From positions 96,210 through 160,209 of the forward strand of contig PWHW01000002.1 of NCBI GenBank assembly GCA_003555075.1: DNA of 64,000 nt. Direction: 5' to 3'. The translations under genes were made by a program, and so were the position numbers. Of the stretch, positions 1 through 64,000 are shown piece by piece (positions within the stretch are counted from its first letter, which is position 1; every line of letters begins with the position of its first letter). This DNA comes from Candidatus Nealsonbacteria bacterium. Lineage in GTDB: Bacteria; Patescibacteriota; Minisyncoccia; Minisyncoccales; PWPS01. The notes under the pieces were generated by a model. It made no database searches. It saw only the letters and a program-made list of their open reading frames with translations, and was not told the origin of the DNA.

Positions 1-1367
1 AGTCCATAATCAAAAGGGCAGAGAAGGTCAATGACAAAGGAAAGATTCGGAAGCTCAACAAGGAAGAAAAGAAAAGGATCCTTTCTCAAGTGGATGAAAT
101 GTCCGAGAAAGCAATGAGGACCATTGCTCTTGCCTATCGAGAGGTGGATGGAAAAAAAGAGAAGGTAGAAGGAGAGATGTTGGCGAACTTGATTCTTGTG
201 GGGGTGGTGGGAATGATAGATCCTCCTCGAGCGGAGGTAAGGGATGCAGTAAAAAGAGCCCATGATGCGGGGATAAGAGTGGTTATGTGTACCGGTGACC
301 ATAAAGGAACTGCTGCCGCTATTGCGAGCGAAGTAAGTATTTCAAGAGAAAATGAGAGTTATCCTGAATCTCTTGAGGAATCCGAGTTAAAAAGTATGAG
401 TGACGAAGAGTTCAAGGATGCTGTGGAGAATGTCAATGTTTTTGCCCGTCTTACTCCTCAAATGAAAAGGAAGATAGCTCGAGTCTTGCAAGAAGAGAGT
501 GGTGCTACGATAGCTATGACCGGTGACGGAGTGAACGATGCTCCTGCTGTGAAACAAGCCGATATAGGTATTTCCATGGGTATTATGGGTACTGATGTTA
601 CAAAAGAGGCGGGAGATATAGTACTTGCCGATGACAACTTTGCTTCTATTGTTAACGCCATAGAAGAAGGAAGGATCGTTTTTGAGAACACAAGAAAATC
701 AAGCTCCTCTCTTTTAAGTAGTAATTTTGCGGAAATGGGCACCCTTATAACTTTTCTTCTTATGGGCCTTCCGTTACCTCTTCTTCCCACTCAGATCCTG
801 TGGGTCAATCTTGTTACCGATGGAGTAGTAGGGGTGCCTCTTGCTCTCGAGCCCAAGCACGAGGATATATTAAAAAGACCCCCTAGAGACAAGAATGAGA
901 CCATTCTTACTTTTCAAATAGTTCCTTACTTCATTTTAATGACTGTTTTAATGGTAGGATTGACATTTTTCGTTTTTAATATGCTTTATGAACCTACTAT
1001 TCAAGAGGTTTTTGCGAATACGGGTGACATGGAAAAAGCTAAAGAGGTGGCCCTTAATACGGCCCGAACAGGAGCTTTCACGGTCATAGCTCTTACCCAA
1101 CTTTATGGTGCCATCAATTTAAGATCCATTGATAAATCCATTTTCAAAGTGGGCTTTTTTAGTAATAAGTACATGATGATCGGCCTTTTGATTGGAGTAG
1201 CTCTGCAGTTTGCGGTTATTTGGATTCCTCCGCTTCAAGAGATTTTCCATTTTGAAACTTTGCCTTTTGAGAAAGTTATCTTCGTGCTCATCATTACTTC
1301 GCTTGTATTTTGGGTAGGTGAGATATATAAGTATATTCATTACAGGGTTATAAGGAAAGAATCATAA
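1..1367 (+). CDS. P-type cation-transporting ATPase, C-terminal part (5' end truncated by the window edge)
   Basis: Partial ORF with frame starting at nt 3. Contains the P-type hinge motifs 'VVMCTGDHKGTA' (TGD) and 'MTGDGVNDAPAVKQADIGISMG' (GDGxNDxP), followed by about four hydrophobic helices typical of the type II ATPase C-terminus. Confidence 0.85.
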   Translation, partial: SIIKRAEKVNDKGKIRKLNKEEKKRILSQVDEMSEKAMRTIALAYREVDGKKEKVEGEMLANLILVGVVGMIDPPRAEVRDAVKRAHDAGIRVVMCTGDHKGTAAAIASEVSISRENESYPESLEESELKSMSDEEFKDAVENVNVFARLTPQMKRKIARVLQEESGATIAMTGDGVNDAPAVKQADIGISMGIMGTDVTKEAGDIVLADDNFASIVNAIEEGRIVFENTRKSSSSLLSSNFAEMGTLITFLLMGLPLPLLPTQILWVNLVTDGVVGVPLALEPKHEDILKRPPRDKNETILTFQIVPYFILMTVLMVGLTFFVFNMLYEPTIQEVFANTGDMEKAKEVALNTARTGAFTVIALTQLYGAINLRSIDKSIFKVGFFSNKYMMIGLLIGVALQFAVIWIPPLQEIFHFETLPFEKVIFVLIITSLVFWVGEIYKYIHYRVIRKES

Positions 1368-1399
1368 GTTCTTTAAAAATTTAAAAGGAGGGGTTTTCA

Positions 1400-2473
1400 A
1401 TGAAAACTCTGGAAGACCTTAATTTGGAAAGGGAGAAAGTTTTGGTTAGAGTTGACTTTAACGTCAGCTTGAATGAAAAGGGTGAGATCCTGGGAGATGA
1501 AAGAATAAGAATGGTCTTGCCCACTATTGATCATTTAATGGAGAAGGGTGCCAAGATCACTCTTGTGTCGCATCTTGGAAGGCCCAAAAAGAGGGAAGGA
1601 AGATTAAGCTTGGCTCCGGTTGCAAAGAGGTTAGCGGAGATGTCGGGGTATGAAGTGGCGCTTTTTGACATTGTTTCCTCCACCAATGTGCTCTTGGGTC
1701 GTTACAACCGAAGGGGGCGTGAGAGGGGAACTCTTATTCTTCTTGAGAACCTTCGTTTTTCAGAAGGAGAAGAAAAGAATGATAGTGATTTTGTGCAAAT
1801 GCTTGCAAAATTTGGAAGGATGTTCGTGCAAGATGCATTTTCCAGTTGTCACAAAAAACATGCTTCCATCGTTGGCCTTCCGAGGATCTTGCCGTCTTGC
1901 TCCGGACTTCTTATGGAAAAGGAAGTGGAAAAACTTTCGGGAGTGATTAAAGATCCGAAAAGGCCCTTTGTGGTGATCATGGGAGGCAAGAAGGTTGATA
2001 CGAAAGCTCGTGCAATAGAGAGTCTTTTGGAAATTGCCGACGAGCTTTTGGTGGGCGAGTTGATAGGTAAAGAAATAAAGGAGAATGGGATTTTTTTGAA
2101 GCATCCCGAAAAGCTGGTTGCTCCGGTTGATAGTGTCAATGGAAGAGATTTGGGACCGCAGACCATAGAGATCTTCAAGAAAAAGATACGGTCTGCCGGT
2201 ACGGTTTTTTGGAATGGACCAGTTGGAGAATTCGAGAAAGATTCTTACTGCTTGGGGACAAAAGAGATTGCGAAAGCAGTTGCTTCTTCCGGTTATTCCG
2301 TGGCAGGCGGAGGAGAAACAATGGAGGCCATTAAGAGCCTTGGGTTATTGAATGAAATAGATCATGTTTCTACCGGGGGAGGGGCGACTCTTGAATTCTT
2401 GGGGAGGAACGGTGATCTGCCCGGCATTTGGGCGCTTCGTAATTCTCCTAGTCATAATTTTGGAATAGAATGA
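1400..2473 (+). CDS. pgk: phosphoglycerate kinase
   Basis: 357-aa ORF with a PGK-like N-terminus 'RVDFNVSL'. The full length is colinear with PGK and carries a C-terminal 'GGGA' nucleotide-binding segment. The RBS GGAGGGG lies 7 nt upstream. Confidence 0.88.
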   Translation: MKTLEDLNLEREKVLVRVDFNVSLNEKGEILGDERIRMVLPTIDHLMEKGAKITLVSHLGRPKKREGRLSLAPVAKRLAEMSGYEVALFDIVSSTNVLLGRYNRRGRERGTLILLENLRFSEGEEKNDSDFVQMLAKFGRMFVQDAFSSCHKKHASIVGLPRILPSCSGLLMEKEVEKLSGVIKDPKRPFVVIMGGKKVDTKARAIESLLEIADELLVGELIGKEIKENGIFLKHPEKLVAPVDSVNGRDLGPQTIEIFKKKIRSAGTVFWNGPVGEFEKDSYCLGTKEIAKAVASSGYSVAGGGETMEAIKSLGLLNEIDHVSTGGGATLEFLGRNGDLPGIWALRNSPSHNFGIE

Positions 2474-2498
2474 AAATGTTTTCCGGAGTTAAGATAAA

Positions 2499-2530
2499 CT
2501 GTGCTTTACTATATGCACAGTTTTATTTTT
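2499..2530 (+). terminator. rho-independent terminator after pgk
   Basis: Hairpin CTGTGC-N10-GCACAG followed by TTTTATTTTT. Confidence 0.6.
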
Positions 2531-2537
2531 CTCACCC

Positions 2538-2571
2538 GTACCTATATTCCACAATTGTGGAATATAGGTAC
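2538..2571. promoter_or_regulatory. 34-bp perfect palindrome (candidate operator) upstream of uvrB
   Basis: GTACCTATATTCCACAA|TTGTGGAATATAGGTAC is a perfect inverted repeat. It is not followed by a T-run, and it sits about 35 nt upstream of a sigma70-like promoter for uvrB. Confidence 0.45.
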
Positions 2572-2604
2572 AGGTTTGAGGTGTTGTCAGGGTAATGGTT
2601 ATTA

Positions 2605-2632
2605 TTGAATTTAAGGTGATAAGTGCTATAAT
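2605..2632 (+). promoter_or_regulatory. sigma70-like promoter for uvrB-uvrA
   Basis: TTGAAT-N16-TATAAT. Confidence 0.5.
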
Positions 2633-2692
2633 TACCATAGTTTAAAGAAGGAAGAGTCCCCCTAGTAAGACCACAAAGGGGGCAGTTTTGTT

Positions 2693-4666
2693 ATGAATTT
2701 TAAGTTGAAGGCGAATTTTGAGCCGGCGGGAGATCAGCCCAAGGCGATAAAAGAGTTAACAAAAAATGTTAGAGAGGGTCTTGATAAGCAGACCCTTCTT
2801 GGGGTTACAGGGTCTGGAAAGACCTATACCATAGCAAAGGTTATTGAGGAGACGCAAAAACCTGCTTTGGTGATAAGTCACAACAAGACCCTTACCGCTC
2901 AATTGTGCAACGAATTCAGACACTTTTTTCCGAATAATTCCGTGCACTATTTTGTCTCTTATTATGACTATTATCAGCCGGAAGCTTACATAAAACAAAC
3001 AGATACTTATATAAGAAAAGAAGCTCTTATCAATGAAGAGATAGATAAGCTTCGTCATGCTGCGACAACAGCTCTTCTAACAAGAAACGATGTGATCATT
3101 GTAGCCTCTGTGTCATGTATATATGACCTGGGGCTTCCTTCTGTTTATGAAAAGAATATTTTTAGAATCAAAAAAGGGGAAGAAAGGACGAGAAGAGAGA
3201 TTATCGAATCTTTGGTAAAAATGCATCTTACCAGAACTCCTTCTGTACTTGAAAGGGGGAGGTTCCGTGTTCAAGGCGACGTATTGCAAATAGCACCGGT
3301 GAATGAGGATATCATTTATCGCGTAGAGCTTTCAGGAGATAGAATTGAGAAGATTTTCGCAATGGATCCCGTAGAGGGTTTTATTCCCGGAGTAACTCCG
3401 GAAACTGAAGAGATCGTGCTTTCCCCCGTAAGACATTTTCTTTCCGAGGAAAGAGGAACGGAGGAGGCTATAAAAAAAATAGAAGAAGAGCTGAAAGAAC
3501 GAATTGCTTACTTTGAAAAGAGAGATATGCCTCTGGAGGCTGAAAGAATAGAGCAGATAACAAGAAATGATATAGCCAGACTAAGGGAGATGGGATATTG
3601 TCATGGAATAGAGAATTATTCTCGCCATCTTTCGGGAAGAGGGGCGGGAGAGTCACCTTCCTCTCTTCTTGATTATTTCAGAGAAGATTTTTTAACGGTA
3701 ATAGACGAATCGCACATTACCATTCCGCAGATCGGGGCTATGTATTACGGTAACAAATCCAGAAAGGAAGCGCTTATCAAGCATGGTTTTCGCCTTCCTT
3801 CGGCAATTGACAACAGGCCTCTTACTTTTCAAGAGTTTGAGGAGAGGGTAAAGCAGGCGATATATGTTTCTGCTACTCCTGCAGAATACGAGAGAGTAAA
3901 TAGCAAGAAGGTTGTAGAGCAGATCATAAGACCTACCGGACTTGTGGATCCCAAGGTTACAATCGCTCCCTGCGAAGGACAGATAAAGGATCTCTTGAGG
4001 AGAATAGATGAAAGGATAGGAAAGAATCAAAGAATACTTGTCACCACTTTAACAAAGAAAATGGCGGAAGATCTAACAGAGTATTTAAAAGAAAGAGATG
4101 TAAAGGTATCTTATATTCATAGTGATATCAAATCTCTTGAAAGAATAAAGATCCTTACTTCTCTAAGAAGAGGAGAGATAGATGTGGTAGTGGGGGTAAA
4201 CCTTTTAAGGGAAGGATTGGATCTTCCGGAGGTTTCTTTGGTAGCTATTTTGGATGCCGACAAAGAAGGTTTTTTGCGCAGCGAGACAGCTTTAATTCAA
4301 ACCATCGGAAGAGCTGCCCGAAACATAGAAGGGGAGGTCTTGGTCTATGCGGATGAGATCACGGGCTCCATAAAGCGTGCGCTGGAAGAAACAGAAAGAA
4401 GGAGAAAGTTACAGATAGATCATAACAAGAAGCACAATATTACTCCTCGGACAATAGAGAAAGAAATAGATGATATTGTTCCCACCAAGGAGGTGCTTGA
4501 GATAGAAACCAAGCCTCTTCCCGAGACCAAGGATGCCATGAAGAAGTTCATCAAAGAAAAGGAGGCGGAGATGAAGAAAGCGGCGAAGGATCTCAATTTT
4601 GAACTTGCAGCTATTTTACGGGATGAAGTAAAAGAATTAAAAAAGGAAATGGATAAGAAAAAATAA
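2693..4666 (+). CDS. uvrB: excinuclease ABC subunit B
   Basis: 657 aa with Walker A 'GVTGSGKT', helicase motifs and a C-terminal UVR coiled-coil ('[16 protein letters not shown]'). Confidence 0.95.
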
Positions 4667-4670
4667 ACGT

Positions 4671-7169
4671 ATGAAGGAAAAAATCTCCATAAAAGGGGCC
4701 AGAGAGCACAACCTAAAAGGGGTGAATGTGGATATACCTCGCAACAAGATGACCGTGTTCACAGGTATTTCCGGTTCGGGAAAGTCATCTCTTGCATTCG
4801 ATACCATATTTTCCGAAGGGCAGAGAAGATACGTGGAGTCATTATCATCTTATGCCAGGCAATTTCTAAGCAAGACAGACAAGCCCGATGTAGACGAGAT
4901 AGAAGGACTTTCTCCTGCTATTTCCATAGATCAAAAGGCCAAATCACACAATCCTCGTTCCACGGTAGCTACCGTAACGGAGGTTTATGATTTCTTGAGA
5001 GTTCTCTTTGCAAGAGTAGGCAAGTCTCATTGCCCAAAGTGCGGAGAAGAGATAAGTTCTCTTGGCGTGGATCAAATAGTAGATCTTATTTTTGACCTCA
5101 AAGAGAAGGAATGTGTGACTGTTCTTTCACCCGTAGTCAGGGGTAGAAAAGGGGAATATTATCAGCTTTTGTATGATCTTTTGAATGACGGATTCAGAAA
5201 AGTACGTATAGATGGAAACTTTTATTCATTAAGAGAAAGAATAGTTATGCCCCGGTACGAAAGACATGATATTTCAGTGGTGGTTGATGAGGTTCCAATG
5301 AATACTTCGGAAAAAGAAGTGAGAATGAGGCTTACTGAAGCAGTGGAGACTGCACTGAACAAGGGTAACGGATTCTTGGAAGTGATCTATGGACAAGGGG
5401 AAAAGCAGTTCTCGGAAAAACTTTCTTGTCCAAAGGATAACTTTTCCTACCCGGAGATAGAACCTCGAATTTTTTCTTTTAATAGTCCTTATGGAGCTTG
5501 CCCCGATTGTAATGGACTTGGAAAAGAAGAGATGTTCTCTGAAAAGCCATGTAATACTTGTAAAGGAAAAAGGCTTCGTGAAGAAGCTTTGCACGTCTTG
5601 ATCGATGGAAAAAGCATAAATGACGTAGTAGAAATGTCCGTCCTGGAAAGTTCCAAGTTCTTTAATGACCTTCAAGGAAAGCTCGATGAGTACGAATCGG
5701 AAGTAGCCGAAGCTCCCTTGAGAGAGATAAGGGATAGAGTGGGTTTTTTGGTAGACATAGGTCTTGACTATCTTACTCTGGGAAGAGCCTCTCACACTCT
5801 TTCCGGAGGAGAAGCTCAGAGAATAAAATTGGCCTCTCAGGTGGGACTTAGGCTTGTAGGAACTCTTTATATTCTTGATGAACCGACGATAGGACTTCAC
5901 CAGGAAGATAACGAACGTCTTGTGAATACTCTCCAGAACCTTCGTGATCTTGGGAATACAATAATTGTGGTAGAGCATGATGAAAAGACCATTTTTTCTT
6001 CGGATTTTTTGGTTGATTTTGGCCCGGGAGCGGGAGTGAACGGAGGCAATATAGTGGCTTCCGGAGAAGTTCCTGATATCATGGAGGATAAATCCCAGAA
6101 CTCGCTCACTCTCCAATATTTACGAGGAGAAAAAGAGATTCCTCTCCCTGATAAGTGGAGGAAAATAAAACCCTCTACTCCTTTTTTAAAGATCAGAGGG
6201 GCCAAGGAAAACAATTTAAAAAATATCAACGTGGATATTCCTTTATCCCGGTTTGTTACGATCACGGGTGTTTCCGGGTCTGGTAAGAGCACTTTGGTGC
6301 ATGATGTTCTCTATAAACACTTGGCTAAAAAAATGAATAGATCAAAATTGGAAGCAGGGGAGTGTAATGCGATCATGGGAACCGAATATGTTGATAAGGT
6401 AATAAACATAAATCAATCTCCCATAGGAAAGACTCCTCGCTCCACCCCGGTTACTTATGTCGGCGCTTTTACAGACATTAGAGAGCTTTTTTCTTACAAT
6501 GAAGAAGCTAAAGTTCGAGGATGGAAGCCCGGAAGATTCAGTTTCAACGTGCCGGGGGGACGTTGCGAGAATTGTAACGGATATGGGTATATTCCCGTGG
6601 AAATGCATTTTCTTCCCACTATTTTTATTACTTGCCAGGTGTGCAAAGGAAAAAGATTTAACAGAGAAACTTTGGAAATAAAGTATCGAGGAAAAAGTAT
6701 ATTCGATGTTCTGAAAATGACGGTGGATGAAGCTCTGGAATTCTTTGAGGATACTCCCTGGATAGAGAAAAAGCTACGTATATTACAGGAGGTGGGGCTT
6801 GGTTATCTTTCATTGGGACAGTCTGCCACCACTCTTTCGGGAGGTGAGGCTCAAAGAGTAAAACTTTCCGCGGAGCTTGCTAAACCCGATACTCGCAATA
6901 CGGTATATATTTTGGACGAACCAACGGTCGGACTTCATTACGAGGATGTGAGAAAACTTATTGATGTACTACAGTTTCTTGTAAATAGGGGGAATACGAT
7001 CATTGTAATTGAGCATCATCTGGATGTAATAAAAAGCTCCGATTATGTCATAGATCTTGGTCCGAAAGGAGGGGAGCAAGGGGGGGAGGTAGTGACCTGC
7101 GGAGATCCTAAAAAAATATCGCGAAAAGCAAGTAGTTTTACGGGAAAACATCTTCGCAAGATTTTGTAG
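4671..7169 (+). CDS. uvrA: excinuclease ABC subunit A (compact, 832 aa)
   Basis: Two ABC ATPase modules ('GISGSGKSS' and 'GVSGSGKST'), two 'LSGGEAQR' signature motifs, and Zn-finger cysteines ([21 protein letters not shown]). It starts 5 nt after the uvrB stop. Confidence 0.93.
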
Positions 7170-7227
7170 TTTTTGCACAGTTTTTGTTATACTTCCATTA
7201 GCTAACATCAAAAGGAGGGCGAGTGGC

Positions 7228-7410
7228 TTGGCTTATATTGTTGAACGTTTACAGGGAGTAAATACTATAAGAATGAATGGAAGACAGGTTTTGGTAGCGG
7301 AGGTAAGGATAACCTATTATAATGTTGTTGACTGTGATTGTATTTGTGAACCTTATAAAGAATGTGAGCGTTGCAAGAGTGTCGTCACTCAAGTTAAAAA
7401 AGAAAGTTAG
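7228..7410 (+). CDS. hypothetical Cys-rich micro-protein (60 aa) between uvrA and uvrC
   Basis: TTG start 9 nt downstream of AGGAGG. The C-terminus 'DCDCICEPYKECERCKS' has five Cys in a metal-binding-like arrangement. Confidence 0.4.
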   Translation: MAYIVERLQGVNTIRMNGRQVLVAEVRITYYNVVDCDCICEPYKECERCKSVVTQVKKES

Positions 7411-7440
7411 TGATCTTGTGATCCATCTTAAGAGAGGAAG

Positions 7441-8640
7441 GTGAACCCTTCTTCTTCTTTTTCCATGAAGAAAGAAGAGATAAAAAATATTCCGGAAAAT
7501 CCCGGGGTCTATATTTTCAAAAATGTAAAAGGAGAAGTGATCTATGTGGGAAAAGCGGCCAATTTGAGGCGACGCGCTAGCAGTTATTTTTCAGGAAGAA
7601 ATATAAAAGACAGCAGGATAGCGGAGGAGGCGCGAGATATTGAGTACGAGGAGACAGAAACAGTGATAGAAGCTCTTATAAGGGAAGCTGAGCTTATAAA
7701 GAAATACAGACCCTCTTATAATATAAAAGAAAACGATGACAGGAGCTTCCTTCATGTGGTGATAACCGATGAAAATTATCCGAGGGTTTTGCTCACAAGA
7801 GGTAAGGATCTTGAAAATTACAAGAAAAGAAGTGTTTTTGGGCCTTTTGTGTATTCTTCTGAAATAAGAAATGCTTTAAAGATAATAAGAAGAATATTTC
7901 CTTATTCTACTCATACCGAGAAAGAAATAGGGAAAGGAAGGGGTTGCTTCTATCATCAAATAAATCTTTGTCCGGGAGTATGTGCGGGAAAGATGAGTAG
8001 AAGCGAATATCTCAAGAATATTAGGAATATAGAACTTTTTTTGAAGGGAAAAAGGAAGGAAATAATATCAAGACTTACAAAGAGAATGAAAGAAGCGAGT
8101 AAAAAAATGGAATATGAAAAAGCAGAGGAATTCAAAAGAAAGATCGATGCCCTCTCTTACATACAAGAAACCGCTCTTTTGAGTAAAAAGGAAAAAGGCG
8201 ATGGTGTTCTTAGGATAGAGGGTTATGATGTGTCAAATATATCGGGAGATCTTTCCGTGGGATCCATGGTGGTATTCAAAGGAGGAGAACCTTCAAAAAG
8301 TGATTACAGGTTGTTCAATATAAGAAGTGTACGAGGACCGAATGATATCGATATGATAAAAGAAATTCTAAGAAGAAGAGTTGAGAATAATTGGCCGCTT
8401 CCTTCTGTTATTGTTGTTGATGGAGGGGAAGGTCAGGTGAATGGAACCAAAGAGGTTCTCGGGGAAAAGGGGCTCGATATTCCGGTGGTAGGCATCGCAA
8501 AGGGTGTAGATAGGAAAGGGGAGCGAATGGTCGGGGATAGTGTGAAGGTGGAAAAGGACATTTTAATAAAAGTTCAAAGAGAAGCTCATCGGTTTGCCTT
8601 AAGTCATCATAGGAGAACCAGGAAAAAGAACTTCCTATAA
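7441..8640 (+). CDS. uvrC: excinuclease ABC subunit C, compact form lacking the C-terminal (HhH)2 domain
   Basis: GIY-YIG motif 'GVYIF...VIYVGKAANLRRRASSYF', a UVR-like helix 'YEKAEEFKRKIDAL', and the UvrC endonuclease region 'EGYDVSNISGD...VDGGEGQVN'. The ORF-track start is GTG at 7441; an ATG at 7465 fits the usual N-terminal length better. Confidence 0.85.
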   Translation: MNPSSSFSMKKEEIKNIPENPGVYIFKNVKGEVIYVGKAANLRRRASSYFSGRNIKDSRIAEEARDIEYEETETVIEALIREAELIKKYRPSYNIKENDDRSFLHVVITDENYPRVLLTRGKDLENYKKRSVFGPFVYSSEIRNALKIIRRIFPYSTHTEKEIGKGRGCFYHQINLCPGVCAGKMSRSEYLKNIRNIELFLKGKRKEIISRLTKRMKEASKKMEYEKAEEFKRKIDALSYIQETALLSKKEKGDGVLRIEGYDVSNISGDLSVGSMVVFKGGEPSKSDYRLFNIRSVRGPNDIDMIKEILRRRVENNWPLPSVIVVDGGEGQVNGTKEVLGEKGLDIPVVGIAKGVDRKGERMVGDSVKVEKDILIKVQREAHRFALSHHRRTRKKNFL

Positions 8641-8703
8641 AGAGACATTTGTTATAATATATCTATGGCAGCTTGGTAAAAATTAATTATTACTTTATTT
8701 ACT

Positions 8704-9249
8704 ATGAAGGAAGAAAAGTTCAATGGAATAACCGTGAAACGTATTGTAGTGGGATCCTTGGAAACCAACTGTTATCTTGTATTTTCTGACGATGAAATGG
8801 TGGTGGTGGATCCGGGAGGAGATTCCAAGAAAATAATCGATGAAATAAAGAATTCCAAGATCGTTCCCAATATTATTATCAATACCCACCATCATCCTGA
8901 TCATGTTTCTGCAAATGAAAAAGTAAAGGATGCTACAGGTGCGGAAATATTTGAAGGATTGAGAGAGGGTTATGAGATAAATTTGGGAAATAACAAACTG
9001 AAAGTTATGGAAACTCCCGGTCACACAAAGGACAGTATTTCTTTGCTTGGCGAAGGTTTCCTTATAAGCGGCGATGTTCTTTTTTCGGAAGGGCATGGAA
9101 GAACGGATCTTCCCGGGGGATCGGGAGAGGAGATGACCAAGACACTGAATAGATTAAGAAGGGAGATACCGGATGAAGTAACGATCTATCCCGGGCACGG
9201 AGAACCCTTTAAAATGAAGGAAGGAAAGAAGGTTTGTTTCTTGATGTAA
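8704..9249 (+). CDS. MBL-fold metallo-hydrolase
   Basis: 'INTHHHPDHVSAN' (HxHxDH), downstream His/Asp ligands 'PGHT', 'SGDVLF' and 'YPGHG'. 181 aa. Confidence 0.8.
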   Translation: MKEEKFNGITVKRIVVGSLETNCYLVFSDDEMVVVDPGGDSKKIIDEIKNSKIVPNIIINTHHHPDHVSANEKVKDATGAEIFEGLREGYEINLGNNKLKVMETPGHTKDSISLLGEGFLISGDVLFSEGHGRTDLPGGSGEEMTKTLNRLRREIPDEVTIYPGHGEPFKMKEGKKVCFLM

Positions 9250-9307
9250 TTATATTGAAAACTTGCTGTTGTTGTGCTAAAATAGCTTGCAGTCCTTTTG
9301 GAGGATT

Positions 9308-9390
9308 GGGTCGGTACCAAAGCGGCCAAATGGGGCAGACTGTAAATCTGCTGGCGTTAGCCTTCGGGGGTTCGAATCCCTCCCGGCCCA
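9308..9390 (+). tRNA. tRNA-Tyr (GTA) with long variable arm
   Basis: Acceptor GGGTCGG/CCGGCCC, anticodon stem GCAGA/TCTGC with loop CTGTAAA (GTA), long variable arm, T-arm GGGGG-TTCGAAT-CCCTC. Confidence 0.8.
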
Positions 9391-9444
9391 CAGCCATAGT
9401 AATGAAACAGAAATAATACGGGACAAATTCAAGATAAAAAAGAG

Positions 9445-9516
9445 GCCGAGATAGCTCAGTGGCAGAGCACTTCCATGGTAAGGAAGGGGTCCCGGGTTCA
9501 AATCCCGGTCTCGGCT
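9445..9516 (+). tRNA. tRNA-Thr (GGT)
   Basis: Acceptor GCCGAGA/TCTCGGC, D-arm TAGCTCAGTGGCAGAGC, anticodon stem CTTCC/GGAAG with loop ATGGTAA, T-arm CCGGG-TTCAAAT-CCCGG. Confidence 0.8.
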
Positions 9517-9539
9517 CAGCTAAATTAAAGTTCAAGATC

Positions 9540-9713
9540 ATGTCAACTAAAACAAAAAGACCATTTCTGAAACTGGAATGCAAAACCTGCAAGAAGGCCA
9601 ATTACCACATTCCAGTCACGAAAGGCAAAACAATAGAGAACGATAAAATGGAGGTAAAAAAGCATTGCAGGTGGTGCAAGAAACATACGGTTCATAAAAT
9701 GAAGCTCAAATAG
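9540..9713 (+). CDS. rpmG: 50S ribosomal protein L33 (zinc-ribbon type)
   Basis: 57 aa 'MSTKTKRPFLKLECKTCKKANYH...KKHCRWCKKHTVHK', matching the L33 pattern C-x2-C...NY...C-x2-C...KHT.H. The ORF-track ORF 9459..9713 was trimmed because its 5' part overlaps tRNA-Thr. Confidence 0.85.
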   Translation: MSTKTKRPFLKLECKTCKKANYHIPVTKGKTIENDKMEVKKHCRWCKKHTVHKMKLK

Positions 9714-9765
9714 TTTTTTGCTTCAGAGAACTTTGCTTTTATTTGGAACCTTTATTTGATGAACT

Positions 9766-9840
9766 GGGGGCGTAGCTCTAATTGGCCAGAGCGAGGGTCT
9801 CCAAAACCCTAGGTTGCAGGTTCGAATCCTGCCGCCCCTG
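9766..9840 (+). tRNA. tRNA-Trp (CCA)
   Basis: Acceptor GGGGGCG/CGCCCCT with a G1-U72 wobble, anticodon stem AGGGT/ACCCT with loop CTCCAAA, T-arm GCAGG-TTCGAAT-CCTGC. Confidence 0.8.
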
Positions 9841-9930
9841 CATATTTGCCCGAGATTTTTTCTCGGGTTTTTGTTTTGTGATATCATAAAGAAAAGTTGG
9901 CTTAGATTTATAATCCTAGTATTTACAAGA

Positions 9931-11154
9931 ATGAAAAGTATGAAAAGAAAAAGCATTATTATTTTAATTATTTTTCTTTTTGTAGCTTTGGTGGGACTTA
10001 TAGGTTTCAAAGGAACAATGGAAGAAATGAGCAAGGAAAGAGAGGAAATTACGAGGAATTATCTTGAAAAAGAGGTGGCTGATACGACATACGGAGGAGA
10101 AGTTTTTGCTGAGTTTCACACGTTTATGGTTAAAAGCAATAGAGCTTATATCTGGTCTTATACTTCCGAATACTACGAGGATGATGGGAGTGTATATCAG
10201 GGGCGTGCTAGTTCCGGACCGAGAATTATCTATTTTTCAAACGAGAAAGAACCGGTAGATCACTTTCGTCCGGGGCATGGATCTTATTACTCAGAGTCGA
10301 TAAAAGAGAAGTTTCCTTTCTACCTTCATAATAAGGTTTTAAGTTTTCCGTCCGAATCGGGAGAAGTCATTCAAAATTTAAAAGAAAAGATTGAATACAG
10401 GGCGGAGAAGTATTTTGATAAAAAAATTAGAGATCGGGAGGAAGTAGCATCAAAGAAACAGATACAAAAAGTTTACGAAGAAAAAGATCCCGAATATTGG
10501 GGGGAGATGGTTCCGGGAGTAATAAAAAGAATTGATACCGAAGAAAAAGTGGTCGCGCTTACCCTAGATGCTTGTGATGGCGATTATGATAGAGAGCTTA
10601 TAGCTCATTTAAGGAAAGAAGATATTCCCGCTACTTTGTTCATTGCATCTCCTTGGATTGAGAATAATGAAAAAGAACTTGAAGCTTTAGCCGATGACCC
10701 ACTTTTTTATATAGCGGGACACGGAAAGGATCATCTACCTCTTTCCGTGGAAGGAAAAGAAGCTTATGGAGAAAAAGGAACAGGAGGCGTAAAAGAAGTA
10801 ATGGAGGAAATTGTTTATAATAGCCGGGATATTGAGGAAGTAACAGGAAAGGAACCTTCCTACTTTCGATCGGGAACTGCTCATTATGACGAGGTTGCGG
10901 TAAGCATTGCAAATTCGTTAAATAAAAAGGTTATAGGTTTTACAGTTGCAGCAGATGGAGGAACGACATTCAGTAAAGAAGAGATAAAGGAAGCAGTTCT
11001 TGGAACAGGTCCGGGAGGAATAATTTTGGCGCATATGAACCACCCGAACTCGGAAATTGCAAAAGGATTGATAGAAGGAATAATTTCGCTCAGAGAAGAG
11101 GGTTATCGTTTTATCCATCTCAAAGAGTATGAAGATAAATTTTATGAGCTTTAG
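9931..11154 (+). CDS. membrane-anchored polysaccharide deacetylase (NodB homology) family protein
   Basis: N-terminal TM 'SIIILIIFLFVALVGLIGF'. The catalytic-domain motif 'LTLDACDGDYD' resembles TFDDG, and His-containing motifs 'IAGHGKDH' and 'ILAHMNH' are present. The start was moved downstream of tRNA-Trp to ATG 9931. Confidence 0.6.
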   Translation: MKSMKRKSIIILIIFLFVALVGLIGFKGTMEEMSKEREEITRNYLEKEVADTTYGGEVFAEFHTFMVKSNRAYIWSYTSEYYEDDGSVYQGRASSGPRIIYFSNEKEPVDHFRPGHGSYYSESIKEKFPFYLHNKVLSFPSESGEVIQNLKEKIEYRAEKYFDKKIRDREEVASKKQIQKVYEEKDPEYWGEMVPGVIKRIDTEEKVVALTLDACDGDYDRELIAHLRKEDIPATLFIASPWIENNEKELEALADDPLFYIAGHGKDHLPLSVEGKEAYGEKGTGGVKEVMEEIVYNSRDIEEVTGKEPSYFRSGTAHYDEVAVSIANSLNKKVIGFTVAADGGTTFSKEEIKEAVLGTGPGGIILAHMNHPNSEIAKGLIEGIISLREEGYRFIHLKEYEDKFYEL

Positions 11155-11247
11155 CGATCAGACTAACAAAGAGGCGATTTCATGCTATACATGATCCACA
11201 AATTTTTATGATAAAATAATTTAAGATTATTCTTAAGAAGAAATAAA

Positions 11248-12024
11248 ATGAAAAAAAAGAATTACATAATCATTGTTATTGTTTTACTTGTGATCTTTGG
11301 AGGAGTCATTTTTTTCTTGCAAAGAGATAGTGGGGATAGAGCTGTTGCGGCACCTTCGGACATAACAACAAAGGAAGATTGTGTGGAAGACGGATTTTAT
11401 TGGTATGGCGAGGCTTGTCATGCAACTCCCCAAGAGGAGGGCGATTGGTCTTGCGGAAAAAGATTCAAAGATGAGAGGGACGGAAGCACTTATTCCACCA
11501 TTGAGATAGGAGATCAATGCTGGATGGCGGAGAATATCAATTATAAGGACCATGATAAGGGAGAGAGTTGGTGCTATGAGGACGAAGAAGAAATGTGTGA
11601 AAAATATGGGAGACTGTATGATTGGGATGCGGCAATGAGCGTGTGTCCTCCGGGATGGAAATTACCATCCGATGATGATTGGAAAAAATTAGAGGGATAT
11701 GTTGATTCTACTTATGATTACGAAAATGAAGAATGGGATCAGAGGGGTTATAGGGGAGATGATGCGGGAGATCTTATAAAAGATCCGGATCATGAATGGT
11801 GTGATTCTGATTCGTGCGGAGGATTCGGTTTTAATGCCTTTCCTGCCGGGGATCGTATGATTGACGGAGAATTTAGGGATTTAGGTGATTTCAGTTCTTG
11901 GTGGACTTCCGATGAAGACAGGTTGGATGCCTGGAATCGGGTCATAGACCGTGATCATCCCTCTGTCAATCGCCATTCTATTAGCAAAGAATTCGGTATA
12001 TCAGTGAGATGTGTTGTGGAATAA
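11248..12024 (+). CDS. FISUMP-domain (Fibrobacter succinogenes major paralogous domain, TIGR02145-like) secreted protein
   Basis: Signal/TM segment followed by 'GSTYSTIEIGDQCWMAENINY...YGRLYDWDAAMSVCPPGWKLPSDDDWKKLEGYV...GFNAFPAGDR', the characteristic FISUMP pattern. Confidence 0.7.
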   Translation: MKKKNYIIIVIVLLVIFGGVIFFLQRDSGDRAVAAPSDITTKEDCVEDGFYWYGEACHATPQEEGDWSCGKRFKDERDGSTYSTIEIGDQCWMAENINYKDHDKGESWCYEDEEEMCEKYGRLYDWDAAMSVCPPGWKLPSDDDWKKLEGYVDSTYDYENEEWDQRGYRGDDAGDLIKDPDHEWCDSDSCGGFGFNAFPAGDRMIDGEFRDLGDFSSWWTSDEDRLDAWNRVIDRDHPSVNRHSISKEFGISVRCVVE

Positions 12025-12362
12025 AAGGAAAAAAAGAAAATGTTCTTAAACAAAATCAAAAGTTCTTTAAAGTAAAATAATTGGAAAGGAGTGAGTAAGA
12101 GCTGATCAAAAAAAGAGCGAAGAGCGTTATTTTTTTAAAAGACAAGGAGCTTGAAGAGATTGATGATAAAAAAATTTTTATCTTTGCCGGGAAAGGTTTT
12201 GTCTTTATCCTATCGGAGGGAGAAATAAAAAAAATAGAAAGAAAGATAAATATAGATCTTACCGGGAAAGAAAGAAGAAAAGCACTTAGAATGTTTTTTA
12301 GCAGAGCAGGGGAGTCTTCTGTAAAGAAAAATAAGATAAGAATTCCTTCCAATATTTTAAGA

Positions 12363-12386
12363 AAAGCCCTTTTATAGGGCTTTTTT
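12363..12386 (+). terminator. rho-independent terminator-like hairpin closing a 340-nt non-coding stretch
   Basis: AAAAGCCC-TTTTATA-GGGCTTTTTT. There is no convincing ORF in 12025-12362. Confidence 0.45.
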
Positions 12387-12396
12387 GATTAAGGGC

Positions 12397-12425
12397 TTGA
12401 CAGATTATAATTATGGGTATATATT
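12397..12425 (+). promoter_or_regulatory. sigma70-like promoter
   Basis: TTGACA-N17-TATATT upstream of the DUF5320 gene. Confidence 0.45.
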
Positions 12426-12465
12426 TATAACAGAAAGGTCGTTTTATAAATCAAAAAATTTTACT

Positions 12466-12702
12466 ATGCCTAAATTTGATGGAACAGGCCCTTTAGGATA
12501 TGGCCCCATGACAGGAAGAGGAATGGGTCCTTGCCGCTTCGGAACCGGAGGAGGATTTGGATGGGGATATGGTAGAGGATTTGAAAGAAGGTTCTTTACA
12601 AGAAAAGAAGAAAAGGAAGAATTGGAAGAAGAAATGAAAGATCTGGAAAAAGAACTTGAAGCAGTAAAAGAAAGACTGCAAGAACTTGAGGGTCAAAAAT
12701 AA
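12466..12702 (+). CDS. DUF5320-like small protein (Gly/Pro-rich N-terminus, C-terminal coiled coil)
   Basis: 'MPKFDGTGPLGYGPMTGRGMGPCRFGTGGGFGWGYGRG' followed by 'EELEEEMKDLEKELEAVKERLQELEGQK'. ATG 12466 is internal to the ORF-track ORF 12385..12702. Confidence 0.6.
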   Translation: MPKFDGTGPLGYGPMTGRGMGPCRFGTGGGFGWGYGRGFERRFFTRKEEKEELEEEMKDLEKELEAVKERLQELEGQK

Positions 12703-12756
12703 AAGAAGGCCGGAGAGACCGCTCCGCATGATGCGGGGCGGTGCGACCTTCTTTAT
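12703..12756 (+). terminator. rho-independent terminator (long hairpin)
   Basis: GAAGG...CCGCTCCGCAT-GATGCGGGGCGG...CCTTC followed by TTTAT. Confidence 0.55.
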
Positions 12757-12785
12757 AAATTAAGAATTATCATAAAAAAAGGATT

Positions 12786-13061
12786 ATGCCAAGACCCAGA
12801 GGGTGCCGAAGAATTAATTTTGATCCAAGAGTATATTATTTCAAACCGCAAGGAATTCCCTTGAGAAGGTTAAAAGAGATACTTTTGAGAGCGGAGGAAG
12901 TGGAGGCCTTGAGATTAAAGAATGTTAAGGGGTTGGACCAGGTTGAGTGTGCAAAAAGGATGGATACTTCTCAGAGCACTTTTCAGAGAATTCTTAAGTC
13001 TGCGCATGAGAAGGTTTCCAGAGCTATTATTGAGGGCAAAGCAATAAAAATAACAAGATAA
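12786..13061 (+). CDS. DUF134/UPF0251-family predicted DNA-binding protein
   Basis: 'MPRPRGCRRINFDPRVYYFKPQGIP' N-terminal signature plus an HTH-like 'LDQVECAKRMDTSQSTFQRILKSA'. Confidence 0.65.
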   Translation: MPRPRGCRRINFDPRVYYFKPQGIPLRRLKEILLRAEEVEALRLKNVKGLDQVECAKRMDTSQSTFQRILKSAHEKVSRAIIEGKAIKITR

Positions 13062-13097
13062 GCATCAAAGAGGGGTGAGGGGTGAGGGGTGAGATGA
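13062..13097. repeat. 3x GAGGGGT tandem repeat plus inverted repeat between convergent genes
   Basis: gaggggtgaggggtgaggggtgag followed by GAGATGA...TCATCTC. Confidence 0.4.
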
Positions 13098-14615
13098 TCA
13101 TTCCCTCATCTCTTTTTGTATTGCTGATTTTATGTGTTTTTTTGCAGTAGTGGTCTTAGCGTATTCAAGCCACTTCTTTTTGGGACGACTGTTTTTGTTT
13201 GTGATTATCTCAACAATATCTCCATTCTCTAACTGAGTGTCCAGGGAAACGAGCTTTCCGTTCACTTTGGCACCGCTTGTTCCGTTTCCCACTTCCGAAT
13301 GAATGCTGTAAGCAAAATCTATTGTAGTGGATCCAATAGGAAGATCGATGACATCTCCTTTTGGCGTGAAAACAAATATTCTTTGCTGAAAGAAGTCGTC
13401 ATTCAATTCTTCTTCAAAATTTTCCCTACTTTCTTCACTGGATTGATACTCGACCAATTCTTTTATCCATTTTGGTACATCTTCGTAAGTGACCTGACTC
13501 TCATGTTTATTCTCTTCTGTAGAACTGAAGGGAAGCAGTCTTTTTATCCAATTAAAACTATTCCCGGATCCATTTTTCTTTCCTTCTTTATAAGATACGT
13601 GTGATGCGATTCCATATTCTGCCTCTTGGTGCATTTTCCTTGTTTTTATTTGTATTTCTACAACATTTCCGTATCCCGTGAATATGGTGGTGTGAAGTGC
13701 TTGATAGCCGTTCGGTTTTGGAAATGCGATATAGTCTTTTATTCTTCCGGGAAGAGGTCTCCAGGTTCCGTGCACTATTCCGAGTACCTTATAACACTCA
13801 TCCACATTTGTTAGCATGATCCTTAGTGCGGAGATATCATAAACCTTTTCTATATTCCAATCCTTTCTCAGGAGTTTATTGTAGAGACTGTAGAGAGTCT
13901 TCATTCTGTAATCAAGCGTGAAATTTGTTATGCCATGCTTTGCAAGAGTTTTCCTTACCGATTTCTGAAATTTTTCCAATTTCTTATCGTCTTCTTTCCT
14001 TTTTTCTTTTAAAAGATTTTTCGTTTCTTCATACTCTTTCGGGTAAACATAAAAGAATGATACGTCTTCCAGGTCCCTACTTAACTTACGTATTCCCAGC
14101 CTGTAGGCTATGGGAACGTATATTTTCAGGGTTTCTTTTGCTATGCGATAGCGCTTGTGCTCCGGGACATGATCAAGAGTTCTCATGTTATGAAGCCTGT
14201 CTGCCAGCTTTATGATAATTACTCTGATATCCTGCGATACGGCCACAAAAAGCTTTCTAAGGCTTTCGTTATGTCTTTCAGCACCTCGGTACTTTACTTT
14301 TCCGAGTTTTGTAACCCCCCTTACAAGAAAGAGTATTTCTTCTCCGAAATTTTCTTTTATCTTTTCCTCACTGACATTTCCATCTTCCAATGTATCATGC
14401 AAAAGTCCCGCGGATATTACTATCGGACTCATTTTTAGGTCTGCCAATATTTTTGCTGTTTCATAAGGATGCACAAAATATGGTTCCCCTGAAAATCTTT
14501 TTTGTTCTTTGTGTGCTTCTTTTGCAAAAGTAAATGCTTTGGAGATCAACTCCGTTTCCTCTTTTGAAATGGGGTCTGCTAGACTAAGTATTTCCTTGAT
14601 ATTATCCATATGCAT
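13098..14615 (-). CDS. rel: bifunctional (p)ppGpp synthetase/hydrolase, short Rel/SpoT lacking the C-terminal ACT/RRM region
   Basis: HD hydrolase ('HDTLEDG'), synthetase domain ('DISALRIMLTNVDECYKVLGIVH...YQALHTTIF') and a TGS domain ('RIFVFTPKGDVIDLPIGSTTIDFAYSIHSEVG'). The start was moved to ATG 14615 ('MHMDNIKE'). Confidence 0.85.
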   Translation of the reverse strand: MHMDNIKEILSLADPISKEETELISKAFTFAKEAHKEQKRFSGEPYFVHPYETAKILADLKMSPIVISAGLLHDTLEDGNVSEEKIKENFGEEILFLVRGVTKLGKVKYRGAERHNESLRKLFVAVSQDIRVIIIKLADRLHNMRTLDHVPEHKRYRIAKETLKIYVPIAYRLGIRKLSRDLEDVSFFYVYPKEYEETKNLLKEKRKEDDKKLEKFQKSVRKTLAKHGITNFTLDYRMKTLYSLYNKLLRKDWNIEKVYDISALRIMLTNVDECYKVLGIVHGTWRPLPGRIKDYIAFPKPNGYQALHTTIFTGYGNVVEIQIKTRKMHQEAEYGIASHVSYKEGKKNGSGNSFNWIKRLLPFSSTEENKHESQVTYEDVPKWIKELVEYQSSEESRENFEEELNDDFFQQRIFVFTPKGDVIDLPIGSTTIDFAYSIHSEVGNGTSGAKVNGKLVSLDTQLENGDIVEIITNKNSRPKKKWLEYAKTTTAKKHIKSAIQKEMRE

Positions 14616-14733
14616 AAGTCTAATATACGGAAGAAAAACTAACAACCTTGAAAATGGTTTATAAAAATAGCAAATTCGGTTATAATAAACCGGATACGAT
14701 AAGGTGTTTTGCAATTTATTAGCTACTAAAAAA

Positions 14734-15243
14734 ATGACAAAGGAAGAAGCGGTAAAGTATTACAACCCTGTTTTGCGCAGAAAAGCGCAAAGTGTTGCAT
14801 TGGATGAAGAGTCAAAAAAAACAATAGAACGGATGAAGAAAGTTCTTAAAGAGGAAGATGGGGTGGGCCTTGCAGCTCCTCAAATAGGGGAGTCAAAAAA
14901 GATCATTGTCATTAATGCGGAAGATGGTATGTTTGCTCTTTTAAACCCCGAGATAAAAGAGAAGAGTAAAGAAAGTTTTACTACCAAGGAAGGATGCCTC
15001 AGTATTCCCGGTATTTGGCTTGATATTGCAAGATCCAAGAAGGTAAGAGTAAGAGCTTTAAACGAGGAAGGGAGAGAAATGGAAATAGAGGGTGAGGATA
15101 TTTTTGCAGTGGTCCTGCAACATGAAATAGATCATTTGCACGGCAAGCTTTTTATAGACAGGGCAGGCACTCTGGTAAAATGGAGATCTTTGGTCAAATA
15201 TTATTTTAAAAAATATTTTGGAAATAAGTGGGAAAGTATATGA
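14734..15243 (+). CDS. def: peptide deformylase
   Basis: Motifs 'GVGLAAPQIG', 'EGCLSIPG' and 'HEIDHLHG'. Confidence 0.9.
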   Translation: MTKEEAVKYYNPVLRRKAQSVALDEESKKTIERMKKVLKEEDGVGLAAPQIGESKKIIVINAEDGMFALLNPEIKEKSKESFTTKEGCLSIPGIWLDIARSKKVRVRALNEEGREMEIEGEDIFAVVLQHEIDHLHGKLFIDRAGTLVKWRSLVKYYFKKYFGNKWESI

Positions 15244-15872
15244 CGGAAATTGCTCACAAATTGAAAGAAAAAGGTTTTTGCAAAAGAAATGATATTTATA
15301 ATGCCTTTTTAAGGATAGACCGCAAAGATTTTGTTCCTCGGGAGGCCGAGATCTACTGCTATGAGGATGTGCCTCTTTCTATTGGATACGGACAGACCAT
15401 CTCTCAACCGTCAGTAGTCGCTTTTATGATTGACAAGCTATCCCCTAAAAAAGGAGATGTTGTTCTGGATATTGGGTGTGGTTCGGGATGGACTACGGCA
15501 CTTCTTGCAGACATCGTTGGAGAGAACGGAAAGGTTATTGGGATAGAAAGAGATCTTCATTTGAAGAAGTTTGGAGAAACGAATATCAGGAAATACAATT
15601 TTATAGAGAAGGGGAGAGTTGAGATTTTGCACGGAGATGGATACAAAGGGCTTCCGGAAAAGGCACCTTATAATGGAATATTGGTCTCTGCTGCTCTTTC
15701 GAGTAAAAAATTTATGCCCTCTTCTTGGAAAGATCAATTAAAAGAAGAAGGAACAATAGTGGTTCCCATAGAGAATTCCATTTATAGATTCTTCAAAAAA
15801 GAAGGAGAACTACTGGAGGAAGAGTTTTTTGGTTTTCGATTTGTTCCTCTTGTAAAAGATAATGATGAATAG
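15240..15872 (+). CDS. pcm: protein-L-isoaspartate O-methyltransferase
   Basis: SAM-binding 'VLDIGCGSGWTTALLA' and the PIMT motif 'SQPSVVAFM'. The ATGA start overlaps the def stop. Confidence 0.85.
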   Translation: MTEIAHKLKEKGFCKRNDIYNAFLRIDRKDFVPREAEIYCYEDVPLSIGYGQTISQPSVVAFMIDKLSPKKGDVVLDIGCGSGWTTALLADIVGENGKVIGIERDLHLKKFGETNIRKYNFIEKGRVEILHGDGYKGLPEKAPYNGILVSAALSSKKFMPSSWKDQLKEEGTIVVPIENSIYRFFKKEGELLEEEFFGFRFVPLVKDNDE

Positions 15873-16917
15873 AAAAATATTTACGGGAATTATACTTATC
15901 TTGTTACTTGTTTTAATCACTGCCGGTGGTTTGCTTTTTATTGAGATCACTACTCCAAAATGGAGCCTCGAGGAAAAAGAAACCATTTTTAAAGTGGAGA
16001 GAGGGAAGAGTTTTCCCGAGGTTGCCGAGAAACTAAAGAATGAGGGAATAATAGGGAGCGATCTTGCATTCAATGTTTATGTGATTTTTTCAGGGAAAAG
16101 AGGAACATTCAAGGCAGGAGATTATAAACTTGGTGATGATATGAGCATAATTGATATTGCGGAGAAATTTTCAGAAGGCGATGTTTTTTTTGAGAGCATT
16201 ACCATACCGGAAGGGTGGTCCATAAGAGATATTTCTCGTCTTGTTGAGAGAGAAAATTTTTATAAAAAGGAGAGTTTTTTGGATGTGGCGGGAATTTCTT
16301 TTCCGCAAGCGGAGCTCGAAGGGGTCCATGAAAGAGAAGGAAAACATTTCGAGGAATTTGAAATATTAAGGGACAGGCCGAAAGGATCCTCGCTTGAAGG
16401 GTATCTTTTTCCTGACACTTATAGGATTGAGAATGGTGATCCGGAAAAGCTTGTAAAAAGGATGATTGCTAACCTGGAAAGAAGGTTTTCCGATGATTTT
16501 TTTGAGGCAGCAAAAGAAAAGGAGAGAAGTGTTCATGAAATTATTATCATGGCTTCCCTTATCGAGAAAGAGGTAATTGACTTTGAAGAGAAAAGAAAGG
16601 TGTCGGATGTTCTATGGAGAAGGATTGAGGTCGGGAAACCTTTGCAGGTTGATGCTACCGTCAACTACGTTACGGGGAGGAGAGATGTCGGTGTTACAAT
16701 AGAAGAAACCAGGGTTGATTCTCCATATAATACCTATAAATATAAAGGACTCCCCGAAGGACCAATATGCAATCCCGGTATTGAAAGTATAGAAGCGGCC
16801 CTTTATCCGTTCGAGAATGATTATTGGTATTATTTATCCAGGCAAGATACGGGAGAGACCATTTTTAGCCGAACTCACGATGAACATGTTAAAGCAAAGA
16901 ATAAATATTTAAGATAA
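15862..16917 (+). CDS. mltG: endolytic murein transglycosylase MltG (YceG-like)
   Basis: N-terminal TM and YceG signature 'DATVNYV...YNTYKYKGLPEGPICNPG'. Confidence 0.8.
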   Translation: MMNRKIFTGIILILLLVLITAGGLLFIEITTPKWSLEEKETIFKVERGKSFPEVAEKLKNEGIIGSDLAFNVYVIFSGKRGTFKAGDYKLGDDMSIIDIAEKFSEGDVFFESITIPEGWSIRDISRLVERENFYKKESFLDVAGISFPQAELEGVHEREGKHFEEFEILRDRPKGSSLEGYLFPDTYRIENGDPEKLVKRMIANLERRFSDDFFEAAKEKERSVHEIIIMASLIEKEVIDFEEKRKVSDVLWRRIEVGKPLQVDATVNYVTGRRDVGVTIEETRVDSPYNTYKYKGLPEGPICNPGIESIEAALYPFENDYWYYLSRQDTGETIFSRTHDEHVKAKNKYLR

Positions 16918-16928
16918 TTTTTAATGAC

Positions 16929-17465
16929 ATGGGAAAGCTTATTACATTGATCATCGCTTCCAAAGATTTTAGAGATGAGGAATATTTCATACCCAAAGAG
17001 GTTTTTGAAAAAGAAGGGTTTAAGGTAGAGACAGTTAGCGATAAAAGGGGGGTGAGCATTGGAGTGTATGGGGGAGAGGCAAAGGCGGAACTCAGCCTGA
17101 AGGAGGTTGAAGCTGAGAGAAGCGGCGCGATAGTTTTCGTCGGGGGGCCGGGGGCGTTAAAATTTCTGGATAATGAACATTCTTATAAGATAGTAAATAA
17201 GGCAAAAGATGAAGGAAAAGTACTGGGGGGTATATGCGTTTCCCCTGTAATATTGGCAAATTCCGGAGCTATCGAAGGAAAAGAAGCTACTGTTTATTCT
17301 TCCAGCATGGAAAAAACTCCCGTTAAAACACTAAAAGAAAAAGGAGTTTTTTATAAAGAGAAAGAGTTGGTAGTTGACAATAAGGTTGTTACTGCAAACG
17401 GTCCTGAAGCAGCAGAGGAATTTGCAAGGGCTATAATAAAGTTAATGAAAGACTCGGGCAGTTGA
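16929..17465 (+). CDS. DJ-1/PfpI family protein
   Basis: 'KVLGGICVSPVILANSG' nucleophile-elbow Cys in a 178-aa DJ-1-like fold. Confidence 0.75.
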   Translation: MGKLITLIIASKDFRDEEYFIPKEVFEKEGFKVETVSDKRGVSIGVYGGEAKAELSLKEVEAERSGAIVFVGGPGALKFLDNEHSYKIVNKAKDEGKVLGGICVSPVILANSGAIEGKEATVYSSSMEKTPVKTLKEKGVFYKEKELVVDNKVVTANGPEAAEEFARAIIKLMKDSGS

Positions 17466-17622
17466 CAAAAAGATAAAGAAAGTTATAATTGCACTACCAT
17501 ACGATCAAATAGAAATCCGTAGACAGCAGGGACGTAAAGTTTAAAGATCCTGCCGAGGAGATCATCTCTAGCTTTTAGATTTGTTTCCAGCTGTCTGCGT
17601 AAAATTAACGCAGTTTTTTATT
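17466..17622 (+). promoter_or_regulatory. structured 5' leader upstream of rplJ (candidate L10 autoregulatory leader)
   Basis: A 157-nt untranslated region contains the long-range complementarity CGTAGACAGC...GCTGTCTGCG. Confidence 0.35.
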
Positions 17623-18138
17623 ATGGGCACTGTCACCAAAGAAAAGAAAAAAGAAATAATAGAGGATATCCGGAGAATGGCTGCGGATAATGATGGGATA
17701 TTCTTTATAAATTTCAAGGGAGTGAAGGGAGAAGAGATGAGATCCCTCAGGGGTGATATTAAAAAGGGGGAGGCAAGAATAATTGTAGCAAGAAAGACTC
17801 TTGCGAAAATAGCCTTTGAAAAAGAGGGGGTGGAATTTGACCCACTCTCACTTGAAGGAGAAGCAGGGTTTGTGTTTGGAATTCAAGATGGTATTGAGAC
17901 TGCAAAGATTCTTCGCAAGTTCGATAAAGAAGAAACGATCACCATTCTTGGTGGAGTTTATGATGGTAAAGTATTAAGTGCTGAAGAAGTAAGAAGTGTT
18001 GCTGAACTTCCTACGAGGGAAGAACTTCTCTCAAAGTTTTTGGGAACTTTATCTGCTCCCATGGGAGGGTTTGTCAATGCTCTTCAAGGCAATATAAAAG
18101 GTCTTGTAAGTGTTTTGGATCAAAAAGCAAAAGCATAA
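17623..18138 (+). CDS. rplJ: 50S ribosomal protein L10
   Basis: 172 aa 'MGTVTKEKKKEIIEDIRRMAADNDGIFFINFKGV' with an L10-like C-terminal helix. The ORF-track start 17581 was trimmed to ATG 17623. Confidence 0.85.
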   Translation: MGTVTKEKKKEIIEDIRRMAADNDGIFFINFKGVKGEEMRSLRGDIKKGEARIIVARKTLAKIAFEKEGVEFDPLSLEGEAGFVFGIQDGIETAKILRKFDKEETITILGGVYDGKVLSAEEVRSVAELPTREELLSKFLGTLSAPMGGFVNALQGNIKGLVSVLDQKAKA

Positions 18139-18170
18139 AAGTATAATAAAAATTAATAAAAAGATAATAT

Positions 18171-18680
18171 ATGGCTGAAGAAAAAAAACAACAAACAAAG
18201 AAGGAAGCCGAAGCAAAAGAAGAGCAAAAGAATGATTCAGCTCAAGAAGAAAATAAAGGTGCTTCAGAGGAAAAAACAGAAGTTCCTGAAAAGTTCAAGG
18301 AATTAGTGGAGAAGATAGAGAATCTTTCCGTGTTAGAGCTTTCTGAGCTTGTAAAGATTCTGGAAGATAGGTTTGGTGTATCTGCTGCTGCTCCCGTTGC
18401 TGCTGCTCCTGCGGCAGGCGCTGCTCCCGCGGAAGGAGGAGAAGAGGGAGGAGAAGAGAAAAGTGAGTATAATGTTGAAATAAAGGATGCAGGAGAAAAG
18501 AAGATAGAAGTAATTAAGGCTGTAAGAACCATTACGGAAAAAGGACTCAAGGAAGCAAAGGAATTGGTTGATTCTGTGGCCAGCGAACCTCAAGTGATAA
18601 AAGAGGGAGTTCCCACTGAAGAGGCCAAAGAAGCCAAGAAGGCTCTTGAAGATGCCGGAGCGACAGTAGAGCTCAAGTAA
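18171..18680 (+). CDS. rplL: 50S ribosomal protein L7/L12, with a ~39-aa K/E-rich N-terminal extension if the annotated ATG is used
   Basis: NTD '[29 protein letters not shown]', an Ala/Pro hinge, and CTD '[25 protein letters not shown]...GATVELK'. An in-frame GTG preceded by AAGGAA is an alternative start. Confidence 0.85.
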
Positions 18681-18689
18681 TTTATAGAG

Positions 18690-20546
18690 TTAGATCTCAA
18701 TCAAATATACCTCCTTTTGCGTAAGGAGGTATATTTTTTTACCTCCTCGAGAAACAGCTATATCCACTACATCATCTTTTTCATAGATAATCTGACTGAT
18801 CGTTTCTCCTTTTTTACCTATTAGTACTATTCTGTTTTCCTGAGGGTCATGAATCACCAAAGGGGTTTCCGAATCGGTGTATAATTTTCTTCCGTCCTTA
18901 AGGGGAGGAAATATCAAAGGATTGATAGTTTCCTTTTTTTCTCCTCTGTAATAATGATATATATCACTCTTGGAGGTCAGTGCAAATATTGATCCGTCTA
19001 TGGCAATAGATATCGCTTTTGACATTTTATCCTCACCTTTCTTTATCCATGGCTGAGGTCTTTCTTCGGGGTAGTGCATGATCTCTCCCTTAGTATTCAA
19101 GAAATAGGGGATTCCCATGAAAGAAGATAATGATATGAAATTGTTATGATCCTCGGGAAGAGTTATTATCCTTTCTGAGAAATGACCGTTCTCAAAGAAG
19201 ATGAGATGATCTGGAGAAGAAAAAAAGATGGCTCTTTCTCCGGAGAAAGAGGAAAGGTCTATTCCTTTCTCTATTGGTAAAGAATAAGATGTTATTTCCC
19301 CGTTTTCCGGCTCTAGAATGACTACTTTAGATTCTTGGGAAGAGTAGAGAAAAAGGTTTTCGCCTCCAGCCATTATTTTTTCAGGATTCATATCTTCGAT
19401 TTTTCCCAATAGTTGCACATCAGATCTTACTTCGGTTTCTGAGAGAAGAAGTAGCTCTTCCTCCATTTTATTAAGTAGGATCTCTGCTTCTTCTTTCAGA
19501 ATGGTTTTATTCTTGAACTCGTTAAGCTCTGAGAATAGTTCTTTAAGAGAAGCCATGTCTTCCTTTTCTTTCTTTTGCAGCATTTTTTCCTCCATGGAAA
19601 TTATTTTCTTTTGATCTTTGTCTGCCCTTACTTTTCTTTCGATACCGATTATCGTACTTCCCATTATTATGATAACTACCAATATTAGCGGAAGATAAAC
19701 AGACTTCTCTCTAAAAGGTATTCTTTTTATTCTATCGGGAAGTTTCATGTTTTTTATCCCGGAAAAATTCAATTTACTGAAAATGTTCTTTACATAAGAG
19801 ATGTTCTCTTTGGCCATTTTCTTGAAAGAGAATCTTTCTTTCGGTGCACCAGAAAAGAACTTTCTTTTACTGTCTTTTGGGGAGCCGGAAAAACTCATTA
19901 TCAGTGCCACTCCCGAGACATCTGGAAATTTTTCTTTTTGAAGAGAAGATATCCGCTCCATTGTATCATTTCCCAACAATCCCTTTTTTATCTCTTCAAG
20001 TATCTTTTCTTTATGAAAGAAATCATATATTTCGGGAGTTGCTATAACCAATTTCTCGTTCTTGGAGATCTTCCCGGAAATGAGGTTCTGAAAAGAATCG
20101 GAATGTGAATTATTTAGTTCTTTGCCAATATCTTCTATTTTGTTATTACTTAACAAAAGAATCTTCATTTCACCGATCCTTGAGAAATGTATATCAAAGC
20201 TCTTTGAGCAGAGAAGTGCTATGTTGCCCTTTTTTCCTTTTTTTGACTTTTTTATGAATTCGTTGACTTCCAACAAAGCTTTCTTTAAGGAGTGCTCCGG
20301 GCGAGAAGAGTTCTCATAATAGGAATCTTTTGCAATTTCGAATAATTCTTGCAGGAAAGGGGTTTCTTTTTCGTAAATCTCTCCGGCCATATAAAGTCTT
20401 CCTTTTTTGGCCCTATGAGGATCTTTTGGTTTATATTGAAAAGTTTTGCAAACTTTTCCTTTTTTTTCGGGATTGAATTGTAGCTCGTAGATCTTCATTG
20501 ATTTCATTATAATGTTTTTCAATAAATAGACAATTTTATTCTTCAA
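18690..20546 (-). CDS. hypothetical membrane protein (N-terminal cytoplasmic domain, single TM, coiled-coil, C-terminal beta-rich domain)
   Basis: 618-aa ORF with TM 'VYLPLILVVIIIMGSTIIGI' and a K/E-rich coiled coil. No recognisable catalytic motifs. Confidence 0.5.
   Translation of the reverse strand: MKNKIVYLLKNIIMKSMKIYELQFNPEKKGKVCKTFQYKPKDPHRAKKGRLYMAGEIYEKETPFLQELFEIAKDSYYENSSRPEHSLKKALLEVNEFIKKSKKGKKGNIALLCSKSFDIHFSRIGEMKILLLSNNKIEDIGKELNNSHSDSFQNLISGKISKNEKLVIATPEIYDFFHKEKILEEIKKGLLGNDTMERISSLQKEKFPDVSGVALIMSFSGSPKDSKRKFFSGAPKERFSFKKMAKENISYVKNIFSKLNFSGIKNMKLPDRIKRIPFREKSVYLPLILVVIIIMGSTIIGIERKVRADKDQKKIISMEEKMLQKKEKEDMASLKELFSELNEFKNKTILKEEAEILLNKMEEELLLLSETEVRSDVQLLGKIEDMNPEKIMAGGENLFLYSSQESKVVILEPENGEITSYSLPIEKGIDLSSFSGERAIFFSSPDHLIFFENGHFSERIITLPEDHNNFISLSSFMGIPYFLNTKGEIMHYPEERPQPWIKKGEDKMSKAISIAIDGSIFALTSKSDIYHYYRGEKKETINPLIFPPLKDGRKLYTDSETPLVIHDPQENRIVLIGKKGETISQIIYEKDDVVDIAVSRGGKKIYLLTQKEVYLIEI
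18704..18735. terminator. bidirectional terminator hairpin
   Basis: ATACCTCCTT-TTGCGT-AAGGAGGTAT followed by T7. It overlaps the last codons of the convergent gene. Confidence 0.5.
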
Positions 20547-20573
20547 AGTTATAATGTCCTTGCAAGTAATTAT

Positions 20574-20647
20574 GGGCGCATAGCTCAGCTGGTTAGAGCG
20601 CTGTCTTCACATGGCAGAGGTCTCTGGTTCGAGTCCAGATGCGCCCA
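20574..20647 (+). tRNA. tRNA-Val (CAC)
   Basis: Acceptor GGGCGCA/TGCGCCC, D-arm TAGCTCAGCTGGTTAGAGC, anticodon stem CTGTC/GGCAG with loop TTCACAT, T-arm TCTGG-TTCGAGT-CCAGA. Confidence 0.75.
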
Positions 20648-20700
20648 CTTTTGCTTCTATTAAAGACCTTTCTTTATTCATAAAAATAGTGAGTTTTATT

Positions 20701-20979
20701 ATGGATACCAAAAAGAGGGTTAACATTTTGATCTCTGGGAAGGTTCAGGGTGTGTTCTTCAGAGATAGCACTCGTAAGATCGCAATTTCCTTGGGAATTA
20801 CGGGTTATGCAAAAAATTTATCGGATGGGAGAGTAGAAGTAGTTGCCGAAGGAGGGGAGAATGAGCTAAAAAAGCTTGTTTCATGGGTAAAAAAAGGACC
20901 TCCTCTTTGCAGAGTGGATAATGTAACTTTAAAGAAGGAAAAGTATAAAGGGGATTTTGATGATTTTAATGTGATATAG
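20701..20979 (+). CDS. acyP: acylphosphatase
   Basis: 92 aa 'ISGKVQGVFFRDSTRKIA...GYAKNLSDGRVEVVAEG' (acylphosphatase signatures). Trimmed from the ORF-track ORF that overlaps tRNA-Val. Confidence 0.8.
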   Translation: MDTKKRVNILISGKVQGVFFRDSTRKIAISLGITGYAKNLSDGRVEVVAEGGENELKKLVSWVKKGPPLCRVDNVTLKKEKYKGDFDDFNVI

Positions 20980-20989
20980 AAGATGTTCC

Positions 20990-21018
20990 TTGACAAGAGG
21001 TAATGGTACGCTATAATG
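20990..21018 (+). promoter_or_regulatory. consensus sigma70 promoter for the hsp20 gene
   Basis: TTGACA-N17-TATAAT. Confidence 0.6.
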
Positions 21019-21021
21019 AAG

Positions 21022-21049
21022 CTAGCACTCTTTTGCTAAAAGTGCTAAA
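21022..21049 (+). promoter_or_regulatory. CIRCE-like inverted repeat (HrcA operator-like)
   Basis: cTAGCACTC-ttttgctaa-AAGTGCTAA, compared with the CIRCE consensus TTAGCACTC-N9-GAGTGCTAA (one mismatch per arm). It lies immediately downstream of the -10 box. Confidence 0.6.
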
Positions 21050-21095
21050 AAGAAGAACTTTAAAAGGTCGGATATAAACCAAGTCAAAAAGGCTT

Positions 21096-21524
21096 ATGAA
21101 TATCATACCAAGAAAACCCTTTGGGGAGTTAGACGAATTCTTTCGAGATGATGATTGGTTTTTTCCGATTTTTAGGAAAGGAATGTTTGAACCTGACATG
21201 GATGTTTATGAAACGGAGAATGAGGTAGTAGCGGAAGTGAATGTTCCTGATATCAATCCTGACAATATTAATGTTTCCGTTGATGGAAACGTTTTGAAGA
21301 TAAGTGGAGAGTTTGAAGACAAAAAAGAAGAGGGAGAGAAGGAAAAGAGTTACTGGAAAAAGGAAATTCGCAAAGGTTCCTTCAGTAGAGCGGTAAGATT
21401 ACCTTCAGAGGTTGATGAGAACAAGTCGGAAGCTGCTTACGAAAATGGTATCTTGAAAGTGACACTTCCTAAAACAGAAGAAAAAGAAAGAAAAGGAAAA
21501 GAGATCAAGGTAAAGAAGAAATAA
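21096..21524 (+). CDS. Hsp20/alpha-crystallin family small heat-shock protein
   Basis: 'DVYETENEVVAEVNVPDINPDNINVSVDGNVLKISGE...AYENGILKVTLPK' alpha-crystallin domain. Confidence 0.85.
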   Translation: MNIIPRKPFGELDEFFRDDDWFFPIFRKGMFEPDMDVYETENEVVAEVNVPDINPDNINVSVDGNVLKISGEFEDKKEEGEKEKSYWKKEIRKGSFSRAVRLPSEVDENKSEAAYENGILKVTLPKTEEKERKGKEIKVKKK

Positions 21525-21543
21525 AAAGATCCCAGATAAACCA

Positions 21544-21572
21544 AAACCCCGCTTAAAAAGCGGGGTTTTTTG
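21544..21572. terminator. bidirectional rho-independent terminator
   Basis: AAAACCCCGC-TTAAAAA-GCGGGGTTTTTT between convergent genes. Confidence 0.7.
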
Positions 21573-21592
21573 TATTTCAACTTTTCTCTTAA

Positions 21593-21826
21593 TTATTCTT
21601 CTTCCTCTTCTTTACCTTCTTCCTCTTCTTCTTCGAGGTCGAGATCGTCATCATCGAGGTCAAGGTCGTCTTCAAGATCACCGAGATCCAGATCATCATC
21701 ATCTAGATCACCGAGATCATCATCCTCGAATTCATCATCCTCGAATTCATCATGATCTTCTTCTTCATCTTCGTTTATTGTTGCAAGAAAGGGTTGTTTA
21801 AATTCAATTCGTTCAGTTACAAACAT
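21593..21826 (-). CDS. small polyacidic protein with DL-x-DL repeats (77 aa)
   Basis: A strong RBS AAGGAGGG lies 8 nt upstream of the ATG. The protein is 'MFVTERIEFKQPFLATINEDEEEDHDEFEDDEFEDDDLGDLDDDDLDLGDLEDDLDLDDDDLDLEEEEEEGKEEEEE'. Confidence 0.55.
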   Translation of the reverse strand: MFVTERIEFKQPFLATINEDEEEDHDEFEDDEFEDDDLGDLDDDDLDLGDLEDDLDLDDDDLDLEEEEEEGKEEEEE

Positions 21827-21997
21827 ATTTTTTTATTCCCTCCTTTTTTGAAAGGAGAAAATGGTTATTTACTCGTCACACCCCCCTGGAGTGTACCGAC
21901 CTTTTTTGCTAGAGTCATTATAGTGTTAGATGTATCGTTGTCAAGAATAAAAAAAGTGTATTTTATTTTTTGATTTTTTCTATTATAATCCACTAAT

Positions 21998-22396
21998 ATG
22001 TGGGAAATAACGGAGAAAAGAAATGTTCTTATTTCGTGGTTTGTGTGGCACTATGATGTTGCTTTAGAGGAGATGGTGTCGATGTGGAAGAATTTGCTTG
22101 TTTTTAACATGAATTATTTTTCCATACGCTTTCTACTGAGAACTCTTTTTGCCCCCTGGAAAAAATATACTTTCTCTTACGGAAGGGGTTTTGACGCGGG
22201 AAGGTTTCTCGATACCCTTGTCTTCAATGTGTTTTCGAGACTAATAGGCTTTATAATACGTACATTGATAATTATTATTGGATTGATAGCGCAAGTCATG
22301 ATATTCGTTTTGGGAATTTTGATAATGATGGCTTGGATATTGATACCTTTATTAATAATAGCGGGAATAATCGTTTCTCTAAAATGGTTAATTTGA
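21998..22396 (+). CDS. hypothetical membrane protein
   Basis: 132-aa ORF with a strongly hydrophobic C-terminal half ('IIIIGLIAQVMIFVLGILIMMAWILIPLLIIAGIIVSL'). No SD sequence is evident. Confidence 0.35.
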   Translation: MWEITEKRNVLISWFVWHYDVALEEMVSMWKNLLVFNMNYFSIRFLLRTLFAPWKKYTFSYGRGFDAGRFLDTLVFNVFSRLIGFIIRTLIIIIGLIAQVMIFVLGILIMMAWILIPLLIIAGIIVSLKWLI

Positions 22397-24885
22397 ATAT
22401 AAAGAATGCTGCCATAAATAGAGCACTTCTCCTCAATAAAATACCGATCTTCCGATTTGCGGGGTCGCTCATGGATCTCTTTCTTGTACTTTCTGTACTC
22501 TTTGTTCTTTTAGAGCACTTCAGTGGAAGATTGTATGTAATGGACTTTCCTTTTCTGGGATATGGAATCTTGTCCTTTGTTTTATTCTTATTTTTTCTGG
22601 AGATGGAGCTTTTCTTTAAGCACACAAAGAGCCCCAAGCTTTTCATGGGCATGAAAGATATAAAAGAGGATGACCTGAAAGAGGTTAATCTTGCTGAGTT
22701 TTTGGATTTTGAAAGCGCAAAGATCATTAAAAGAGCAGGAAAGATAGGCGGTGCGGATTCCTATCTTTTGCTTTTTCATATACTTCGATATTCTCGTGAA
22801 ATGGACTTCGTATTTTACAGATCCTTAATTGACAAGGAAAGGATGGCTTCCGAGCTGGAAAATGTCTTTAAGAAAAGAGAAAGGGTCCGAGAGGAATACC
22901 TCGAATCTTTCTTTGAAGTAATGAAAGAAGCTTTTCTGGTGGCCAAAGAAAGAGGCAATGAAAGGATAACATTGGAAGATATTTTTGTTGCTCTTGGCGA
23001 GCATAATAGTTATCTTCAAGGAGTGTTCTACGAGGAAGGGCTCAAGAGGAAGGATTTGATGGAATTGACTTCTTGGCAATTAAGATTGAAAAGTAAAGAC
23101 CATCCTTTTACTCACGATAGTCTTGTAAAAAAAGGAAAACTTGGAATAGAGTGGGCTTCCGGACACACTCCTCTTCTTGATAAGTTTTCTGTCGACTGGA
23201 CCAAAAAAATGAAGATCGCCGGCTTTCCGGAGACCATAGGGCATAAAGAGGAGATAGAGGCACTAGAAAGAGTTCTTTCAAGAGGTGAAGCTAATAATCC
23301 GTTGCTTGTAGGCGAACCCGGATCGGGAAGAAAGAGTATAATTCAGGATGTCATAAGAAGGAGTTATTCGGGAGAAAGTCTTTCTCAGGTTAATTTTAAG
23401 AGGTTTTTAGAGCTTGATCTTTCTTCTTTGGTGTCTCATGCGGAAGGGGTTGAGGAAACAGAGTCTCTTTTGGATAGTGTTTTCAGTGAAGCGGAAAATG
23501 CGGGCAATGTCGTTTTGATAATAAACGATATTGATAATTTCATGAGTGGAGAGCAAAGACCGGGGATTGTTGATATTTCCGGTGTTTTGAATTCTTATCT
23601 GCATCTTCCCTCCTTTGCGCTCATAGGAGTAACTAGCTATGAAGGATTTCACAATAATATTGAGAAGAATCCAATATCCTCTTTAATGGAGAAAGTGGAA
23701 GTAGGTAGGGTGAACAAAGAAGAAACCTTGTGGTTGCTTGAAAGAAGAGCCTTGGCACTTGAAAGAAAGTATCATAAGCTGATCCCTTTTTGCTCTTTAA
23801 AGAAAATAATCTCTCTTTCGGATCGTTACATTCAGGACCATCCCTTTCCAGAGAAAGCAGTGGATTTATTGGAAGAGGCGATGGTGCATATAGAACAGCA
23901 AAAGGTCAAAATTCTTCTGCCAAAACATATTGAGAGGTTGGTGTCCGAGAAAACCGAAATACCGGTGGGAGAGATAGACGAAAAAGAAAGGGAGATCCTT
24001 TTAAACATGGAAAGGCTTTTACACGAAAGGATAGTTGATCAGGAGCAGGCTGTCAGTGCTGTCTCAAAAGCTCTTCGTCGCTCGCGTGCACAAGTTGATA
24101 CGAGAAAAGCCCTTATTGGAAGCTTTTTATTTCTTGGTCCGACCGGTACCGGAAAAACTGAAATGGCAAAAGCAATAACCGATGTTTATTTTGGGTCGAA
24201 AGACAGGATGATACGCCTTGATATGTCCGAATTCCAAACTGTACGTGACCTGGGAAGACTCATAGGTTCCCCGGGAAAAGAGGGTGTGCTTACCTTGAAG
24301 GTCAAAGAGGACCCCTTTTCGCTCCTTCTTTTTGATGAAATAGAGAAAGCTCACCCAGATATTCTAAACTTGTTCTTGCAATTACTTGATGAAGGGCATA
24401 TCACAGATGGAATGGGCAAGAAAGTGGATTTTCGTAACACAATGGTGATTGCTACCAGTAATGCGGGTTATCAGACTATCTTGGATGCTATAGAAAAAAA
24501 TGAGAACTGGAGTGACTTGAAGAAAAGAATATTAAGGAGACTTTTTAAAGAATCAACATTTAGGCCGGAATTTGTGAACAGATTTGACGAAGTGGTTCTT
24601 TTCAAGCCTTTAAGCAAAGAGGAATTATTTATGGTGGCCGGAATGCAGCTTGAGGATCTAAGAAAAGGGTTGAAAGAGAAAGAAATTGACCTCCAGATCA
24701 CTGAAGAGTTAAAGAGGAGAGTCGTAGAGATGAGCTATGATCCCGTATTTGGCGCCAGAGAGATGCAAAGGGTCATTCAAGACAATATAGGAGATGCCTT
24801 GTCATCGGTTATACTAAAAAAGGAAGTAAAAGAAGGAGACTCCCTTACCATAGATCCGAAAGATTTTTCTGTGAAAAAAATGTAG
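22384..24885 (+). CDS. Clp/Hsp100-family AAA+ ATPase with a membrane-spanning N-terminus and a degenerate first ATPase module
   Basis: Two N-terminal hydrophobic helices. Two Clp_N-like repeats ('ESAKIIKRAGKIGGADSYLLLFHIL' and 'ITLEDIFVALGEHNSYLQG'). D1 is atypical: P-loop 'GEPGSGRKS' and Walker B 'IINDIDNF'. D2 is canonical: 'GPTGTGKTEMAKAI', 'LLLFDEIEKAH', 'ATSNAG'. The start between 22333 and 22384 is uncertain. Confidence 0.7.
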   Translation: MVNLNIKNAAINRALLLNKIPIFRFAGSLMDLFLVLSVLFVLLEHFSGRLYVMDFPFLGYGILSFVLFLFFLEMELFFKHTKSPKLFMGMKDIKEDDLKEVNLAEFLDFESAKIIKRAGKIGGADSYLLLFHILRYSREMDFVFYRSLIDKERMASELENVFKKRERVREEYLESFFEVMKEAFLVAKERGNERITLEDIFVALGEHNSYLQGVFYEEGLKRKDLMELTSWQLRLKSKDHPFTHDSLVKKGKLGIEWASGHTPLLDKFSVDWTKKMKIAGFPETIGHKEEIEALERVLSRGEANNPLLVGEPGSGRKSIIQDVIRRSYSGESLSQVNFKRFLELDLSSLVSHAEGVEETESLLDSVFSEAENAGNVVLIINDIDNFMSGEQRPGIVDISGVLNSYLHLPSFALIGVTSYEGFHNNIEKNPISSLMEKVEVGRVNKEETLWLLERRALALERKYHKLIPFCSLKKIISLSDRYIQDHPFPEKAVDLLEEAMVHIEQQKVKILLPKHIERLVSEKTEIPVGEIDEKEREILLNMERLLHERIVDQEQAVSAVSKALRRSRAQVDTRKALIGSFLFLGPTGTGKTEMAKAITDVYFGSKDRMIRLDMSEFQTVRDLGRLIGSPGKEGVLTLKVKEDPFSLLLFDEIEKAHPDILNLFLQLLDEGHITDGMGKKVDFRNTMVIATSNAGYQTILDAIEKNENWSDLKKRILRRLFKESTFRPEFVNRFDEVVLFKPLSKEELFMVAGMQLEDLRKGLKEKEIDLQITEELKRRVVEMSYDPVFGAREMQRVIQDNIGDALSSVILKKEVKEGDSLTIDPKDFSVKKM

Positions 24886-24920
24886 CAGGGGAGAAGTCGC
24901 GATAAAAACACAATCAAACA

Positions 24921-24958
24921 ACCTCCGAAGTGGGACTTCGGAGGTTTTTATTTTTTAA
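24921..24958 (+). terminator. rho-independent terminator
   Basis: ACCTCCGAAG-TGGGA-CTTCGGAGG followed by TTTTTATTTTTT. Confidence 0.7.
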
Positions 24959-24968
24959 AAAATGCCTT

Positions 24969-25048
24969 GTGTGGAATTTGTGGGTTGACAGGGGATTGAT
25001 TGTGGGATAATATGGGGTCACATAGTAAATATGTGGAAAAAAGTGGGG
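24969..25048 (+). promoter_or_regulatory. mraZ promoter region with an array of GTGGG direct repeats (MraZ-box-like)
   Basis: GTGTGG, GTGGG (24980), TTGACA (24985), GTGGG (25002), TGGGG (25013), TGTGG (25032), GTGGGG (25043). The spacings of about 10/11/20/22 nt put the repeats on one helical face. Confidence 0.5.
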
Positions 25049-25095
25049 AAAATACCGGATCTTTGTGGAAAACTCCTCTTTCTTCCTCCTTCTAT

Positions 25096-25527
25096 ATGTT
25101 CATAGGGGAATACACATACAAGATAGATGACAAGAAAAGGCTTGCTATTCCTTCCAAGTTTCGTGATGAATTAAAAAGAAAGGCGGTGATCACGCGCGGT
25201 CTTGATAGATGTCTTTTTCTTTATTCCATGGAAGAGTGGGAGAAGATCGCTGAAAAGATAAGTCAACTCCCTTTTGGCCAACATGACAGTAGGGGGTTTT
25301 CAAGAATAATGCTTTCAGGAGCGATGGAGGTGGAGTTTGATTCGGCGGGAAGGATTCTTATTCCGGATTATTTAAAAGAATATGCTTCTTTGAAAAAAGA
25401 GGTTGTAATTGCAGGTCTGTATAATCGTGTTGAGGTTTGGGATAAGGAAACCTGGAATGATTATAAAGAAAAGACGGAAGAGGAGCTTGGTAATATTGCT
25501 GAAAGACTGAAGGAGTTTGGTGTTTGA
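25096..25527 (+). CDS. mraZ: transcriptional regulator MraZ
   Basis: 143 aa 'MFIGEYTYKIDDKKRLAIPSKFRDEL' with a second half 'MEVEFDSAGRILIPDYLKEYA' (two DXXXR MraZ repeats). Start is ATG 25096. Confidence 0.85.
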   Translation: MFIGEYTYKIDDKKRLAIPSKFRDELKRKAVITRGLDRCLFLYSMEEWEKIAEKISQLPFGQHDSRGFSRIMLSGAMEVEFDSAGRILIPDYLKEYASLKKEVVIAGLYNRVEVWDKETWNDYKEKTEEELGNIAERLKEFGV

Positions 25528-25636
25528 TCAAAAGAGTCAATCTTTAAAAAATAAAAGCAATTTTCAAGACCACGGATCCAGGTTGTCATTATAACGGTTC
25601 TTTACAATTGAATTTTGTGGCTTGAAGTCTTATTCA

Positions 25637-26512
25637 ATGCATATTCCCGTTTTAAAAGAAGAGGTCCTACACTTTTTGAGTCCGCAACCCAATGAAGATT
25701 TTGTTGATTGCACGGCGGGAGAAGGTGGTCATACGGAAGCTATACTGGAAAGGAATGGCCCCTTGGGAAGAGTTTTGGCCATTGAATGGGACCCGGAACT
25801 TTTCAGTGTTTTACTGGAAAAGAGTAAAAAAGAGAAAAGAATTGTTCCCGTAAATGATTCTTATACTTTGATAGAGGAGATAGCTGTAAGAAAAGGATTC
25901 TCTTCCGTGTCAGGAATACTTTTTGATCTGGGTTTTTCAAGTTTTCATGTTGATAGAAGTGGTAGGGGATTTTCATTCATGAGGAAAGAGCCACTGGATA
26001 TGCGCTATAACAAAAATAATCCTCTTACAGCTTATGACATTGTTAATAAATATAAGGAAAAGGATATAGAGTACATTTTAAAAAAATGGGGGGATGAAAA
26101 ATATGCGAAAGAAATAGCTCACAAAATAGTCTTGGAAAGAAGAGAGGATCCTATAGAGACCACTACCAGACTGGCAGAAATCGTAAAGAGGGTTATTCCC
26201 GAAAGACATAAGGAGAACTTAAAAATACATTGTGCCACAAGGACCTTTCAAGCTTTAAGAATTGCGGTAAATGGTGAACTCATGGGGATTGAATCTGCAC
26301 TTCCTGATGCCTTCAAGATATTAAAAAAAGAAGGAAGAATGGTAATTATTTGTTTTCATGAAGGAGAGGAAAGAGTAGTAAAGAAGTTCCTTAGGTCTCA
26401 CAAGAAAAACATAAAATTGCTAACGAAAGACCCCGTGGTTCCCACCATTGCAGAAACAAATAAAAACATTCGTTCAAGGTCGGCCAAATTATATTCTTTA
26501 ATGAAAAAATAA
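25637..26512 (+). CDS. rsmH: 16S rRNA (cytosine1402-N4)-methyltransferase RsmH
   Basis: 'MHIPVLKEEVLHFL...DCTAGEGGHTEAIL...DLGFSSFHVD'. Confidence 0.9.
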   Translation: MHIPVLKEEVLHFLSPQPNEDFVDCTAGEGGHTEAILERNGPLGRVLAIEWDPELFSVLLEKSKKEKRIVPVNDSYTLIEEIAVRKGFSSVSGILFDLGFSSFHVDRSGRGFSFMRKEPLDMRYNKNNPLTAYDIVNKYKEKDIEYILKKWGDEKYAKEIAHKIVLERREDPIETTTRLAEIVKRVIPERHKENLKIHCATRTFQALRIAVNGELMGIESALPDAFKILKKEGRMVIICFHEGEERVVKKFLRSHKKNIKLLTKDPVVPTIAETNKNIRSRSAKLYSLMKK

Positions 26513-26513
26513 G

Positions 26514-26798
26514 ATGAGGAAAATGTTAAAACATTACCATGCTTTTCTAGGAGTTCTTGTTGTTGGGCTTGCATTCTTGTGTGTTTTTCAGATCGTGAAG
26601 ATAACGGAAGAGAAGTATCTTGCACAGGAATATCAAAAGGAATTAAGGGAAGTCTCCAGGATGACCCTTACCATTGAAAATCCCGAAAATAATTTTTCCT
26701 TGAGGGAGGTGGAAGAGATAGCCAAAGAAAACGGATTTGTAAACAAAGGAAATGTAGCTTATGTGGAAGTTCCCAGCACCGAGGTGGCTGAGAGATAA
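26514..26798 (+). CDS. ftsL: cell division protein FtsL-like (small single-TM protein in the dcw position)
   Basis: 94 aa with one TM ('AFLGVLVVGLAFLCVF') and a C-terminal coiled segment, located between rsmH and ftsI. Confidence 0.5.
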   Translation: MRKMLKHYHAFLGVLVVGLAFLCVFQIVKITEEKYLAQEYQKELREVSRMTLTIENPENNFSLREVEEIAKENGFVNKGNVAYVEVPSTEVAER

Positions 26799-26830
26799 TT
26801 TTTACAATAATAAACTAAGCGGGGAGATAA

Positions 26831-28492
26831 ATGTGTGATAAACGTTTATGGTTTGTTTTTCTCATAGTAATTGTTTCTACGGGGTTATTCTGTTGGCGTC
26901 TTTTTAATTTGCAAATTGTTGAGGGAGGAGAATGGAGAGCTCAAGCCCAAGGACAACAAAGAATATTTACTCAGGCGCAAGGAGACAGGGGAAATATCTA
27001 TCTAAATAGCAACGGGGATCCCGTAGTGGCTGCTACTAATAAAAAGGTTTATCATGCATATATTTCTCCACGGAGAATAAAAGAAGAAGAGAAGGAAAGT
27101 TTTGCTTCTTTGTTTGCAGATCTACTGGATGTTGAGAAAGAAGATGTCTTGAAGAGAATGAAAAAAGATAGTGCTTATGAAGTAATAAAAAGAAATTTAA
27201 GCGAAGAAGAGAAGGAGGTGGTAGAAAGAACAGAAGAACTGTATATTCAAGAAGAACTTACTCGTTTCTATCCTGAGAATGACTTTGCTTCTCATGTTCT
27301 TGGTTTTGTGGGAGGCGAAAATAGGGGACAATACGGGGTAGAGCAGTACTATGAAAAAGTATTGCAAGGAAAAGTGGGCATGAGAGAGGGGTTGAAAAAT
27401 CCTTTGGGGACTCTTATTCTCAATGATTCTATTAAAAGAGGGGAGGACCTGTTTTTGACCATTGATTATAATGTACAGCATTTTGTAGAGAGAGAGCTTG
27501 AAGAGAGGGTTGAGCAGTTTGATGCAAGAAGTGGAATGGCGATCGTCATGAACCCGAAGACCGGTGAGGTAATGGCTATGGCAAATTACCCCGAGTTCGA
27601 TCCGAACAAATATAATAAATTTGAAAGCTCTGTATTTAAGAACTCTGCGATGCAGTCCGTGTTTGAACCGGGATCTGTGTTCAAACCGATAACCATGGCC
27701 ATTGCTTTGGATGAAGATGCTGTGAATCCCGAAGATACTTTTCTTGATACGGGAAGTGTGCAAATACACGGACGTACCATTTACAACTATGCCAGGAGAT
27801 CCTATGGGGAAGTGGATATGTCAAGGATCCTTGAGAATTCCATTAATACGGGAATAGTGTATGTGAAGGACAGGGTAGGTAATGAGACCTTTTTGGACTA
27901 TCTTCACGAATTCGGATTTTTTGAACCGACTGGCATAGATCTTCACGGTGAAGTTTACTCCAAAAACAGAAGTTTTCTTGAAGGTCATGAAGTTAATTTT
28001 GCCACTGCGTCTTATGGTCAGGGAATAAATGTTACCGCCGTTCAGCTCATGAGAGCTTTTTCCGCTTTGGCAAACAACGGAGAGATGGTCGATCCTTATG
28101 TGGTACAGAGAGAGGAGTATTATATTCCTTCCGGAGAGCAGGTGATCTCTGCCGAAACAGCTTCTTTGGTAACGGAAATGATGATCAATACCATTGAAGA
28201 TGGTTTTGGGAGTACAGCCAAGGTTCCGGGATACTATATAGCAGGAAAGACGGGTACTGCCCAGATCCCGTGGTCTTCGCTTGGGGTTAGTAGAAGAGGA
28301 TATTCGGATAAGACTATGCAGGGCTTTATAGGATTTGCTCCTGCCCTGGACCCCGAATTCATGATCTATGTGAGCCTTGATGATCCTTGGTCTCGTAGTG
28401 CTGAAGTCTCTGCCGCCCCTTTGTTCAAGGAGATATCGGAATTCCTTTTTGAATACAAGAGGATCCCTCCCGATTACGCCGTTACAGATTAA
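26831..28492 (+). CDS. ftsI: peptidoglycan D,D-transpeptidase FtsI / penicillin-binding protein 2
   Basis: N-terminal TM, transpeptidase motifs 'GSVFKP' (SxxK), 'ENSINTG' (SxN) and 'GKTGTA' (KTG). Confidence 0.9.
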   Translation: MCDKRLWFVFLIVIVSTGLFCWRLFNLQIVEGGEWRAQAQGQQRIFTQAQGDRGNIYLNSNGDPVVAATNKKVYHAYISPRRIKEEEKESFASLFADLLDVEKEDVLKRMKKDSAYEVIKRNLSEEEKEVVERTEELYIQEELTRFYPENDFASHVLGFVGGENRGQYGVEQYYEKVLQGKVGMREGLKNPLGTLILNDSIKRGEDLFLTIDYNVQHFVERELEERVEQFDARSGMAIVMNPKTGEVMAMANYPEFDPNKYNKFESSVFKNSAMQSVFEPGSVFKPITMAIALDEDAVNPEDTFLDTGSVQIHGRTIYNYARRSYGEVDMSRILENSINTGIVYVKDRVGNETFLDYLHEFGFFEPTGIDLHGEVYSKNRSFLEGHEVNFATASYGQGINVTAVQLMRAFSALANNGEMVDPYVVQREEYYIPSGEQVISAETASLVTEMMINTIEDGFGSTAKVPGYYIAGKTGTAQIPWSSLGVSRRGYSDKTMQGFIGFAPALDPEFMIYVSLDDPWSRSAEVSAAPLFKEISEFLFEYKRIPPDYAVTD

Positions 28493-28497
28493 ATTAA

Positions 28498-29118
28498 ATG
28501 CTTAAATTCATATTAAAAAATAAGAAGGTGGTCTTTATTGCGGGTGATAGAAGGAGGGAGGTTACGCATTTCATATATTTTATATTAAGAGATGGTTTTT
28601 CAATATTTCCCTCAAAAGGAATTCCCGGCATTTCCGATCTATTTAGGGTACTGAGAAGTGAAATAGTGATAATTGAAGATAACCCCGATGAGAGTCCTCA
28701 AGAAATAAAGGATTTTTTTTATTCACTCAATGATTGCGTATTTGTAATAACTGAAACAGGAAAGAGGGTGAGAATAAAAGAATTGCTTCGCGGGTTTTCC
28801 GATAAGTGGAGTCTTGTATTGGATTTTTCAATGGCAAAAAAGATCAAAAGAAAGAGAGTCAAAAAACTTCTTACTTTTGGTGTTAATAAAAAAAAGGCGG
28901 ATTTCTATATAACCGATACTTATCGCAAAGACAGGGAGACCAATTTTAAGGTCAACTACGAGGACAATATAATCCCTTTTTGGATAAAGGATGATTTAAA
29001 GAACAAGGATATATATTCCATACTTCCGGCTCTTTGTTTGGCTGAGCTATTTGATTTGAACTTGGCCAAGGTTTCCTATAGAATTAAGGAGGAGCTTACA
29101 GTCTTTACTCACAGATGA
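28498..29118 (+). CDS. hypothetical protein (206 aa) in the position where Mur ligases normally follow ftsI
   Basis: ORF with no recognisable motifs; K-rich. Confidence 0.4.
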   Translation: MLKFILKNKKVVFIAGDRRREVTHFIYFILRDGFSIFPSKGIPGISDLFRVLRSEIVIIEDNPDESPQEIKDFFYSLNDCVFVITETGKRVRIKELLRGFSDKWSLVLDFSMAKKIKRKRVKKLLTFGVNKKKADFYITDTYRKDRETNFKVNYEDNIIPFWIKDDLKNKDIYSILPALCLAELFDLNLAKVSYRIKEELTVFTHR

Positions 29119-29185
29119 AAATTTGCTATCATCTTTTGCGAGGATTTGGCCGTTTAGATTGGTCCTCGTTTCTTTTACATGATAT

Positions 29186-29260
29186 GGCCCCGTCGTCTAG
29201 TCTGGTCCAGGACGCCGGGTTCTCAGTCCGGCAACACGGGTTCAAATCCCGTCGGGGTCA
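29186..29260 (+). tRNA. tRNA-Glu (CTC)
   Basis: Acceptor GGCCCCG/CGGGGTC, Glu-type D-arm TCGTCTAGTCTGGTCCAGGACG, anticodon stem CCGGG/TCCGG with loop TTCTCAG, T-arm ACGGG-TTCAAAT-CCCGT. Confidence 0.7.
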
Positions 29261-29324
29261 CATTTTTATTTAGTAGAGATCTCTAAGTAGTTATGCTTGT
29301 TCTGGGAAAGTAAAACTTCAAAAA

Positions 29325-30434
29325 ATGAAAGTTCTATACGGAATATCGATTCTCGCAGGAACCATAATTGGGGCCGGACTTTTTTCTCTACCTTATATAA
29401 CTTCGGTTGTGGGTATCCATGTAATGATCGGATACCTTATTTTTTTAGGGGCTGTTTCTTTTTTGGTTCACTATTTTTTGGGAGAGATAAGCTTGAGAAC
29501 TCCTGATTTTTTACGTCTTCCGGGATTTGCTCGTTATCATCTGGGAAAGAAAGCACAAAAAGTAGCCTATATTTCCGGGATATTGGGAATGTTGGGAGCT
29601 ATTTTAGCTTATCTCATATTGGGTGGAGAATTCTTATCAGCTCTTCTTTCTCCTCAGATCGGCGGTGATACAGTGCATTATACCACTATTTATTTCATTA
29701 TCTCCTCCGCCTTCATTTATTCTGGTATCAGAGCTATTTCTAAAATGGAGCTTTGCGGGATTGCTCTTTTTTTCCTACTTCTTGTCTTTACTTTCATTTA
29801 CGGATTTCAGGAGATCTCAATGGGTAATTTACTTGTCAGAAAGGAGCAGTTCGATCTTTTTCTTCCCTATGGTGCTCTTTTGTTTGCTTTATGGGGAGGA
29901 GCTCTTGTTCCTGAGATAGAGGAGTTGCTTTCTTTGGGAAAAGAAAGGAAAAAACTTAGAACCATCATTCCTGCGGGAATGCTCTTTTCCGTTCTTATTT
30001 CCTTTTTCTTTATTATTGTCATTTTGGGAATGGCAGGAGAGGGAACTACAAGAGAGGCTCTTGTGGGCTTGGAAAATTATTTGGGGCAAGAGGTGGCAGC
30101 TCTAATGCTTCTTTTTGGACTTTTGGTGGTATTTACTTCCATTATTACCATAGGTCTTACGGTCAAAAAGATACTTTGGTATGATCTGAATATTCCTAGA
30201 GATGCTTCTTGGGCGATAACTTGTTTTATACCTTTCATTCTTTTTCTTGCCGGAATAAAAGATTTCATAGGAGTGATCGGCGTAGTGGGCGCGGTAATGA
30301 TAGCTGTAGATGCCATTCTTATACTTCTTATGTATGAAAAGATAAAACCCAAAACGGTCAGGTTGATCACTTATCCTTTGATATTTCTTTTTGTTTTGGG
30401 TATTATTCATGAGGCGATCTATTACTTTATCTAG
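29325..30434 (+). CDS. amino-acid permease-like membrane transporter (Trp/Tyr-permease-like family, ~11 TM)
   Basis: 369 aa, polytopic. The N-terminal motif 'GTIIGAGLFSLPY' resembles the aromatic amino-acid permease family. Confidence 0.45.
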   Translation: MKVLYGISILAGTIIGAGLFSLPYITSVVGIHVMIGYLIFLGAVSFLVHYFLGEISLRTPDFLRLPGFARYHLGKKAQKVAYISGILGMLGAILAYLILGGEFLSALLSPQIGGDTVHYTTIYFIISSAFIYSGIRAISKMELCGIALFFLLLVFTFIYGFQEISMGNLLVRKEQFDLFLPYGALLFALWGGALVPEIEELLSLGKERKKLRTIIPAGMLFSVLISFFFIIVILGMAGEGTTREALVGLENYLGQEVAALMLLFGLLVVFTSIITIGLTVKKILWYDLNIPRDASWAITCFIPFILFLAGIKDFIGVIGVVGAVMIAVDAILILLMYEKIKPKTVRLITYPLIFLFVLGIIHEAIYYFI

Positions 30435-30443
30435 TCAGGAGAC

Positions 30444-31400
30444 ATGCTTCCATATATAGCTATTTTTGTCTTATCATGTCTTGGAATAATCTTTTCCAGT
30501 CGTTGGGTCATTGATTCCTTGAGAAGAATGGCTCACCATTTGGGATGGAAGGAGTTCGTGGTAGCTTTTTTCACCGCCTCTATAGGAGCAGTGCTACCCG
30601 AGCTTTTCATAGGAGTTAGAGCGGCCCTGGAAGGAGTTTCTGAGCTTGCCCTTGGGAATGTGATGGGGCAGAACATAATACTTTTTACTTTTTCAGTAGC
30701 ACTCTGTGCAGTGGTACTGGGGGAGATCACTGTGCAGAGCAGAACGGTAAGAGCCGGAACGGGATTTGCGGTAATATCTGTGATCCTTCCCTTCATTTTG
30801 CTTCATAATGGCATGATATCGAGGCTTGATGGTGTGGTGCTCATACTAGCCTTTCTTTTATACGTAAGATGGCTCTTCAAAGATGAGGATAGATTTATGA
30901 AGAACCATGAGGGTCAGGGTCATGAGAGGATCAAAAAGAAGCCCCATGCTCTAAGAGATGCGGGAATTGCTTTGGGTGGTCTTTTGCTCGTTGTTTTTGC
31001 GGCCGAAGGAATAATTTTTTCGGCTGGTCATTTTGCTGAGTACATGGGAGTTCCTATAGGCGTAATAGGACTTGTTTTCGTTGGGGCGGGAGTTGCTCTT
31101 CCCGAAACCTTTCTGTCATTGAAGCTTGCCTTGAAAGGTCAATGCTGGATGATACTTGGAGGACTCATGGGGGCCATAGCCATGTCTTCAACGCTTGTCT
31201 TGGGAGTGGTGGCAATAATCGATCCCATTGTAATTGATAATTTTGCGCCTTATTCGGTGGGAAGATTCTTTCTTATTTTAAGCGGAGTTGCTTTATGGTT
31301 CTTTGTGAGAACCAGTAACAAGATCACCAGGAGAGAGGCATGGGTTTTGTTTGCTATTTACGCACTATTCCTCATTTTCGAATTCTTCATAATGAAATGA
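30444..31400 (+). CDS. CaCA-family sodium/calcium exchanger membrane protein
   Basis: Two alpha-repeats: 'ASIGAVLPELFIGVRAA' and 'GAGVALPETFLSLKLA'. Confidence 0.7.
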   Translation: MLPYIAIFVLSCLGIIFSSRWVIDSLRRMAHHLGWKEFVVAFFTASIGAVLPELFIGVRAALEGVSELALGNVMGQNIILFTFSVALCAVVLGEITVQSRTVRAGTGFAVISVILPFILLHNGMISRLDGVVLILAFLLYVRWLFKDEDRFMKNHEGQGHERIKKKPHALRDAGIALGGLLLVVFAAEGIIFSAGHFAEYMGVPIGVIGLVFVGAGVALPETFLSLKLALKGQCWMILGGLMGAIAMSSTLVLGVVAIIDPIVIDNFAPYSVGRFFLILSGVALWFFVRTSNKITRREAWVLFAIYALFLIFEFFIMK

Positions 31401-31448
31401 CCTCACTTTCTTGAATTTTTTGATTTTTGGTGGTATCATTTACCAGCC

Positions 31449-32441
31449 ATGACAGAGATTTTTCTCGTTTTTATTATATTATTTGTCCTTTTTATTATTT
31501 TGCTCTATGTGCGCAAAGCGAACTTAGAAACGGAAAGGCGCCTTACCGATCTTATTTCAAGAGAACTCAAGGACGTCAGGAACGATGTTGATATTGGCTC
31601 CAAAGATCTGAGTGACAGGGTTTCCTCTTTTATAAGAGAAACCTCCGATATAAAGCAAAGAATGGCGAATGTACAAGAGGTGGTAAGGGATATATCGTCC
31701 TTCCAAGAATTCTTTCGTTCTCCAAAGATCAGAGGGCAATGGGGTGAAGCCACCTTAAGACACCTTCTGGGAGAGTATTTTCCGGAGAGTTTATACACTA
31801 TGCAGTATAGGTTTTCTTCGGGAGAAACGGTGGATGCCGTATTAAAGCTTCCGGATAATAATCTTCTTCCCATAGATGCCAAATTTCCCTTTGAAAATTT
31901 CAGAAAAATGATCGAAGCTGAAGGTAAAGAAAGGGAAGAGTTAAGAAAGAAATTCTTGGGAGATGTGAAAAACAGGATTCGCGAGATATCGGATAAATAT
32001 ATTCTCCCCGAAGAGGGGACCGTGGATTTTGCGGTAATGTATGTTCCCGCGGAAGCGGTATATTACGAAATGAACATGATAAGTGGTACCGATATTCCCG
32101 AATTTGCACGTTCCAATAAAGTTATCCTGGCTTCCCCGAATACGTTTTATTTGACTTTGCGAGCGATAGAGCAATGGTTTCGTGACACTCAGATCACAAG
32201 AGAGGCTCACGAGATAATGAAAAGGCTTCGCAAGATCGAGAAAGATGGGGAAAAACTTGATAAGGACTTCAAGAAGCTTGGAAATCATTTAAAGAATACC
32301 GTATCAGCCTACCGATCTTCCAAAAAGAGGATTGTGTTATTTGATAGAAAGGTAAAAGGAATCTTGAAGAATAAACAACTAACCGCCTCGGAAAGAAAAG
32401 AAGAAAATTACCGTGGCAAAAAAAATGATAGCAGTAATTAA
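31449..32441 (+). CDS. rmuC: DNA recombination protein RmuC
   Basis: N-terminal TM plus coiled coil, and a RmuC C-terminal motif 'LLPIDAKFPFENF'. Confidence 0.75.
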   Translation: MTEIFLVFIILFVLFIILLYVRKANLETERRLTDLISRELKDVRNDVDIGSKDLSDRVSSFIRETSDIKQRMANVQEVVRDISSFQEFFRSPKIRGQWGEATLRHLLGEYFPESLYTMQYRFSSGETVDAVLKLPDNNLLPIDAKFPFENFRKMIEAEGKEREELRKKFLGDVKNRIREISDKYILPEEGTVDFAVMYVPAEAVYYEMNMISGTDIPEFARSNKVILASPNTFYLTLRAIEQWFRDTQITREAHEIMKRLRKIEKDGEKLDKDFKKLGNHLKNTVSAYRSSKKRIVLFDRKVKGILKNKQLTASERKEENYRGKKNDSSN

Positions 32442-32829
32442 AACAGGAGGAAAACAATATTTGGTTTCTCCGGGAGAGAAGATAAAAGTAGAAAAAATGG
32501 ATGCGGCTCCCGGAGAAAAGGTAAGATTCAGCGAGGTGCTTTTCTTTGAAGACGAAAAAGGGGAATTTTTGCTCGGAACTCCTTACTTAACGGGAGTAAA
32601 AGTTGAGGGAGAGGTTTTGGAAGAAGGTCTTGGAGAGAAGAAGAGGGTGTTCAAATATAAACCCAAGAAAAGATATAAAGTGAAGAAGGGGGCGAGACAA
32701 CCCTTTACCGAAGTCGAGATCAAAGAAATAAAACTTGAAACAAGTAGCTCTAAAAAAGGATCTTCTACAAAAGGTTCTGCAACCAAAAAAAGCTCTTCTT
32801 CCAAAGAGACTTCCAAAAAAGAAAAATAA
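32425..32829 (+). CDS. rplU: 50S ribosomal protein L21 with a K/S-rich C-terminal tail
   Basis: 'MIAVIKTGGKQYLVSPGEKIKVEK...KYKPKKRYKVKKGARQPFTEVEIKEI'. Confidence 0.85.
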   Translation: MIAVIKTGGKQYLVSPGEKIKVEKMDAAPGEKVRFSEVLFFEDEKGEFLLGTPYLTGVKVEGEVLEEGLGEKKRVFKYKPKKRYKVKKGARQPFTEVEIKEIKLETSSSKKGSSTKGSATKKSSSSKETSKKEK

Positions 32830-32834
32830 AGCTC

Positions 32835-33446
32835 TTACTTTCTTCCTTTAAGAGAGTGGGTGAGAGTGTCTTCGTCGGCGTACTCTAATTCTCCGCCGGT
32901 GGGGAGGCCTCTTCCAAGGCGGGTGTGTTTGATATTCAAAGAGGTCAATATTCGTGACACATAATTTGCGGTAGCTTCTCCTTCCGTGTTCTGGTTGGTT
33001 GCAATGATCACTTCTTTTATTTTTGGTAAGCCATGATCCTTGTGATTCTCTATTCTCTCCTTGAGTTCTTTTGCCCTTATTTTTTTAAAATCCTCTTTTT
33101 TAAGAGGGGATATGGTTCCTCCAAGGATAAAGTAGATACCGTTATATTCGTTGGTCTTTTCTATTGCAAGTAGATCAGCTTCTTTTTCAACTACGCAAAT
33201 GACATCTCTTTCTCTTCCTCTGTTTGCACAAACAGAACAGAACTCTTTTTCTTTTGCAATGGAGCGAAAACATATTTTACAAAAGCTCAAAGAATTTCTT
33301 ACTTCTTGCAGAGCGCTCATTAATTCCTTTATTTCTTTTTCAGGAGCATTGAGGCAGTAGAAAGCAAACCTTGTTGCCGTACGAGGTCCGATAGTAGGGA
33401 ATTTCGAGAAATGGTGTATCAATTTTTCGATTGACGGAGGATACAT
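32835..33446 (-). CDS. recR: recombination protein RecR
   Basis: HhH 'LIHHFSKFPTIGPRTATRFAF', C4 zinc finger 'CKICFRSI...CSVC', Toprim domain. Confidence 0.9.
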   Translation of the reverse strand: MYPPSIEKLIHHFSKFPTIGPRTATRFAFYCLNAPEKEIKELMSALQEVRNSLSFCKICFRSIAKEKEFCSVCANRGRERDVICVVEKEADLLAIEKTNEYNGIYFILGGTISPLKKEDFKKIRAKELKERIENHKDHGLPKIKEVIIATNQNTEGEATANYVSRILTSLNIKHTRLGRGLPTGGELEYADEDTLTHSLKGRK

Positions 33447-33448
33447 TT

Positions 33449-34795
33449 TTAATAATGTGTCTTATCCAAGTTTCTAAACGTGGCAGTACTTTGATCGAAG
33501 TATAGTTCCGCTTTTCCCACAGGGCCGTTACGATGCTTTGCCACTATTATGTCCGATATATTCTTGCGAGAAGTATCTTCTCGGTAATAATCCTCACGAT
33601 AAATGAACATTACTACGTCCGCATCTTGCTCTATACTTCCACTTTCTCTAAGATCGGCAAGCCTTGGCACTTGAGGAGTTCTTTGCTCTACGGCTCTTGA
33701 GAGTTGCGATAATGCAAGAACGGGTACATTTAATTCTTTTGCCAATGATTTCAACTCTCTTGATATTTCCGTCATTTGCTGAACCAAGGAGTCTCTTTGT
33801 GATCTGGGCTGCATGAGCTGTAAATAATCTACAATGATGAGTCCAAGACCTTTTTCAGACTGAAGCCTTCGTGCCATTGTTCTCATTTGCATTACGTTGA
33901 AAGAAACAGAGTCGTCGATATAAATGGGGAGCTTTGATATTTTTCCAAATGATTCTCTTATTCTTTCAAAATCATTATTCTCCCCTTGTTTTTTAAGATT
34001 TCCTGTGCGCAATTTCCAAAGATCTATTTCCGATATGTCTGCAATGAGCCTATCTACTATTTGATCTATCGACATTTCCAAACTGAATATTCCCACAGGA
34101 GTATCGTGATTAAAGGCAATGTTCTTTGCTATATTGGAAGCAAAAGCACTTTTACCCATGCTTGGTCTTGCGGCGAGGATGACAAGATCCGATTTTTGAA
34201 GCCCCGAAAGAATGTTGTCGAGATCGGAGAATCCGGTGGGAAGACCTCTTGCTGTGCCCTTCTCTTCGGATAGTGCTTCTATTCTTTCAAAAGCATCTTC
34301 CAAGGTATCCTTTATTGCTGAGAAGTTCTTTCTTGAGGATCCTTGGGCTATGCTGAATATTTTCCTTTCCGCTTCATCCAATAAATGATCTACGTCCTTA
34401 CTCTCTTCGTATGCTGAAATACTTATTTCTTGACCGAAATTTATGAGGTCTCGCAATATTCTTTTTTTACAAACTATGTTTGCGTAATCAGCGACGTGGC
34501 TTGCGGTGGGCACGGAATTTACAAGGGAAGTGAGGTAGCTTTTTCCGCCTATGCTATCAAGCAGTTTTCGTTCTTTGAGGTGGGCGGAAACGGAAAGAAG
34601 ATCAATGGCTTCTCTGCGATCCATCAAGCTCACAATGGTCTCGTATATATCCTGGTGAGCTTTTTTATAGAAATCTTTCGGAGCAAGAAAATCGACCACT
34701 TTAAAGATCGCTTCCGGGTCAAGCATCAATGACCCGAGAAGTGATTGTTCAGCTTCTATATTTTGAGGAGGTATTCTTTCGGTATTATTTGTCAT
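33449..34795 (-). CDS. dnaB: replicative DNA helicase DnaB
   Basis: 'PPQNIEAEQSLLGSLMLDPEA', Walker A 'ARPSMGKSAFASNIA', RecA-like C-terminal domain. An alternative upstream start at 34831 would overlap cysS by 47 nt. Confidence 0.9.
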   Translation of the reverse strand: MTNNTERIPPQNIEAEQSLLGSLMLDPEAIFKVVDFLAPKDFYKKAHQDIYETIVSLMDRREAIDLLSVSAHLKERKLLDSIGGKSYLTSLVNSVPTASHVADYANIVCKKRILRDLINFGQEISISAYEESKDVDHLLDEAERKIFSIAQGSSRKNFSAIKDTLEDAFERIEALSEEKGTARGLPTGFSDLDNILSGLQKSDLVILAARPSMGKSAFASNIAKNIAFNHDTPVGIFSLEMSIDQIVDRLIADISEIDLWKLRTGNLKKQGENNDFERIRESFGKISKLPIYIDDSVSFNVMQMRTMARRLQSEKGLGLIIVDYLQLMQPRSQRDSLVQQMTEISRELKSLAKELNVPVLALSQLSRAVEQRTPQVPRLADLRESGSIEQDADVVMFIYREDYYREDTSRKNISDIIVAKHRNGPVGKAELYFDQSTATFRNLDKTHY

Positions 34796-36149
34796 ATTTT
34801 CTAATTTTATAACTTTCCTTGGTATCTTCAATATAATATCCCATTTTTTCCAGTTTGCTTCTTATTTCATCTGCTTTCTCAAAATCCTTATTTTCTCGAT
34901 ACTTTTCTCTTTTTTCAGCCAATTCTTTTACTTCTTCGGGAGTTTCTTCGGTGGCTTTGCTCGAAAGCGAAAGTCCAAGAACATTATCAAAGTCCGTAAC
35001 GGTACTCTTTTTATCATTTTCTTTTTCATTCTTATCTTTTATTAAATTCCAAAGGACCTCCAGGGCTTTCGGGGCATTGAGGTCGTCGTTCATTGCTTCC
35101 AAGAATTGTTTTTTGTACTTTTCTATCACTTTTCCTTCCTCGTGTCCCAAGTCAAGAAATCTTTCTCTTAGTTTATTAAGAGAGTTTTGTGCTCCGCTCA
35201 ATGCTTCCGTGGAAAAGTTCAATTTTGAGCGATAATGGGCATTGAGAGTTAAATATCTGTAAGCGAGGGGGTCAAAACCTTCTTCTTTCAATCTAGAGAG
35301 AGTAACGATTCCGCCTTTTGATTTTGACATTTTTTCGTCCTTAAGATTCAAGAATTCTCCGTGCATCCAAAACCTTGCCAAATTTTCACCGAAAGCTGCT
35401 TCTGACTGTGCTATCTCGTTTGGATGATGTATCTCTACGTGATCTATTCCTCCACAATGGATATCAAAAGGAACTCCGAGATATTTTTTGGCCATTACCA
35501 CACACTCTGTATGCCATCCCGGAAAACCGACTCCCCACGGGGAATTCCATTCCATCTGTCTCTTTTCTTCTGGTTTTGAGAACTTCCAGAGAGCAAAATC
35601 CGTGATATTCTTCTTTCCTTTTATATCTACTCTTTTTCCTGCTTCTATATCGGCCAAATTGGTCAGTTTTCCGTACCCTTCCAGCTTTGAGGTGTCAAAA
35701 TATATACCGTCCTCTATTTGATAAGTAAACCCCTTTTTTTCCAGTATTTCTATTAATTCTATCTGCTCTTCTATTGTCTCGGTGGCTTTAACGTATACAC
35801 CAGGGCTTCCAATGTTAAGGTCCTCAATATCATTTTTGAATGCTTTCGTGTAGTATTCGGCGATCTCCCAAGCAGTTTTCTTCTTTTCTTTGGCACTTTT
35901 TTCTATTTTATCCTCTCCGCTATCTTCGTCCGAAGTAAGGTGTCCCACATCGGTTATGTTCATTACATGCTTTACTCGATAATGATTATAAATGAGTGTT
36001 CTTTTGAGGATATCTTCAAAAAGGTAGGTTCTTAAATTTCCTATATGAACATAGTCGTAAACGGTGGGGCCGCAAGTATAAAGCCCCACCTCTTTCTTTA
36101 GGGGGCTGAATACTTCTTTTTTTCTGGTGAGCGAGTTATACAGTTTCAT
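34785..36149 (-). CDS. cysS: cysteine--tRNA ligase
   Basis: 'CGPTVYDYVHIGNLRTY' (HIGH region), 'KMSKSKG' (KMSKS motif), 'CGGIDHVEIHH'. Confidence 0.92.
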   Translation of the reverse strand: MKLYNSLTRKKEVFSPLKKEVGLYTCGPTVYDYVHIGNLRTYLFEDILKRTLIYNHYRVKHVMNITDVGHLTSDEDSGEDKIEKSAKEKKKTAWEIAEYYTKAFKNDIEDLNIGSPGVYVKATETIEEQIELIEILEKKGFTYQIEDGIYFDTSKLEGYGKLTNLADIEAGKRVDIKGKKNITDFALWKFSKPEEKRQMEWNSPWGVGFPGWHTECVVMAKKYLGVPFDIHCGGIDHVEIHHPNEIAQSEAAFGENLARFWMHGEFLNLKDEKMSKSKGGIVTLSRLKEEGFDPLAYRYLTLNAHYRSKLNFSTEALSGAQNSLNKLRERFLDLGHEEGKVIEKYKKQFLEAMNDDLNAPKALEVLWNLIKDKNEKENDKKSTVTDFDNVLGLSLSSKATEETPEEVKELAEKREKYRENKDFEKADEIRSKLEKMGYYIEDTKESYKIRKYDK

Positions 36150-36214
36150 GGCAACTTAAATCTAGCACAAAAAAATCTTTCTTTCTACCTCTTTTTATTG
36201 TAGAATGGCTAAGT

Positions 36215-36793
36215 ATGATAGAGGGACTTTTAGTGATGCTTCTCGCCATGACACCCGTGGTGGGAATAAGGGGAGCTCTTCCGATGGCGATAATGGGATA
36301 CGAAATGGAAGTGCTTCCCGCATACTTTTTTTCTGTGATGGGGGAGTTCATACCCGTCTTTTTCATTTTGGCACTTCTTGGAATAATTTCCGAGTGGCTT
36401 TCCGCGAACTTTTCATTTTTTAATCGATTTTTCAACTTTCTTTTTAAGAAGACCAGAAGGGATTATGACGGTAGAGTGGGGAAGTACGGACTTTTTGCTC
36501 TTTTCCTGTATACCGCTATTCCCGTTCCTTTCTCCGGAGCATGGACCGCCTCTTTAGTGGTCTTTCTTTTCGGGCTTCCTTATTTAAGGTCAATAATTTC
36601 CATATTTTTTGGTATACTTTTTGCAGGTATCAATGTTCTCATTATAATGGAGATGGGAAAGAGCATAGAAGAGTATCATGGTATCACCACCTTAATCGGG
36701 TTGGCCCTACTTGCAGGGCTGGTATATTTCCTTTATCATCGCAAAAGAAAAAATAAGAGAATTCAAAACAATGTCCAATCTGGTAATTTATAG
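36215..36793 (+). CDS. COG2426/small multidrug-export-like membrane protein
   Basis: 'MTPVVGIRGALPMAIMGYE' N-terminal signature of the Sm_multidrug_ex family, with 4-5 TM helices. Confidence 0.5.
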   Translation: MIEGLLVMLLAMTPVVGIRGALPMAIMGYEMEVLPAYFFSVMGEFIPVFFILALLGIISEWLSANFSFFNRFFNFLFKKTRRDYDGRVGKYGLFALFLYTAIPVPFSGAWTASLVVFLFGLPYLRSIISIFFGILFAGINVLIIMEMGKSIEEYHGITTLIGLALLAGLVYFLYHRKRKNKRIQNNVQSGNL

Positions 36794-37913
36794 AAAATAT
36801 AGGCCGCAAAGGTTTTCGGAAGTAGTAGGGCAGGATCATATTACCTCTACGCTCCTCAATGCCATTTCACATGGGCGAATATCACACGCTTACCTTTTTT
36901 GCGGGCCGAAGGGTTCCGGGAAGACCACTGTAGCGCGCCTTCTTGCAAAAGCGGCGAATTGTGAAAACAAGAACGACCCCGAACCTTGCAATGAATGTGC
37001 TTCATGTAGAGAAATAGCGGAGAATAAGGCCATGGATATCGTGGAGATAGACGCTGCTTCTCATCGAGGCATTGATGAGATAAGAGAGTTACGAGAGGGT
37101 GTCCGTTTTTCTCCGGCAAAAAGCTCATACAAGATTTTTATTTTAGATGAAGCTCACCAGCTTACCTCGGGAGCGGCAAATGCTCTCTTGAAGATGCTTG
37201 AAGAAGCTCCTTCGCATGCTATTTTTATTTTGGCCACCACTGAACCTCAAAAAATGATTCCTACCATCATATCCCGTTGTCAGCGATTTGATTTCCGGAA
37301 AATACTTATTCCCGAAATGGTGAAGAGGCTTGAATGGATCATTAAAAACGAGGGAAATAAAGTGGAAGACGGTGTTTTACAAATGATAGCTTCCGCCGCA
37401 GGAGGTTCTCTTCGTGACGGAGAAAGTGTATTAACGCAAGTTCTTTCTTTTACTCCTGAGAAAGGAATTGTCAAAAAAGAGGACGTAAAAAGTCTCCTTG
37501 GAATTGTAGAAAGAGAGATGGTGGGTGATTTTATGGATTTTATATTAAAAGATAAGCCCATTGATGCCATCAATCTGATGGAAGATGTCTTCTCCAGGGG
37601 AACGGATGTGGAGGCATTTTACGAGAATCTGATGCATTATCTAAGGGAGATGATGGTACTAAAGATCGTAGCGAATACGAAAGAAAAAGAGGGGAGTCAT
37701 TCGTTGAAAGAAACTTTTCTTGTAAGATTGACGGAGGAAGAGATAGAAAGAATAAAGGAGCAAATAAAAGATATTGAGAGGGATGATATAAAGATGATCA
37801 TAGACTCTTTCTTTGGAGCGGGGGATAGAATAAAATACTCTCCCATACCCCAGCTTCCTCTTGAGGTTTCGGTGGCGGAAACAACGGAGACCTTGAGAAA
37901 AAAGGCCCAATAA
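36771..37913 (+). CDS. dnaX: DNA polymerase III subunit gamma/tau (short form)
   Basis: 'YRKYRPQRFSEVVGQDHI', 'CGPKGSGKTT', Zn module 'CENKNDPEPCNECASC', 'ILDEAHQLT'. Start is ATG 36771. Confidence 0.9.
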   Translation: MSNLVIYRKYRPQRFSEVVGQDHITSTLLNAISHGRISHAYLFCGPKGSGKTTVARLLAKAANCENKNDPEPCNECASCREIAENKAMDIVEIDAASHRGIDEIRELREGVRFSPAKSSYKIFILDEAHQLTSGAANALLKMLEEAPSHAIFILATTEPQKMIPTIISRCQRFDFRKILIPEMVKRLEWIIKNEGNKVEDGVLQMIASAAGGSLRDGESVLTQVLSFTPEKGIVKKEDVKSLLGIVEREMVGDFMDFILKDKPIDAINLMEDVFSRGTDVEAFYENLMHYLREMMVLKIVANTKEKEGSHSLKETFLVRLTEEEIERIKEQIKDIERDDIKMIIDSFFGAGDRIKYSPIPQLPLEVSVAETTETLRKKAQ

Positions 37914-37953
37914 GTTATAATAAGTACCGCTTTGAACCTTTTGCAAAATTTTT

Positions 37954-38027
37954 TGCCGGGTCGTCTAATGGTAGGACGACGGGTTTTGGTCCCGTTAGTC
38001 GAGGTTCGAGTCCTCGCCCGGCAGCCA
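37954..38027 (+). tRNA. tRNA-Gln (TTG), CCA encoded
   Basis: Acceptor TGCCGGG/CCCGGCA, D-arm TCGTCTAATGGTAGGACG, anticodon stem ACGGG/CCCGT with loop TTTTGGT, T-arm CGAGG-TTCGAGT-CCTCG, followed by GCCA. Confidence 0.75.
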
Positions 38028-38159
38028 CGCACCAGTCGGTGCATGGCTTCGCAAGAAGACATGGAAAGACTGGTAAGTGAGGGGTGTACCGAGAGATGAA
38101 CCGTATGGTTCGTCTCGTCTGGTACGTCCCCACTAACACTGTAGAAATTTCGTTTTGAT

Positions 38160-38417
38160 ATGAAATTTTACTATGTATATATTCTAAGGAGTCTAAAGAA
38201 AGATTTTTTATATGTTGGACTAACTGAGAACTTGAAAAGAAGGTTCAAAGAGCATGATAATCAAGAAGAACTTTCCACCAAACATTTTGCGCCTTTCGAG
38301 CTTGTTCACTATGAGGCTTATAAAAACAAGAAAGATGCAGAGAGGAGAGAGCAGTATTTGAAAACGACTAAAGGGAAAACTACTTTAAGATACATGCTCC
38401 AAAACCACCTCTCCTAA
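38160..38417 (+). CDS. GIY-YIG nuclease-family small protein
   Basis: 'FYYVYILRSLKKDFLYVGLTENLKRRFKEH' GIY-YIG motif; 85 aa. Confidence 0.75.
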   Translation: MKFYYVYILRSLKKDFLYVGLTENLKRRFKEHDNQEELSTKHFAPFELVHYEAYKNKKDAERREQYLKTTKGKTTLRYMLQNHLS

Positions 38418-38531
38418 AAAATAATACCAGTGACCGATACCCCTAAAGCCCTGAGATTTTTCTCAGGGTTTTTTTATTTTTTTTATGACTGTTTTGTTAT
38501 ATAATTTGCATCAAAAAGGAGGTGATTATGA

Positions 38532-39869
38532 GTGGATAGCAGTGTTCTTTTGAAAAAATTAAATGGGTTAATAATTAGCTGTGCTAAAAGGTTCTTTATT
38601 GATGGATTGGACTTTGAAGACATGATACAGATTGGAAGAGTGGCAGCATGGAAAGGTATAGAAGATCATGAAATCACAGAAGACAACTACAAAAAGTATT
38701 TACCTCTTTTGAAAACCTATATCGTAAATGCACTTAAGACAGAATTGAAAAGAACGAAGGCAAAAAAGAGGATAAATCTTTCAGAATCAGTAAGAATTGA
38801 TGCTCCTGTCAGTTTTGAAAATGAAAGAAAGCTTCATGAACTTATAGAAGATAAAAAAAGCAGTGAAGATTTTTTTGAAAAAGAAAGGCAACAGAAGTTT
38901 CTAATGCAGCTCAAGGATCATGCTCTCAAAGAGAGGTCTCGGAAAAGCATAAAAGCTGTTGTTTGGTTTTTAGTGCATATTCTTGATATCAGAAAAGAAG
39001 AAATACCCAGAAAAATTTCATTTGAAATTTTTTACAAATTCGGTCTTCAATATTATTTATGGGTATTCTTTAACAACTCTCCTTACAGAGCTATTAACTA
39101 TGCTTATCCTGGTCAATTCTCTCCCTATGAAATGCTGAGAGTTCCAAATGGTTATTGGGGATCTGAGGGGAAAGCAGGATGGGGTAGGCGTAGGGCCATT
39201 AAAGCATTAAAAAAAGCATTGGAAAGTACCGGATATCCTCCGGAGCCCTATCCTAAAATAGCCAGCTATAGATTTTTTGTCGAAATGCGGCTTACTGCTC
39301 CCCTAAATAAGTTTTTCGGATGGAGTCAATATGCTTATTTGGACGCAGCTTTTCCCGGGAAGTATAAACCATGGGAAATGAACTTTTCTCCCAAAGGTTT
39401 CTTTGAAAAGAGAGAGAATATTGTCTCTGCCGTCAAATGGATGGTCGAGGAAAAAATGAACATCCCAATGGAGGAGCTAACAGTTTACGAGGTTTGGGAG
39501 ATGAGGATCGATAAGAAAATCACCAAAGAAATTTTTTCTTTCTATGGATTAAGAGAGGTTCTTGCTCGGTACAACAATTCTCCCGGAAAGGTGCTAAAAG
39601 ATGTTTATCCGGAAAAATTTTTACCATGGAGCTTTCCTTGTAAAGAAAAATGGAAAGGGGAAGAAGGGAAAAGATTGGCAGCACAAGCTACAAAATGGGT
39701 GATAGAGGAGTATGCGGGAATATCTCCATTGTCTTCTGAAATCGGGTATCGTTTTTTTACAGAGAATGGGCTCCATGGAATGATAACTAGCAGAAGTCTT
39801 GGCTTTAACTCATCTCCAAAGGCAGCATTGATCAATGCATATCCACATCTTAAAAGCTCTTTTGACTAA
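38532..39869 (+). CDS. hypothetical protein: sigma-70 region-2-like N-terminus plus four internal ~75-aa repeats
   Basis: GTG start 8 nt after AAGGAGGTGA. N-terminus 'FEDMIQIGRVAAWKGIEDHE' (sigma r2.2-like). Repeats of the form [FY]G..Y......SP..A...AYP..F.PWE...P.G.W (residues ~170-250, 250-330, 330-405, 405-445). Confidence 0.55.
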   Translation: MDSSVLLKKLNGLIISCAKRFFIDGLDFEDMIQIGRVAAWKGIEDHEITEDNYKKYLPLLKTYIVNALKTELKRTKAKKRINLSESVRIDAPVSFENERKLHELIEDKKSSEDFFEKERQQKFLMQLKDHALKERSRKSIKAVVWFLVHILDIRKEEIPRKISFEIFYKFGLQYYLWVFFNNSPYRAINYAYPGQFSPYEMLRVPNGYWGSEGKAGWGRRRAIKALKKALESTGYPPEPYPKIASYRFFVEMRLTAPLNKFFGWSQYAYLDAAFPGKYKPWEMNFSPKGFFEKRENIVSAVKWMVEEKMNIPMEELTVYEVWEMRIDKKITKEIFSFYGLREVLARYNNSPGKVLKDVYPEKFLPWSFPCKEKWKGEEGKRLAAQATKWVIEEYAGISPLSSEIGYRFFTENGLHGMITSRSLGFNSSPKAALINAYPHLKSSFD

Positions 39870-39880
39870 CAAAAGAGCTT
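39840..39880 (+). terminator. rho-independent terminator
   Basis: AAAAGCTCTTTTG-ACTAA-CAAAAGAGCTTTTTT. Confidence 0.65.
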
Positions 39881-40026
39881 TTTTATAGTTGTGCCCAGTT
39901 AAAGAGAGGCACCGAAGACCGCCTTAACATATTGAAAAAATAATAAATTTATTGTATAAAAAAGTAGGTGTGTGAGGTTTTAAACCTTGTTCTTTTGAAA
40001 TTTTATAAGAAAAGGAGGTGTAAGGG

Positions 40027-40863
40027 TTGCTTTATTATGTAAGGAAATGGATTGGTCGTTTGGATATTTTCATCTGGATAGCGGTTTTGATCTTTTTCCT
40101 TTCTTTCTCTTTTGTAAAAGAAAGGGGAGATTTCATGATGACGGTGGTTGCTTCTCTTGGAGTTATACTGGTAATGCTTTTTGTGGGAATATCGATAGAA
40201 GTTATTATCGATGTTCTCCGGAATGTAAGGGGGCTTGGCACCATTCTCGGTTTTCTTACCAATGGACCTGAGACGGTAGTGTTAATAGCGGGTGTAATGG
40301 CAGGTGACGCACTGTTTGGAAGCAGTACTCCTTTGGGATCAAGTGTGATCAATCCGATAATGCTTTTTGCGGCAGCGCTTGTTACCGGAATGACGATTAA
40401 GCTATTAAAAGCGAAAAGTATCTATGGGATGCTTTGTATCATCTTTACCATTGGCGTTTCCCTGTTGTTTTACCTTCTTCCGGAAAAGAATTATCTTACG
40501 TGGGCACTTGTTGCGCTCTTTATAACCTCCTTCTTTTTTCTTGTAAGACCAAGAGAGCAAAAGAAGAGGGATGACCCTTCGGATACTCCGTTTTGGTTCA
40601 TTGTTCCGGCAACTGCTTTGCTTTTTATTGCCGGGTATTATCTTGATCCGGCGGTTGAATTTGCCAGGCAAGTTTCAGGAGTACCAAAAAATCTTATAGG
40701 ATTTTTAGTGCTTGCGACTCTTTCCAGCTTTCCGGAATTCAAAAGCTGTTTGGTTCTTTTTAGGGAGGGACAAGTAAAATCCGCCAGCATCAATATATTT
40801 GTCAGTAATATTACTAACATTTGGCTGGCGATCATAGGGGTGGTAATTTATCTCTTGATTTAA
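40027..40863 (+). CDS. CaCA-like cation antiporter membrane protein (second copy, divergent)
   Basis: Alpha-repeat-like 'GTILGFLTNGPETVVLIAGVMAGDALFGSS' and 'LATLSSFPEFKSCLVLF'; polytopic. Confidence 0.5.
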   Translation: MLYYVRKWIGRLDIFIWIAVLIFFLSFSFVKERGDFMMTVVASLGVILVMLFVGISIEVIIDVLRNVRGLGTILGFLTNGPETVVLIAGVMAGDALFGSSTPLGSSVINPIMLFAAALVTGMTIKLLKAKSIYGMLCIIFTIGVSLLFYLLPEKNYLTWALVALFITSFFFLVRPREQKKRDDPSDTPFWFIVPATALLFIAGYYLDPAVEFARQVSGVPKNLIGFLVLATLSSFPEFKSCLVLFREGQVKSASINIFVSNITNIWLAIIGVVIYLLI

Positions 40864-40971
40864 AAAAGGGGAGTGTATTGGTTATTTATACTCCCCGTTT
40901 TTATTTTAATTGTGAAAAGATCTTAAACAGGCTATTATCTATATAAACTTTAAAAACTAAAATAAAATACT

Positions 40972-41346
40972 GTGAAAAAGCAAACACCGTTATCAATAGG
41001 GGTCTTAATAATAGTTTTTCTCTCTGTAATAGCAATCGCTTCTTTTTTTTATTTTCATGATGTTAAGGATGATAATTGCAAGAAAATGAAGGAAGATTTA
41101 CGACTTTATGTAGAGAATAAGAATTTCTGCAATGATGTTTCCGAGTGTCAAATAGTGCAATTGATTGATTGTGATTTTGGGTTGGCCGGGGACGAGATAG
41201 ATCGGGATCATATTGAAGAAGTTTTTTCTGAATTCTACTCTCCCGAAGGGGAGTGCTGGACAGGGGAGATACCCGAATGCGAGGATCCCAAAAAAGGAAA
41301 GATTATAGCCTGCAAAAATAATAAATGTGTCTTTGAGGCTCAATAA
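40972..41346 (+). CDS. hypothetical secreted Cys-rich protein (124 aa)
   Basis: GTG start, N-terminal TM/signal, nine Cys in the mature part. Confidence 0.45.
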   Translation: MKKQTPLSIGVLIIVFLSVIAIASFFYFHDVKDDNCKKMKEDLRLYVENKNFCNDVSECQIVQLIDCDFGLAGDEIDRDHIEEVFSEFYSPEGECWTGEIPECEDPKKGKIIACKNNKCVFEAQ

Positions 41347-41412
41347 CTTCAGCAAGGGTAAAGGAGATCTTTTTGCATATAACGAACTCTCAGTGAACTA
41401 AAAATTTTTCAG

Positions 41413-41442
41413 TTGACAATTGAAGCAATTTTTTTGTATAAT
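41413..41442 (+). promoter_or_regulatory. sigma70-like promoter
   Basis: TTGACA-N18-TATAAT. Confidence 0.5.
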
Positions 41443-41519
41443 AAAAGTATTATAAACACGAGAACTCTCGTATATTAGGGTGTTCCTTTAAAAATTAAAG
41501 ATATTAGGAGGTGAAAGGA

Positions 41520-42845
41520 TTGAAAAGATTTTTGCTTGTAATTGGTTTGCTTTTGTTTGCAGGTGTAGCGACACATTTTTACTTCTTTCCTCCTGAGAGG
41601 GAAGTAAAAGATGAAGTTCGAGAAACAAATGAAGAGGAGCTGATCGAAGAGGAAGAAAGTGGAGGGTATGTTACTTTTTGGTTTGATGACGGACTTTTGT
41701 CTACCTATGAAGTTGCATATCCTGCTTTAGAGGAGCGTGGATGGGAGGGTGCGCTTGCAATAGTGGCAGGCAGAGAAATTGCATTAGAAAAATTTGAACC
41801 AGAAGGAGATTCAATAATGAGTTGGGATCAAGTAAGGGAATTAGAAGAAAAAGGATGGGAAATATCGAGTCATTCCATGACTCATACCAATCTCTCAGAA
41901 GTAAGGGATAATGATTCCTTGAAAAAGGAGATTATTACTTCAAAAGAAATTCTTGAAGAAAAAGATTTTGAAGTGAATTCTTTTGTCTTTCCTTACGGAG
42001 ATCCCGGAAATGAAGTGGTTTATGATCTTGTTATGGAAAACTATTCCTATTGGAGATTGACCACCTCAGGTGTAAACTCTGTACCATCGACAAAGCGTTT
42101 AGAAACTCTCTTTTTGACAGAGTGTGCTGACAGAGAAGAAATTGACAAATGGATAGAAAAAACAGAGGAAAAGAGTGGTTGGCTTATTATTGTTTTGCAC
42201 TCTATTCTTGAGGAACCGATTGGTTGGTGGCAGCAAACTCCGGAGCAATTTAATATGGTATTGGAGGCTGTAGAGGAAAGTTCTTTGGAAATTGTTTTGC
42301 CCAAAGATATATTTGAAAAATATGGCTATAAAGAAGATTGCTTGTCAAATGTAGAGATCAATGAAGTTCCCAGAACAGTAATTAGTGAAAGTGATTTTAA
42401 TGATAATCAGGTAGAAATAGTTATTCCTTCAATAAACGTGAGAACTTCTTTAAAGCTTGCTTTCTCAGAAGGGGAGGAAATTGATTTTTCGTATTTAGAT
42501 GATCATCCTGTAATGATCTCGGAGAATGAAAGTCCTTTTCTTAGTTCATTAGGAGAATACGGGACAGGATTGATTCTTTGTCATCGCAATCTCTTTTTTA
42601 GAGAACTTGATAAGCTAGAAAAAGAAGAGGAGTTTATGATCGTGAAAAATGATCGTGAGATTGTTTATGAGGTTTTTGACTCTATAGAAGTTGCTCCCGA
42701 TGATGTTTGGGAGCAAGTAAAGGAGATTCATGAAAAAGGATTAAGTGCGGAGGAGTCCAATGTCATTTTGATGACTTGCACTCCCTACGGACTCGGATGG
42801 GATAGGTTACTTGTTTTCGGAAGAACGGTTGAGAATATGAATTGA
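41520..42845 (+). CDS. fusion protein: N-terminal TM, NodB polysaccharide deacetylase domain, C-terminal sortase-like domain
   Basis: NodB motifs 'VTFWFDDGLLSTYE' and 'SHSMTHTNL'. The C-terminus has sortase-like catalytic motifs 'GLILCHRN' (His), 'NVILMTCTPYG' (L-x-TC Cys) and an Arg 10 residues later ('WDRLLVFGR'). TTG 41520 follows AGGAGGTGA; the ORF-track GTG 41511 abuts the SD. Confidence 0.55.
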   Translation: MKRFLLVIGLLLFAGVATHFYFFPPEREVKDEVRETNEEELIEEEESGGYVTFWFDDGLLSTYEVAYPALEERGWEGALAIVAGREIALEKFEPEGDSIMSWDQVRELEEKGWEISSHSMTHTNLSEVRDNDSLKKEIITSKEILEEKDFEVNSFVFPYGDPGNEVVYDLVMENYSYWRLTTSGVNSVPSTKRLETLFLTECADREEIDKWIEKTEEKSGWLIIVLHSILEEPIGWWQQTPEQFNMVLEAVEESSLEIVLPKDIFEKYGYKEDCLSNVEINEVPRTVISESDFNDNQVEIVIPSINVRTSLKLAFSEGEEIDFSYLDDHPVMISENESPFLSSLGEYGTGLILCHRNLFFRELDKLEKEEEFMIVKNDREIVYEVFDSIEVAPDDVWEQVKEIHEKGLSAEESNVILMTCTPYGLGWDRLLVFGRTVENMN

Positions 42846-42875
42846 TGAATCCACAAGGAATTCAACCAGGGGGGG

Positions 42876-43949
42876 GTGATATTGGTGGGAGTTTTTGCAA
42901 TACTTCCGGCGCACAATGAGGAGAAAAATATTGGCAATGCTGTTAAAGATCTTTTATTGCAAACAGTTAAAATTGAAAAGATAATTGTAGTGGCTGACAA
43001 TTGTAGCGATGGTACTGTTGAGGAAGTTAAAAGACTTTGCAGTGAATATGCCGATATTGAGCTCATGGAAACGAAAGGGAATCATTACCGTAAAGCAGGA
43101 GCAATAAACATGGCAATAGATGTGATAAGTGATGAAGATTGCGAGTTCTTGCTTGTTATGGACTCCGATTCCAGAGTGGCATTGGATTTGGTGGAAAGAG
43201 CAATGGAATCCTTTGAGAGTGAAGAAAACCTAGGGGGAGTTTGCTCTACTGCACATGTCATTAAACCTCAAAATCTACCTTCTTCTTGGATTAGGAACCT
43301 GGAAGCTCGGTTTATGGGAGCGTTGCAGAGACTTGAATATGCTGGGTTTGATGCCGAAAGAGTTGCGACTTGGAATAATGTAACTATTCTACATGGTTTA
43401 TGTGCAGTTTATAGATTCAAAGCGATAAAGGAAGCAGGAGGATATACTCTCGGACACCTTATAGAGGATTACGATCTTACAGTGAAATTAAAGAAGCTCG
43501 GTTGGCAAGCAAGGTTTAATCCAAAAATGGTTGCTTGGACAGAAGTGCCACTGAGTTTGAAATCTTTTTTCAAACAGCGACTAAGATGGATGAGAGGCGG
43601 GATTGATGTCTTGGTGGATCATGGAATAAACAGGATTACCATAGAGGATGCATTTCATCACTTTCTTTTCATCTGCCTTCTCTTGGCAATATCAGGGTTT
43701 ATAATTCTATCTTTTATTTATCACGGAGAGTGGAGGTTCGGGTTTAATCCTCATCCAATACCTATTCTTGTAGCGATTATTGGCTACCTTATAAGTCTTT
43801 ATAAATTACGCTACTTAAAAGATGCGAGATTTTCGGAGATAATTCTAAGGATTATAATTCTCCCGGAACTCTTAATTGCGATTGCATTAATGGGGGTTCG
43901 AACATATGCGTATTTTCTAGCATTATTCAAATGCTCTCAAGAATGGTAA
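42876..43949 (+). CDS. family 2 glycosyltransferase, processive type (QxxRW), with C-terminal TM helices
   Basis: 'LPAHNEEKNIGNAV...VVADNCSDGT', DxD 'VMDSDS', 'QRLRWMRGG', and three C-terminal TM helices. Confidence 0.75.
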   Translation: MILVGVFAILPAHNEEKNIGNAVKDLLLQTVKIEKIIVVADNCSDGTVEEVKRLCSEYADIELMETKGNHYRKAGAINMAIDVISDEDCEFLLVMDSDSRVALDLVERAMESFESEENLGGVCSTAHVIKPQNLPSSWIRNLEARFMGALQRLEYAGFDAERVATWNNVTILHGLCAVYRFKAIKEAGGYTLGHLIEDYDLTVKLKKLGWQARFNPKMVAWTEVPLSLKSFFKQRLRWMRGGIDVLVDHGINRITIEDAFHHFLFICLLLAISGFIILSFIYHGEWRFGFNPHPIPILVAIIGYLISLYKLRYLKDARFSEIILRIIILPELLIAIALMGVRTYAYFLALFKCSQEW

Positions 43950-43977
43950 TAATCTTGAAGAAAGGAGGGTTGAGAAA

Positions 43978-44136
43978 ATGCCATATGGAGAAGTTGCTTT
44001 ACCGTCTACGGGTGGATTTCTTTTGGGAGGAGCAATTGGACTCTTTTACGATTGGGCCATTGCTATTGTCGTAGTGATTTTAGTTCTTTCATTAATAGGA
44101 GTGTGGAGATTGTATAGAGGTCAAAAAACAATATAA
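43978..44136 (+). CDS. 52-aa micro-protein that is essentially a complete LPXTG sorting signal
   Basis: The ATG sits 8 nt after GAAAGGAGGG. Protein: 'MPYGEVALPSTGGFLLGGAIGLFYDWAIAIVVVILVLSLIGVWRLYRGQKTI'. It has LPSTG, then a ~27-aa hydrophobic segment, then an R/K tail. Not in the ORF track (<60 aa). Confidence 0.5.
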   Translation: MPYGEVALPSTGGFLLGGAIGLFYDWAIAIVVVILVLSLIGVWRLYRGQKTI

Positions 44137-44163
44137 CACACCCTAAAAGTTCTTTCTTAAATA

Positions 44164-44191
44164 ACACGTCTTAAATTAGACGTGTTTTTTT
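44164..44191 (+). terminator. rho-independent terminator
   Basis: ACACGTCT-TAAATT-AGACGTGT followed by TTTTTTT. Confidence 0.7.
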
Positions 44192-44212
44192 GTAAAATGG
44201 ACATTATTTCTC

Positions 44213-44240
44213 TTGACATTTTTTTCATTTGACGTAGAAT
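44213..44240 (+). promoter_or_regulatory. sigma70-like promoter
   Basis: TTGACA-N16-TAGAAT. Confidence 0.5.
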
Positions 44241-44299
44241 ATAAGGACTAGATCCTATTTTTAAAATAGGAAGTTCACTAGTAAGAAAGGAGGAGTACA

Positions 44300-44845
44300 T
44301 TGAAAAAAATTTTAGAATGGATGGTCACAGGAATTCTGATTTTAGCGATCTTTCTTTTTATTTTTATGTTCATCGGCCCTAGGTTTGGCTGGGAAACCCA
44401 CCCTGTTCTTTCCGGTTCTATGGAGCCGGCCTTGGAGGTGGGGGGAATAATTGTTACTAAGCCTGAAAAGTTGGAAAATATTCAAAAAGGGGATATTATT
44501 ACGTTCCAAACAGAAGGGCCAAAAGTAACGCACCGTATAGTGGACATAAAAGAAATTGAAGGTGAACGATGGTTTCAAACCAAAGGAGACGCTAATAAGG
44601 AACCCGATCGTGACCTTGTCTCTTCTCAAGGAGATGTGATGAGAAAGGTCTTTCTCTACCTTCCTTATTTGGGCTTTGCCGCTCAATTTATGCAAAGCAA
44701 ATGGGCTTTCATTGTTCTTGTCGGAATTCCTTCTGTTATTTTAATAGGATGGCTTGGCAAGGATGTTTGGGAAGGAATTGAAGAAGAGAGAAGGAAAAAG
44801 AGGAAAAAAGAAGAGAATGAGGAAGATCGCAAGGAAGGAGAGTGA
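44300..44845 (+). CDS. SipW-type (ER/archaeal-type) signal peptidase I
   Basis: TTG start. TM followed by 'VLSGSMEPALEVGGIIV' (catalytic Ser), 'THRIV' and 'TKGDAN'. A C-terminal TM and a K/E tail. Confidence 0.7.
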   Translation: MKKILEWMVTGILILAIFLFIFMFIGPRFGWETHPVLSGSMEPALEVGGIIVTKPEKLENIQKGDIITFQTEGPKVTHRIVDIKEIEGERWFQTKGDANKEPDRDLVSSQGDVMRKVFLYLPYLGFAAQFMQSKWAFIVLVGIPSVILIGWLGKDVWEGIEEERRKKRKKEENEEDRKEGE

Positions 44846-44972
44846 TTTCCATCTATCGTTTTTATTACTAGTGATTGCACTTTTAAAAAGAGATAAGAGG
44901 TGTTGAGCTTAAAATTACTTCTTTGGATGTTTTACAATAATATGACTCCAAAGGAGAGAAAGGAGGAGTCAA

Positions 44973-45638
44973 TTGAAAAAAGTACTAGCTTTTTTCTTGG
45001 TACTTGCAATGAGTGTTGGCTTAGTTGGGGCAGGAACCACAGCATATTTTACTGACACTGAAGAATCTAGCAGTAATTCTTTTACGGCCGGAGTGTGGGA
45101 AACTGAGCAAGAAGAAGAAATTGAAGAAGATCTGATGATGCTTGAAGAGGAAACAGTTCAAGAAAGTGTTTATGATGAAAAGGAAGAACTTGACAACCCT
45201 GAAGAGTCCGGTAATGACGAGGGCACCGAAGGAGAGAACGACGAAGAAACCGAAAGTGATGATCCTGAAGGCGAAGAAACTAACGGTGAGGAACCGGAGA
45301 ATGAAGAATCCGAGGCTTCCGAAGAAGAATCAGGAGAAAATGATGTTTCTTGTGATTCTGACGATGAAGAATGCTCCGATGATGAAGAATCTATGAATGG
45401 TGATCCCGAAGATCCTCAGGACTCTGAAGACGGGGAATCCCAAGAAGAAGAAAGCGTATCAGACGAAGAAGAGAGCGGTGCTGATGAGTGCGTGGAAGAG
45501 GAAGATGAAGAGTCCGGTAATGACGAGGGCACCGAAGAAGAGAGCGACGAAGAAACCGAAAGTGATGATTCTGAAGGCGAAGAAACTAACGGTGAGGAAC
45601 CGGAGAGTGAAGAATCCGAAGCTTCCGGAGAAGAATAG
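44973..45638 (+). CDS. SipW-cognate-signal-peptide protein with a polyacidic tandem-repeat tail
   Basis: TTG start. 'AMSVGLVGAGTTAYFTDTEESSSNSFTAG' is the TasA/camelysin-class signal motif. The remaining ~175 aa is E/D/S-rich and contains two ~41-aa repeats (nt 45205-45330 and 45512-45636). Confidence 0.6.
   Translation: MKKVLAFFLVLAMSVGLVGAGTTAYFTDTEESSSNSFTAGVWETEQEEEIEEDLMMLEEETVQESVYDEKEELDNPEESGNDEGTEGENDEETESDDPEGEETNGEEPENEESEASEEESGENDVSCDSDDEECSDDEESMNGDPEDPQDSEDGESQEEESVSDEEESGADECVEEEDEESGNDEGTEEESDEETESDDSEGEETNGEEPESEESEASGEE
45205..45636 (+). repeat. two ~125-nt direct repeats inside the acidic-protein CDS
   Basis: tccggtaatgacgagggcaccgaag...gaagaaactaacggtgaggaaccggag occurs at 45205 and 45512, ~90% identical and frame-preserving. 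Confidence 0.7.
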
Positions 45639-45642
45639 GTTA

Positions 45643-45671
45643 TTGACAAAAACTGTATAATTTGTTATACT
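45643..45671 (+). promoter_or_regulatory. sigma70-like promoter
   Basis: TTGACA-N17-TATACT; the spacer contains AAAACTGTA. Confidence 0.5.
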
Positions 45672-45795
45672 GAAAAATTCTATTATGATCTTTCAAAAGA
45701 AAGGAGGCCGGAGTAAAGAGGTATGCGAAAAGCTCTTCCTTGGGAATTCACCAAAAACGGTGAAAAATCCAACTCAAGGAAGAAAGGAGGACTAG

Positions 45796-46404
45796 ATGAA
45801 AAAGAAGTTAGTTTTTAGTTTGTTGGCTCTTATGTTGGTGGTTGGACTTGTTGGAGCAGGTTCGTTTGCGGTTTTCAGTGATACGGAGAAAAGCGAGGAA
45901 AATGTTTTCCAAGCCGGAACGTTGGAGCTTGACGTGGAAGGTGCAGATGAAGGAGTTACGACATACAGTTTTGAAAACATCAAGCCCGGTGATATCGGTG
46001 GCTGGGATGGTCTTCACGACAATCCGCAATGGATTACTGAAAGGCCGCAGTGGACAGTTAAAAACACAGGTTCACTTCCGGGTGAGCTGACCGTCACTAT
46101 TGAGAATATTCGAGACTATGATGAAAATGACAACCAAATCGACACTGCAGACGGAGCGTTGTCATGGGCAATAGATATATGGTTTAAGGGTGGTGGCAGC
46201 AACTTCTGGGGACATCTTGGCAGGGGAGAACCAGCTCTTGTGATAGACTTAGATCCCGGTGATGAGATTACTGTGCAGTGTCAGTGGCAACTAGGCAGTG
46301 AGCCGAATGATGGCTGGAATGTTTTGCAAGGACATAGTACCGAATTTGACGTGAGGTTCTACCTGGAACAAACAGAAGAACCAACGGCGGATGTTTCACC
46401 ATAA
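45796..46404 (+). CDS. TasA/camelysin-family (Peptidase_M73-like) secreted protein with SipW-cognate signal peptide
   Basis: 'LMLVVGLVGAGSFAVFSDTEKSEENVFQAGTLELDV', 'FENIKPGD', 'WTVKNTGSLPGELTV'. These parallel Bacillus TasA 'AAFNDIKSKDATFASGTLDL', 'NLKPGD' and 'FQFENNGSL'. Confidence 0.7.
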   Translation: MKKKLVFSLLALMLVVGLVGAGSFAVFSDTEKSEENVFQAGTLELDVEGADEGVTTYSFENIKPGDIGGWDGLHDNPQWITERPQWTVKNTGSLPGELTVTIENIRDYDENDNQIDTADGALSWAIDIWFKGGGSNFWGHLGRGEPALVIDLDPGDEITVQCQWQLGSEPNDGWNVLQGHSTEFDVRFYLEQTEEPTADVSP

Positions 46405-46576
46405 CACAACTTACTAATAGTCAAATTTTTGAGCAACAACTCTCTTATCTCTTTCTTCAAAGCCCGAGTTATTAAACCAAACTCGGGCTTTTTTTCTTGA
46501 CAATCCACTGATTGATGATATGGTATAAAAAATTCGTTTGTTCTCTTAAAAAAATATAAGAAAGGAGGAAAAGAAA

Positions 46577-47026
46577 GTGAAAAAAGTTTTGATCAATTTC
46601 TTTGGAGTTTTTTTATTACTTTTTTTGGTGGCAATAAGTGTTCATATAATATTTTTCAAAACTCCCGAGGTAAATATCGGAATACCCGAAAGCGCAATAT
46701 TTGATTTAGAGGAAGACGGCCATTGGTACCCCGGAAAGAGAGTAGAGAAGAAAGTGGAAATAGAGAATGCCGGAAACGTGCCTGTAAAGGTGTCCTTTTT
46801 TGCTGTTCAAAAAGAGAGCAGCCCCTTAAGAGTGAGCTTTCAGCTGCCGGAAAAAGATGGGCGCAAGATTGATCCCGGAGAAAACAAGGAGGTTTTGGTC
46901 AGAGCTTATATGCCGGCTGAAACCGGAAATGCTTTTCAAGGAGAAAGATGGAAAAAGGATTTCATTTTTCGTGCCAACAAGCAAGGTGTTTTCAAAGAGC
47001 AGGATCTTTTAAAAAGGAGGTGGTGA
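46577..47026 (+). CDS. hypothetical secreted protein, possibly a divergent TasA-like domain
   Basis: GTG start after AAGGAGG. N-terminal TM. 'KKVEIENAGNVPVKVSFFAV' resembles the TasA 'FQFENNGSL' strand region. Confidence 0.35.
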   Translation: MKKVLINFFGVFLLLFLVAISVHIIFFKTPEVNIGIPESAIFDLEEDGHWYPGKRVEKKVEIENAGNVPVKVSFFAVQKESSPLRVSFQLPEKDGRKIDPGENKEVLVRAYMPAETGNAFQGERWKKDFIFRANKQGVFKEQDLLKRRW

Positions 47027-47028
47027 CA

Positions 47029-47244
47029 GTGCTGGAGCTGGAAGTAAAAAAAGGAAGGTTTGGTAATAGATCGGTAATAGAGCTTGCAAAGAATGGAAAA
47101 GTGGTCGCAACCATATATCCGGAAGGAGAGAGTGCCATAAAAATAGCAACGGACTACAGGAGAATAGAGGTGAATGATGGAAAGGAGTTCGTGCCCAATG
47201 TTCCTGTTATTATCATTGAGCCAAAAGTGGAGAATGATAAATGA
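47029..47244 (+). CDS. hypothetical small protein (71 aa)
   Basis: A GTG start 7 nt after AAAAAGGAGGTGGTGA seems more plausible than the ORF-track ATG at 46948, which overlaps the upstream gene. Confidence 0.35.
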   Translation: MLELEVKKGRFGNRSVIELAKNGKVVATIYPEGESAIKIATDYRRIEVNDGKEFVPNVPVIIIEPKVENDK

Positions 47245-47288
47245 AAGTATTAAAGCCTCTCATGCGAGAAATTGAGAGGCTTTTTTAT

Positions 47289-48011
47289 TTAACTAACAAC
47301 TGTTCCAACGTTCTCTCCAAGCGCTGCTTTTTTAAGATTTCCTTTTTTGTAGATATTGAAGACTACTATATGTATTCCATTGGTTCTGCAAAGATCCATT
47401 GCAGCATTATCCATTACCCCTATATCATCGCTTTTAAACGCTTCGTCCAAACTTAGCTCCTCGTATTTTTTCGCTTGCGGGTTTTCTCTTGGATCTTTTG
47501 AGTAAACTCCGTCCACTCCGGTAGCTTTGAAGATCGCTTGGCAATTCAATTCCAAGCATCTCATGGCGGCGGCAGTGTCGGTGGTTACAAAAGGAAGCCC
47601 GGTTCCTCCTCCTACGATCACTACTCGCCCTTTCTCAAGATGCCTTGTGGCTCTTTTTCTTATAAAAGGCTCTGCCACCGCTTTCATCTCAAAAGCCGTT
47701 TGAACTCTGGTGGATACTCCCTTTCTTTCCAGTGCATCCTGGAGTGCCATTCCGTTAAAGATCGTTGCAAGCATTCCCATATAATCCGCGGTCGTCCTAT
47801 CCATTCCTTCCTTGCTTCCCGCAACCCCTCGAAAGATATTTCCTCCTCCCACAACAACTACCGTTTCTGTGCCGGTATCATTTAGTTCTTTTATTTCATC
47901 GGCCAGATAAAAAATAAAATCGGGATCTATCCCGAATTTTTTATTTCCCATCATCGCTTCTCCCGAAAATTTTAACATTATTCTTTTGTATTTCGGACCT
48001 TCTTTTGTCAT
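47289..48011 (-). CDS. pyrH: UMP kinase
   Basis: 'MLKFSGEAMMGNKKFGIDPD', 'VVVGGGNIFRG', 'VVFNIYKKGNL'. Confidence 0.9.
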   Translation of the reverse strand: MTKEGPKYKRIMLKFSGEAMMGNKKFGIDPDFIFYLADEIKELNDTGTETVVVVGGGNIFRGVAGSKEGMDRTTADYMGMLATIFNGMALQDALERKGVSTRVQTAFEMKAVAEPFIRKRATRHLEKGRVVIVGGGTGLPFVTTDTAAAMRCLELNCQAIFKATGVDGVYSKDPRENPQAKKYEELSLDEAFKSDDIGVMDNAAMDLCRTNGIHIVVFNIYKKGNLKKAALGENVGTVVS

Positions 48012-48140
48012 TTTTTGAAAGCTTTAATTTTTATACCTGAAGAGAATTATAATAAAGTTTTTTTAAAAGTAAATTATTATTGACAAAATATTTCAAATTG
48101 ATTATAAGTTCCTCAATTTATAGAAAAAGGAGGGATTTTT

Positions 48141-48425
48141 TTGAGAGAAAAAGGGCGGATCATTTGCAATAATACTAGCGAAGCCATTGAAAAACTTCCA
48201 CCGAAAATCCTTGATTCTTGGAAGATGATTTTTGGAGATTTGCAGAAAGAGGAAGCAGTGTCATTTCTCAGAGATCTTTTAGGGACATTAGAAAACAACG
48301 GTAGTGGAGTTACCCTGGAAGAAATAGAACAGCTAAGAGAGGAAAAGAGGGGATTGAATCTATACGAGTTTTGCAAATGCACATCCTGCTCGCAAAGAAG
48401 ATCAAAAAAAGAGCGCTCCATATGA
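48141..48425 (+). CDS. hypothetical small protein (94 aa)
   Basis: TTG start after AAAAAGGAGGG. The terminator hairpin AGAGCGCTC-CATATG-AGCGCTCT overlaps the stop. Confidence 0.4.
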   Translation: MREKGRIICNNTSEAIEKLPPKILDSWKMIFGDLQKEEAVSFLRDLLGTLENNGSGVTLEEIEQLREEKRGLNLYEFCKCTSCSQRRSKKERSI

Positions 48426-48475
48426 GCGCTCTTTTGCTTTGAAAAAAATATTCTTTTTGATATCCTGATACACAT

Positions 48476-49096
48476 ATGAAAAAAGAAGAACAATTAATAA
48501 TGGTGGTGAGGAATGATCTTCTCTTTAGAGATGGTTACTTTGAGGGATTCAGAGGCCCGGAAGAGGTGGATTTTCAAAGAAGGATTCTGGAAAATTTCCT
48601 TTATATGAAAAGAGGCGAGGCGGAAGAGGATGAAAGATATAAGCAACCCATCGGATATGCCGTTCTGAGGGATAAATCTACGGGAAAGATCTTTGCCTAC
48701 AGAAGAGCTTCGAAAAAAGAGGATTATAATGAAAGAAGGTTGCGCGGAAAATGGTCATGGGGAGTTGGGGGGCATGTTGATAAGCCGGACGAAAAGGGTT
48801 TGAATCCTATTAAAGGAAGCGTTTTAAGAGAGCTTGAGGAAGAGATAATCATAGAAGGGAAGGTGGAAGATATAAGGCCAATAGGGTATATCAATGATGA
48901 TTCAAATAGCGTAGGGAGAGTTCATTTTGGAATATTATATCTGGTAGATTTTTCCGGAAAAGTTTTCCCTGCAGATGCTGAAATAGAGAAAGGGGAAATG
49001 AGAACCATTAAAGAGCTAAGTGAAATGAGTGACAGTGAAAAGTGCGAAGTAGAGGATTGGTCCAAGATATCTTTACAAGCATTAAAAGAGGTATAA
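48476..49096 (+). CDS. NUDIX-like hydrolase (putative)
   Basis: 'GGHVDKPDEKGLNPIKGSVLRELEEEIIIEG' resembles the Nudix box G-x5-E-x7-REUxEExGU, with insertions. Confidence 0.4.
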   Translation: MKKEEQLIMVVRNDLLFRDGYFEGFRGPEEVDFQRRILENFLYMKRGEAEEDERYKQPIGYAVLRDKSTGKIFAYRRASKKEDYNERRLRGKWSWGVGGHVDKPDEKGLNPIKGSVLRELEEEIIIEGKVEDIRPIGYINDDSNSVGRVHFGILYLVDFSGKVFPADAEIEKGEMRTIKELSEMSDSEKCEVEDWSKISLQALKEV

Positions 49097-49130
49097 AGAA
49101 AAAGGGGCTTTAAGCCCCCTTTAAGATTAT
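49096..49130. terminator. bidirectional terminator
   Basis: AAGGGGCTT-TAA-GCCCCCTTT between convergent genes. Confidence 0.6.
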
Positions 49131-49535
49131 TGATTTTGCCTCTCTGGCCATCTCTTCTATTAGTTTAATATCCTTGTGTGGTATTTTTTTATATATTTTT
49201 TCAAGGATCCTCCTTTTCCCGCTAATAGTATATTTGTTGAACCAAGGACAGAGAATGTTCATTTTCTTTTCCATTCCCAGTCTAAAAACAACTTGCTCTA
49301 AATTTTGTGAAAAGGGAGATATTCCGGATTCGTCAAAAGTGAAATCTTCCAAAAATCTTTCATACTTTCCTTCATATTTTGGATCCTTTTTTAATTTATG
49401 AAAAGCCAAATGAAGGTAAATCGTGTTGTGGATCATTCGGTCATCCTCCCCAAGCATGTTTATTAAGACGGCCAGAACCACATCGTTTTCCGATAAGGTT
49501 TTATTATTGCCTTTCTTTACTTTTTCAAGGGACAC
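49110..49535 (-). CDS. hypothetical protein (141 aa), downstream of an RHH gene
   Basis: ORF only; no recognisable motifs. Confidence 0.4.
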   Translation of the reverse strand: MSLEKVKKGNNKTLSENDVVLAVLINMLGEDDRMIHNTIYLHLAFHKLKKDPKYEGKYERFLEDFTFDESGISPFSQNLEQVVFRLGMEKKMNILCPWFNKYTISGKRRILEKIYKKIPHKDIKLIEEMAREAKSIILKGA

Positions 49536-49622
49536 GTGATCACCTCCTTTTTTGCTACCATAACAGAAAAAAAGTAATAGTCAAGTATAATAAAAAGCGG
49601 GATATTTCCCGCTTTTTAATAT

Positions 49623-49826
49623 TTAAGGAATGATCTCATGCTTTCGATTTCCTTCTTCATCTTCAATGATTATTCTCCCTTTTCTTTGCATTGCTTCAAT
49701 CACAAGGCCGATACTGATAAAACTTTGTAATACTTCTTTTGCGGTCATTCCTTTTTCTCTTGCTATTTCTTCCATTTTCCGATAAGCATCCTTTCTTACA
49801 GACATCCTTACTTTTCCTTTTATCAA
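49623..49826 (-). CDS. ribbon-helix-helix (CopG/Arc-like) DNA-binding protein
   Basis: 'RMSVRKDAYRKMEEIAREKGMTAKEVLQSFI' RHH fold pattern. Confidence 0.5.
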   Translation of the reverse strand: MIKGKVRMSVRKDAYRKMEEIAREKGMTAKEVLQSFISIGLVIEAMQRKGRIIIEDEEGNRKHEIIP

Positions 49827-49940
49827 AATCTTCCCTCCTCTTTAGAGTTTTTACCCCGCGTATTCTGCATTTTTTATTATTTTTGTCAATAATTTTATTG
49901 AATTTTTCTCTTTCAGGGGTTATTTTAAAATGAAAGAACC

Positions 49941-50378
49941 ATGCTTGGAAAACTAATGGGAAATAAAATATTCAGGATCTTGGTCACTTTACTGGTGATC
50001 CTCTTTGTTCTAGCTTTTTCATTTTATAGAATGGGATTTTACAAGATAGACCTTGGGGAAAGCGGTGATAAAGTGCCAAGAGCGACAGATGAGAATACGA
50101 TCGATTTCAGAGATGCTCCTGATAATATCGGTGAGAATTATTGGGTGAAAGGGGAGGTGGATCATGTTTTTCTTTCAGAGAACAAGAATTATTTTATAAA
50201 CTTTTGCGAGGATTACAGGGAATGCCCTTTTTCTGCAGTTATTTTCAAAGAAGATGCCTCACCATTTAAAGACATTGAAGCACTGGAAGGGGAGACCATA
50301 CTTTTGTACGGGGAGATTTCTCTCTATGAAGGGAGACCTCAGTTGATCATAGAGGATCCCGCTCAATTGAACCGCTAG
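49941..50378 (+). CDS. hypothetical membrane-anchored protein with an OB-fold-like C-terminal domain
   Basis: N-terminal TM. The C-terminus 'VKGEVDHVFLSENKNYFINF...ETILLYGEISLYEGRPQLIIEDPAQL' is an OB-fold-like pattern. Confidence 0.4.
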   Translation: MLGKLMGNKIFRILVTLLVILFVLAFSFYRMGFYKIDLGESGDKVPRATDENTIDFRDAPDNIGENYWVKGEVDHVFLSENKNYFINFCEDYRECPFSAVIFKEDASPFKDIEALEGETILLYGEISLYEGRPQLIIEDPAQLNR

Positions 50379-50529
50379 GGGCTTGAATATTTTGCTCAAT
50401 TTGTTATCATGAAACGTAGACTCCTCCTTTTAAGACAGGAAGGAGAAGAGATCCTCCAAGTATCCCTCCTAGTTCTTTAAAGCTCCTTTCAGCAAGGAGC
50501 TCTTTTTTTTCATAAAAAAGCGCTGATCA

Positions 50530-51189
50530 TTATTTATCAGCGCTTTCTGCTTTTTTTGAAAGAATGTGTCCTCTTATCTCTTCCCGTGTTATCTCTTTAT
50601 GCCTTAGCTTATCTCCCAAGGGTTGCCCAAAACCTATAAATTTCTTTTGGATTATAGCTACCGCATCATTTCCATTGTCTCCGGGAACTTCTACTTTTTT
50701 TACGTTCTTGATATTTACTTCTCCCGCTATGAGGCTTGTAAATATAAGAGGTAAGGATGGAGGAAAAAAACTTACAAGAGTTTTTTCTACCTCTCCTTTT
50801 TCATTTATTACATCGCTTGTTCCCGTAACGAAAACGTAAAAGTAGATTTCGAAATTATTGGTTATTATTTCAATAACACCCGGAAAGGATTTTTCGGTCA
50901 ATTTTTTTCTCTTTCCTTGCGTGAACACCATATTCAGAAGGGGAATGTTCTCCACTCGTTCTCCTATGAACCCTCCTAATTTTCCGGCAGTTACAATTCC
51001 CATAAGGGGCATTACTATGCAAATAACAAGTAGAAAGGGGAGACCCCAAAAAACAAGATTTTCCGGCAAGAAGAAATGCAAAACAACCTCTAAGGATTGC
51101 ACCGCATTTATTCCCCATATGAGCAATATAACCACTACCAGCAGAAAAACAGTCGGCCTGATCCCTTGAATCCACAATCTTCCAAGCAT
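50530..51189 (-). CDS. hypothetical membrane protein (possibly DUF502-like)
   Basis: Two or three N-terminal TM helices, then a soluble domain. Confidence 0.4.
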   Translation of the reverse strand: MLGRLWIQGIRPTVFLLVVVILLIWGINAVQSLEVVLHFFLPENLVFWGLPFLLVICIVMPLMGIVTAGKLGGFIGERVENIPLLNMVFTQGKRKKLTEKSFPGVIEIITNNFEIYFYVFVTGTSDVINEKGEVEKTLVSFFPPSLPLIFTSLIAGEVNIKNVKKVEVPGDNGNDAVAIIQKKFIGFGQPLGDKLRHKEITREEIRGHILSKKAESADK

Positions 51190-51328
51190 ACATTTTCCCT
51201 CCTTTGTTAAAGGTACTCAGAACTGCGAGTCAATATAGCACCTAGGCCCAATAAAGGCAAGTAAAAGGATAAATATTTTTCTCTTTATATGTTATAATTA
51301 AGTTACAATTCTTAAAGAATCAGACGTT

Positions 51329-52843
51329 ATGAGTAAAAGAGTTATTATCATTATCATAGTAGTTGTTTTGGTGGGAATCGGAGTAATGATGAGTTTTAAG
51401 TTTGATTTTGGCATGGATTTAAAGGAAGAGAATGATGAACCTTACATTTCCGGAGAAATATGCTTAGTATCCGATGATAATGTTCTTCTGGCTGAAGAGA
51501 TCGATGCGGAAGAGTGTACGGGAGATCTAAATGAACTTAAAGGAAGTGCGGGATATTTCAGGGTGGACGAAGAGACGAAAATAATAGGAAAAGAAGGAAA
51601 GGAGATCCCATTTGATGAGTTGATGCCCGGAAATCAGGCAAAGATATGGACTGTTGGGCCCATTATGGAAAGTTATCCTGTTCAAGCCAGTGCTTCCAAG
51701 ATAGAACTTTTGGAAGAAGGAGAAGAGCTTGAAGCGGAAGGGTCTAAAGAGGAAAAGGATGACAAAGAGAAGGAAAGAAATAATGAGTGGTCATACAATG
51801 AAGAGCTTGGAGGGGATCTGAAGGAAGTTAAAGGTCAGATCACGGAGTGCCTGTACTCTGTAAAAGGTGTGCCATCTCCAAAAGGAGTTTCTTTCTCTCC
51901 CGACGAAGAGGAGTTTTGGGTAACTTCTTTAATGAATGAATCCGAGGGAGTGGTGGTGTTTGAAAGAAAAACAGGAAAGAAGAAGGAGGGTATGACTTTG
52001 CCCGGGGGAGGGGGAGTGGAGATTATTTTTGATCAGAGTGGCTCCTATGCTTTTGTTAGTCAAATGGAGACGGGGAGGGTGTTCATGATTGATGCGGACA
52101 AGAAGAAGATCGTTGAAACTTTTGACACGGAAGGAAGCTGGACGAAAGTCATGGATCTTTCTCCGGATGAGGAGACCATTTATGCTTCGAATTGGTCAAG
52201 TCACAACGTTTCGGCGATCGATCTTGGATCGGGAAAAGTGACTGATCTTCTCAGTGCCGTGAACACTCCGCGAGGTATTTATGCTACGGAAGACGGTAGT
52301 GAGCTTTATGTTGCAGGATTTGAAAAAGGAGAAATACAAAGGATAAATTTGCACACGAAAGAAAGCGAGGTGATATATGAAAGCGGAGGTTCAATGAGAC
52401 ACATTGTGGGCGATGAGAAAAATGAAACCCTTTATTTTTCCGATATGGGGAATGCGGCTATTTATGAGTTTGACAAGGAGGATGAAGAAGTAAGAAAGTT
52501 TGCGGATACCGAAAGAAACCCTAACACCATAGCCCTCAGTCCCGACAACAAGGTTCTTGCGGTATCAAACAGAGGAGCTAACCATCCTTCGGGAAACTAT
52601 AATATTCCCGGACCGGAGTGGGGAAGTGTTCTTTTTTTTGACACCTCGACCGGAGAAGCGGTTGATGCTATTTTGGGAGGAAATCAACCTACGGCACTTG
52701 ATATATCAGAAAGCGGGAAATACTTGGCATTCTCCAACTTTTTGGATGGCGAGATAAATATTTGCAAATTTCCCGAAACAAAAGATATGCTGGAAGGTGA
52801 AGGAGGAGGATTTCCGGGGTACAAAGAAAAGATCGCAAAATAA
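51329..52843 (+). CDS. YVTN-family beta-propeller repeat protein, membrane-anchored/secreted
   Basis: N-terminal TM. Repeated ~40-aa YVTN-like units ('YASNWSSHNVSAIDLGSGKV', 'LYVAGFEKGEIQRINLHT', 'LAVSNRGANHPSG'). Confidence 0.6.
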   Translation: MSKRVIIIIIVVVLVGIGVMMSFKFDFGMDLKEENDEPYISGEICLVSDDNVLLAEEIDAEECTGDLNELKGSAGYFRVDEETKIIGKEGKEIPFDELMPGNQAKIWTVGPIMESYPVQASASKIELLEEGEELEAEGSKEEKDDKEKERNNEWSYNEELGGDLKEVKGQITECLYSVKGVPSPKGVSFSPDEEEFWVTSLMNESEGVVVFERKTGKKKEGMTLPGGGGVEIIFDQSGSYAFVSQMETGRVFMIDADKKKIVETFDTEGSWTKVMDLSPDEETIYASNWSSHNVSAIDLGSGKVTDLLSAVNTPRGIYATEDGSELYVAGFEKGEIQRINLHTKESEVIYESGGSMRHIVGDEKNETLYFSDMGNAAIYEFDKEDEEVRKFADTERNPNTIALSPDNKVLAVSNRGANHPSGNYNIPGPEWGSVLFFDTSTGEAVDAILGGNQPTALDISESGKYLAFSNFLDGEINICKFPETKDMLEGEGGGFPGYKEKIAK

Positions 52844-52882
52844 ATTTTGTCTAATTTTAAAAATTATTTATAATGCACAACT

Positions 52883-54214
52883 ATGCGTGGTATAAGTATA
52901 AAAGATGAAAACTCGATACCTCTCGTGATATTGGTCACAGTTGTGATACTTTTAGGCGTTTTATGGGTATTGATACAGCTGGATGTCGATATAGACATGG
53001 GTCAAGTGGTGCCTTTCATGAGAGGAGAGGTGGTTCCCGACTATGCAAAAGAAGGGCTGGCGGATGCCGAAGGAGTAACTCTGGAAGGGATGCGAAGTGT
53101 TGAAAAAGCAAGTAGTAAGTTCGCGTTTGATGTTTACGAGGAACTTGCAAAAGAAGAGGGTAATATAGTTTTTTCTCCTTACGGCGTCTCTACTGTGCTT
53201 TCTATGACCTACGAAGGGTCCAAGGGGGATACAAAAGAGGAAATAGGGGAGGCGATCAACATTCCAAGAGAAGATGATGTTCGCAGACCGGCGATGGGTG
53301 CTGTTTATAACAAAATAAATCGCGAGGATGCCGGCTATGATATTGAGACCCTCAATTCAGTTTGGATCCGGGAAAATTATGAGCCATTTTCCGATTTTAT
53401 TGATGTAATTGAAAGGTTTTACGTAGGGCAAGTCAATAGTGTTGACCTTGAGGATGATCCCGAAAACACGAGGGCAAGCATGAATGAGAAGGTTAAAGAT
53501 ATCACGGGAGATATTATAGAAGAGCTTTTTCCTCGCGGATCGGTAGCCGATAAGACTACGATGATGTTGGCAAATGCGGTTCATTTTGACGGTAACTGGG
53601 AGATCGAATTCAACAAAGAGCATACAGAAAAGGAAGATTTTCATATTACCGAAGAGGAAACTTTGGAGGTTGCAATGATGCAAGGCGAAGGAGAATATGG
53701 ATATTATGAAAATGAGGAAGCTCAAATTCTTGAACTCTCATATGAGGATAAAAACGCTTCAATGCTTGTTATTCTTCCCAAAGAAGGGAATCTTGCATCT
53801 CTTGAGAACGAACTTGATTTTGAAAAGATGAATGAATGGAAAGAAGGAATTGAAGAAGAGAAAGTGAGGGTATATCTTCCTCGGTTTAAAATTGGAATGA
53901 GACACAAAATGAGCGATCATCTTAAGAATCTGGGAGTGCTTCTTGCGTTTGACAGGGAAGAAGCGGATTTTTCAAATATCTTTGAGCAAGAAGAAGAGAA
54001 TCTGTTTCTTGATGAGATTATTCATGGTGCTTTCATCTCTGTTAACGAGAAAGAGGCAGAAATACTCGAAGAAACGGAAGAGGAAGAAACAGAGGAGGAA
54101 AAAGAAGAAGATATGATGGTTTTCAGAGCGGATAATCCTTTTATTTTCACTGTCATTGAAAAGGAGGGTGGAAACATTATTCTCATGGGAAGAGTGCAAA
54201 ATCCTTTAGAGTAG
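52883..54214 (+). CDS. serpin-family protein with a poly-Glu reactive-centre-loop hinge
   Basis: 'NIVFSPYGVSTVLSMTYEGSKG', 'NAVHFDGNWEIEF', C-terminal 'FRADNPFIFTVIE' (compare FxADHPFLF). The hinge 'EKEAEILEETEEEETEEEKEED' replaces the usual GTEAAAAT. Confidence 0.8.
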   Translation: MRGISIKDENSIPLVILVTVVILLGVLWVLIQLDVDIDMGQVVPFMRGEVVPDYAKEGLADAEGVTLEGMRSVEKASSKFAFDVYEELAKEEGNIVFSPYGVSTVLSMTYEGSKGDTKEEIGEAINIPREDDVRRPAMGAVYNKINREDAGYDIETLNSVWIRENYEPFSDFIDVIERFYVGQVNSVDLEDDPENTRASMNEKVKDITGDIIEELFPRGSVADKTTMMLANAVHFDGNWEIEFNKEHTEKEDFHITEEETLEVAMMQGEGEYGYYENEEAQILELSYEDKNASMLVILPKEGNLASLENELDFEKMNEWKEGIEEEKVRVYLPRFKIGMRHKMSDHLKNLGVLLAFDREEADFSNIFEQEEENLFLDEIIHGAFISVNEKEAEILEETEEEETEEEKEEDMMVFRADNPFIFTVIEKEGGNIILMGRVQNPLE

Positions 54215-54236
54215 GGTAAAAAAATTAAAACAAATC

Positions 54237-54267
54237 AAAAACCGCTCTTTTTATAAAGAGCGGTTTT
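54237..54267. terminator. bidirectional terminator
   Basis: AAAACCGCTCTTT-TTATA-AAGAGCGGTTTT. Confidence 0.7.
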
Positions 54268-54283
54268 AATTTAGAGAGTCTTT

Positions 54284-54712
54284 TTAGCTATACCTTGCTT
54301 TTTTTGCTTTCTCCTCTCTGTTTTGTAGTTCAACGAGACGTTCTCTCTGATCCGAAGTGAGCTCTCCATCCATTTGTGCTATTCTCAGGCTATTCAATTC
54401 TTTTTGCTCCTCCGCGGGCAAAAGAGCATTTTTTTCGTCAAACCCTTTTCCCTTCTCTTCGAGCCCTTCTTTTTCTCTTGAGAGATTCTTATACCTCTCT
54501 TCCTCTTCTTCATTTAAGACATCCTCTCCTTCTTTTACTCTTTCTTCTTTTGCCTGAAGCTCAAGAAGGCGCTCTCTTTGCTCCGAAGAAAGCTCTCCTT
54601 CCACTTGTGCAATTCTCAGGCTATTCAATTCTTTTTGCTCCTCCGCGGGCAAAAGAGCATTTTTTTCGTCGAATTCCTCGTTTCTATTGGGAGTTTCAAA
54701 GCTTTCTCTCAT
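54284..54712 (-). CDS. hypothetical coiled-coil protein with a 2x tandem ~37-aa repeat
   Basis: 'FDEKNALLPAEEQKELNSLRIAQ[VM][ED]GEL[ST]S[ED]QRERL[LV]ELQ' occurs twice (DNA repeats ~54340-54440 and ~54560-54690). No clear SD sequence. Confidence 0.45.
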   Translation of the reverse strand: MRESFETPNRNEEFDEKNALLPAEEQKELNSLRIAQVEGELSSEQRERLLELQAKEERVKEGEDVLNEEEEERYKNLSREKEGLEEKGKGFDEKNALLPAEEQKELNSLRIAQMDGELTSDQRERLVELQNREEKAKKARYS

Positions 54713-54898
54713 AATTTATTTGTTAATTTATAATCAACTTATTTTATTTTACAAGATGGATTATCTAAGTCAATATTGATCCATTTTCAAAAGGTCATTG
54801 AAAAGAGCAAAGAATTACTTCCTTTCTCCCTTTCCGGCTTGACTTTTTCCCGTAAAAGCTAATCATTAAAGTAGTTATTAATAACTTTTATAAAAAAT

Positions 54899-55132
54899 AT
54901 GGATATCGGCATATTGGAAGGAGTAAATGCAAATTGGGGGCTTTTTATTATACTGGCCGGCTTATGGACCCTTCCTTGGAAAGGGTATGCTCTTTGGAAG
55001 TCGGCGAGAAGGGGAGATAAATGGTGGTTCATTGCTCTTCTTGTAATTAATACGTTGGCTATTCTGGAGATACTCTATATTTTCGTTTTCAGTGAAAAGA
55101 GAGAAAAGGGTGTCAATAAAAAAGAGGAATAA
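54899..55132 (+). CDS. hypothetical small 2-TM membrane protein (77 aa)
   Basis: ORF with two hydrophobic helices. Confidence 0.4.
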   Translation: MDIGILEGVNANWGLFIILAGLWTLPWKGYALWKSARRGDKWWFIALLVINTLAILEILYIFVFSEKREKGVNKKEE

Positions 55133-55165
55133 AGCTAATTTTTAAAAAAGCTTAAAGCCTTTTTA

Positions 55166-55195
55166 TTGACAGCTAATTCTAATTTGTGATATAGT
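55166..55195 (+). promoter_or_regulatory. sigma70-like promoter followed by a ~160-nt structured leader
   Basis: TTGACA-N18-TATAGT. The leader begins AAAACTGTACC and contains the hairpin GGACGG-TTTCGGG-CCGTCC. Confidence 0.5.
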
Positions 55196-55356
55196 ATAAA
55201 AACTGTACCTTAAAAACGGACGGTTTCGGGCCGTCCCTTTGGGGAAGTTTCAAGGTTTTCTCAAAGGGATCGAACGAATTTTAAGTTCGGTTGCTCTTTT
55301 TAAAATTGATTTCCGTGCTGTATCAAAAATTTTAACTTCTAAAAGGAGGTTTTTTC

Positions 55357-56562
55357 ATGATGGGTTTTGCAGAAGTTGTGAAAATGGAAAGCGGGAACGT
55401 TATTGATTTGATGAAAGATGTTTTTCCTAAGAACCACGGTTTCTATCACTACATCAGAGAAAAAGGAAGTTATGTATATTTAGAAGATGTTCTCGAGGAA
55501 GCACTTGATTCATTGGACGAAGAGCATGCAATGGTTTTAAAGGAATGTTATTTCAACAGGAGTACGTATAAAAGTATTGCGAGAAAAATGGGAGTGAGAG
55601 GAGAGACGGTAAAAGCAAAGAAAAAGAAAGGATTGAGAGATTTAAGGCTTTATTGGGCAAAAGAACTTAGTAAGTTCAAAGTTCCTGCCCCTGAAGAGCT
55701 TGAAGAGAAAGAAAGGAAAATAAGAGAAAGAGAGGAGATAAAAGAAGAGCTTCATAGATTTGTAGAAGTTTTGAGCGATATTGAAAAAGAAGAGGATGAG
55801 AATGGCGAAACGATCATCGCAAAGGCAATGAAAAAAATGTTTCCGAGTGTGGAAACGGATCGAAAAGCGCTCAAGGAGTTGGCAGCTAGATATCCCGAAG
55901 AAAAAAAGCTGTGGAAGAAAATTAGCTTTGCAGGACTTGATCGTCTCTCGGAATTGAAAAAAAGGGTGGAAAATAATGAGATAATGAACATAAAGGGCAT
56001 AGGAGAGAAGGGTTATAGGAAGCTAAAGCAAATACTTGAAGAAACAAAAGAAGAGGTTCAAGATGTAAGCGTGGAGTCTGTTCCTCTTGATAACGGGATT
56101 ATGGATCTTTGGGAGGCAATAGAGCAAGAGATGGAGAAGAAGATAAGAGAAACGGAAGCAAGGATGAGGAAAAAGAAAAAGGACTCGGAAGCTCTTGAAA
56201 AAGTATTGTCACGATACAAGGACAATAGAATCAGTAATATACTTAAAAGAAAAGGAGTGAAAGGGCTTTCTCATCTTAAAGAGATGATAGAAAGTGGAAG
56301 AATAAAGGAGTTAAGAGGGATTGGAAGCACCAGCGAATCTTTTCTTAGAATGGTACTGAAAAAAGAGAGGGAGACGGTGGAAGAGCTGGAAGATGAGATG
56401 AAGGTGATAGAAGAAGAAAAGGTGACAAGAAGAATGGAAGAGATCGAAGTTGAAACAGATCAGTTGCCTGCAAAATTTTTAGAAGAAGAGCATGAAAAAT
56501 TAAAAGCTCTTTTACGCCTCAGAGGTAGACTTTTCATAAGGAGGAAAATGTTCTTTGAGTGA
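55357..56562 (+). CDS. hypothetical DNA-binding protein: sigma-70 region-4-like HTH plus helix-hairpin-helix repeats
   Basis: 'LDEEHAMVLKECYFNRSTYKSIARKMGVRGETVKAKKKKGLRDLR' (sigma r4 / LuxR-like). HhH motifs 'IMNIKGIGEKGYRKL' and 'IKELRGIGSTSESFL'. The remainder is K/E-rich. Confidence 0.5.
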   Translation: MMGFAEVVKMESGNVIDLMKDVFPKNHGFYHYIREKGSYVYLEDVLEEALDSLDEEHAMVLKECYFNRSTYKSIARKMGVRGETVKAKKKKGLRDLRLYWAKELSKFKVPAPEELEEKERKIREREEIKEELHRFVEVLSDIEKEEDENGETIIAKAMKKMFPSVETDRKALKELAARYPEEKKLWKKISFAGLDRLSELKKRVENNEIMNIKGIGEKGYRKLKQILEETKEEVQDVSVESVPLDNGIMDLWEAIEQEMEKKIRETEARMRKKKKDSEALEKVLSRYKDNRISNILKRKGVKGLSHLKEMIESGRIKELRGIGSTSESFLRMVLKKERETVEELEDEMKVIEEEKVTRRMEEIEVETDQLPAKFLEEEHEKLKALLRLRGRLFIRRKMFFE

Positions 56563-56669
56563 GATTTATATAATAAGCGGCGGAAATCAATAATGGGCCT
56601 CAAATTGAGAGGCCTTTTTGTTTGTTTTGTATAAGATCTTGATTAAAATATTAAAAAGGAGGGAGTTCT

Positions 56670-57530
56670 TTGAAAAACGCAAGTGTTGTTATTCCGGATT
56701 TTGGGAAGTTGAAAGACAAAATGGAAAGTATAAGAAAAGAGGGGAGTGATAATTTACATTTTATCTCTGATTTTGATCGTACTTTGACATATGGGAGTAC
56801 GCCGGAAGGGGAGAAGATCCCTTCACTTATCTCTATGTTGCGTATCAAGAATTGCCTGGATAAGGAATATTCAGAGGAGGCTAAGCGACTTTATGCCTTT
56901 TATCATTCTTGTGAGGTAAGCCCCGAGCTTTCAGAAGAAGAAAAGAAGGTGATAATGAAAGAGTGGTGGAACGCTCATCTGCAACTTTTTATGGAGAAGG
57001 GGCTTAAAAAGGATCACTTGGAAGAGATAGTCAAAGATGAAAAGGTGAGATTTCGAGAAGGAGCTGATCGATTCTTTGAAAATATCAGCCAAAAGAAAGT
57101 GCCGATCATTATTTTTTCTGCCAGTGGATGCGGGGAAGTGGTGGAGTTGTTCTTCAAAAGAAGGGGAATGCATTACTCTAACACTCATTTTTTAATAAAT
57201 CGCTTTCATTGGAACGAACAGGGCAGAGTTGCGGGAGTCAGGCATCCCATAATTCATTCTTTCAATAAGAATGAGGTGTCGGTGAAAAGATTCAAGGGAG
57301 TGTATGAAGCGGTAAGAGAAAGAAAGAACGTGGTTCTTTTTGGTGACAGCTTGTCGGATGCCGGAATGGCGGAAGGTTTCGATTATCGCAATTTGCTAAA
57401 GGTGGGATTTTTGAATCTTGAGTATAATAAAGCGGAAAAAGAGCGGTACGAGGAAATTTACGATGTAATAATGGTAGGTGATGTGGATTTCAATACCTTG
57501 AATGAGAACATTTTGCGTTTTATTTTATAA
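56670..57530 (+). CDS. HAD-superfamily pyrimidine 5'-nucleotidase (UMPH-1/cN-III-like)
   Basis: TTG start after AAAAAGGAGGG. HAD motif I 'FISDFDRTLT', 'IIFSASGCGE', motif IV 'LFGDSLSD'. Confidence 0.6.
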   Translation: MKNASVVIPDFGKLKDKMESIRKEGSDNLHFISDFDRTLTYGSTPEGEKIPSLISMLRIKNCLDKEYSEEAKRLYAFYHSCEVSPELSEEEKKVIMKEWWNAHLQLFMEKGLKKDHLEEIVKDEKVRFREGADRFFENISQKKVPIIIFSASGCGEVVELFFKRRGMHYSNTHFLINRFHWNEQGRVAGVRHPIIHSFNKNEVSVKRFKGVYEAVRERKNVVLFGDSLSDAGMAEGFDYRNLLKVGFLNLEYNKAEKERYEEIYDVIMVGDVDFNTLNENILRFIL

Positions 57531-57631
57531 GAAGGGTATAAGAACCCTTCTTTTTTTAGCAAATTTTCTGGAATTGATTTTCTTTTTTTGCTATTATGTC
57601 TTAATAATTTTAATCGATATCTCATAAGCTT

Positions 57632-58588
57632 ATGAAAGAATTCAAAATAGCATTATCAATATTTCTCTTGTTCATTTTTGTGGTCCTAAGTAGTGTTTTT
57701 CTTTTCATGAGAGGGGCGGATAAGACTTTTTTGGAAGAGTCTTTTTATAGGATAATTTTTGAAAGAATTGAGGTTTCTCCCATTGTAAAGGAGGAAATAT
57801 CCCGTAGCTTATTAGAAGACTATGAGGAATTAATAGAAGAGGTTAAAGTGGAAAATGAAGAGGAAGAAGAGAATGGCAATGAAGAAGAAGGTGAAGAAGA
57901 GGAGGAAGAACTCAAGGAGGACCACTTGGAAAAGGATGATATTGAAGAGGCTATCCAAACCGCTCTTGATAGAACCTTGGAAGAGGAGTGGGTAAAAGAG
58001 AATTTCTTCTTGGCCCTTAGTGATATCCTAGCTTTTGTAAAAGGGGAGGAAGAGGAACTTACAGTGGTAATTGCATTGGAGGATAAGAAAAGGATCTTTC
58101 AATATAATTTTGAGAGAGAGCTTGAAAGAAGACTTCCGGAGAATGTAGAGATCAAAGATGATATGGCTGAAGAGATTCCCGACGAGATAGTTTTATCCAA
58201 TATAATGGAAGAGGCGGAGGGAGCGGAAGAAATGGAGAATGCTTTATTGTTTTTCCGCACTCTTTATGGTTATTATGAGGCATATTCCTATCATGCTTTG
58301 ATCGGCATTTCTGCTTTACTAATACTTTTGCTCGGGGTAACGGGGGGATTGAAATGGATAGGATCGGGAATGCTTGTTTCCGGGGCATTGGTTTTCTTTA
58401 GTATGCTTCTTGGTAAGAACACCCTTTTCAACATGATCTCGGGTAAAGCGTTTGTTGATAAGGATGCTTTAACATTTGTTTTTGATTTCTTTTTTGAAGA
58501 ATTAAGCACCACTTCTTTATACTACGGTTTGATCGGTGCGGGGATATTGATAGCGACATTTGTGATCATTAGAATTAGAAAGCCGTAA
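57632..58588 (+). CDS. hypothetical membrane protein with a Glu-rich periplasmic/cytoplasmic segment
   Basis: N-terminal TM, 'EEEEENGNEEEGEEEEEELKED', three C-terminal TM helices. Confidence 0.45.
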   Translation: MKEFKIALSIFLLFIFVVLSSVFLFMRGADKTFLEESFYRIIFERIEVSPIVKEEISRSLLEDYEELIEEVKVENEEEEENGNEEEGEEEEEELKEDHLEKDDIEEAIQTALDRTLEEEWVKENFFLALSDILAFVKGEEEELTVVIALEDKKRIFQYNFERELERRLPENVEIKDDMAEEIPDEIVLSNIMEEAEGAEEMENALLFFRTLYGYYEAYSYHALIGISALLILLLGVTGGLKWIGSGMLVSGALVFFSMLLGKNTLFNMISGKAFVDKDALTFVFDFFFEELSTTSLYYGLIGAGILIATFVIIRIRKP

Positions 58589-58613
58589 TTTAATTGAAAA
58601 CTTTCGCTTTATT

Positions 58614-58645
58614 GAGCCGTCCTTTCGTGGACGGCTTTTATTTGT
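58614..58645 (+). terminator. rho-independent terminator
   Basis: GAGCCGTCC-TTTCGT-GGACGGCT followed by TTTATTT. Confidence 0.7.
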
Positions 58646-58667
58646 CTTGCCAAAAAGGGAATTATCG

Positions 58668-58695
58668 TTGACAATCGGGAGATAAGTGGTATAAT
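58668..58695 (+). promoter_or_regulatory. consensus sigma70 promoter plus a structured leader
   Basis: TTGACA-N16/17-TATAAT. The leader starts GCACTGTACCC and contains the hairpin CCGGCT...AGCCGG. Confidence 0.55.
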
Positions 58696-58777
58696 AATAA
58701 GCACTGTACCCTTGATAACAATCCGGCTTTCTCTTTGAGTGTAGCCGGTTAAAACCTTAAAAAAGGAGGAGATTGTT

Positions 58778-59563
58778 TTGATTAACAGAGTTTTTGAAAG
58801 ATTGGGACTGGATAAGAGAAAAGGGGAAGTACAATTTTTAAGCAACGCTTTTGAAAAAGTTTGTATCGAGGGATTTGAGGACAAGTTACAGAGATTTGAA
58901 AGTGAAAAAGAAGAAAGAGTGAGAGAAAATTGGGAAGAGAAGAAAAGAAATAATCCTCATATTTTTCCGGGTCCCCTGGGGAGCGTGGCTGCATTTAAGG
59001 TTGTGGATGAGACCTTGAAGTTGTGGCTTCGACGTACCAGATTCGATCTGTACGACGGGTTGCGAAATGAGGCCCCTTCTTATCTTGACTCTACCAAGAA
59101 ACCGCTTGATAGGGATTTTCCCCTTCCTCTTTCGGTAGGAGCAGTAACTGTTACCGATGACAATAAGATAATTTTCGGAATAAGAAGCAAAGCTACTGCT
59201 TTTGGAAAAGATGGAGCGGTAATGCTTCCTTCAGGGTATTTCAATCCCGATAGAGATGCTTCCGTTCAGGAATTAATAAGAAAGGAGCTCGAGGAGGAAG
59301 TAGGAATAAGGGATTTTGAAATAGAAAGATGGGGAGGTCTTGTGTATGACGGAAAAGTGGCAAAACAACCCCTTCTTTCTTTAAGGATAAAAGTTCCTCA
59401 TAGCAGTGAGGAGATAGAAGATATAAAAGGGGAGATAGACAAAGAAGTAAAGAATGTTCACTACGTTGATAACAAGATCGATGCTGTCAAAGAATTTATT
59501 GATGAGTACCCCCCGTTGCCACATAGTATGGCGAACCTAGTATTGCACTTTTATCTTCCTTAA
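58778..59563 (+). CDS. hypothetical protein with a C-terminal NUDIX-like domain
   Basis: TTG start after AAAAAGGAGGAG. 'LPSGYFNPDRDASVQELIRKELEEEVGI' approximates the Nudix box. Confidence 0.4.
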   Translation: MINRVFERLGLDKRKGEVQFLSNAFEKVCIEGFEDKLQRFESEKEERVRENWEEKKRNNPHIFPGPLGSVAAFKVVDETLKLWLRRTRFDLYDGLRNEAPSYLDSTKKPLDRDFPLPLSVGAVTVTDDNKIIFGIRSKATAFGKDGAVMLPSGYFNPDRDASVQELIRKELEEEVGIRDFEIERWGGLVYDGKVAKQPLLSLRIKVPHSSEEIEDIKGEIDKEVKNVHYVDNKIDAVKEFIDEYPPLPHSMANLVLHFYLP

Positions 59564-59643
59564 GTTCTTTAAAAGCCAAAGACCTCTCCAAAAAGAGGTC
59601 TTTTTTCTTAAATTGAAGTGTAAAAAATGCTATATTAAACACA

Positions 59644-60771
59644 ATGGAACCTCTGGCTTCAAAAATAAGACCAAAGAGCTTGGATGATTTTAAAGGGCAA
59701 GAGCATTTGGTGGGAGAAGGGAAACCTCTCAATGTTGCCGTGAAAAAGAAACATCTTTTCTCTTTTATTCTTTGGGGTCCTCCTGGAACGGGTAAGACCA
59801 CCTTGGGAAGGATATATGCAAAAGCTCTCAATGCTAAACTGTATGAGCTTTCCGCTGTTTCGGCGGGAAAAGAGGATATAAAAAAGATAGTTGAGGATGA
59901 TACAAAAGGATCTCCCAAGGTTCTTTTTCTTGATGAGATACATCGTTTCAATAAATCCCAACAAGACTTTTTGCTCCCCTATGTTGAAGAGGGAGAGATA
60001 ACCCTCATAGGGGCCACTACCGAGAATCCCAGCTTTGAGGTCATTTCACCGCTTCTTTCCCGCTGCAAGATCTTTACTTTGAATGAACTATCGGAAGAAG
60101 AAATTTTTTCCATTATAGAGAGAGCGGGATTTGAAATGGAAAAAGAAGCAAAGGACTGGCTTGTTTCCGTGGCGGGAGGTGATGCCAGAAGAGCTGTGAA
60201 TGTTCTCGATGACACTTACAATCTTTACGGCAAGATCACCTTGGAAAACTTAAAAGAAACTCTTCAATCGCAATTCTTAAGATATGACAAGAAGGGGGAG
60301 GAGCACTACAATGTCATTTCAGCTTTTATAAAAAGCATGAGGGCGAGTCAGCCGGATGCTGCATTGTATTATCTTGCGCGCATGATCGAAGCGGGAGAGG
60401 ATCCCAAATTCATTGCAAGAAGAATGGTCATTTTTGCCTCGGAGGATATAGGGCTTGCACAGCCCACGGCATTGGTAGTGGCAAATGATGTTTTTCGGGC
60501 GGTGGAGACCATTGGTCTTCCCGAGTGCGGAATAAATCTTGCTCACGGCACAGCCTATCTTTCAAATTGTAAAAAGGACAGAAGCGCCTATAATGCTTAT
60601 CTTTCCGCAATTAAAGATGTGAAGAGGTATGGCAATCTTCCCGTTCCTCTCATGTTGAGGAATCCCGAGACAAAGCTAATGAAGGAAATGGGTTACGGAG
60701 AGGGTTATGAGAAATATTCCAAAGAAAGCTTTTTACCGGAAAAATTAAAAAGAAAAAGATACCTGGAATAA
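59644..60771 (+). CDS. rarA: replication-associated recombination protein A (AAA+ ATPase)
   Basis: 'KIRPKSLDDFKGQEHLVGEGKPL', 'LWGPPGTGKTTL', 'LFLDEIHRFNKSQQD', and a C-terminal MgsA domain. Confidence 0.9.
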   Translation: MEPLASKIRPKSLDDFKGQEHLVGEGKPLNVAVKKKHLFSFILWGPPGTGKTTLGRIYAKALNAKLYELSAVSAGKEDIKKIVEDDTKGSPKVLFLDEIHRFNKSQQDFLLPYVEEGEITLIGATTENPSFEVISPLLSRCKIFTLNELSEEEIFSIIERAGFEMEKEAKDWLVSVAGGDARRAVNVLDDTYNLYGKITLENLKETLQSQFLRYDKKGEEHYNVISAFIKSMRASQPDAALYYLARMIEAGEDPKFIARRMVIFASEDIGLAQPTALVVANDVFRAVETIGLPECGINLAHGTAYLSNCKKDRSAYNAYLSAIKDVKRYGNLPVPLMLRNPETKLMKEMGYGEGYEKYSKESFLPEKLKRKRYLE

Positions 60772-60879
60772 GTGACATTGTTTCTTTTATTGACGAATAA
60801 ATTGCAAAATGTTATTTAAAGAAAACTCTTTATAATGTTCAAGAGTTTGTAGCATAAAATAAAAAAGGAGGTGAGTTCT

Positions 60880-61167
60880 TTGGACAAAATGAAGGTGATC
60901 ATTAAAAACCCAATGAGGGTTTACGACGATCTGCAATTGGCTACGGAAATGGGGCTTCCGAAGGCTGTAGAATATAAATTAAGCAGTGTGGCGGGACATC
61001 CCTTTCTATGCTCTGGCGATAAAGCAAAAGTGCTATCACAGGCAAAGCATAAAGTATTAGGAAAGACAAGAGACGTTTTCTTGATAGAAGTAGAAAGGGA
61101 GGAGAATAAAAAGTTTTGGGCTTTAATTGACCAAGAAGGGATCGAGTTTATTGAGGAGGATGTATAG
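60880..61167 (+). CDS. hypothetical small protein
   Basis: ORF following AGGAGGTGA. Start ambiguity: GTG 60871, TTG 60880 or ATG 60889. Confidence 0.4.
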   Translation: MDKMKVIIKNPMRVYDDLQLATEMGLPKAVEYKLSSVAGHPFLCSGDKAKVLSQAKHKVLGKTRDVFLIEVEREENKKFWALIDQEGIEFIEEDV

Positions 61168-61170
61168 AGA

Positions 61171-61434
61171 ATGAAAAGAATTTATATAGCTGGTAAAAAG
61201 ACGACAGCAATGACAGCGTTGTATTTGACAGACAATGGTGTAGACATTATAAGTAATGCACGAAACAGAGGTGTTGAGGTTTTCAATATTAAAGTTGCTG
61301 ACGAGATATGGGTTTTACCGGAATGGGAAAGCTCAGAAGAACCCCTCGTAGAGATAGCAAAAGCTAGGCAACTGAGAAAACCCATAAAATTTATAAAAAG
61401 CATCGACCCTTTAAGGTTATCATTTTGTCATTAA
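61171..61434 (+). CDS. hypothetical small protein (possibly DUF4406/nucleoside-deoxyribosyltransferase-like)
   Basis: 'MKRIYIAGKKTTAMTALYL' N-terminus; 87 aa. Confidence 0.35.
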   Translation: MKRIYIAGKKTTAMTALYLTDNGVDIISNARNRGVEVFNIKVADEIWVLPEWESSEEPLVEIAKARQLRKPIKFIKSIDPLRLSFCH

Positions 61435-61592
61435 GGTGGACTGATAGATCTTTCATATCTTCAAGATCTTGAGTGTCAACATTCCGGAGTTACGAAAGGA
61501 GGGATTCAATATGCGTACGGAATTTGCAAGACCTAAGTTCTTTCTACCCAGAGTAGCAAATTGCTGCGGAGGTTCCTGACCTCTTTGCAGCA

Positions 61593-61670
61593 AAAAGCGG
61601 AGCACAAGCTCCGCTTTTATTTTTTATCACTCCGCCCGGGCGTTTTACTGTGCTTGGCACAGCACATGTC
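61593..61670. repeat. terminator hairpin plus short palindromic repeat element (copy A)
   Basis: AAAAGCGGAGC-ACAA-GCTCCGCTTTTATTTT then TGTGCTtggcacAGCACA. 23 nt (AGCACAAGCTCCGCTTTTATTTT) recur at 62697. Confidence 0.6.
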
Positions 61671-61740
61671 CGTGTATAATGAAGATTGTATTTTGAAAAT
61701 TTTGTATTATAATAAAAAACATGATTATAAAGGAGGGGTT

Positions 61741-62527
61741 ATTTTTGGAAAATATTATTATTCCCGATAAGAAGAAGTTGGAGCACAAAGCGGAAAAAAT
61801 CAAAAAGGAGGGAGCGGATAAGCTCCATTTTTTGTCTGATTTTGACAGGACCCTTACGTACGGTACGATAGGGCGGGAAAAAGTTCCTTCGCTTATCTCC
61901 ATTTTACGGGAAAAGAATTATCTTGACGAAGATTATTCAAAAAGAGCCAAAGAGCTTTTCGCTCGTTACCATCCTTACGAAATTGATACCAACCTTTCAA
62001 GAGAAGAAAAAGTCCGAAAAATGGATGATTGGTGGAGGACTCACAAGAAATTGCTCATTGAGAAAGGAATAAGGAGAGACCACCTCGAGAAATTGGTAAA
62101 GGACGAATCCATAAGGTTTCGCGACAGCGTTCAATTCTTTCTTGAAAGGATAAGCGAAAAAAACATTCCATTTATTGTTTTTTCCGCAAGTGGTTGCGGG
62201 GAAGCCGTGGAGATGTTTTTCGAGGAAATGGGAGTAAAGTATCCCAATATCTATTTTCTCGTCAATCGCTTTAAGTGGGACAACGAGGGAAAGGCGATAG
62301 GTTTTAAAGAACCCTTTATTCATCCCTTTAGCAAGAACGAAAGAACTGTCAAAGAAATGCCCTCTCTCTATGAAAAAGTGAAAGAAAGAAAGAATGTAGT
62401 TCTTTTCGGCGATAGCTTGTCGGATGTGGAAATGATAGAGGGATTTGATCATGACACTCTTCTGAAGGTGGGCTTCCTAAACACGGACTATAACGGAAAA
62501 GATAGGGAAAAGTACGAAGAGGTATAA
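61741..62527 (+). CDS. HAD-superfamily pyrimidine 5'-nucleotidase-like, paralog of 56670..57530
   Basis: TTG start 7 nt after AAGGAGGGG. 'FLSDFDRTLT', 'IVFSASGCGE', 'LFGDSLSD'; ~55% identical to the first copy. Confidence 0.6.
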
Positions 62528-62608
62528 GACATAGTACTCACAGGTGACACGGACATTAGTGCACTCTATGAAAACCTTTTGGAGGAAATAATATAAAAAT
62601 ATTTTTCA

Positions 62609-62636
62609 AACAACTTGGCGGCTTCTCAAAGCCGCT
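62609..62636 (+). terminator. rho-independent terminator
   Basis: GGCGGCTT-CTC-AAAGCCGC followed by TTTTTTT. Confidence 0.6.
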
Positions 62637-62675
62637 TTTTTTATAACAAAACAAAAAATGTTATGTGTGTGCATG

Positions 62676-62722
62676 AGCCTGTGCTGTGCCTGGCAAAGCA
62701 CAAGCTCCGCTTTTATTTTTCA
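62676..62722. repeat. partial second copy of the palindromic repeat element (copy B)
   Basis: TGTGCTgtgcctggcaaAGCACAAGCTCCGCTTTTATTTTT. It shares the 23-nt core and the TGTGCT/AGCACA arms with copy A, but lacks the left terminator arm. Confidence 0.55.
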
Positions 62723-62767
62723 TTTACCATCCCCATCTTTTTTGGTATTATAAGGAAAAATTAAACT

Positions 62768-63028
62768 ATGAATAGAAAAGCAAAGAAGATGATATATTAC
62801 GCTTTAACCATGACTTTAGGGCTTCTTTTTGCTTTCCTTTTCCACGCCATAGTGGAATTCTTTTATATCGATTACTCTTTAAGCGAAGGAGTGGCTCCGG
62901 ATCCGGGCGTAGCGGGGCATTTGTGCTATCTGCCGCTTTATATACAAATAATCCTCCCTTTTGCTGGAATCATTGGCGGATATTACCTCGGACGCCAATG
63001 GTGGTATAAAGTTTATGAGGGAAAATAA
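62768..63028 (+). CDS. hypothetical small membrane protein (86 aa)
   Basis: Two hydrophobic helices. Confidence 0.4.
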   Translation: MNRKAKKMIYYALTMTLGLLFAFLFHAIVEFFYIDYSLSEGVAPDPGVAGHLCYLPLYIQIILPFAGIIGGYYLGRQWWYKVYEGK

Positions 63029-63036
63029 AGTTTTTT

Positions 63037-64000
63037 ATGGAGAAGATCAAAATTCCGGAAATCATTTTTAAGTACTCTTGGATTTATGACCAAAACTGGA
63101 AAGCGGTAGGGGAGAGATTATCCATGGAGATTGAGCACCTTTCACAAGAAGACATAAGGGGATACATGAAAAAAGTCGAGAAATCATGGAAAGAGAACGA
63201 GAGGGATATCCTTGAAGAGCTTTCCAAAATAACTTCTTTAAGCTGGAAATCGGAAAGTATTACCTGTTATGTGGTAAAAAGATGTTTTATGCCTTCCGCT
63301 TTTTCCGATCCGCTTACGATCTCGGTACTTACTCACAAGAAAGAGGACGAGTTTGTCGACATTTTAACTCACGAGCTCATTCACCGCCTACTTACCGAGC
63401 CGGGGAGAAGGAGAGAACTTGAAAATTATCATAAATTAAAAGAAGAAAAGTATCCGGGAGAGTCACTTAAAGAAATGCAAGATTATGAGGAAAAACTTAG
63501 GTTGCTGGAAATAGGGGAGGACTCTCTTTCTCGTGCGTTTTCGGCCGAATATACTTTAAATGTAAATATATTAGATGATGGATTCTCTGAAGAAATGATT
63601 CCTTTTACTTCCAGAGGAGAGGTAAAAAGGGTTAATGCATTCATAGAACAAACATCGTTCTTTTTCAAGCCAAACGAAACAAAGAAGGAATTGGCAAAGT
63701 TTTATGCTCCGTCAATAGAAATGAATTTTGAAGAATCAAAAGAAATTCATGAACTTCCATTTTACTCATCTCCAACATCGACCAGTCTTGCCATAGAAAC
63801 ATTCAAAGGAAATGTTGTTGGAAAAATTTTAAATAGTGCAGTAATAGTTGCTGTTGTGCCGGGAGAGCAGTTGAATGTAATTCGAAAAGTTAACTTAAAA
63901 AACAAGACGCTAAGAACAATACTTGCACTTAATGTTTACGAGAAGGAGTATGGAGATCTTCCGGAAGAACTTGAAGAACTTGTTCCCGAATATCTTTCTC
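63037..64000 (+). CDS. hypothetical HExxH-motif protein (putative zinc metallopeptidase), 3' end truncated by the window edge
   Basis: Open frame from ATG 63037 with no stop through nt 64000 (321+ codons, translated by hand). Contains 'ILTHELIHRLLTE' (HExxH). Absent from the ORF track because it lacks a stop. Confidence 0.5.
   Translation, partial: MEKIKIPEIIFKYSWIYDQNWKAVGERLSMEIEHLSQEDIRGYMKKVEKSWKENERDILEELSKITSLSWKSESITCYVVKRCFMPSAFSDPLTISVLTHKKEDEFVDILTHELIHRLLTEPGRRRELENYHKLKEEKYPGESLKEMQDYEEKLRLLEIGEDSLSRAFSAEYTLNVNILDDGFSEEMIPFTSRGEVKRVNAFIEQTSFFFKPNETKKELAKFYAPSIEMNFEESKEIHELPFYSSPTSTSLAIETFKGNVVGKILNSAVIVAVVPGEQLNVIRKVNLKNKTLRTILALNVYEKEYGDLPEELEELVPEYLS

Follow-up and report, generated by a model that had tools for sequence, protein, structure and literature searches.

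Genes at the locus

The window (the whole stretch of 64 kb of DNA that was analyzed) carries on its plus strand, at 22384..24885 (stop codon included), a gene for a membrane-anchored class-I Clp/Hsp100 ATPase of 833 residues, recognized from the open reading frame call, Pfam and HMMER matches and homologues; a homologue search of a public collection returns a protein with the identical 833-residue sequence. Directly upstream, at 21998..22396 (+), lies the gene for a 132-residue membrane protein from a family without annotation, the putative partner of the ATPase. The two genes overlap by 13 nt (ATGGTTAATTTGA). A previous reading of the sequence alone had pointed out a small hydrophobic frame overlapping clp, and this frame is indeed a real, conserved partner gene.

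Inspection of the reading frame reveals an upstream in-frame TTG at 22333, which could add 17 residues to the ATPase. The N termini of the roughly 120 full-length homologues are conserved from Met1 (M-x-N-F-x-L-K), so that ATG 22384 is taken as the true start and the hydrophobic segment as part of the protein. The alternative of a start downstream from that segment, by which the sequence-only reading would have fallen, is thereby ruled out.

As judged from the sequence, the small gene and clp are a transcription unit of their own, bounded by two strong terminator-like hairpins, each with a 12-bp stem and a T run. The first follows hsp20 (21543..21569, +) and the second lies 35 nt past the clp stop codon (24920..24946, +); after the latter, a promoter-like site for mraZ is present at 24985-25013. 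In a sequence scan, no CIRCE element was found for the cassette.

The N-terminal hairpin and the N-domain

The ATPase begins with a conserved peptide (residues 1–25; 22384..22458, +), presumably cytoplasmic, with a net charge of +4 and an invariant F-R-F directly before the first transmembrane (TM) helix. The TM hairpin (22459..22629, +) consists of helices at residues 26–50 and 57–82, joined by a 6-residue loop (net charge –1) and followed by a K-rich exit. The two helices have Kyte–Doolittle peaks of 2.41 and 1.94, and the AlphaFold2 model of the ATPase (pLDDT 91.3, pTM 0.84) contains helices at the same residues. At least one hydrophobic peak occurs within the first 120 residues in 118/120 homologues, with none elsewhere in 95/120, and the TM helices occupy the same positions across the family. 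The charged N-terminal peptide and the K-rich stretch past TM2 point to an N-in/C-in topology of the hairpin. Both TM helices proposed from the sequence alone are thus borne out, and tethering to the membrane is a conserved trait of the family and not a peculiarity of this protein.

Residues ~95–258 (22666..23157, +) probably form a highly divergent Clp N-domain, as indicated by profile matches and Foldseek. The family profile (residues 80–262) matches the solved N-domains of Hsp101, ClpC, ClpA, and ClpV with E-values from 5e-5 to 1e-3 (1.4e-3 for the ClpV N-domain 4hh5), and the match to ClpA covers both repeats. Pfam Clp_N finds no match in the window protein and matches only 2/24 family members. 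The earlier assignment of two Clp_N repeats thus stands weakly, through the family-profile matches and the coverage of both ClpA repeats but not through Pfam. With Foldseek, full-length matches are obtained to ClpC, ClpB, and ClpC1, the best being ClpC and ClpC1, and 790–820 columns align with full-length ClpC.

The first AAA+ ring

The D1 module (residues 262–510; 23167..23913, +) keeps the AAA+ fold, with Pfam AAA_lid_9 and no M-domain in its small subdomain, and is catalytically degenerate. It aligns with the D1 modules of ClpB and ClpC at 91–101 bits (HMMER), and its mean pairwise identity within the family is 55%. In the Walker A motif, GEPGSGRKS (23311..23337, +) faces GEPGVGKTA of ClpB and ClpC, with the P-loop lysine replaced by arginine and the Mg-binding threonine by lysine. 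The first of these positions is R in 112/120 homologues and the next one K or R in 111/120. In the Walker B motif (VVLIINDIDN; 23509..23538, +), N-D stands for D-E, with IINDID opposite FIDELH of ClpB and ClpC. Because the HMMER alignments are ungapped at both motifs, no other placement of gaps restores an intact Walker A or B, and the non-canonical P-loop and Walker B first noticed in the sequence are confirmed.

Two further D1 losses had been overlooked in that reading. The pore-loop-1 position (SHAEGVEETES, canonically AGAKYRGEFEE; 23434..23466, +) has no tyrosine, KYRGEFEE having become EGVEETES, and it is free of aromatic residues in 97/120 homologues. The arginine-finger position reads SSLM (23677..23688, +), without arginine, where ERRF is canonical.

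Against the residues of a competent D1 (GK[ST] in Walker A, DE in Walker B, and an arginine finger), the window protein has GRKS, ND, and SSLM. D1 thus appears to be retained as a fold and not as a catalyst, and its inactive look is a conserved family trait. The conserved P-loop G-[ST]-G-R-[KR]-S shows, at the level of sequence, that D1 is under selection for some role, and a loop P-G-x-x-D-I-S-G in D1 is also strongly conserved. The Walker-B pair varies within the family (DE, ND, NE, DD, NN, or DN), and about 40% of the close homologues retain D-E, so that D1 is possibly not equally inert in all members.

The second AAA+ ring and its pore loop

The large AAA+ domain of D2 (residues 540–740; 24001..24603, +) is the better conserved ring, with a mean pairwise identity of 71% in the family. 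It contains Walker A (GPTGTGKTE; 24136-24162, +), Walker B (LLLFDEIEKAH; 24322-24354, +), sensor 1 (TSN; 24454-24462, +), and the arginine finger R733 (NRF; 24577-24585, +). The ClpB_D2-small domain (residues 743–823; 24610..24852, +) contributes the sensor 2 GAR (24751-24759). All of these catalytic elements are invariant in 120/120 homologues, and D2 looks ATPase-competent by its motifs.

The pore loop of D2 is altered. At the pore-loop-2 position (RLIGSPGKEGVLT; 24256..24294, +), the canonical PGYVGY is deleted; compared with ClpB and ClpC, the segment lacks 6 residues, and in the HMMER alignment the canonical GAPPGYVGYEEGGQLT is reduced to GSPGKEGVLT, with no aromatic residue. What remains of the loop is acidic (S-x-x-E-E-G). 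Its length is fixed in 120/120 homologues and it is aromatic-free in 105/120; the loss extends to distant Saccharibacteria-type relatives and to the fusion proteins described below. The view of D2 as fully canonical therefore holds for the ATPase motifs but not for the pore loop.

The aromatic pore-loop tyrosines characteristic of class-I Clp/Hsp100 proteins (KYRG in D1 and GYVG in D2) are thus missing from both rings family-wide, and the distant relatives and the fusion proteins likewise have no aromatic residue in either loop. Threading by Clp/Hsp100 proteins generally requires aromatic pore-loop residues (PMC5425593), and with both tyrosines missing, processive threading of a polypeptide is most likely not what these ATPases do. 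Were the ATPase instead a threading enzyme of the conventional kind, unfolding or extracting membrane proteins for quality control like FtsH or Msp1 but without a protease, the small protein would be its substrate adaptor, with non-aromatic loops in place of the tyrosines. A membrane anchor with a cytoplasmic motor, the intact ATPase motifs of D2, and an N-domain, potentially a binding site for substrates or adaptors, all suit such an enzyme. The aromatic loops needed by the known threading members of the class, the family-wide loss of both tyrosines, and the shortened, acidic D2 loop speak against it, and we consider it unlikely, if a serious contender. The unfolding role in membrane-protein quality control or secretion first suggested for this protein presupposes threading and fares no better. 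The tyrosine loss argues against canonical threading; an unusual grip may exist, for example through the D1 loop P-G-x-x-D-I-S-G.

M-domain, ClpP-docking site, and family assignment

Residues 404–474 of ClpC have no counterpart in the window protein: the D1 alignment stops at 404 and the D2 alignment resumes at 474, with only ~9 residues of the window protein between them (HMMER), so that the M-domain is absent. The alignment to ClpA is a single uninterrupted stretch. In ClpA and ClpC, the region between sensor 1 and RPEF (here 24463..24561, +) bears the IGL/VGF loop for docking to ClpP. In the window protein this region is ClpB-like, without a hydrophobic–Gly–hydrophobic tripeptide, and a 7-residue gap faces the ClpC sequence RFAGFGG. 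The tripeptide is missing in 119/120 homologues.

The databases name the ATPase as an ATP-binding subunit of the ClpP protease, of ClpC or ClpA type. The missing docking tripeptide points to an ATPase with no protease partner, and the score is 402.7 bits against a ClpA cut-off (TIGR02639) of 993. A tblastn search of the 64-kb window, a part of the genome, with an approximate query, found no clpP. A role as ClpP subunit is accordingly extremely improbable, and to label the family "Clp protease ATP-binding subunit" or "ClpC" is misleading.

The Pfam matches (AAA_2, 4.9e-44; ClpB_D2-small, 3.1e-20; AAA_lid_9 in D1) place the protein among the two-module, class-I Clp/Hsp100 ATPases. Within that class, the best NCBIfam match is ClpB, below its cut-off (TIGR03346, 448.9 bits vs. 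1232.1; PRK10865, 390 vs. 1417). ClpV/TssH (337.6 vs. 885), ClpG, and ClpK (358.7 and 342.9 vs. 1900 each) are rejected on score, and ClpB, ClpA, and ClpC also on the absence of the M-domain (ClpB) or of an [ILV]-G-[FL] loop (ClpA/ClpC). The protein is not a Torsin either, since it has two modules, an invariant arginine finger in D2 (R733), and a partner without AAA fold. With the anti-phage ClpB-like ATPases (DolB of Dodola and PDC-M37B), similarity is local and confined to the core of D2 (in PADLOC, positions 102–277 of 375 of DolB, E = 1.5e-30); because of this, of the lack of a PADLOC match for the small protein, and of the syntenic housekeeping character of the locus, the protein is not counted among them.

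The ClpB match, together with the hsp20 gene 470 nt upstream of the cassette, might suggest a heat-shock disaggregase of ClpB, ClpG, or ClpK type working with Hsp20. That gene has its own promoter, CIRCE element, and terminator, whereas the cassette has no CIRCE element, and Hsp20 is a neighbor in just 11/86 loci. With no M-domain, no pore tyrosines, and scores far under the ClpB, ClpG, and ClpK cut-offs, the ATPase is very unlikely to be such a disaggregase.

The small membrane protein

The small protein has no match in Pfam, NCBIfam, or PADLOC. Its AlphaFold2 model (pLDDT 93.3) has no AAA fold and shows a long helical hairpin (residues 3–40 and 67–~100), modeled as cytoplasmic. The most conserved motif, FSxxxLLRTLFAPWKxY...GRGFD (residues 41–66), is at the tip of the hairpin, and a hydrophobic stretch of 41 residues (89–129) is found toward the C terminus. 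The family comprises 1552 representative clusters at 50% identity. The window protein shares 37%–58% identity with the neighbors of distant TM-Clp genes, and relatives at only 27%–29% identity still have their genes 4 nt ahead of one for TM-Clp.

The small gene is directly upstream of clp, on the same strand, in 78/86 related loci. Among 75 mapped pairs, 41 overlap and 28 are within 30 nt of each other (together 69/75). The two genes are also found naturally fused in at least two lineages (P0265, in three independent assemblies, and P0296). This adjacency and these fusions show, at the level of gene organization, a functional link between the small protein and the ATPase.

A conserved two-gene module

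We define the module by a TM hairpin, a degenerate D1, a D2 without GYVG, and a small gene directly upstream of clp or fused to it; the window locus has every one of these features. The module is found in Patescibacteria, in both Parcubacteria and Saccharibacteria. On the comparison of sequences, TM-Clp and the small membrane protein are a conserved two-gene module of the candidate phyla radiation, and we hold the anatomy of the ATPase and its pairing with the small protein to be highly probable. We found no published description of such a module.

In the saccharibacterium Southlakia epibionticum, SEML1_0700 and SEML1_0701 are apparently the orthologous pair, judging from annotation, Pfam coordinates, and the layout of the gene pair. 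In Tn-seq, SEML1_0701 and SEML1_0700 share one pattern, NE, NE, GD (PMC10633639 Table S1), and are called non-essential with a late growth defect (PMC10633639). ClpP and a ClpC-type ATPase of canonical form are encoded in the same genome as well (PMC10633639 Table S1).

The neighborhoods hint at cell-envelope or division proteins as the client. A specific client of this kind (the divisome, peptidoglycan synthesis, or type IV pilins) concerns the target and is compatible with a remodeling mechanism. The mraZ gene and the dcw cluster are downstream, on the same strand, in 65/86 loci, and the Southlakia pair adjoins murT and is near murB. In two of the 86 loci (L004 and L075), the small gene and clp are separated by an inserted gene resembling those of type IV pilins, and in at least 19 the gene after clp encodes a membrane protein with a single pass. 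Small genomes can, however, inherit their gene order without any functional link, the Saccharibacteria-type loci L087 and L088 have different neighbors, and the pilin insertion is rare. In the window itself, the strong terminator and the separate promoter-like site of mraZ split the two units. A defined envelope or division client is, on balance, distinctly unlikely.

Comparison with known systems

With ClpB and Hsp104, TM-Clp shares two AAA+ modules, a probable N-domain, and the lack of a ClpP-docking loop; the best-matching part is D2 (AAA_2 and ClpB_D2-small), with ~284 bits to D2 of T. thermophilus ClpB. It differs from them in having no M-domain and no pore-loop tyrosine, in a D1 that looks dead, and in its TM hairpin and small membrane partner. 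With ClpA and ClpC it shares overall length and domain order (and with ClpA the absence of an M-domain), but it is membrane-anchored, has a degenerate D1, and lacks the IGL/VGF loop and the pore tyrosines. ClpV/TssH is similarly a ClpP-independent Hsp100, plausibly with a single client recognized by the N-domain. ClpV is, however, soluble with two active rings and keeps its pore tyrosines, whereas TM-Clp is anchored with D1 degenerate; no T6SS genes occur near the TM-Clp locus.

In NSF (D2) and PEX1/PEX6 (D1), one tier is conserved but inactive and the other tier works. The likeness to TM-Clp would be in a non-hydrolyzing ring, presumably kept for assembly; those proteins belong to another AAA+ clade, and substrates are threaded by their active ring, whose pore loops are aromatic. 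In FtsH, Msp1/ATAD1, and Bcs1, as in TM-Clp, an N-terminal TM anchor puts the AAA+ ring at the membrane surface, but these have a single AAA+ module and neither a Clp N-domain nor D2-small. FtsH has a protease domain, and both it and Msp1 rely on pore loops with aromatic residues, while TM-Clp has neither. Bcs1 is not known to depend on classical threading loops.

Torsins, membrane-associated ATPases related to Clp/Hsp100, have no aromatic pore loops, depend on TM cofactors, and are believed to act without threading (PMC5425593). TM-Clp resembles Torsin with LAP1/LULL1 in the missing aromatic loops, the N-terminal hydrophobic segment, the TM partner, and a probably non-threading mode. Torsin has a single AAA+ module and no arginine finger, which its AAA-like cofactor supplies, whereas D2 of TM-Clp has R733 of its own. 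The resemblance is an analogy only, without evidence of common descent.

A possible mechanism

The best overall explanation, which on sequences and monomer models we regard as evenly poised between right and wrong, is a membrane-bound remodeling complex independent of ClpP and DnaK. ATPase subunits and small protein would make up one complex, with the ring held at the cytoplasmic face by the TM hairpins. D1 would be a non-hydrolyzing tier for assembly or regulation that may still bind nucleotide, comparable to D2 of NSF or D1 of PEX1/6, and D2 would be the sole motor. Because there is neither a docking loop for ClpP nor an M-domain for DnaK, the complex would act alone.

The mode of action can be proposed only tentatively: a remodeler that does not thread is plausible, at somewhat under an even chance. 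Conformational changes driven by D2 would act on a membrane-associated client, by remodeling, pulling, or release, loosely as in Torsin or Bcs1. Since the conserved tip of its hairpin points from the membrane toward the ATPase, the small protein would serve as an obligate adaptor or transmission element. In a more particular variant, an Hsp100 machine of mechanistically new type, with logic of the Torsin-cofactor or Bcs1 type and universal in Patescibacteria, the hairpin of the small protein would sit permanently in or against a widened, tyrosine-less channel. Hydrolysis in D2 would drive this hairpin, or else the ring of TM helices, like a piston or gate, so that the machine exerts force on membrane or envelope, or lets a folded client through, instead of threading an unfolded chain; this version we think quite improbable.

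Significance

Clp/Hsp100 proteins serve as the standard example of ring ATPases in which pore-loop tyrosines grip a protein and so unfold it. In the TM-Clp branch, the tyrosines are gone from both rings, one ring appears silenced, and a membrane anchor and a small partner are gained. The branch is conserved across a very large radiation of tiny genomes, in which the genes that are kept are unlikely to be dispensable. The question of what the module does can be addressed now, because the Saccharibacteria that apparently carry it are culturable and genetically tractable (PMC10633639). If the non-threading remodeler proposed above proves right, the mechanistic range of bacterial Hsp100 would be wider, a prokaryotic model would be at hand for Torsin-type ATPases, the mode of action of which is still unclear, and a family of membrane proteins now labeled "hypothetical," some 1,500 clusters in size, would gain a partner and a context.

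The cassette and its start codons

The cassette consists of a small ORF (21998–22396, plus strand, 132 aa) and the gene of a membrane-anchored ATPase, TM-Clp (22384–24885, plus strand, 833 aa), which overlap by 13 nt (ATGGTTAATTTGA). Both are annotated as genes in independent assemblies, and an identical 833-aa protein is present in a public collection (on a 209-kb contig). About 120 homologs align over their full length with TM-Clp, beginning at Met1, and this conservation settles the TM-Clp start codon at 22384. A downstream start that would remove the TM segment is thereby ruled out, and the hydrophobic segment belongs to the ATPase, as the sequence-only reading had assumed. An upstream TTG at 22333 is an unlikely start because the N-termini of the family begin with M-x-N-F. 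For the small ORF, the 132-aa form starting at 21998 is supported by W14 and W17, which are conserved in homologs. One public annotation (P0121 in our set of public proteins; sources NCBI, JGI, and ENA) has 104 aa only, with a start further downstream.

Terminator-like hairpins with 12-bp stems occur on both sides of the cassette, at 21543–21569 (strong, ending the hsp20 unit) and at 24920–24946. The upstream hsp20 and the downstream mraZ have one promoter-like site each of their own. With these flanking terminators and separate promoters, the cassette looks like its own bicistronic unit. No sigma-70 promoter for it was found in a scan of 21570–21998, where the only good −10 hexamer 5′ of the small ORF is TATAAT at 21984–21989, and a good −35 is absent. 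That hexamer ends 8 nt ahead of the ATG of the small ORF, and the cassette transcript may have little or no leader.

Relationship of TM-Clp to Clp/Hsp100 proteins

In TM-Clp, Pfam recognizes AAA_2, ClpB_D2-small, and AAA_lid_9. The best NCBIfam matches are ClpB, ClpA, ClpG, ClpK, and ClpV, all far under their curated cut-offs (449 bits vs. 1232 for ClpB). Against solved ClpB/ClpC structures, the second AAA+ module (D2) scores ∼270–284 bits and the first (D1) ∼91–101 bits. AlphaFold2 models TM-Clp with confidence (pLDDT 91.3, pTM 0.84), and in Foldseek this model matches full-length ClpC, ClpB, and ClpC1. As judged from sequence and predicted fold, TM-Clp is a class-I Clp/Hsp100, and we hold the anatomy of the cassette proteins (architecture and motif states) with high confidence. 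PADLOC gives local matches confined to the D2 core, to DolB of Dodola (E 1.5e-30) and PDC-M37B (E 6.5e-28); these result from shared ClpB-D2 ancestry, and membership in a defense system is rejected.

The M-domain of ClpB and ClpC is missing: only about nine residues connect D1 with D2 at that place. The ClpP-docking segment of D2 is ClpB-like: the IGF/IGL loop that the sequence-only reading had proposed to look for was not found, and a tripeptide of the IGL/VGF type is absent in 119 of 120 homologs. Lacking both M-domain and docking tripeptide, TM-Clp would not partner with ClpP, nor would it act as a disaggregase coupled to DnaK. A tblastn search with E. coli ClpP gave no match to clpP in the 64-kb window, which covers only part of a genome.

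The two ATPase modules

D1 is degenerate at each of the positions compared with ClpB/ClpC: the Walker A is GEPGSGRKS instead of GEPGVGKTA, the Walker B IINDID instead of FIDELH, the pore-1 position reads EGVEETES in place of KYRGEFEE, and SSLM stands in place of ERRF at the arginine finger. The non-canonical Walker motifs noticed at first inspection hold up, since the HMMER alignments are ungapped over NNPLLVGEPGSGRKS and VVLIINDIDN and no other placement of gaps restores either motif. Among the 120 homologs, the P-loop is strongly conserved as G-[ST]-G-R-[KR]-S (with R in 112), the Walker-B pair drifts (DE, ND, NE, DD, NN, or DN), and there is no arginine finger. Yet the mean identity of D1 across the family is 55%, which argues that the fold is under selection and catalysis is not. 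On these motifs D1 is a predicted pseudo-ATPase.

D2 had been read as fully canonical. That is correct for the nucleotide site, with Walker A, Walker B, sensor 1, the arginine finger R733, and sensor 2 invariant in 120/120 homologs, but not for the pore loop, where GAPPGYVGYEEGGQLT of ClpB D2 is replaced by GSPGKEGVLT, six residues fewer and without the aromatic residue. The length of the D2 loop is constant across the TM-Clp family. With both gripping loops absent, remodeling of clients through conformational change is more likely than processive threading. The main rival reading, in which the complex is a conventional membrane-protein extractase and the loops are simply unusual, appears to us unlikely.

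Membrane anchor and N-domain

The two TM helices claimed for the N-terminus are borne out: TM-Clp has hydrophobic helices at residues 26–50 and 57–82 in the AlphaFold2 model (hydropathy peaks 2.41 and 1.94), constant in position, though not in sequence, across the ∼120 homologs. The peptide ahead of them has a charge of +4, the loop between them is of 6 aa, and a lysine-rich stretch follows the second. These features indicate an N-in/C-in topology, which would place the ATPase in the cytoplasm. Residues ∼95–258 form a very divergent Clp N-domain. Of the two Clp_N repeats suggested previously, a relationship to Clp N-domains is recovered only through a family profile (E 5e-5 to 1e-3 against the N-domains of Hsp101, ClpC, ClpA, and ClpV), since Pfam Clp_N has no significant match to the window protein.

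The small membrane protein as partner

The small ORF matches nothing in Pfam, NCBIfam, or PADLOC. It is 37–58% identical to ORFs located directly 5′ of TM-Clp genes that are themselves ∼45% identical to that of the window. In the neighborhood comparison set, a relative lies upstream of TM-Clp on the same strand in 78/86 loci; in the remaining 8, the upstream DNA is mostly too short to decide. Where the ends could be mapped (75 pairs), the two genes overlap in 41 cases and lie no more than 30 nt apart in 28. A profile search gives 1552 representative clusters, nearly all of 115–140 aa. Even relatives at 27–29% identity are found 4 nt 5′ of a TM-Clp of 794 or 814 aa with a TM hairpin, DN or DD in the D1 Walker B, and no GYVG. 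In two lineages the small protein and the ATPase form a single polypeptide (the fusions P0265 and P0296), and three independent assemblies contain an identical P0265. The small hydrophobic ORF first noticed for its overlap with the start of TM-Clp is thus real, and its family is a conserved partner of TM-Clp.

In the fusions, the hydrophobic stretch of the small protein is followed by one further TM helix and then by the N-domain. With a cytoplasmic ATPase, this order requires an odd number of membrane crossings by the 41-aa hydrophobic stretch, and the small protein would be N-in/C-out. For the small protein, AlphaFold2 (pLDDT 93.3) predicts two long helices, residues 3–40 and 67–131, folded as a hairpin whose tip holds the most conserved motif, LLRTLFAPWK...GRGFD. 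Foldseek against the PDB gives nothing significant, the best match being a helical hairpin of HlyD (TMq 0.45, E ∼5). A likeness to ESCRT-III/PspA/Vipp1 was dropped, as no such entry is among the 25 matches listed.

Distribution and the Southlakia pair

All 80 loci from species-representative genomes belong to Patescibacteria (with, among others, Nealsonbacteria, Wildermuthbacteria, Staskawiczbacteria, Paceibacterota, and Minisyncoccales); many of their titles bear a generic “Saccharibacteria” label. The distant branch of locus L087 is genuinely saccharibacterial (e.g., Candidatus Nanosyncoccus alces). In databases the family is named “Clp protease ATP-binding subunit,” “ClpC,” or “AAA family ATPase.” It is undescribed by curated models and by the literature covered in full-text searches (one candidate, PMC10568318, is irrelevant).

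In the Tn-seq table of the cultured Saccharibacterium Southlakia epibionticum (PMC10633639), the gene of the 127-aa hypothetical protein SEML1_0701 overlaps that of SEML1_0700. The latter is annotated as an “AAA family ATPase” and has AAA_2 (544–706) and D2-small (713–792) but no Clp_N. Annotation, domain coordinates, and the arrangement of the genes suggest that the two are orthologous to the window pair. Both are non-essential at first and show a late growth defect (NE, NE, GD), with read counts dropping over passages; the text of the article does not discuss them (PMC10633639). Southlakia also carries a canonical ClpC-type protein, SEML1_0512 (two Clp_N repeats and a UVR motif), and a ClpP, SEML1_0493, both NE (PMC10633639). 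The Southlakia data agree with the best, non-significant, Foldseek match of the small protein.

Gene neighborhood

In Parcubacteria, the cassette is just 5′ of the dcw cluster, with mraZ downstream on the same strand in 65/86 loci. In the window, a terminator stands between the cassette and mraZ (25000–25527), which is followed by rsmH (25622–26512), an FtsL-sized ORF of 94 aa (26514–26798), and a PBP transpeptidase (26831–28492). This order is kept in most related Parcubacteria loci. In Southlakia, the cassette adjoins murT. In two loci, a type IV pilin-like gene lies between the cassette genes (L004, 4127–4996; L075, ∼3977–4800). Both pilin-like proteins have an FTLIELL prepilin N-terminus, and that of L004 also has Pfam N_methyl and Laminin_G_3. 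Directly 3′ of TM-Clp, a single-pass membrane protein (330–500 aa, no Pfam domain) is encoded in at least 19/86 loci (e.g., L005, 7570–9066; also L058, L033, L053, L056, and L082). In those lineages it may add a third component to the cassette; the window lacks it. Together, these neighbors hint weakly at the cell envelope.

The gene hsp20 adjoins the cassette in close relatives only (11/86 loci). In the window it forms a self-contained heat-shock unit (21096–21524 within 20990–21569), with a perfect sigma-70 consensus (TTGACA-16-TATAAT, 20990–21017) and a CIRCE-like inverted repeat (CTAGCACTC-N9-AAGTGCTAA, 21022–21048), which with the terminator imply HrcA-type control in this genome. The window has no second such repeat, and this one precedes hsp20, not the cassette, so that membership of the cassette in a heat-shock regulon is rejected.

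Between hsp20 and the cassette, a minus-strand ORF (21593–21826) encodes 77 extremely acidic residues (D/E runs, no Pfam match), driven by a perfect promoter-like TTGACA-16-TATAAT at 21944–21917; an equivalent ORF of 77–86 aa is called on the minus strand in three related loci (L001–L003). Further upstream are a 618-aa minus-strand ORF without Pfam match (18690–20546) and an acylphosphatase gene (20611–20979). Loci L001, L004, and L006 also have, upstream, an acylphosphatase gene and a minus-strand ORF of 605–657 aa without Pfam matches.

A possible membrane-bound remodeling machine

The two cassette proteins would form one membrane-bound ring complex. In it, D1 would be a non-hydrolyzing structural or regulatory tier, possibly binding nucleotide via the conserved G-R-K-S loop, and D2 would be the sole motor. 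Inactive rings are used in other tandem machines, as in D2 of NSF and D1 of PEX1/6, which D1 of TM-Clp recalls. We propose such a non-threading mechanism tentatively, at somewhat under even chances; among known systems, Torsin and its transmembrane cofactors (PMC5425593) come closest to it in function. The machine of these Patescibacteria would then work independently of ClpP and DnaK, most likely remodeling its clients at the membrane through conformational change.

Follow-up and report, generated by a model that had tools for sequence, protein, structure and literature searches.

Several described systems come close to parts of the locus analysed here. Nod factors are made by a synthase (NodC), a deacetylase (NodB) and N-acylation (NodA), in this order. 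Class C sortases use a non-peptidoglycan amine, that of a pilin Lys, as the nucleophile, and GspA of Actinomyces oris is a protein that is both LCP-glycosylated and sortase-anchored. Sortase A can join peptides to sugars in vitro, according to the work of Samantaray (2008) as cited in PMC6414994, and PorU uses a sortase-like mechanism to link proteins to A-LPS (PMC4560394). For fibres of the TasA type, strand donation by TapA has been described (PMC10151520). The region at 41413-47244 of our window, which is the whole 64-kb stretch of DNA that was analysed from Candidatus Nealsonbacteria, an uncultivated CPR (Patescibacteria) bacterium, contains two neighbouring operons, as judged from gene content, transcription signals and comparative genomics. 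Unit A is a conserved, CPR-wide module, apparently with no earlier description, and it hints at a new mode of peptide coupling to surface polysaccharide. Unit B is a rather typical operon for SipW/TasA fibres, of a kind previously reported from Patescibacteria.

Both units lie on the forward strand. Unit A (41413-44186) has its own consensus promoter (41413-41442; TTGACA-18-TATAAT, 12/12 matches) and is closed by an intrinsic-terminator-like hairpin at 44163-44186, with a stem of 9 bp followed by TTTTTGT. Unit B (44213-47026) starts with a promoter-like site at 44213-44240 (TTGACA-16-TAGAAT, 11/12), and further promoter-like sites are found at 45643 and 46497. Because the terminator is followed by a new promoter, the two are separate transcription units, and it is highly likely that they are independent operons. 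The first-pass annotation had listed a NodB/CE4 deacetylase, a sortase, a processive-type glycosyltransferase, an LPXTG micro-protein, a SipW-type peptidase and TasA-like proteins. All its ORFs are present where it had placed them, these family assignments are right, and the profile searches it had proposed were positive.

The first gene of unit A (41511-42845) encodes a membrane-anchored CE4/NodB polysaccharide deacetylase fused to a sortase domain. Residues 50-172 match Polysacc_deac_1 (PF01522; 52.6 bits, Pfam cut-off 23.1), residues 305-439 match Sortase (PF04203; 41.6 bits, cut-off 26.6), and a TM scan places the N-terminal anchor at residues 7-25. The CE4 residues D59/D60, H121, H125 and H230 are invariant across nine homologues, as is the His-Cys-Arg triad already listed for the sortase-like domain (H358 in LILCHR, C423 in LMTCTP, and R432). 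In the AF2 model (pLDDT 80) the CE4 and sortase domains (51-272 and 290-441) are both confidently folded and joined by a flexible, disordered linker (273-287). The nearest structural relatives of the sortase domain are class C sortases, and it scores below every threshold of the curated sortase class models.

The second gene (42876-43949) encodes a family-2 glycosyltransferase (GT2) of the processive synthase type, with 75-78 bits to three GT2 Pfam families and the QxxRW class motif in the form QRLRW. Its TM helices are few and C-terminal, with none at the N-terminus (TM scan). The top PDB match is BcsA (E 4e-8). Of the curated models, PgaC/IcaA scores highest, yet its 107.8 bits fall far short of the cut-off of 422, and product specificity is unreadable from sequence at such a score.

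The third gene (43978-44136) encodes a micro-protein of 52 aa with the layout MPYGEVA-LPSTGG-TM-RLYRGQKTI (MPYGEVALPSTGG, one TM helix and a basic tail), where Tyr3 lies in the seven-residue N-terminus. The protein is little beyond a sortase recognition signal. AGGAGG lies 9 nt upstream of the gene and the hairpin at 44163-44186 follows it; the strong RBS and terminator ascribed to it are thus present. Across six frames of the window it is the only ORF with an LPXTG-type sorting signal. It matched no Pfam or NCBIfam model. Among 1.84 billion representatives its family comprises 59 clusters (50% identity), all of 49-96 aa and unannotated. Nearly all members of this family have Tyr at position 2-4, [LIV]PxTG lies 4-10 residues from the N-terminus in about 64 of 73 sequences, mostly with GG next, and [LIV]PxTG(GG) is nearly always within 12 residues of it. 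The basic tail R-L-R-K-G-E-K is conserved, and WWE3-type members have VI[TA]TGGG, in which Pro is absent. We consider it quite likely that the micro-protein serves a polysaccharide pathway as the dedicated substrate of its sortase, and it is a probable synthase partner of the GT2.

Of about 22 distinct CPR loci, 21 have the pair of GT2 and micro-protein, and in the remaining one the contig stops too soon to show it; by their record titles the loci come from Saccharibacteria, Dojkabacteria, WWE3, Nealsonbacteria and others. In the 21 loci the spacing between the two genes is 13-45 nt and the micro-ORF has 52-68 aa. The GT2 gene is directly 3' of a deacetylase(-sortase) or stand-alone sortase gene in all related loci with sufficient contig. 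Of the module loci, 21 have a CE4 deacetylase and 18 a module-specific sortase, as a deacetylase fusion in 16 and as a separate adjacent gene in two. These stand-alone sortases (L039/L040 and L045) lie directly upstream of the pair and share 37% identity with the fused domain (E 7e-30; 152-193 bits with the domain HMM). They are its orthologues and give Rosetta-stone support for the role of the sortase. On this comparative sequence evidence, deacetylase, sortase, GT2 and micro-protein form a conserved functional set. No sortase was found in four loci (L009, L010, L022 and L043), two of which have a perfect LPxTGGG. Since all four retain the micro-protein and its Tyr, the micro-protein should have a role that is independent of the sortase. 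GlmS adjoins L002, and GH18 adjoins L041 and L046.

In unit B, the signal peptidase I of the ER/archaeal (SipW) type (44300-44845) scores 106.9 bits with TIGR02228 (cut-off 51.85) and 118.5 bits with the SipW equivalog model, below its cut-off of 190; SEC11A/C are the top PDB relatives. The SipW-dependent acidic protein (44973-45638) consists only of a signal peptide, a TasA-type N-terminal strand (AYFTDTEESSSNSFTAGVW) and a D/E tail, with D/E making up 99 of 221 residues (45%). It is followed by a TasA/camelysin-family protein with a full beta-sandwich domain (45796-46404; PF12389, 42.8 bits, cut-off 22.5), whose family profile matches B. subtilis TasA (8aur, 5of1) over the whole mature domain with E 2-3e-5. 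The two SipW-cognate signals noted earlier belong to these proteins, which pass TIGR04088 (cut-off 19) with 41.5 and 37.1 bits, respectively; the acidic protein is just short of the PF12389 cut-off at 21.9 bits. Its tail had been described as tandem-repeated. There is a 131-nt direct repeat in two copies of 95% identity, but these are 306 nt apart and do not form a strict head-to-tail array. An analogue of the acidic protein adjoins SipW in L022 (1575-2195). A TasA fold had been proposed for both the 45796 protein and the third putative secreted protein, of 149 aa (46577-47026). The former is a beta-sandwich in its AF2 model (pLDDT 75.8). The latter does have an N-terminal hydrophobic segment (TM/signal 4-22), but it has no significant Pfam or NCBIfam match, only a weak TasA-like C-terminal motif, an hhalign probability of 13% against the TasA-like profile, and no homologue in any fetched locus. 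We suggest that unit B would work as a tapA-sipW-tasA-like fibre operon, in which the peptidase processes the full TasA-like subunit and also the protein with the strand and polyacidic tail. As the latter could donate a strand only, it may act, like TapA, as a nucleator or cap.

For unit A, we favor a self-contained, sortase-coupled synthase of a GlcNAc-polymer exopolysaccharide, and give this reading, together with that of unit B, a probability of about 0.55. In the mechanism that we infer, the GT2 and the micro-protein would form a physical complex, a membrane synthase in which the micro-protein takes the position of IcaD/PgaD-type partners and adds a single TM helix (N-out/C-in) to the GT2, which has no N-terminal helices of its own. 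This synthase would export a GlcNAc-containing beta-glycan, as hinted by the constant CE4 partner, the PgaC/IcaA top model and the neighbouring GlmS and GH18, and the membrane-tethered CE4 domain would de-N-acetylate the emerging polymer. The fused or neighbouring sortase would then cut the extracellular LPxT|GGG of the micro-protein at the Thr/Gly bond, keep the Tyr-containing N-terminal peptide of 8-11 residues as a thioacyl intermediate, and pass it to a primary amine. The product would be a surface glycan capped or decorated with peptide, much like Nod-factor logic with a peptide in place of the fatty acid. The GlcN amine newly freed by CE4 is our preferred acceptor, though only tentatively. 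It is weakened by L045, which has sortase, GT2 and micro-protein in order and no CE4 anywhere along its 16-kb contig. A glycan-borne peptide would not anchor the glycan, so that the gain from such a transfer is not obvious, and simple acyl transfer leaves the invariant Tyr unexplained.

An alternative that we regard as unlikely is that the micro-protein is a plain IcaD/PgaD-like accessory subunit and a peptide-glycan bond is never made. The sortase would then dock the deacetylase at the channel exit, trim the micro-protein for maturation or regulation, or free a peptide signal. This agrees with the GT2 and micro-protein being the sole invariant core, with retention of the micro-protein in the four sortase-less loci, with the few helices of the GT2 and their absence from its N-terminus, and with a conserved cytoplasmic tail (RLRKGEK) that suggests contact with the GT domain. 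However, the invariant triad and the TCTPYG motif favour catalysis over docking, it is hard to see how losing 8-11 residues would serve regulation, and the conservation of LPxTG and GG far exceeds the needs of a generic extracellular tail.

Somewhat more doubtful is a protein-primed, sortase-anchored glycan, bound covalently to the N-terminal peptide of the micro-protein, e.g., at the invariant Tyr. The polymer would be held at the membrane by the micro-protein until the sortase moves the glycan-peptide onto peptidoglycan, in a manner resembling GspA. This would account for the Tyr, the minimal passenger and the strict GT2-micro adjacency, and it offers an obvious purpose, anchoring. Membrane tethering would still work in sortase-less loci, where the micro-protein is kept, and the core of L045 is consistent with it. 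Against this, we know of no processive GT2 synthase that primes on a protein Tyr, the N-terminus is predicted to be extracellular (positive-inside rule) and thus away from the GT active site, which is cytoplasmic, the module contains no gene for a glycan-to-protein transferase, and the fusion of the sortase specifically with a deacetylase is left unexplained.

The first-pass annotation had instead joined sortase/LPXTG, SipW/TasA and the deacetylase-GT2 pair into one machine that builds a polysaccharide-decorated fibre or matrix, which we now consider improbable. The units are adjacent here and in L022, the closest relative, and the polyacidic tail is a potential binding partner for a polycationic, de-N-acetylated glycan. 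The synteny check it had proposed shows that the gene order of unit A is conserved, but SipW/TasA is within the available flanks of only two of the about 22 module loci, this region and L022, and absent from those of about 20 others. Since just one relative shares the proximity of the two units, it argues weakly for a single machine. Moreover, the order in L022 is different (TasA-like, SipW, acidic SipW-dependent protein, deacetylase, GT2, micro-protein) and the sortase is wholly missing there, a TasA-homologue locus of another CPR genome (L042) does not have the unit A module, none of the TasA-like proteins has an LPXTG signal, and the unit A terminator and unit B promoter separate the two. 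Thus, the claim of a single module that links the two machineries stands up poorly. A looser functional link could exist, e.g., through the acidic protein binding the polycationic glycan.

Finally, a chance micro-ORF with a coincidental LPSTG, as its 52 codons and lack of Pfam/NCBIfam matches might suggest, is refuted by its strong SD and own terminator and by its conservation across 21 loci and 59 clusters, which extends to position, length, motif, TM and tail.

The first-pass annotation had proposed a single machine joining a sortase/LPXTG system, a SipW/TasA system and a deacetylase-glycosyltransferase pair. Every gene that it described is reproduced in our ORF list, and the profile searches for Polysacc_deac_1, Sortase, the family-2 glycosyltransferase (GT2), the signal peptidase and TasA (PF12389, in 45796-46404) all gave matches above threshold. 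However, the better-supported object of interest is narrower. It is the module of sortase, CE4 deacetylase, GT2 and micro-protein at 41413-44186, here called unit A to set it apart from the SipW/TasA genes of unit B (44213-47026).

The first gene of unit A (41511-42845) encodes a 444-aa fusion of a CE4/NodB deacetylase and a sortase. Its N-terminus carries a hydrophobic anchor (residues 7-25), and profile searches place Polysacc_deac_1 (PF01522) at residues 50-172 (52.6 bits against a cut-off of 23.1) and Sortase (PF04203) at residues 305-439 (41.6 bits against 26.6). The AlphaFold2 model (pLDDT 80.2) has two well-folded domains, 51-272 and 290-441, with a disordered linker at 273-287. When 8-9 homologues of 35-48% identity are aligned, the CE4 metal-site and catalytic residues D59/D60 (FWFDDG), H121/H125 (HSxTH) and H230 (LH) are invariant; no Arg corresponding to motif 3 was found. 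The catalytic His, Cys and Arg that had been claimed for the sortase are borne out, H358, C423 (in the TLxTC-type motif L-M-T-C-T-P-Y-G) and R432 being invariant as well. Class C sortases are the nearest structures by Foldseek, followed by classes E and D (E 2e-9, TM(target) about 0.55-0.65). In NCBIfam the domain falls below every curated class threshold from A to F, with class C the best at 45.5 bits vs 160, and it also stays under the TIGR01076 cut-off (34.4 vs 39.35). Every homologue of the fusion protein derives from a Patescibacteria/CPR metagenome bin, and an L10 leader together with tRNAs of bacterial type assigns the window to Bacteria. The deacetylase-sortase is established as a membrane-tethered, extracytoplasmic protein.

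The second gene (42876-43949) encodes a GT2 of 357 aa with the processive QxxRW signature (QRLRW). Three GT2 families of Pfam match at 75-78 bits, with Glyco_trans_2_3 at 74.7 bits. The top curated model is PgaC/IcaA (107.8 bits, short of the equivalog cut-off of 422.3), and the best solved-structure relative is BcsA. A TM scan confines the hydrophobic segments to the C-terminal part, about 254-350 (TM segments at 263-350), and finds no N-terminal TM helix. Neighbours at other loci give weak signs of a GlcNAc polymer, since GlmS lies beside the module in locus L002 and GH18 is found in L041 and L046. Together with the CE4 partner, these indirect pointers hint that the polymer of unit A may contain GlcNAc.

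The third gene (43978-44136) encodes the micro-protein, which has only 52 aa (MPYGEVA-LPSTGG-(TM)-RLYRGQKTI) and a start preceded by AGGAGG, 9 nt upstream. The layout of a sorting signal is complete, with LPSTGG, a TM segment at 27-45 and the basic tail RLYRGQKTI, and in a six-frame scan this is the sole LPXTG-type sorting-signal ORF of the window. A signal peptide is absent, and so is a passenger domain, the motif having just 7 residues ahead of it (3-8 in the family as a whole). These features are established as fitting a predicted N-out/C-in topology, which would place LPxTG outside and the basic tail inside. The micro-protein matches none of the NCBIfam LPXTG-anchor models at E <= 0.1, and its family is without any Pfam or NCBIfam model. 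Members align end to end, with Met, a Tyr at position 2-4, often Gly-Pro, then [LIV]-P-x-T-G-G-G, one TM segment and a tail close to R-L-R-K-G-E-K. A profile search of a 5.8-billion-protein set returned 24 clusters, nearly all unnamed or "hypothetical" and none with an informative name, while HMMER, run exhaustively over 1.84 billion representatives, returned 59 clusters, all of 49-96 aa. The canonical [LIV]PxTG lies inside the first dozen residues in about 64 of 73 sequences; the exceptions are LPxTSGG (n=3), VI[TA]TGGG (n=2, WWE3-type) and LAATGGG, VALTATGGG and IPALGGG (n=1 each). Since the family is conserved across loci and clusters, the micro-ORF is a real gene and its motif is not fortuitous; a chance ORF is ruled out by this conservation.

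Homologue look-ups and scans of genome and metagenome contigs gave about 22 distinct loci, in Saccharibacteria, Dojkabacteria, WWE3 and Parcubacteria-type lineages. At each of them a close GT2 relative directly follows a deacetylase(-sortase) or a stand-alone sortase gene. An ORF of 52-68 aa begins 13-45 nt after the GT2 wherever the contig reaches past it, so that GT2 and micro-protein occur together in 21/21 assessable loci. The CE4 deacetylase is present in 21/22 loci and a module-type sortase in 18/22. In 16 loci the sortase forms part of a CE4 fusion, and L039/L040 and L045 encode it as a gene of its own (230-236 aa) directly upstream of the GT2-micro-protein pair. The stand-alone form is orthologous to the fused domain, linker region included (37% identity, E 7e-30), and scores 152-193 bits on an HMM built from fused domains. 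In L039 the CE4 deacetylase (582 aa) lies downstream in divergent orientation, and a CE4 HMM finds none on the 16-kb contig of L045. A divergent 558-aa neighbour in L045, considered as the deacetylase, is unrelated to that of L039. Thus, the synteny search that had been proposed as a check shows conservation of a four-component set, and the sortase belongs to the module and not to the fusion alone.

Four loci (L009, L010, L022 and L043) are sortase-less, with no stand-alone sortase within their flanks; L043 has a tandem double CE4 deacetylase (600-2141), in which the second CE4 domain replaces the sortase. The motif reads LPVTSGG in L009 and L043, with Gly changed to Ser at the scissile position, and remains LPxTGGG in L010 and L022. 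All 17 loci that have both a sortase and a known micro-protein retain T-G. This pattern is suggestive of LPxTG decay after sortase loss, although L009 and L043 are related and would thus represent about one event.

Several observations concern the settings of these loci. A Na/Ca-exchanger gene lies just upstream of the module both in the window (40027-40863) and in the WWE3 locus L005 (5221-7164), and a Dus gene lies just upstream in L005 (5221-7164) and in L039 (4566-5702). These neighbours hint at an old, vertically kept synteny around the module. In L044 (1180-7240, minus strand), two genes lie divergently upstream of the fusion, GT2 and micro-protein genes, one for a second sortase of conventional type (223 aa) and one for a surface protein of 1802 aa with CLIPPER repeats; the module sortase is therefore distinct from that co-resident, cargo-anchoring enzyme. 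A gammaproteobacterial MAG (L014, 10001-11766) has a distant deacetylase and GT2 pair (27-28% identity). In the place of the LPxTG micro-protein it encodes a polytopic membrane protein of 127 aa, and the micro-protein therefore seems specific to the CPR version. Two short module-bearing contigs, L008 and L011, carry the labels of a "Bacillota bacterium" MAG and of an "archaeon" MAG; given their CPR-like content, both are probably mis-binned. The same genes are also found on NCBI contig PUOL01000024.1, among others.

Because of its strict adjacency to the GT2, the few TM helices of that GT2 and its persistence without the sortase, we infer that the micro-protein would act as a partner of the GT2 synthase. 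The sortase would cleave the LPxTG of the micro-protein between Thr and Gly, and the peptidyl-enzyme would then be resolved by an amine. Enzyme fusions usually join consecutive steps, and class C sortases use non-peptidoglycan amines as nucleophiles. In the Nod factor core, the GT2 NodC makes a GlcNAc oligomer, NodB frees an amine by deacetylation and NodA acylates it. By analogy, we favor as acceptor the GlcN amine that the neighboring CE4 domain would free, because two enzymes are fused here, because the logic parallels that of NodC, NodB and NodA, because class C enzymes are the nearest relatives of this sortase, and because sortase A can link peptides with sugars in vitro (PMC6414994, reference 14 therein) and PorU transpeptidates onto a glycan. 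Four points speak against an acceptor of this kind. The product would not be anchored by the reaction, the invariant Tyr is left without explanation, L045 is without CE4, and sortase-less loci keep the motif.

The main rival accounts better for the last three of these points. In this reading the Tyr-peptide of the micro-protein would bear the glycan and the sortase would move this glycan-peptide to the wall, which would require an unprecedented priming step. A third option is that the micro-protein serves as an accessory subunit and is simply docked or trimmed; this fits the invariant GT2-micro-protein core but is at odds with the strictly conserved catalytic triad. Overall, we put at roughly one in three the probability that these CPR bacteria carry out an unrecognized sortase reaction. 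A dedicated sortase, usually fused to CE4, would use the passenger-less micro-protein as acyl donor and form a covalent peptide-polysaccharide conjugate, whether through the GlcN amine or through transfer of a Tyr-linked glycan to the wall.

Unit A has partial counterparts among known systems. Like the icaADBC and pgaABCD operons for PNAG, it combines a QxxRW GT2 synthase, an adjoining small membrane protein in the position of IcaD/PgaD and an extracytoplasmic CE4 de-N-acetylase that would act on the exported polymer. Unlike them, its GT2 stays below the equivalog cut-off (108 vs 422 bits) and is without N-terminal TM helices, its micro-protein has a single TM segment, an LPxTG motif and no detectable similarity to IcaD/PgaD, and the unit includes a sortase but no PgaA/IcaC counterpart. 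Dedicated sortase-substrate pairs are known, such as SrtB with IsdC and the class GN "marine" sortase with its single target. Unit A resembles these in that a specialized sortase with an intact His-Cys-Arg triad is encoded beside its only LPXTG-type substrate. It differs in that the substrate lacks both a signal peptide and a passenger domain (3-8 residues ahead of the motif), and in that the sortase is fused to a carbohydrate esterase, reaches no curated class threshold and is set with its substrate in a polysaccharide synthase operon. The likeness to NodC, NodB and NodA, in which a GT2 and a NodB-family deacetylase would be followed by a putative acyl transfer, is an analogy offered as a hypothesis; NodB and NodA are cytoplasmic and use a fatty acid, whereas in unit A both deacetylase and sortase are extracytoplasmic, and a ribosomal peptide would serve as the acyl group.

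Two further systems couple protein sorting to glycans. PEP-CTERM/exosortase systems (XrtG/XrtP) are linked to exopolysaccharide loci (Haft 2006, PMC1569441). As in unit A, the gene for a protein-sorting transpeptidase is linked to genes for EPS glycosyltransferases and a CE4 deacetylase, and the NCBIfam models for the XrtG- and XrtP-associated GT2 and the XrtA-system deacetylase match the unit A proteins weakly. However, exosortases are polytopic membrane proteins that bear no relation to sortases, and each genome encodes many PEP-CTERM substrates for them, whereas unit A has a true sortase fold and a single micro-protein substrate. PorU of the T9SS attaches cargo to A-LPS by a sortase-like mechanism (PMC4560394), and is thus a precedent for transpeptidating a protein carboxyl group onto a glycan-borne amine. 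It is an unrelated enzyme of the diderm outer membrane that handles large-protein cargo, whereas unit A would handle a nonapeptide. The "Pam pilus" of a 2026 CPR preprint was considered as a match and is an unrelated system. The fusion, the micro-protein family and the module are not described in the full-text literature that we searched; coverage was incomplete, and this is absence of evidence only.

Known sortases attach proteins to peptidoglycan or to each other, and there is a substantial chance that the chemistry of unit A, the sortase-catalyzed making of peptide-glycan conjugates, is new. A deacetylase-welded sortase would either bring glycans into the scope of sortase chemistry or point to a novel type of synthase subunit, and so would a cargo-less sorting signal that is its only co-encoded substrate and is strictly linked to a glycan synthase. 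The CPR lineages that bear the module live attached to host cells and, to our knowledge, their surface biology is almost unknown. By either route, episymbiotic bacteria would build or anchor an adhesive surface glycan in a novel way, and a GlcNAc polymer that is adhesive, de-N-acetylated in part and equipped with a covalently bound peptide handle is plausible as an attachment factor. The module is small, with three genes and a peptide substrate of 9-12 residues, and it could also serve as a natural peptide-to-aminosugar ligase.

The proposal that both machineries belong to one module fares less well. Promoter-like sites occur at 41413 (12/12), 44213 (11/12), 45643 and 46497, and a terminator-like hairpin (44163-44186) follows the micro-protein gene, so that a terminator and a new promoter separate the units. 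About 46 fetched loci were scanned by HMM and phmmer with the sequences of SipW, both TasA-like proteins and the 149-aa protein, together with a TasA-like HMM. Matches were limited to the window's own copies, L022 and L042, a locus seeded by TasA. SipW/TasA genes lie within the flanks of the module in 2/22 loci, the window and L022, its closest relative. The L042 locus, from another CPR genome, has no module near its TasA homologue, and the TasA-like proteins of the window have no LPXTG. The link is thus weak, and the gene arrangement mainly supports reading the two as independent units. In L022 (58% identity in the deacetylase) the order is TasA-like protein, SipW, acidic SipW-dependent protein, deacetylase without sortase, GT2 and micro-protein. 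This rearranged re-occurrence is mildly suggestive of a link, for example an anionic tail binding a cationic glycan.

Unit B itself is a CPR example of an already known fiber system, and TasA homologues in Patescibacteria have been reported (PMC9245690). Its first gene (44300-44845) encodes an ER/archaeal-type (SipW-type) signal peptidase I (TIGR02228, 106.9 bits vs 51.85), with SGSMEP and VTHRIV boxes and with SEC11A/C as nearest PDB relatives; it stays below the Bacillus SipW equivalog cut-off (118.5 bits vs 190). The TasA-like protein (45796-46404) matches PF12389 over its N-terminal 66 residues only (42.8 bits vs 22.5). Since its family profile matches the B. subtilis TasA structures 8aur/5of1 (E 2-3e-5, positions 28-194, about the whole mature domain), TasA homology is established by sequence. 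Of the three secreted proteins first described, this one and the polyacidic-tail protein (44973-45638) carry the SipW-cognate signal TIGR04088 (37.1 and 41.5 bits, cut-off 19). The third, a 149-aa protein (46577-47026), matches no family in Pfam, NCBIfam, hhalign or the fetched loci, TasA/camelysin included (PF12389 E 0.085; TIGR04090 20.1 vs 60; hhalign probability 13%). A 98-codon candidate ORF (46948-47244), read in a different frame, shares 79 nt with the 3' end of the 149-aa gene and has neither a signal peptide nor a family match.

The polyacidic-tail protein consists of a signal peptide and an N-terminal strand region (AYFTDTEESSSNSFTAGVW) only, followed by a tail that brings D/E to 99 of 221 residues. 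The tail had been called tandem-repeated; a repeat is indeed present, as a 131-nt duplication (45200-45330 and 45506-45636, 95% identical), but the copies lie 306 nt apart and do not form a head-to-tail array. In other, shorter public assemblies of the same organism (L037, 13454-13894; L038, 6920-7174), the sequence breaks inside this gene at the duplication. The repeat probably makes assembly error-prone and may differ in copy number. In L022 a protein encoded between SipW and the deacetylase (1575-2195) combines a SipW-cognate signal and an FFTAQTE...SLSAGFW strand with a low-complexity tail that is long, acidic and rich in lysine, and a partner of "donor strand plus charged tail" may recur in these CPR SipW/TasA operons.

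In TasA fibers this N-terminal strand is the donor strand. TapA works by donating its N-terminus (PMC10151520; also PMC9674648). By analogy with TapA, the 44973-45638 protein could act through its N-terminal strand and cap or nucleate the fiber, presenting an anionic tail. Like tapA-sipW-tasA of Bacillus subtilis, unit B encodes a dedicated ER-type signal peptidase with TasA-family proteins that bear its cognate signal. It differs in its sub-cut-off peptidase, in having sipW first, in its CPR host and in a partner with no folded domain, only a polyacidic tail; this "donor strand plus polyacidic tail" partner is unusual.

Upstream in the window, a 124-aa ORF (40972-41346) lies right before the promoter of unit A, with a hydrophobic N-terminal stretch (residues 7-25), several Cys and no family match in Pfam or NCBIfam. 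Farther upstream (37954-39869), a tRNA-Gln gene is followed by a stand-alone 85-aa ORF (38160-38417), GIY-YIG-like by eye, and then by a 445-aa protein with weak matches to sigma-70 region 2 and DUF4046 in precomputed Pfam. A GIY-YIG-like ORF beside such a protein is an unusual pairing.

What the first reader, a model, noticed from the sequence alone, without database searches (positions are those of the whole stretch)
41520..42845. Polysaccharide deacetylase fused to a sortase catalytic domain
The N-terminal two-thirds is a NodB-type deacetylase: 'WFDDG' Asp motif and 'SHSMTH' His motif. The last ~150 aa have the sortase catalytic triad in canonical order and spacing: '...LILCHRN...', '...NVILMTCTPYG...' and an Arg about 10 residues later. 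Sortases are normally stand-alone enzymes. Fusing one to a carbohydrate esterase family 4 (CE4) deacetylase suggests coupled cell-wall glycan editing and protein anchoring.
Basis: partly seen in the sequence, partly recalled or inferred. Interest (0 to 1): 0.7.

Follow-up and report, generated by a model that had tools for sequence, protein, structure and literature searches.

The report
Deacetylase-sortase fusion with mini substrate
An uncultivated ultra-small (CPR/Patescibacteria) bacterium carries a real but rare fusion of a sugar-polymer deacetylase to a protein-anchoring sortase, in a three-gene operon with a polysaccharide synthase and a 52-residue protein that is little more than a sortase recognition signal, which hints at an undescribed way of coupling a secreted polysaccharide to the cell surface.

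Summary
ORF 41520-42845 (+, 441 aa) encodes a membrane-tethered protein with a CE4/NodB deacetylase domain (aa 46-268) and a complete sortase domain (aa 293-438). Both pass Pfam's gathering scores. Catalytic residues are conserved (D56/D57/H118/H122/H227; H355/C420/R429). The AlphaFold model matches solved class C sortases (probability 1.0). The fusion is rare: about 9 of 1.84 billion cluster representatives, almost all labelled Patescibacteria.

The new result is the context. A promoter and a terminator bracket a three-gene operon: fusion gene, processive PgaC/IcaA-like GT2 synthase, and a 52-aa micro-ORF (43978-44136), MPYGEVA-LPSTG-helix-RLYRGQK, which is a bare sorting signal.

The GT2 plus micro-ORF pair recurs with CE4-sortase, sortase alone or CE4 alone upstream. 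Of 32 distinct micro-proteins, 27 carry [L/I]PxTG. Only the Tyr and the LPxT Thr are invariant in the first 17-sequence alignment.

The micro-protein is most likely the sortase's dedicated substrate. The acceptor and the purpose are unknown. The glycan is probably an exopolysaccharide rather than peptidoglycan, and the "protein" is an 11-residue peptide. I found no literature on this system.

The parts
41413..41442 (+). Sigma-70-type promoter of the operon (TTGACA, 18 nt, TATAAT)
   Evidence: 12 of 12 consensus matches, the best site in the scanned region. Sequence read.
41506..41511 (+). Shine-Dalgarno AGGAGG, 8 nt upstream of the TTG start
   Evidence: Sequence read. It overlaps the GTG at 41511 that the ORF listing picked, which favours TTG 41520 as the true start.
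41520..42845 (+). CE4 deacetylase-sortase fusion gene (441 aa)
41520..41585 (+). N-terminal hydrophobic signal anchor (aa 1-22). An acidic disordered spacer follows (aa 23-45).
   Evidence: AF2 models helix 2-22 and gives pLDDT below 50 for 22-45. About half of the orthologues have a lipobox (LTGC, LSGC, LVGC) here.
41655..42323 (+). CE4 / NodB-type polysaccharide deacetylase domain (aa 46-268). Catalytic codons: D56 41685, D57 41688, H118 41871, H122 41883, H227 42198.
   Evidence: Pfam PF01522. These residues are invariant in alignments A1 and A2. Foldseek hit to the CE4 structure 7ax7. Nearest PDB sequences are PplD, BpsB, IcaB and PgaB. Coordinates.
42324..42395 (+). Flexible interdomain linker (aa 269-292)
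   Evidence: pLDDT below 50 for aa 271-284. No DP[FWY] lid motif in this stretch.
42396..42833 (+). Sortase domain (aa 293-438). Catalytic codons: H355 42582, C420 42777, R429 42804.
   Evidence: Pfam PF04203. H355, C420 and R429 are invariant in A2. Fold match to class C, E and D sortases. Residue-level alignment to class C sortases.
42876..43949 (+). Processive family-2 glycosyltransferase (357 aa from GTG 42876; the NCBI call is 355 aa). It has DSD, ED and QRLRW motifs and C-terminal membrane helices.
   Evidence: Pfam Glycos_transf_2, Glyco_tranf_2_3 and Glyco_trans_2_3. Best NCBIfam hit is PgaC_IcaA at 6e-31, below its cut-off. Nearest PDB sequences are BcsA cellulose synthases. Motifs. 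It sits directly downstream of the fusion or its variants in every locus.
43963..43968 (+). Shine-Dalgarno AGGAGG, 9 nt upstream of the micro-ORF ATG
   Evidence: Sequence read.
43978..44136 (+). Micro-ORF (52 aa): MPYGEVA-LPSTG-single helix-RLYRGQKTI. Candidate dedicated sortase substrate. Tyr3 codon at 43984-43986.
43999..44013 (+). LPSTG motif codons (aa 8-12 of the micro-protein). The predicted scissile bond is T11-G12.
   Evidence: Coordinates. Thr11 is invariant in 17 of 17 and 21 of 21 aligned homologues.
44163..44196 (+). Intrinsic terminator closing the operon (9-bp stem, 6-nt loop, T-run)
   Evidence: A separate promoter for the sipW operon follows at 44213-44240 (11 of 12 matches).

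Best explanation
The gene encodes a genuine bifunctional enzyme on the outer face of the membrane. It belongs to a three-gene exopolysaccharide module, bounded by a promoter and a terminator, in a Patescibacteria (CPR) genome.

Shown by sequence and structure comparison:
- An N-terminal membrane anchor, an intact CE4 deacetylase domain, a flexible linker, and an intact class-C-like sortase domain that has no lid and no membrane anchor of its own.
- Co-transcription signals shared with a processive GT2 synthase (QRLRW motif) and a 52-aa single-helix micro-protein. The micro-protein's disordered N-tail carries a conserved Tyr and LPSTG, and its C-tail is basic.

Inferred from homology:
- The GT2 polymerises and extrudes a beta-linked N-acetyl-hexosamine polymer of the PNAG/chitin type.
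- The CE4 domain partly de-N-acetylates that polymer, as IcaB and PgaB do.

Inferred from conserved gene association and motif conservation (about 0.6 probability):
- The micro-protein occupies the IcaD/PgaD position beside the synthase, with its N-terminus outside the cell, and is the dedicated acyl donor of the sortase.
- Cys420 attacks the Thr11-Gly12 bond, and the 11-residue peptide MPYGEVALPST becomes thioester-linked to the enzyme.
- An amine acceptor then takes the peptide.

Speculative: I consider a cell-wall precursor or peptidoglycan stem peptide the most likely acceptor. On this reading the peptide serves as a covalent tether or handle for the synthase product, through the invariant Tyr.

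The fusion itself is one of three interchangeable layouts upstream of the invariant GT2 and micro-protein pair: CE4-sortase, sortase alone, and CE4 alone.
For: Domains and fold:
- Both domains pass Pfam's gathering scores.
- The AF2 model has mean pLDDT 81.9, with about 90 in both domains.
- Foldseek against the PDB gives class C sortases first (probability 1.0, rmsd 2.7-3.9 A), then classes E and D, plus the CE4 structure 7ax7.
- cHRn, TCTPYG and RLLV align in register with solved class C sortases.
- The CE4 half is nearest to PplD, BpsB, IcaB and PgaB.
- D56, D57, H118, H122, H227, H355, C420 and R429 are invariant across 9 fused proteins at 35-48% identity.

Transcription unit:
- Promoter with 12 of 12 consensus matches at 41413, terminator at 44163, and a new promoter at 44213.
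- AGGAGG ribosome-binding sites before gene 1 and before the micro-ORF.

Cassette conservation:
- GT2 plus a 52-66 aa ORF follows the fusion in all 11 distinct fused loci that are long enough to show it.
- The closest stand-alone sortases (P0030, P0033, P0034, P0031) also sit directly upstream of a GT2 gene. Where the contig extends far enough (L042/L043, L047), the micro-ORF follows.
- P0030 is 69% identical to the sortase domain of fused P0006 and shares its lipobox.
- Starting independently from the micro-protein recovers sortase, GT2 and micro-ORF again.

Micro-protein:
- It is the only ORF of 460 in the window with a complete sorting-signal pattern.
- It accounts for 13 of 14 detector hits among 1,997 ORFs in 342 kb of related loci.
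- Of 32 distinct homologues, 27 have [L/I]PxTG, 3 have LPVTS and 2 have VI(T/A)TG.
- The only invariant residues in the 17-sequence alignment are Tyr3 and Thr11, the acyl-forming residue.
- The three LPVTS variants all belong to the clade that lacks a sortase domain.
- pN/pS is 0.36-0.61 with near-saturated synonymous sites, so it evolves as a coding sequence.
- AF2 models a disordered tail at residues 1-12 and one continuous helix at 13-51, not a hairpin. With the +3 C-tail this places LPSTG outside the cell.
- No other sortase was detected in the window or in the flanks.
Against: - Nothing here is experimental. Substrate status rests on gene association and a motif.
- CE4-only cassettes (L007, L026) keep LPVTG or LPSTG, yet no sortase lies within 6-12 kb. 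Either the motif has a second role or the sortase acts in trans.
- The two WWE3-like fused members have VI(T/A)TG, which lacks the usually critical Pro.
- A sortase substrate with no signal peptide and only 5-7 residues of 'cargo' has no precedent that I know of.
- The N-out topology is inferred only from the positive-inside rule and a single-helix model of moderate confidence (mean pLDDT 70).
- The curated LPXTG_anchor model scores two homologues below its cut-off (11 and 12.3 bits against 15.9) and does not hit the window's copy.
- I designed the sorting-signal detector after seeing the motif.
- The polymer's identity is inferred. The GT2 scores far below the PgaC/IcaA equivalog cut-off (107.8 against 422.3), and the CE4 domain far below the PgaB cut-off (28.1 against 321.9).
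Confidence: 0.55

Rival explanations
1. Housekeeping sortase fused for co-localisation. The sortase domain anchors ordinary LPXTG surface proteins that are encoded elsewhere in the genome. The micro-protein is only an IcaD/PgaD-like accessory subunit of the synthase, and its LPxTG-like N-tail is conserved for reasons unrelated to sortase.
For: Sortases are common in CPR genomes, and many CPR surface proteins carry sortase motifs (PMC6744442, PMC5220378). The micro-protein sits where icaD and pgaD sit, and it persists in CE4-only cassettes. Only 64 kb of this genome could be examined.
Against: No other sorting-signal protein lies within about 342 kb of related loci or in the window. The sortase tracks the GT2 and micro-ORF pair even when the CE4 domain is absent. 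Housekeeping sortases have no such linkage. The motif is the most conserved part of the micro-protein, and the scissile Thr is invariant. The micro-protein has no detectable similarity to IcaD or PgaD models, even at E up to 10.
Confidence: 0.2
2. Glycan as acceptor. The fused CE4 domain exposes free glucosamine amines on the nascent polymer. The adjacent sortase uses those amines as its nucleophile, amide-linking the micro-protein's peptide (or other LPXTG proteins) directly to the polysaccharide.
For: The fusion places an amine-generating domain and an amine-consuming domain on one flexible tether. There is a conceptual precedent in type IX secretion. The CE4 enzyme VimE deacetylates a linking sugar, whose new amine, after aminoacylation, is amide-bonded to the cargo C-terminus by the sortase-like PorU (PMC7468200). 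PEP-CTERM/exosortase loci also carry PF01522 deacetylases (PMC1569441).
Against: Sortase-only cassettes with no CE4 gene nearby exist and are close relatives, at 69% identity. CE4-only cassettes exist as well. The deacetylase is therefore not obligatory for the sortase step. In T9SS the amine that is used belongs to an added amino acid, not to the sugar itself.
Confidence: 0.12
3. Regulatory pseudo-substrate or chaperone. The micro-protein modulates the sortase or the synthase. It could act like SafA, which protects actinobacterial SrtA, or sortase cleavage could switch synthase activity. No cargo is delivered.
For: [quoted passage not shown] SafA binds the sortase through an exoplasmic motif (PMC9282373). 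The 'cargo' here is implausibly small for an adhesin.
Against: SafA uses an FPW motif, not LPXTG. Here the micro-ORF follows the GT2, not the sortase, and persists without any sortase. The invariant Thr and the TGGG context fit catalysis better than mere binding.
Confidence: 0.08
4. Artefact or dead domain. The fusion is a mis-assembly or read-through of two genes, or the sortase domain is a catalytically inactive binding module.
For: All members come from metagenome assemblies. Two contigs are binned as 'Bacillota' and 'archaeon'.
Against: The identical ORF appears in two independent assemblies. The architecture is conserved at 34-48% identity in at least 11 loci. His, Cys and Arg and the TCTPYG loop are invariant. 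The fold is modelled with confidence.
Confidence: 0.03

Closest known systems
Ica / Pga poly-beta-1,6-N-acetylglucosamine (PNAG) systems (IcaADBC, PgaABCD)
   Same: All have a processive GT2 synthase with a QxxRW motif, a small membrane partner encoded next to it, and an extracytoplasmic CE4 de-N-acetylase. The GT2's best NCBIfam hit is PgaC_IcaA. The CE4 domain's nearest solved relatives include BpsB, PgaB and IcaB.
   Different: All equivalog cut-offs are missed by a wide margin. The small partner has no similarity to IcaD or PgaD and carries LPxTG. There is no IcaC or PgaA. A sortase domain is attached, which no Ica or Pga system has.
Dedicated sortase-substrate operons (class C pilus loci; class B SrtB-IsdC; single-target sortases). 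From my own knowledge of the sortase literature.
   Same: The sortase is encoded with its own cognate sorting-signal gene. The fold and the TCTPYG...RLLV core are closest to class C.
   Different: There is no lid, no C-terminal membrane anchor, no pilin genes and no pilin motif. The class C model scores 45.5 bits against a cut-off of 160. The candidate substrate has 5-7 residues of cargo and no signal peptide. The operon partner is a polysaccharide synthase.
Actinomyces oris GspA-LcpA-SrtA pathway (PMC6381275)
   Same: An LPXTG protein is loaded with a glycopolymer and is a cell-wall-anchored sortase substrate. This shows that a sortase can deliver glycan to the wall through a protein carrier.
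   Different: GspA is a full-size secreted protein that is glycosylated by an LCP phosphotransferase. Here there is no LCP gene, the carrier would be an 11-residue peptide, and glycosylation of it is purely hypothetical.
PEP-CTERM/exosortase-EPS loci and T9SS PorU with the Vim pathway (PMC1569441, PMC7468200)
   Same: A sorting transpeptidase is genetically tied to exopolysaccharide or glycolipid biosynthesis genes that include CE4 deacetylases. In T9SS a deacetylation step prepares the sugar that becomes amide-linked to the cargo C-terminus.
   Different: Exosortase and PorU are not homologous to sortase. Their signals differ (PEP-CTERM, CTD). They belong to diderm bacteria. Neither is fused to the deacetylase.
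SafA, the small membrane protein downstream of the actinobacterial housekeeping sortase (PMC9282373)
   Same: It is a conserved small single-pass membrane protein that is genetically linked to a sortase and has a functional exoplasmic motif.
   Different: SafA's motif is FPW, and it blocks signal-peptidase cleavage of SrtA. The micro-protein here has LPxTG, follows the GT2, and also occurs where no sortase is encoded nearby.

Membership tests
CE4 / NodB polysaccharide deacetylase (Pfam PF01522) | Profile match above the curated gathering score | tested here: met
   52.6 bits against a cut-off of 23.1, E 5.8e-14.
CE4 / NodB polysaccharide deacetylase (Pfam PF01522) | Asp-His-His metal triad plus catalytic Asp and His (motifs TFDDG, H[ST]xxH, LxH) | tested here: met
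   D56, D57, H118, H122 and H227 are invariant in 9 fused proteins. They are also present in the unfused relatives. The canonical Arg of motif 3 (RxPY) is Phe here (FPYG). An invariant W178-R179 may substitute for it.
CE4 / NodB polysaccharide deacetylase (Pfam PF01522) | Distorted (beta/alpha) barrel fold | tested here: met
   Foldseek hit to the Xyl-CE4 domain 7ax7, TM-score 0.68 normalised to the target, probability 1.0. pLDDT is about 90 across the domain.
PgaB / IcaB PNAG de-N-acetylase (equivalog) | NCBIfam TIGR03938 score above its cut-off | tested here: not met
   28.1 bits against 321.9. It works like these enzymes by context, but it is not a member.
PgaC / IcaA PNAG synthase (for the neighbouring GT2) | NCBIfam TIGR03937 score above its cut-off; processive D,D,D,QxxRW motifs | tested here: inconclusive
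   It is the best hit, but at 107.8 bits against a cut-off of 422.3. DSD, ED and QRLRW motifs are present. The polymer's identity is unproven.
Sortase (Pfam PF04203, MEROPS C60) | Profile match above the gathering score | tested here: met
   41.6 bits against 26.6, E 1.3e-10, covering 122 of 125 profile positions.
Sortase (Pfam PF04203, MEROPS C60) | His, Cys and Arg catalytic residues in canonical order, with a TLxTC-type Cys loop | tested here: met
   H355, C420 (LMTCTPYG) and R429 are invariant. They align in register with solved class C sortases.
Sortase (Pfam PF04203, MEROPS C60) | Eight-stranded beta-barrel fold | tested here: met
   More than 40 solved sortases match at probability 1.00. 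The best are 7d6t, 4d7w, 2xwg and 3g69, with rmsd 2.7-3.9 A.
Sortase (Pfam PF04203, MEROPS C60) | His, Cys and Arg juxtaposed in space | tested here: inconclusive
   Model coordinates are not exposed, so no distances could be measured. Juxtaposition is implied by the low-rmsd superposition and the in-register alignment.
Sortase (Pfam PF04203, MEROPS C60) | Transpeptidase activity on an LPXTG-type signal | not testable with these tools
   This needs an enzyme assay.
Class C (pilus-polymerising) sortase | NCBIfam NF033745 score above its cut-off | tested here: not met
   45.5 bits against 160, with only aa 360-437 matched. Class E, D and GN models score lower still.
Class C (pilus-polymerising) sortase | N-terminal lid with a DP[FWY] anchor over the active site; C-terminal membrane helix | tested here: not met
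   There is no DP[FWY] in the 60 residues before strand 1. That stretch is a disordered linker. The protein ends 12 residues after R429.
Class C (pilus-polymerising) sortase | Adjacent pilin genes with a pilin motif and LPXTG | tested here: not met
   None in the window or in the related loci. The neighbours are the GT2 and the micro-ORF.
LPXTG cell-wall sorting signal (TIGR01167), for the micro-protein | LPXTG, then a hydrophobic segment, then a basic tail at the C-terminus | tested here: met
   LPSTG (aa 8-12), helix 13-51, and the tail RLYRGQKTI.
LPXTG cell-wall sorting signal (TIGR01167), for the micro-protein | Curated model score above its cut-off | tested here: not met
   There is no hit for the window's copy. 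Two homologues score 11 and 12.3 bits against 15.9.
LPXTG cell-wall sorting signal (TIGR01167), for the micro-protein | Preceded by an N-terminal signal peptide and a passenger domain | tested here: not met
   Only 5-7 residues precede the motif, and there is no signal peptide. All 25 database homologues are 52-96 aa.
IcaD / PgaD synthase accessory proteins, for the micro-protein | Sequence similarity to the IcaD or PgaD families | tested here: not met
   Neither family is hit in Pfam or NCBIfam, even at E up to 10. Only gene position and small size are shared.

The most novel reading that the evidence does not exclude
The cassette is a sortase-dependent system for anchoring a polysaccharide. 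The GT2-made, partly deacetylated polymer would be covalently carried on the invariant Tyr of the micro-protein's short N-tail; the tail could even prime the polymer. The sortase would then cut at LPxT|G and transfer the glyco-peptide to peptidoglycan, or to another amine on the surface. A processive synthase product would thereby be tethered to the cell surface through an 11-residue ribosomal peptide. This route would be distinct from LCP-type ligases and from all known sortase cargos.
Probability: 0.15. Interest if true: 0.9.

Novelty: new variant of a known kind. Interest (0 to 1): 0.68.

Why it matters
CPR/Patescibacteria make up a large share of bacterial diversity and live attached to other cells. 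Their envelope and attachment chemistry are almost entirely unknown.

This locus offers a compact, testable four-part module: synthase, deacetylase, sortase and a micro-protein that is essentially a bare sorting signal. If the micro-protein is the sortase's substrate, it would be the smallest natural sortase substrate I know of. It would also be the first sortase I am aware of that is dedicated to a polysaccharide synthase. That points to a new way of coupling an exopolysaccharide to the cell surface, or of regulating a synthase by transpeptidation.

The module is small enough (about 2.7 kb) to reconstitute in another host. A lid-less, naturally soluble sortase domain with a defined peptide partner could also interest protein-ligation engineers. 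Even the conservative reading matters: it shows that CE4 and sortase domains are swapped in and out upstream of a fixed synthase and micro-protein pair, which is a clear case of modular operon evolution.

Tried and rejected
1. Assembly or read-through artefact. Rejected: the ORF is identical in two independent assemblies, and at least 11 diverged orthologues keep it.
2. Class C pilus sortase. Rejected as membership: the curated cut-off is missed, and there are no lid, no C-terminal anchor and no pilins.
3. The neighbouring SipW/TasA-like genes (44300-46404) as sortase substrates or operon partners. Rejected: they lack LPXTG, they lie behind a terminator and their own promoter, and they are absent next to the cassette in other genomes.
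4. Micro-protein as IcaD or PgaD. No profile similarity.
5. Word-index search with the sortase domain alone returned nothing, not even the protein itself, so it was uninformative.
6. The AFDB50 fold library was unavailable. I could not survey UniProt or AFDB for the architecture. The HMMER scan of 1.84 billion representatives served instead.
7. A search for a second sortase, using a family HMM, in the window and in all flanks of the CE4-only cassettes found none. That HMM may miss distant sortase classes.
8. A helical-hairpin topology for the micro-protein, which would put LPSTG in the cytoplasm. Not supported: AF2 gives one continuous helix, and the roughly 31-residue hydrophobic stretch is too short for two membrane passes.
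9. Head-to-tail polymerisation or cyclisation of the micro-protein peptide by a class-C-like polymerase. I considered this and found no evidence for or against it, so it is left as speculation.
10. Six literature searches found no description of a deacetylase-sortase fusion or of an LPXTG micro-protein beside a synthase.
11. Tandem Repeats Finder reported no repeats in the acidic SipW-signal protein gene.
Full report
**1.

The ORF lister starts it at GTG 41511 (444 aa), but that GTG overlaps the AGGAGG Shine-Dalgarno at 41506-41511. The properly spaced start is TTG 41520, which gives 441 aa. I use 441-aa numbering below.

All quoted motifs are present: FWFDDG (D56/D57), SSHSMTH (H118/H122), LILCHRN (H355), LMTCTPYG (C420), and R429 nine residues later. 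Pfam places Polysacc_deac_1 at 52.6 bits (cut-off 23.1) and Sortase at 41.6 bits (cut-off 26.6), with nearly full-length coverage of the sortase model.

The identical protein is encoded in an NCBI metagenome-assembled genome (GCA_003552105.1, contig PUOL01000024.1) and in an independent Logan assembly of SRR490134. A frameshift or chimeric join is therefore not the explanation.

**2. Both domains look functional, and the sortase fold test is passed**

An AlphaFold2 model built on nine fused homologues has mean pLDDT 81.9. Both domains score about 90. The acidic spacer (aa 22-45) and the interdomain linker (aa 271-284) are disordered.

Foldseek against the PDB returns class C sortases first (7d6t, 4g1h, 4d7w, 2xwg, 3g69). 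These have probability 1.00, 24-28% identity and rmsd 2.7-3.9 A over about 145 columns. Class E and D sortases follow, then the CE4 domain 7ax7.

At sequence level, cHRn, TCTPYG and RLLV align in register with the catalytic His, Cys and Arg elements of solved class C sortases. The deacetylase half is nearest to PplD (6dq3), BpsB (5bu6), IcaB (4wcj) and PgaB (4u10, 4f9d).

Across nine fused proteins at 35-48% identity, D56, D57, H118, H122, H227, H355, R356, C420 and R429 are invariant.

The domain is not a class C member. The NCBIfam class C model scores 45.5 bits against a cut-off of 160. No DP[FWY] lid motif precedes strand 1. There is no C-terminal membrane helix.

I could not measure His-Cys-Arg distances, because model coordinates are not exposed.

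**3. The family is rare and found mainly in CPR**

A HMMER scan of 1.84 billion 50%-identity cluster representatives found only about nine that match both domains in one stretch: P0001, P0003, P0008, P0018-P0022 and P0028.

Members with an organism label are Patescibacteria: Saccharibacteria, Dojkabacteria, WWE3 and 'Patescibacteria group'. Two short contigs are binned as 'Bacillota' and 'archaeon'.

Sortases in general are known to be common in CPR (PMC6744442). Six literature searches found no description of this fusion.

**4. The gene is the first of a three-gene operon**

- A 12-of-12 sigma-70-type promoter lies at 41413-41442.
- A 9-bp-stem intrinsic terminator lies at 44163-44186, followed by a T-run.
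- A fresh promoter at 44213 then drives the next gene, sipW.

Between the promoter and the terminator lie three genes:
- the fusion gene;
- a 357-aa family-2 glycosyltransferase (42876-43949). It carries DSD, ED and QRLRW motifs and C-terminal membrane helices. Its best NCBIfam hit is PgaC/IcaA, and its nearest PDB sequences are BcsA cellulose synthases;
- a 52-aa ORF (43978-44136) with its own AGGAGG ribosome-binding site.

The trio of deacetylase, processive synthase and small membrane protein has the logic of the Ica/Pga PNAG systems. Every curated equivalog threshold is missed by a wide margin, however.

**5. The small ORF is essentially a naked sorting signal**

Its sequence is MPYGEVA-LPSTG-GFLLGGAIGLFYDWAIAIVVVILVLSLIGVW-RLYRGQKTI.

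A simple detector looked for [LIVFM]Px[TSA][GSAN], then a hydrophobic stretch with no charged residues, then a basic tail, all within the last 70 residues. It finds this ORF and nothing else among 460 six-frame ORFs in the 64-kb window. Across 48 related loci (342 kb, 1,997 ORFs) it gives 14 distinct hits. Thirteen are the equivalent micro-ORFs. The fourteenth is an internal LPTAS in a 599-aa ORF that corresponds to the GATase/SIS (GlmS-type) gene of L003.

A profile of 17 micro-ORFs retrieved 25 database proteins. All are 52-96 aa, all are 'hypothetical', and none has a Pfam domain. None is the tail of a larger cargo protein.

Among 32 distinct sequences, 27 carry [L/I]PxTG, 3 carry LPVTS and 2 carry VI(T/A)TG.

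In the 17-sequence alignment the only invariant residues are Tyr3 and Thr11. Thr11 is the residue that would form the acyl-enzyme bond. The surrounding consensus is Y-G-P-x-L-P-x-T-G-G-G, and a conserved RL+KGEK tail closes the protein.

Pairwise pN/pS values of 0.36-0.61, with near-saturated synonymous sites, show that it evolves as a coding sequence.

AlphaFold models residues 1-12 as disordered and residues 13-51 as one continuous helix, not a hairpin. Together with the +3 C-tail, this places the LPSTG tail outside the cell. The signal-anchored (in about half of the orthologues, lipoprotein-anchored) sortase also sits there.

**6. The sortase tracks the synthase and micro-protein pair, not the deacetylase**

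GT2 plus micro-ORF follows the fusion in all 11 distinct fused loci that are long enough to show it.

The closest stand-alone relatives of the sortase domain are P0030, P0031, P0033 and P0034 (200-245 aa, each with its own lipobox or membrane anchor). Each is encoded directly upstream of a GT2 gene. Where the contig is long enough (L042/L043, L047), an LPATG or LPPTG micro-ORF follows, and no deacetylase gene is present.

P0030 is 69% identical to the sortase domain of fused P0006 and shares its FFLTGC lipobox. The CE4 domain has therefore been cleanly removed or inserted between the anchor and the sortase.

Starting independently from micro-proteins P0183 and P0181 again lands on sortase, GT2 and micro-ORF.

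CE4-only cassettes also exist (L007, L009, L013, L026), as does one CE4-CE4 protein, P0009.

A neighbour-joining tree of the CE4 domain, without bootstrap support, nests the unfused forms inside the fused clade. The window's closest CE4 relatives (58-60% identity) are unfused, which suggests repeated loss of the sortase domain.

All three LPVTS micro-proteins belong to one sortase-less clade. This fits relaxation of the P1' Gly after sortase loss, but it counts as only one lineage.

**7. Most likely mechanism, and its limits**

Shown:
- domain identities, conserved catalytic residues and the sortase fold;
- the operon boundaries;
- the three cassette layouts;
- conservation of the micro-protein motif.

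Inferred from homology:
- The GT2 extrudes a beta-linked N-acetyl-hexosamine polymer.
- The tethered CE4 domain partly de-N-acetylates it.

Inferred from association (about 0.6):
- The micro-protein is the sortase's dedicated acyl donor and is cut at Thr11-Gly12.

Unknown:
- The acceptor and the purpose.

Three published precedents frame the options.
- In Actinomyces oris, the cell-wall-anchored protein GspA is glycosylated by LcpA (PMC6381275). A sortase substrate can therefore carry a glycopolymer to the wall.
- In type IX secretion, a CE4 deacetylase prepares the linking sugar that is amide-bonded to cargo by the sortase-like PorU (PMC7468200).
- PEP-CTERM/exosortase loci couple protein sorting to EPS genes that include PF01522 deacetylases (PMC1569441).

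Sortase-only cassettes argue that the CE4-made amine is not the obligatory acceptor. CE4-only cassettes that keep LPxTG argue either for a sortase acting in trans or for a second role of the motif. SafA (PMC9282373) shows that small sortase-linked membrane proteins can be regulators rather than substrates.

**8. Verdict**

The finding is real, and it is more interesting than first stated. The fusion is one layout of a conserved CPR module in which a sortase is dedicated to a polysaccharide synthase and an LPxTG micro-protein. All parts belong to known families, so I rate it a new variant of a known kind. The combination and the minimal substrate appear to be undescribed. The main weaknesses are three: there are no experimental data, whole genomes could not be inspected for sortases acting in trans, and the detector was designed after the motif had been seen.

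Noticed in passing
window 44213-46404 (+), possibly to 47026: Directly downstream, behind its own promoter, lies a SipW-type signal peptidase (44300-44845; NCBIfam SipW 2.5e-34). Two proteins with SipW-dependent signal peptides follow (44973-45638 and 45796-46404), and the second resembles TasA/camelysin at its N-terminus. An EPS operon next to a sipW-tasA-like fibre operon recalls the Bacillus subtilis biofilm-matrix loci. This pairing is not conserved in the other genomes that carry the cassette.
   Followed up: partly
window 44973-45638 (+): This 221-aa protein has a SipW-type signal peptide followed by an extremely acidic, low-complexity body rich in Glu, Asp and Ser. By eye it contains two near-identical blocks (GNDEGTE..DEETESDD.EGEETNGEEPE.EESEAS). 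Tandem Repeats Finder reported nothing at DNA level.
   Followed up: partly
window 52883-54214 (+): A full-length serpin (Pfam Serpin, E 9.7e-102, 443 aa) in what appears to be a CPR genome. Bacterial serpins are sporadic. A beta-propeller/lactonase-like protein precedes it (51329-52843).
   Followed up: no
window 1-64000: GC skew is positive in 31 of 32 2-kb bins, reaching +0.39, and nearly all long ORFs are on the + strand. This is a strong strand asymmetry of the kind reported for a Microgenomates genome (PMC7143001, title seen). The whole window probably lies on one replichore.
   Followed up: no
window 38532-39869 (+); L001 7013-8350: A 445-aa ORF has a sigma-70 region 2 at its N-terminus and a long repeated C-terminal extension (faint DUF4046 hits). 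The NCBI annotation of the same DNA splits it into 111-aa and 321-aa genes, whereas the Logan call keeps 445 aa. A second atypical protein with sigma-70 region 4 lies at 55357-56562.
   Followed up: no
P0009 (513 aa, 3,858-bp NCBI contig; its micro-protein is P0169): A sister protein replaces the sortase domain with a second CE4-like domain (GNHSHTHPD motif). Its cassette's micro-protein reads LPVTS. The C-terminal position after the first CE4 domain therefore seems to be a swap site for different extracytoplasmic modules.
   Followed up: partly
L003 10942-12723 (-); L051 8562-9065 (+); L005 7206-7886 (-) and 10745-11110 (-): The cassette's neighbours in other genomes include a GlmS-type GATase/SIS gene (supply of the UDP-GlcNAc precursor), a GH18 chitinase-family gene, a YkuD L,D-transpeptidase and an SLT lytic transglycosylase. 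This is weak circumstantial support for a GlcNAc-based polymer and for involvement of the cell wall.
   Followed up: no
L012 (JBPOHM010000148.1) and L015 (JABXGV010000193.1): Complete fused cassettes sit on short contigs (3.3 and 2.8 kb) that are binned as 'Bacillota' and 'archaeon' MAGs. Mis-binning of CPR contigs is more likely than real occurrence outside CPR, but horizontal transfer is not excluded.
   Followed up: no
L005 10398-10559 and L016 7644-7802: The WWE3-like fused cassettes have micro-proteins that begin MYK(N/P)VI(T/A)TGGG. They lack the Pro of LPxTG, and the YK(N/P) start loosely recalls the YPKN pilin motif, whose Lys is the nucleophile for class C sortases. This could indicate altered specificity. 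I did not examine it further.
   Followed up: no
window 17499-17629 (+): A ribosomal protein L10 leader (Rfam RF00557, 57.2 bits) and six tRNA genes (Tyr, Thr, Trp, Val, Glu, Gln) were found. These are ordinary housekeeping context, consistent with a chromosomal rather than a mobile-element origin for the window.
   Followed up: no
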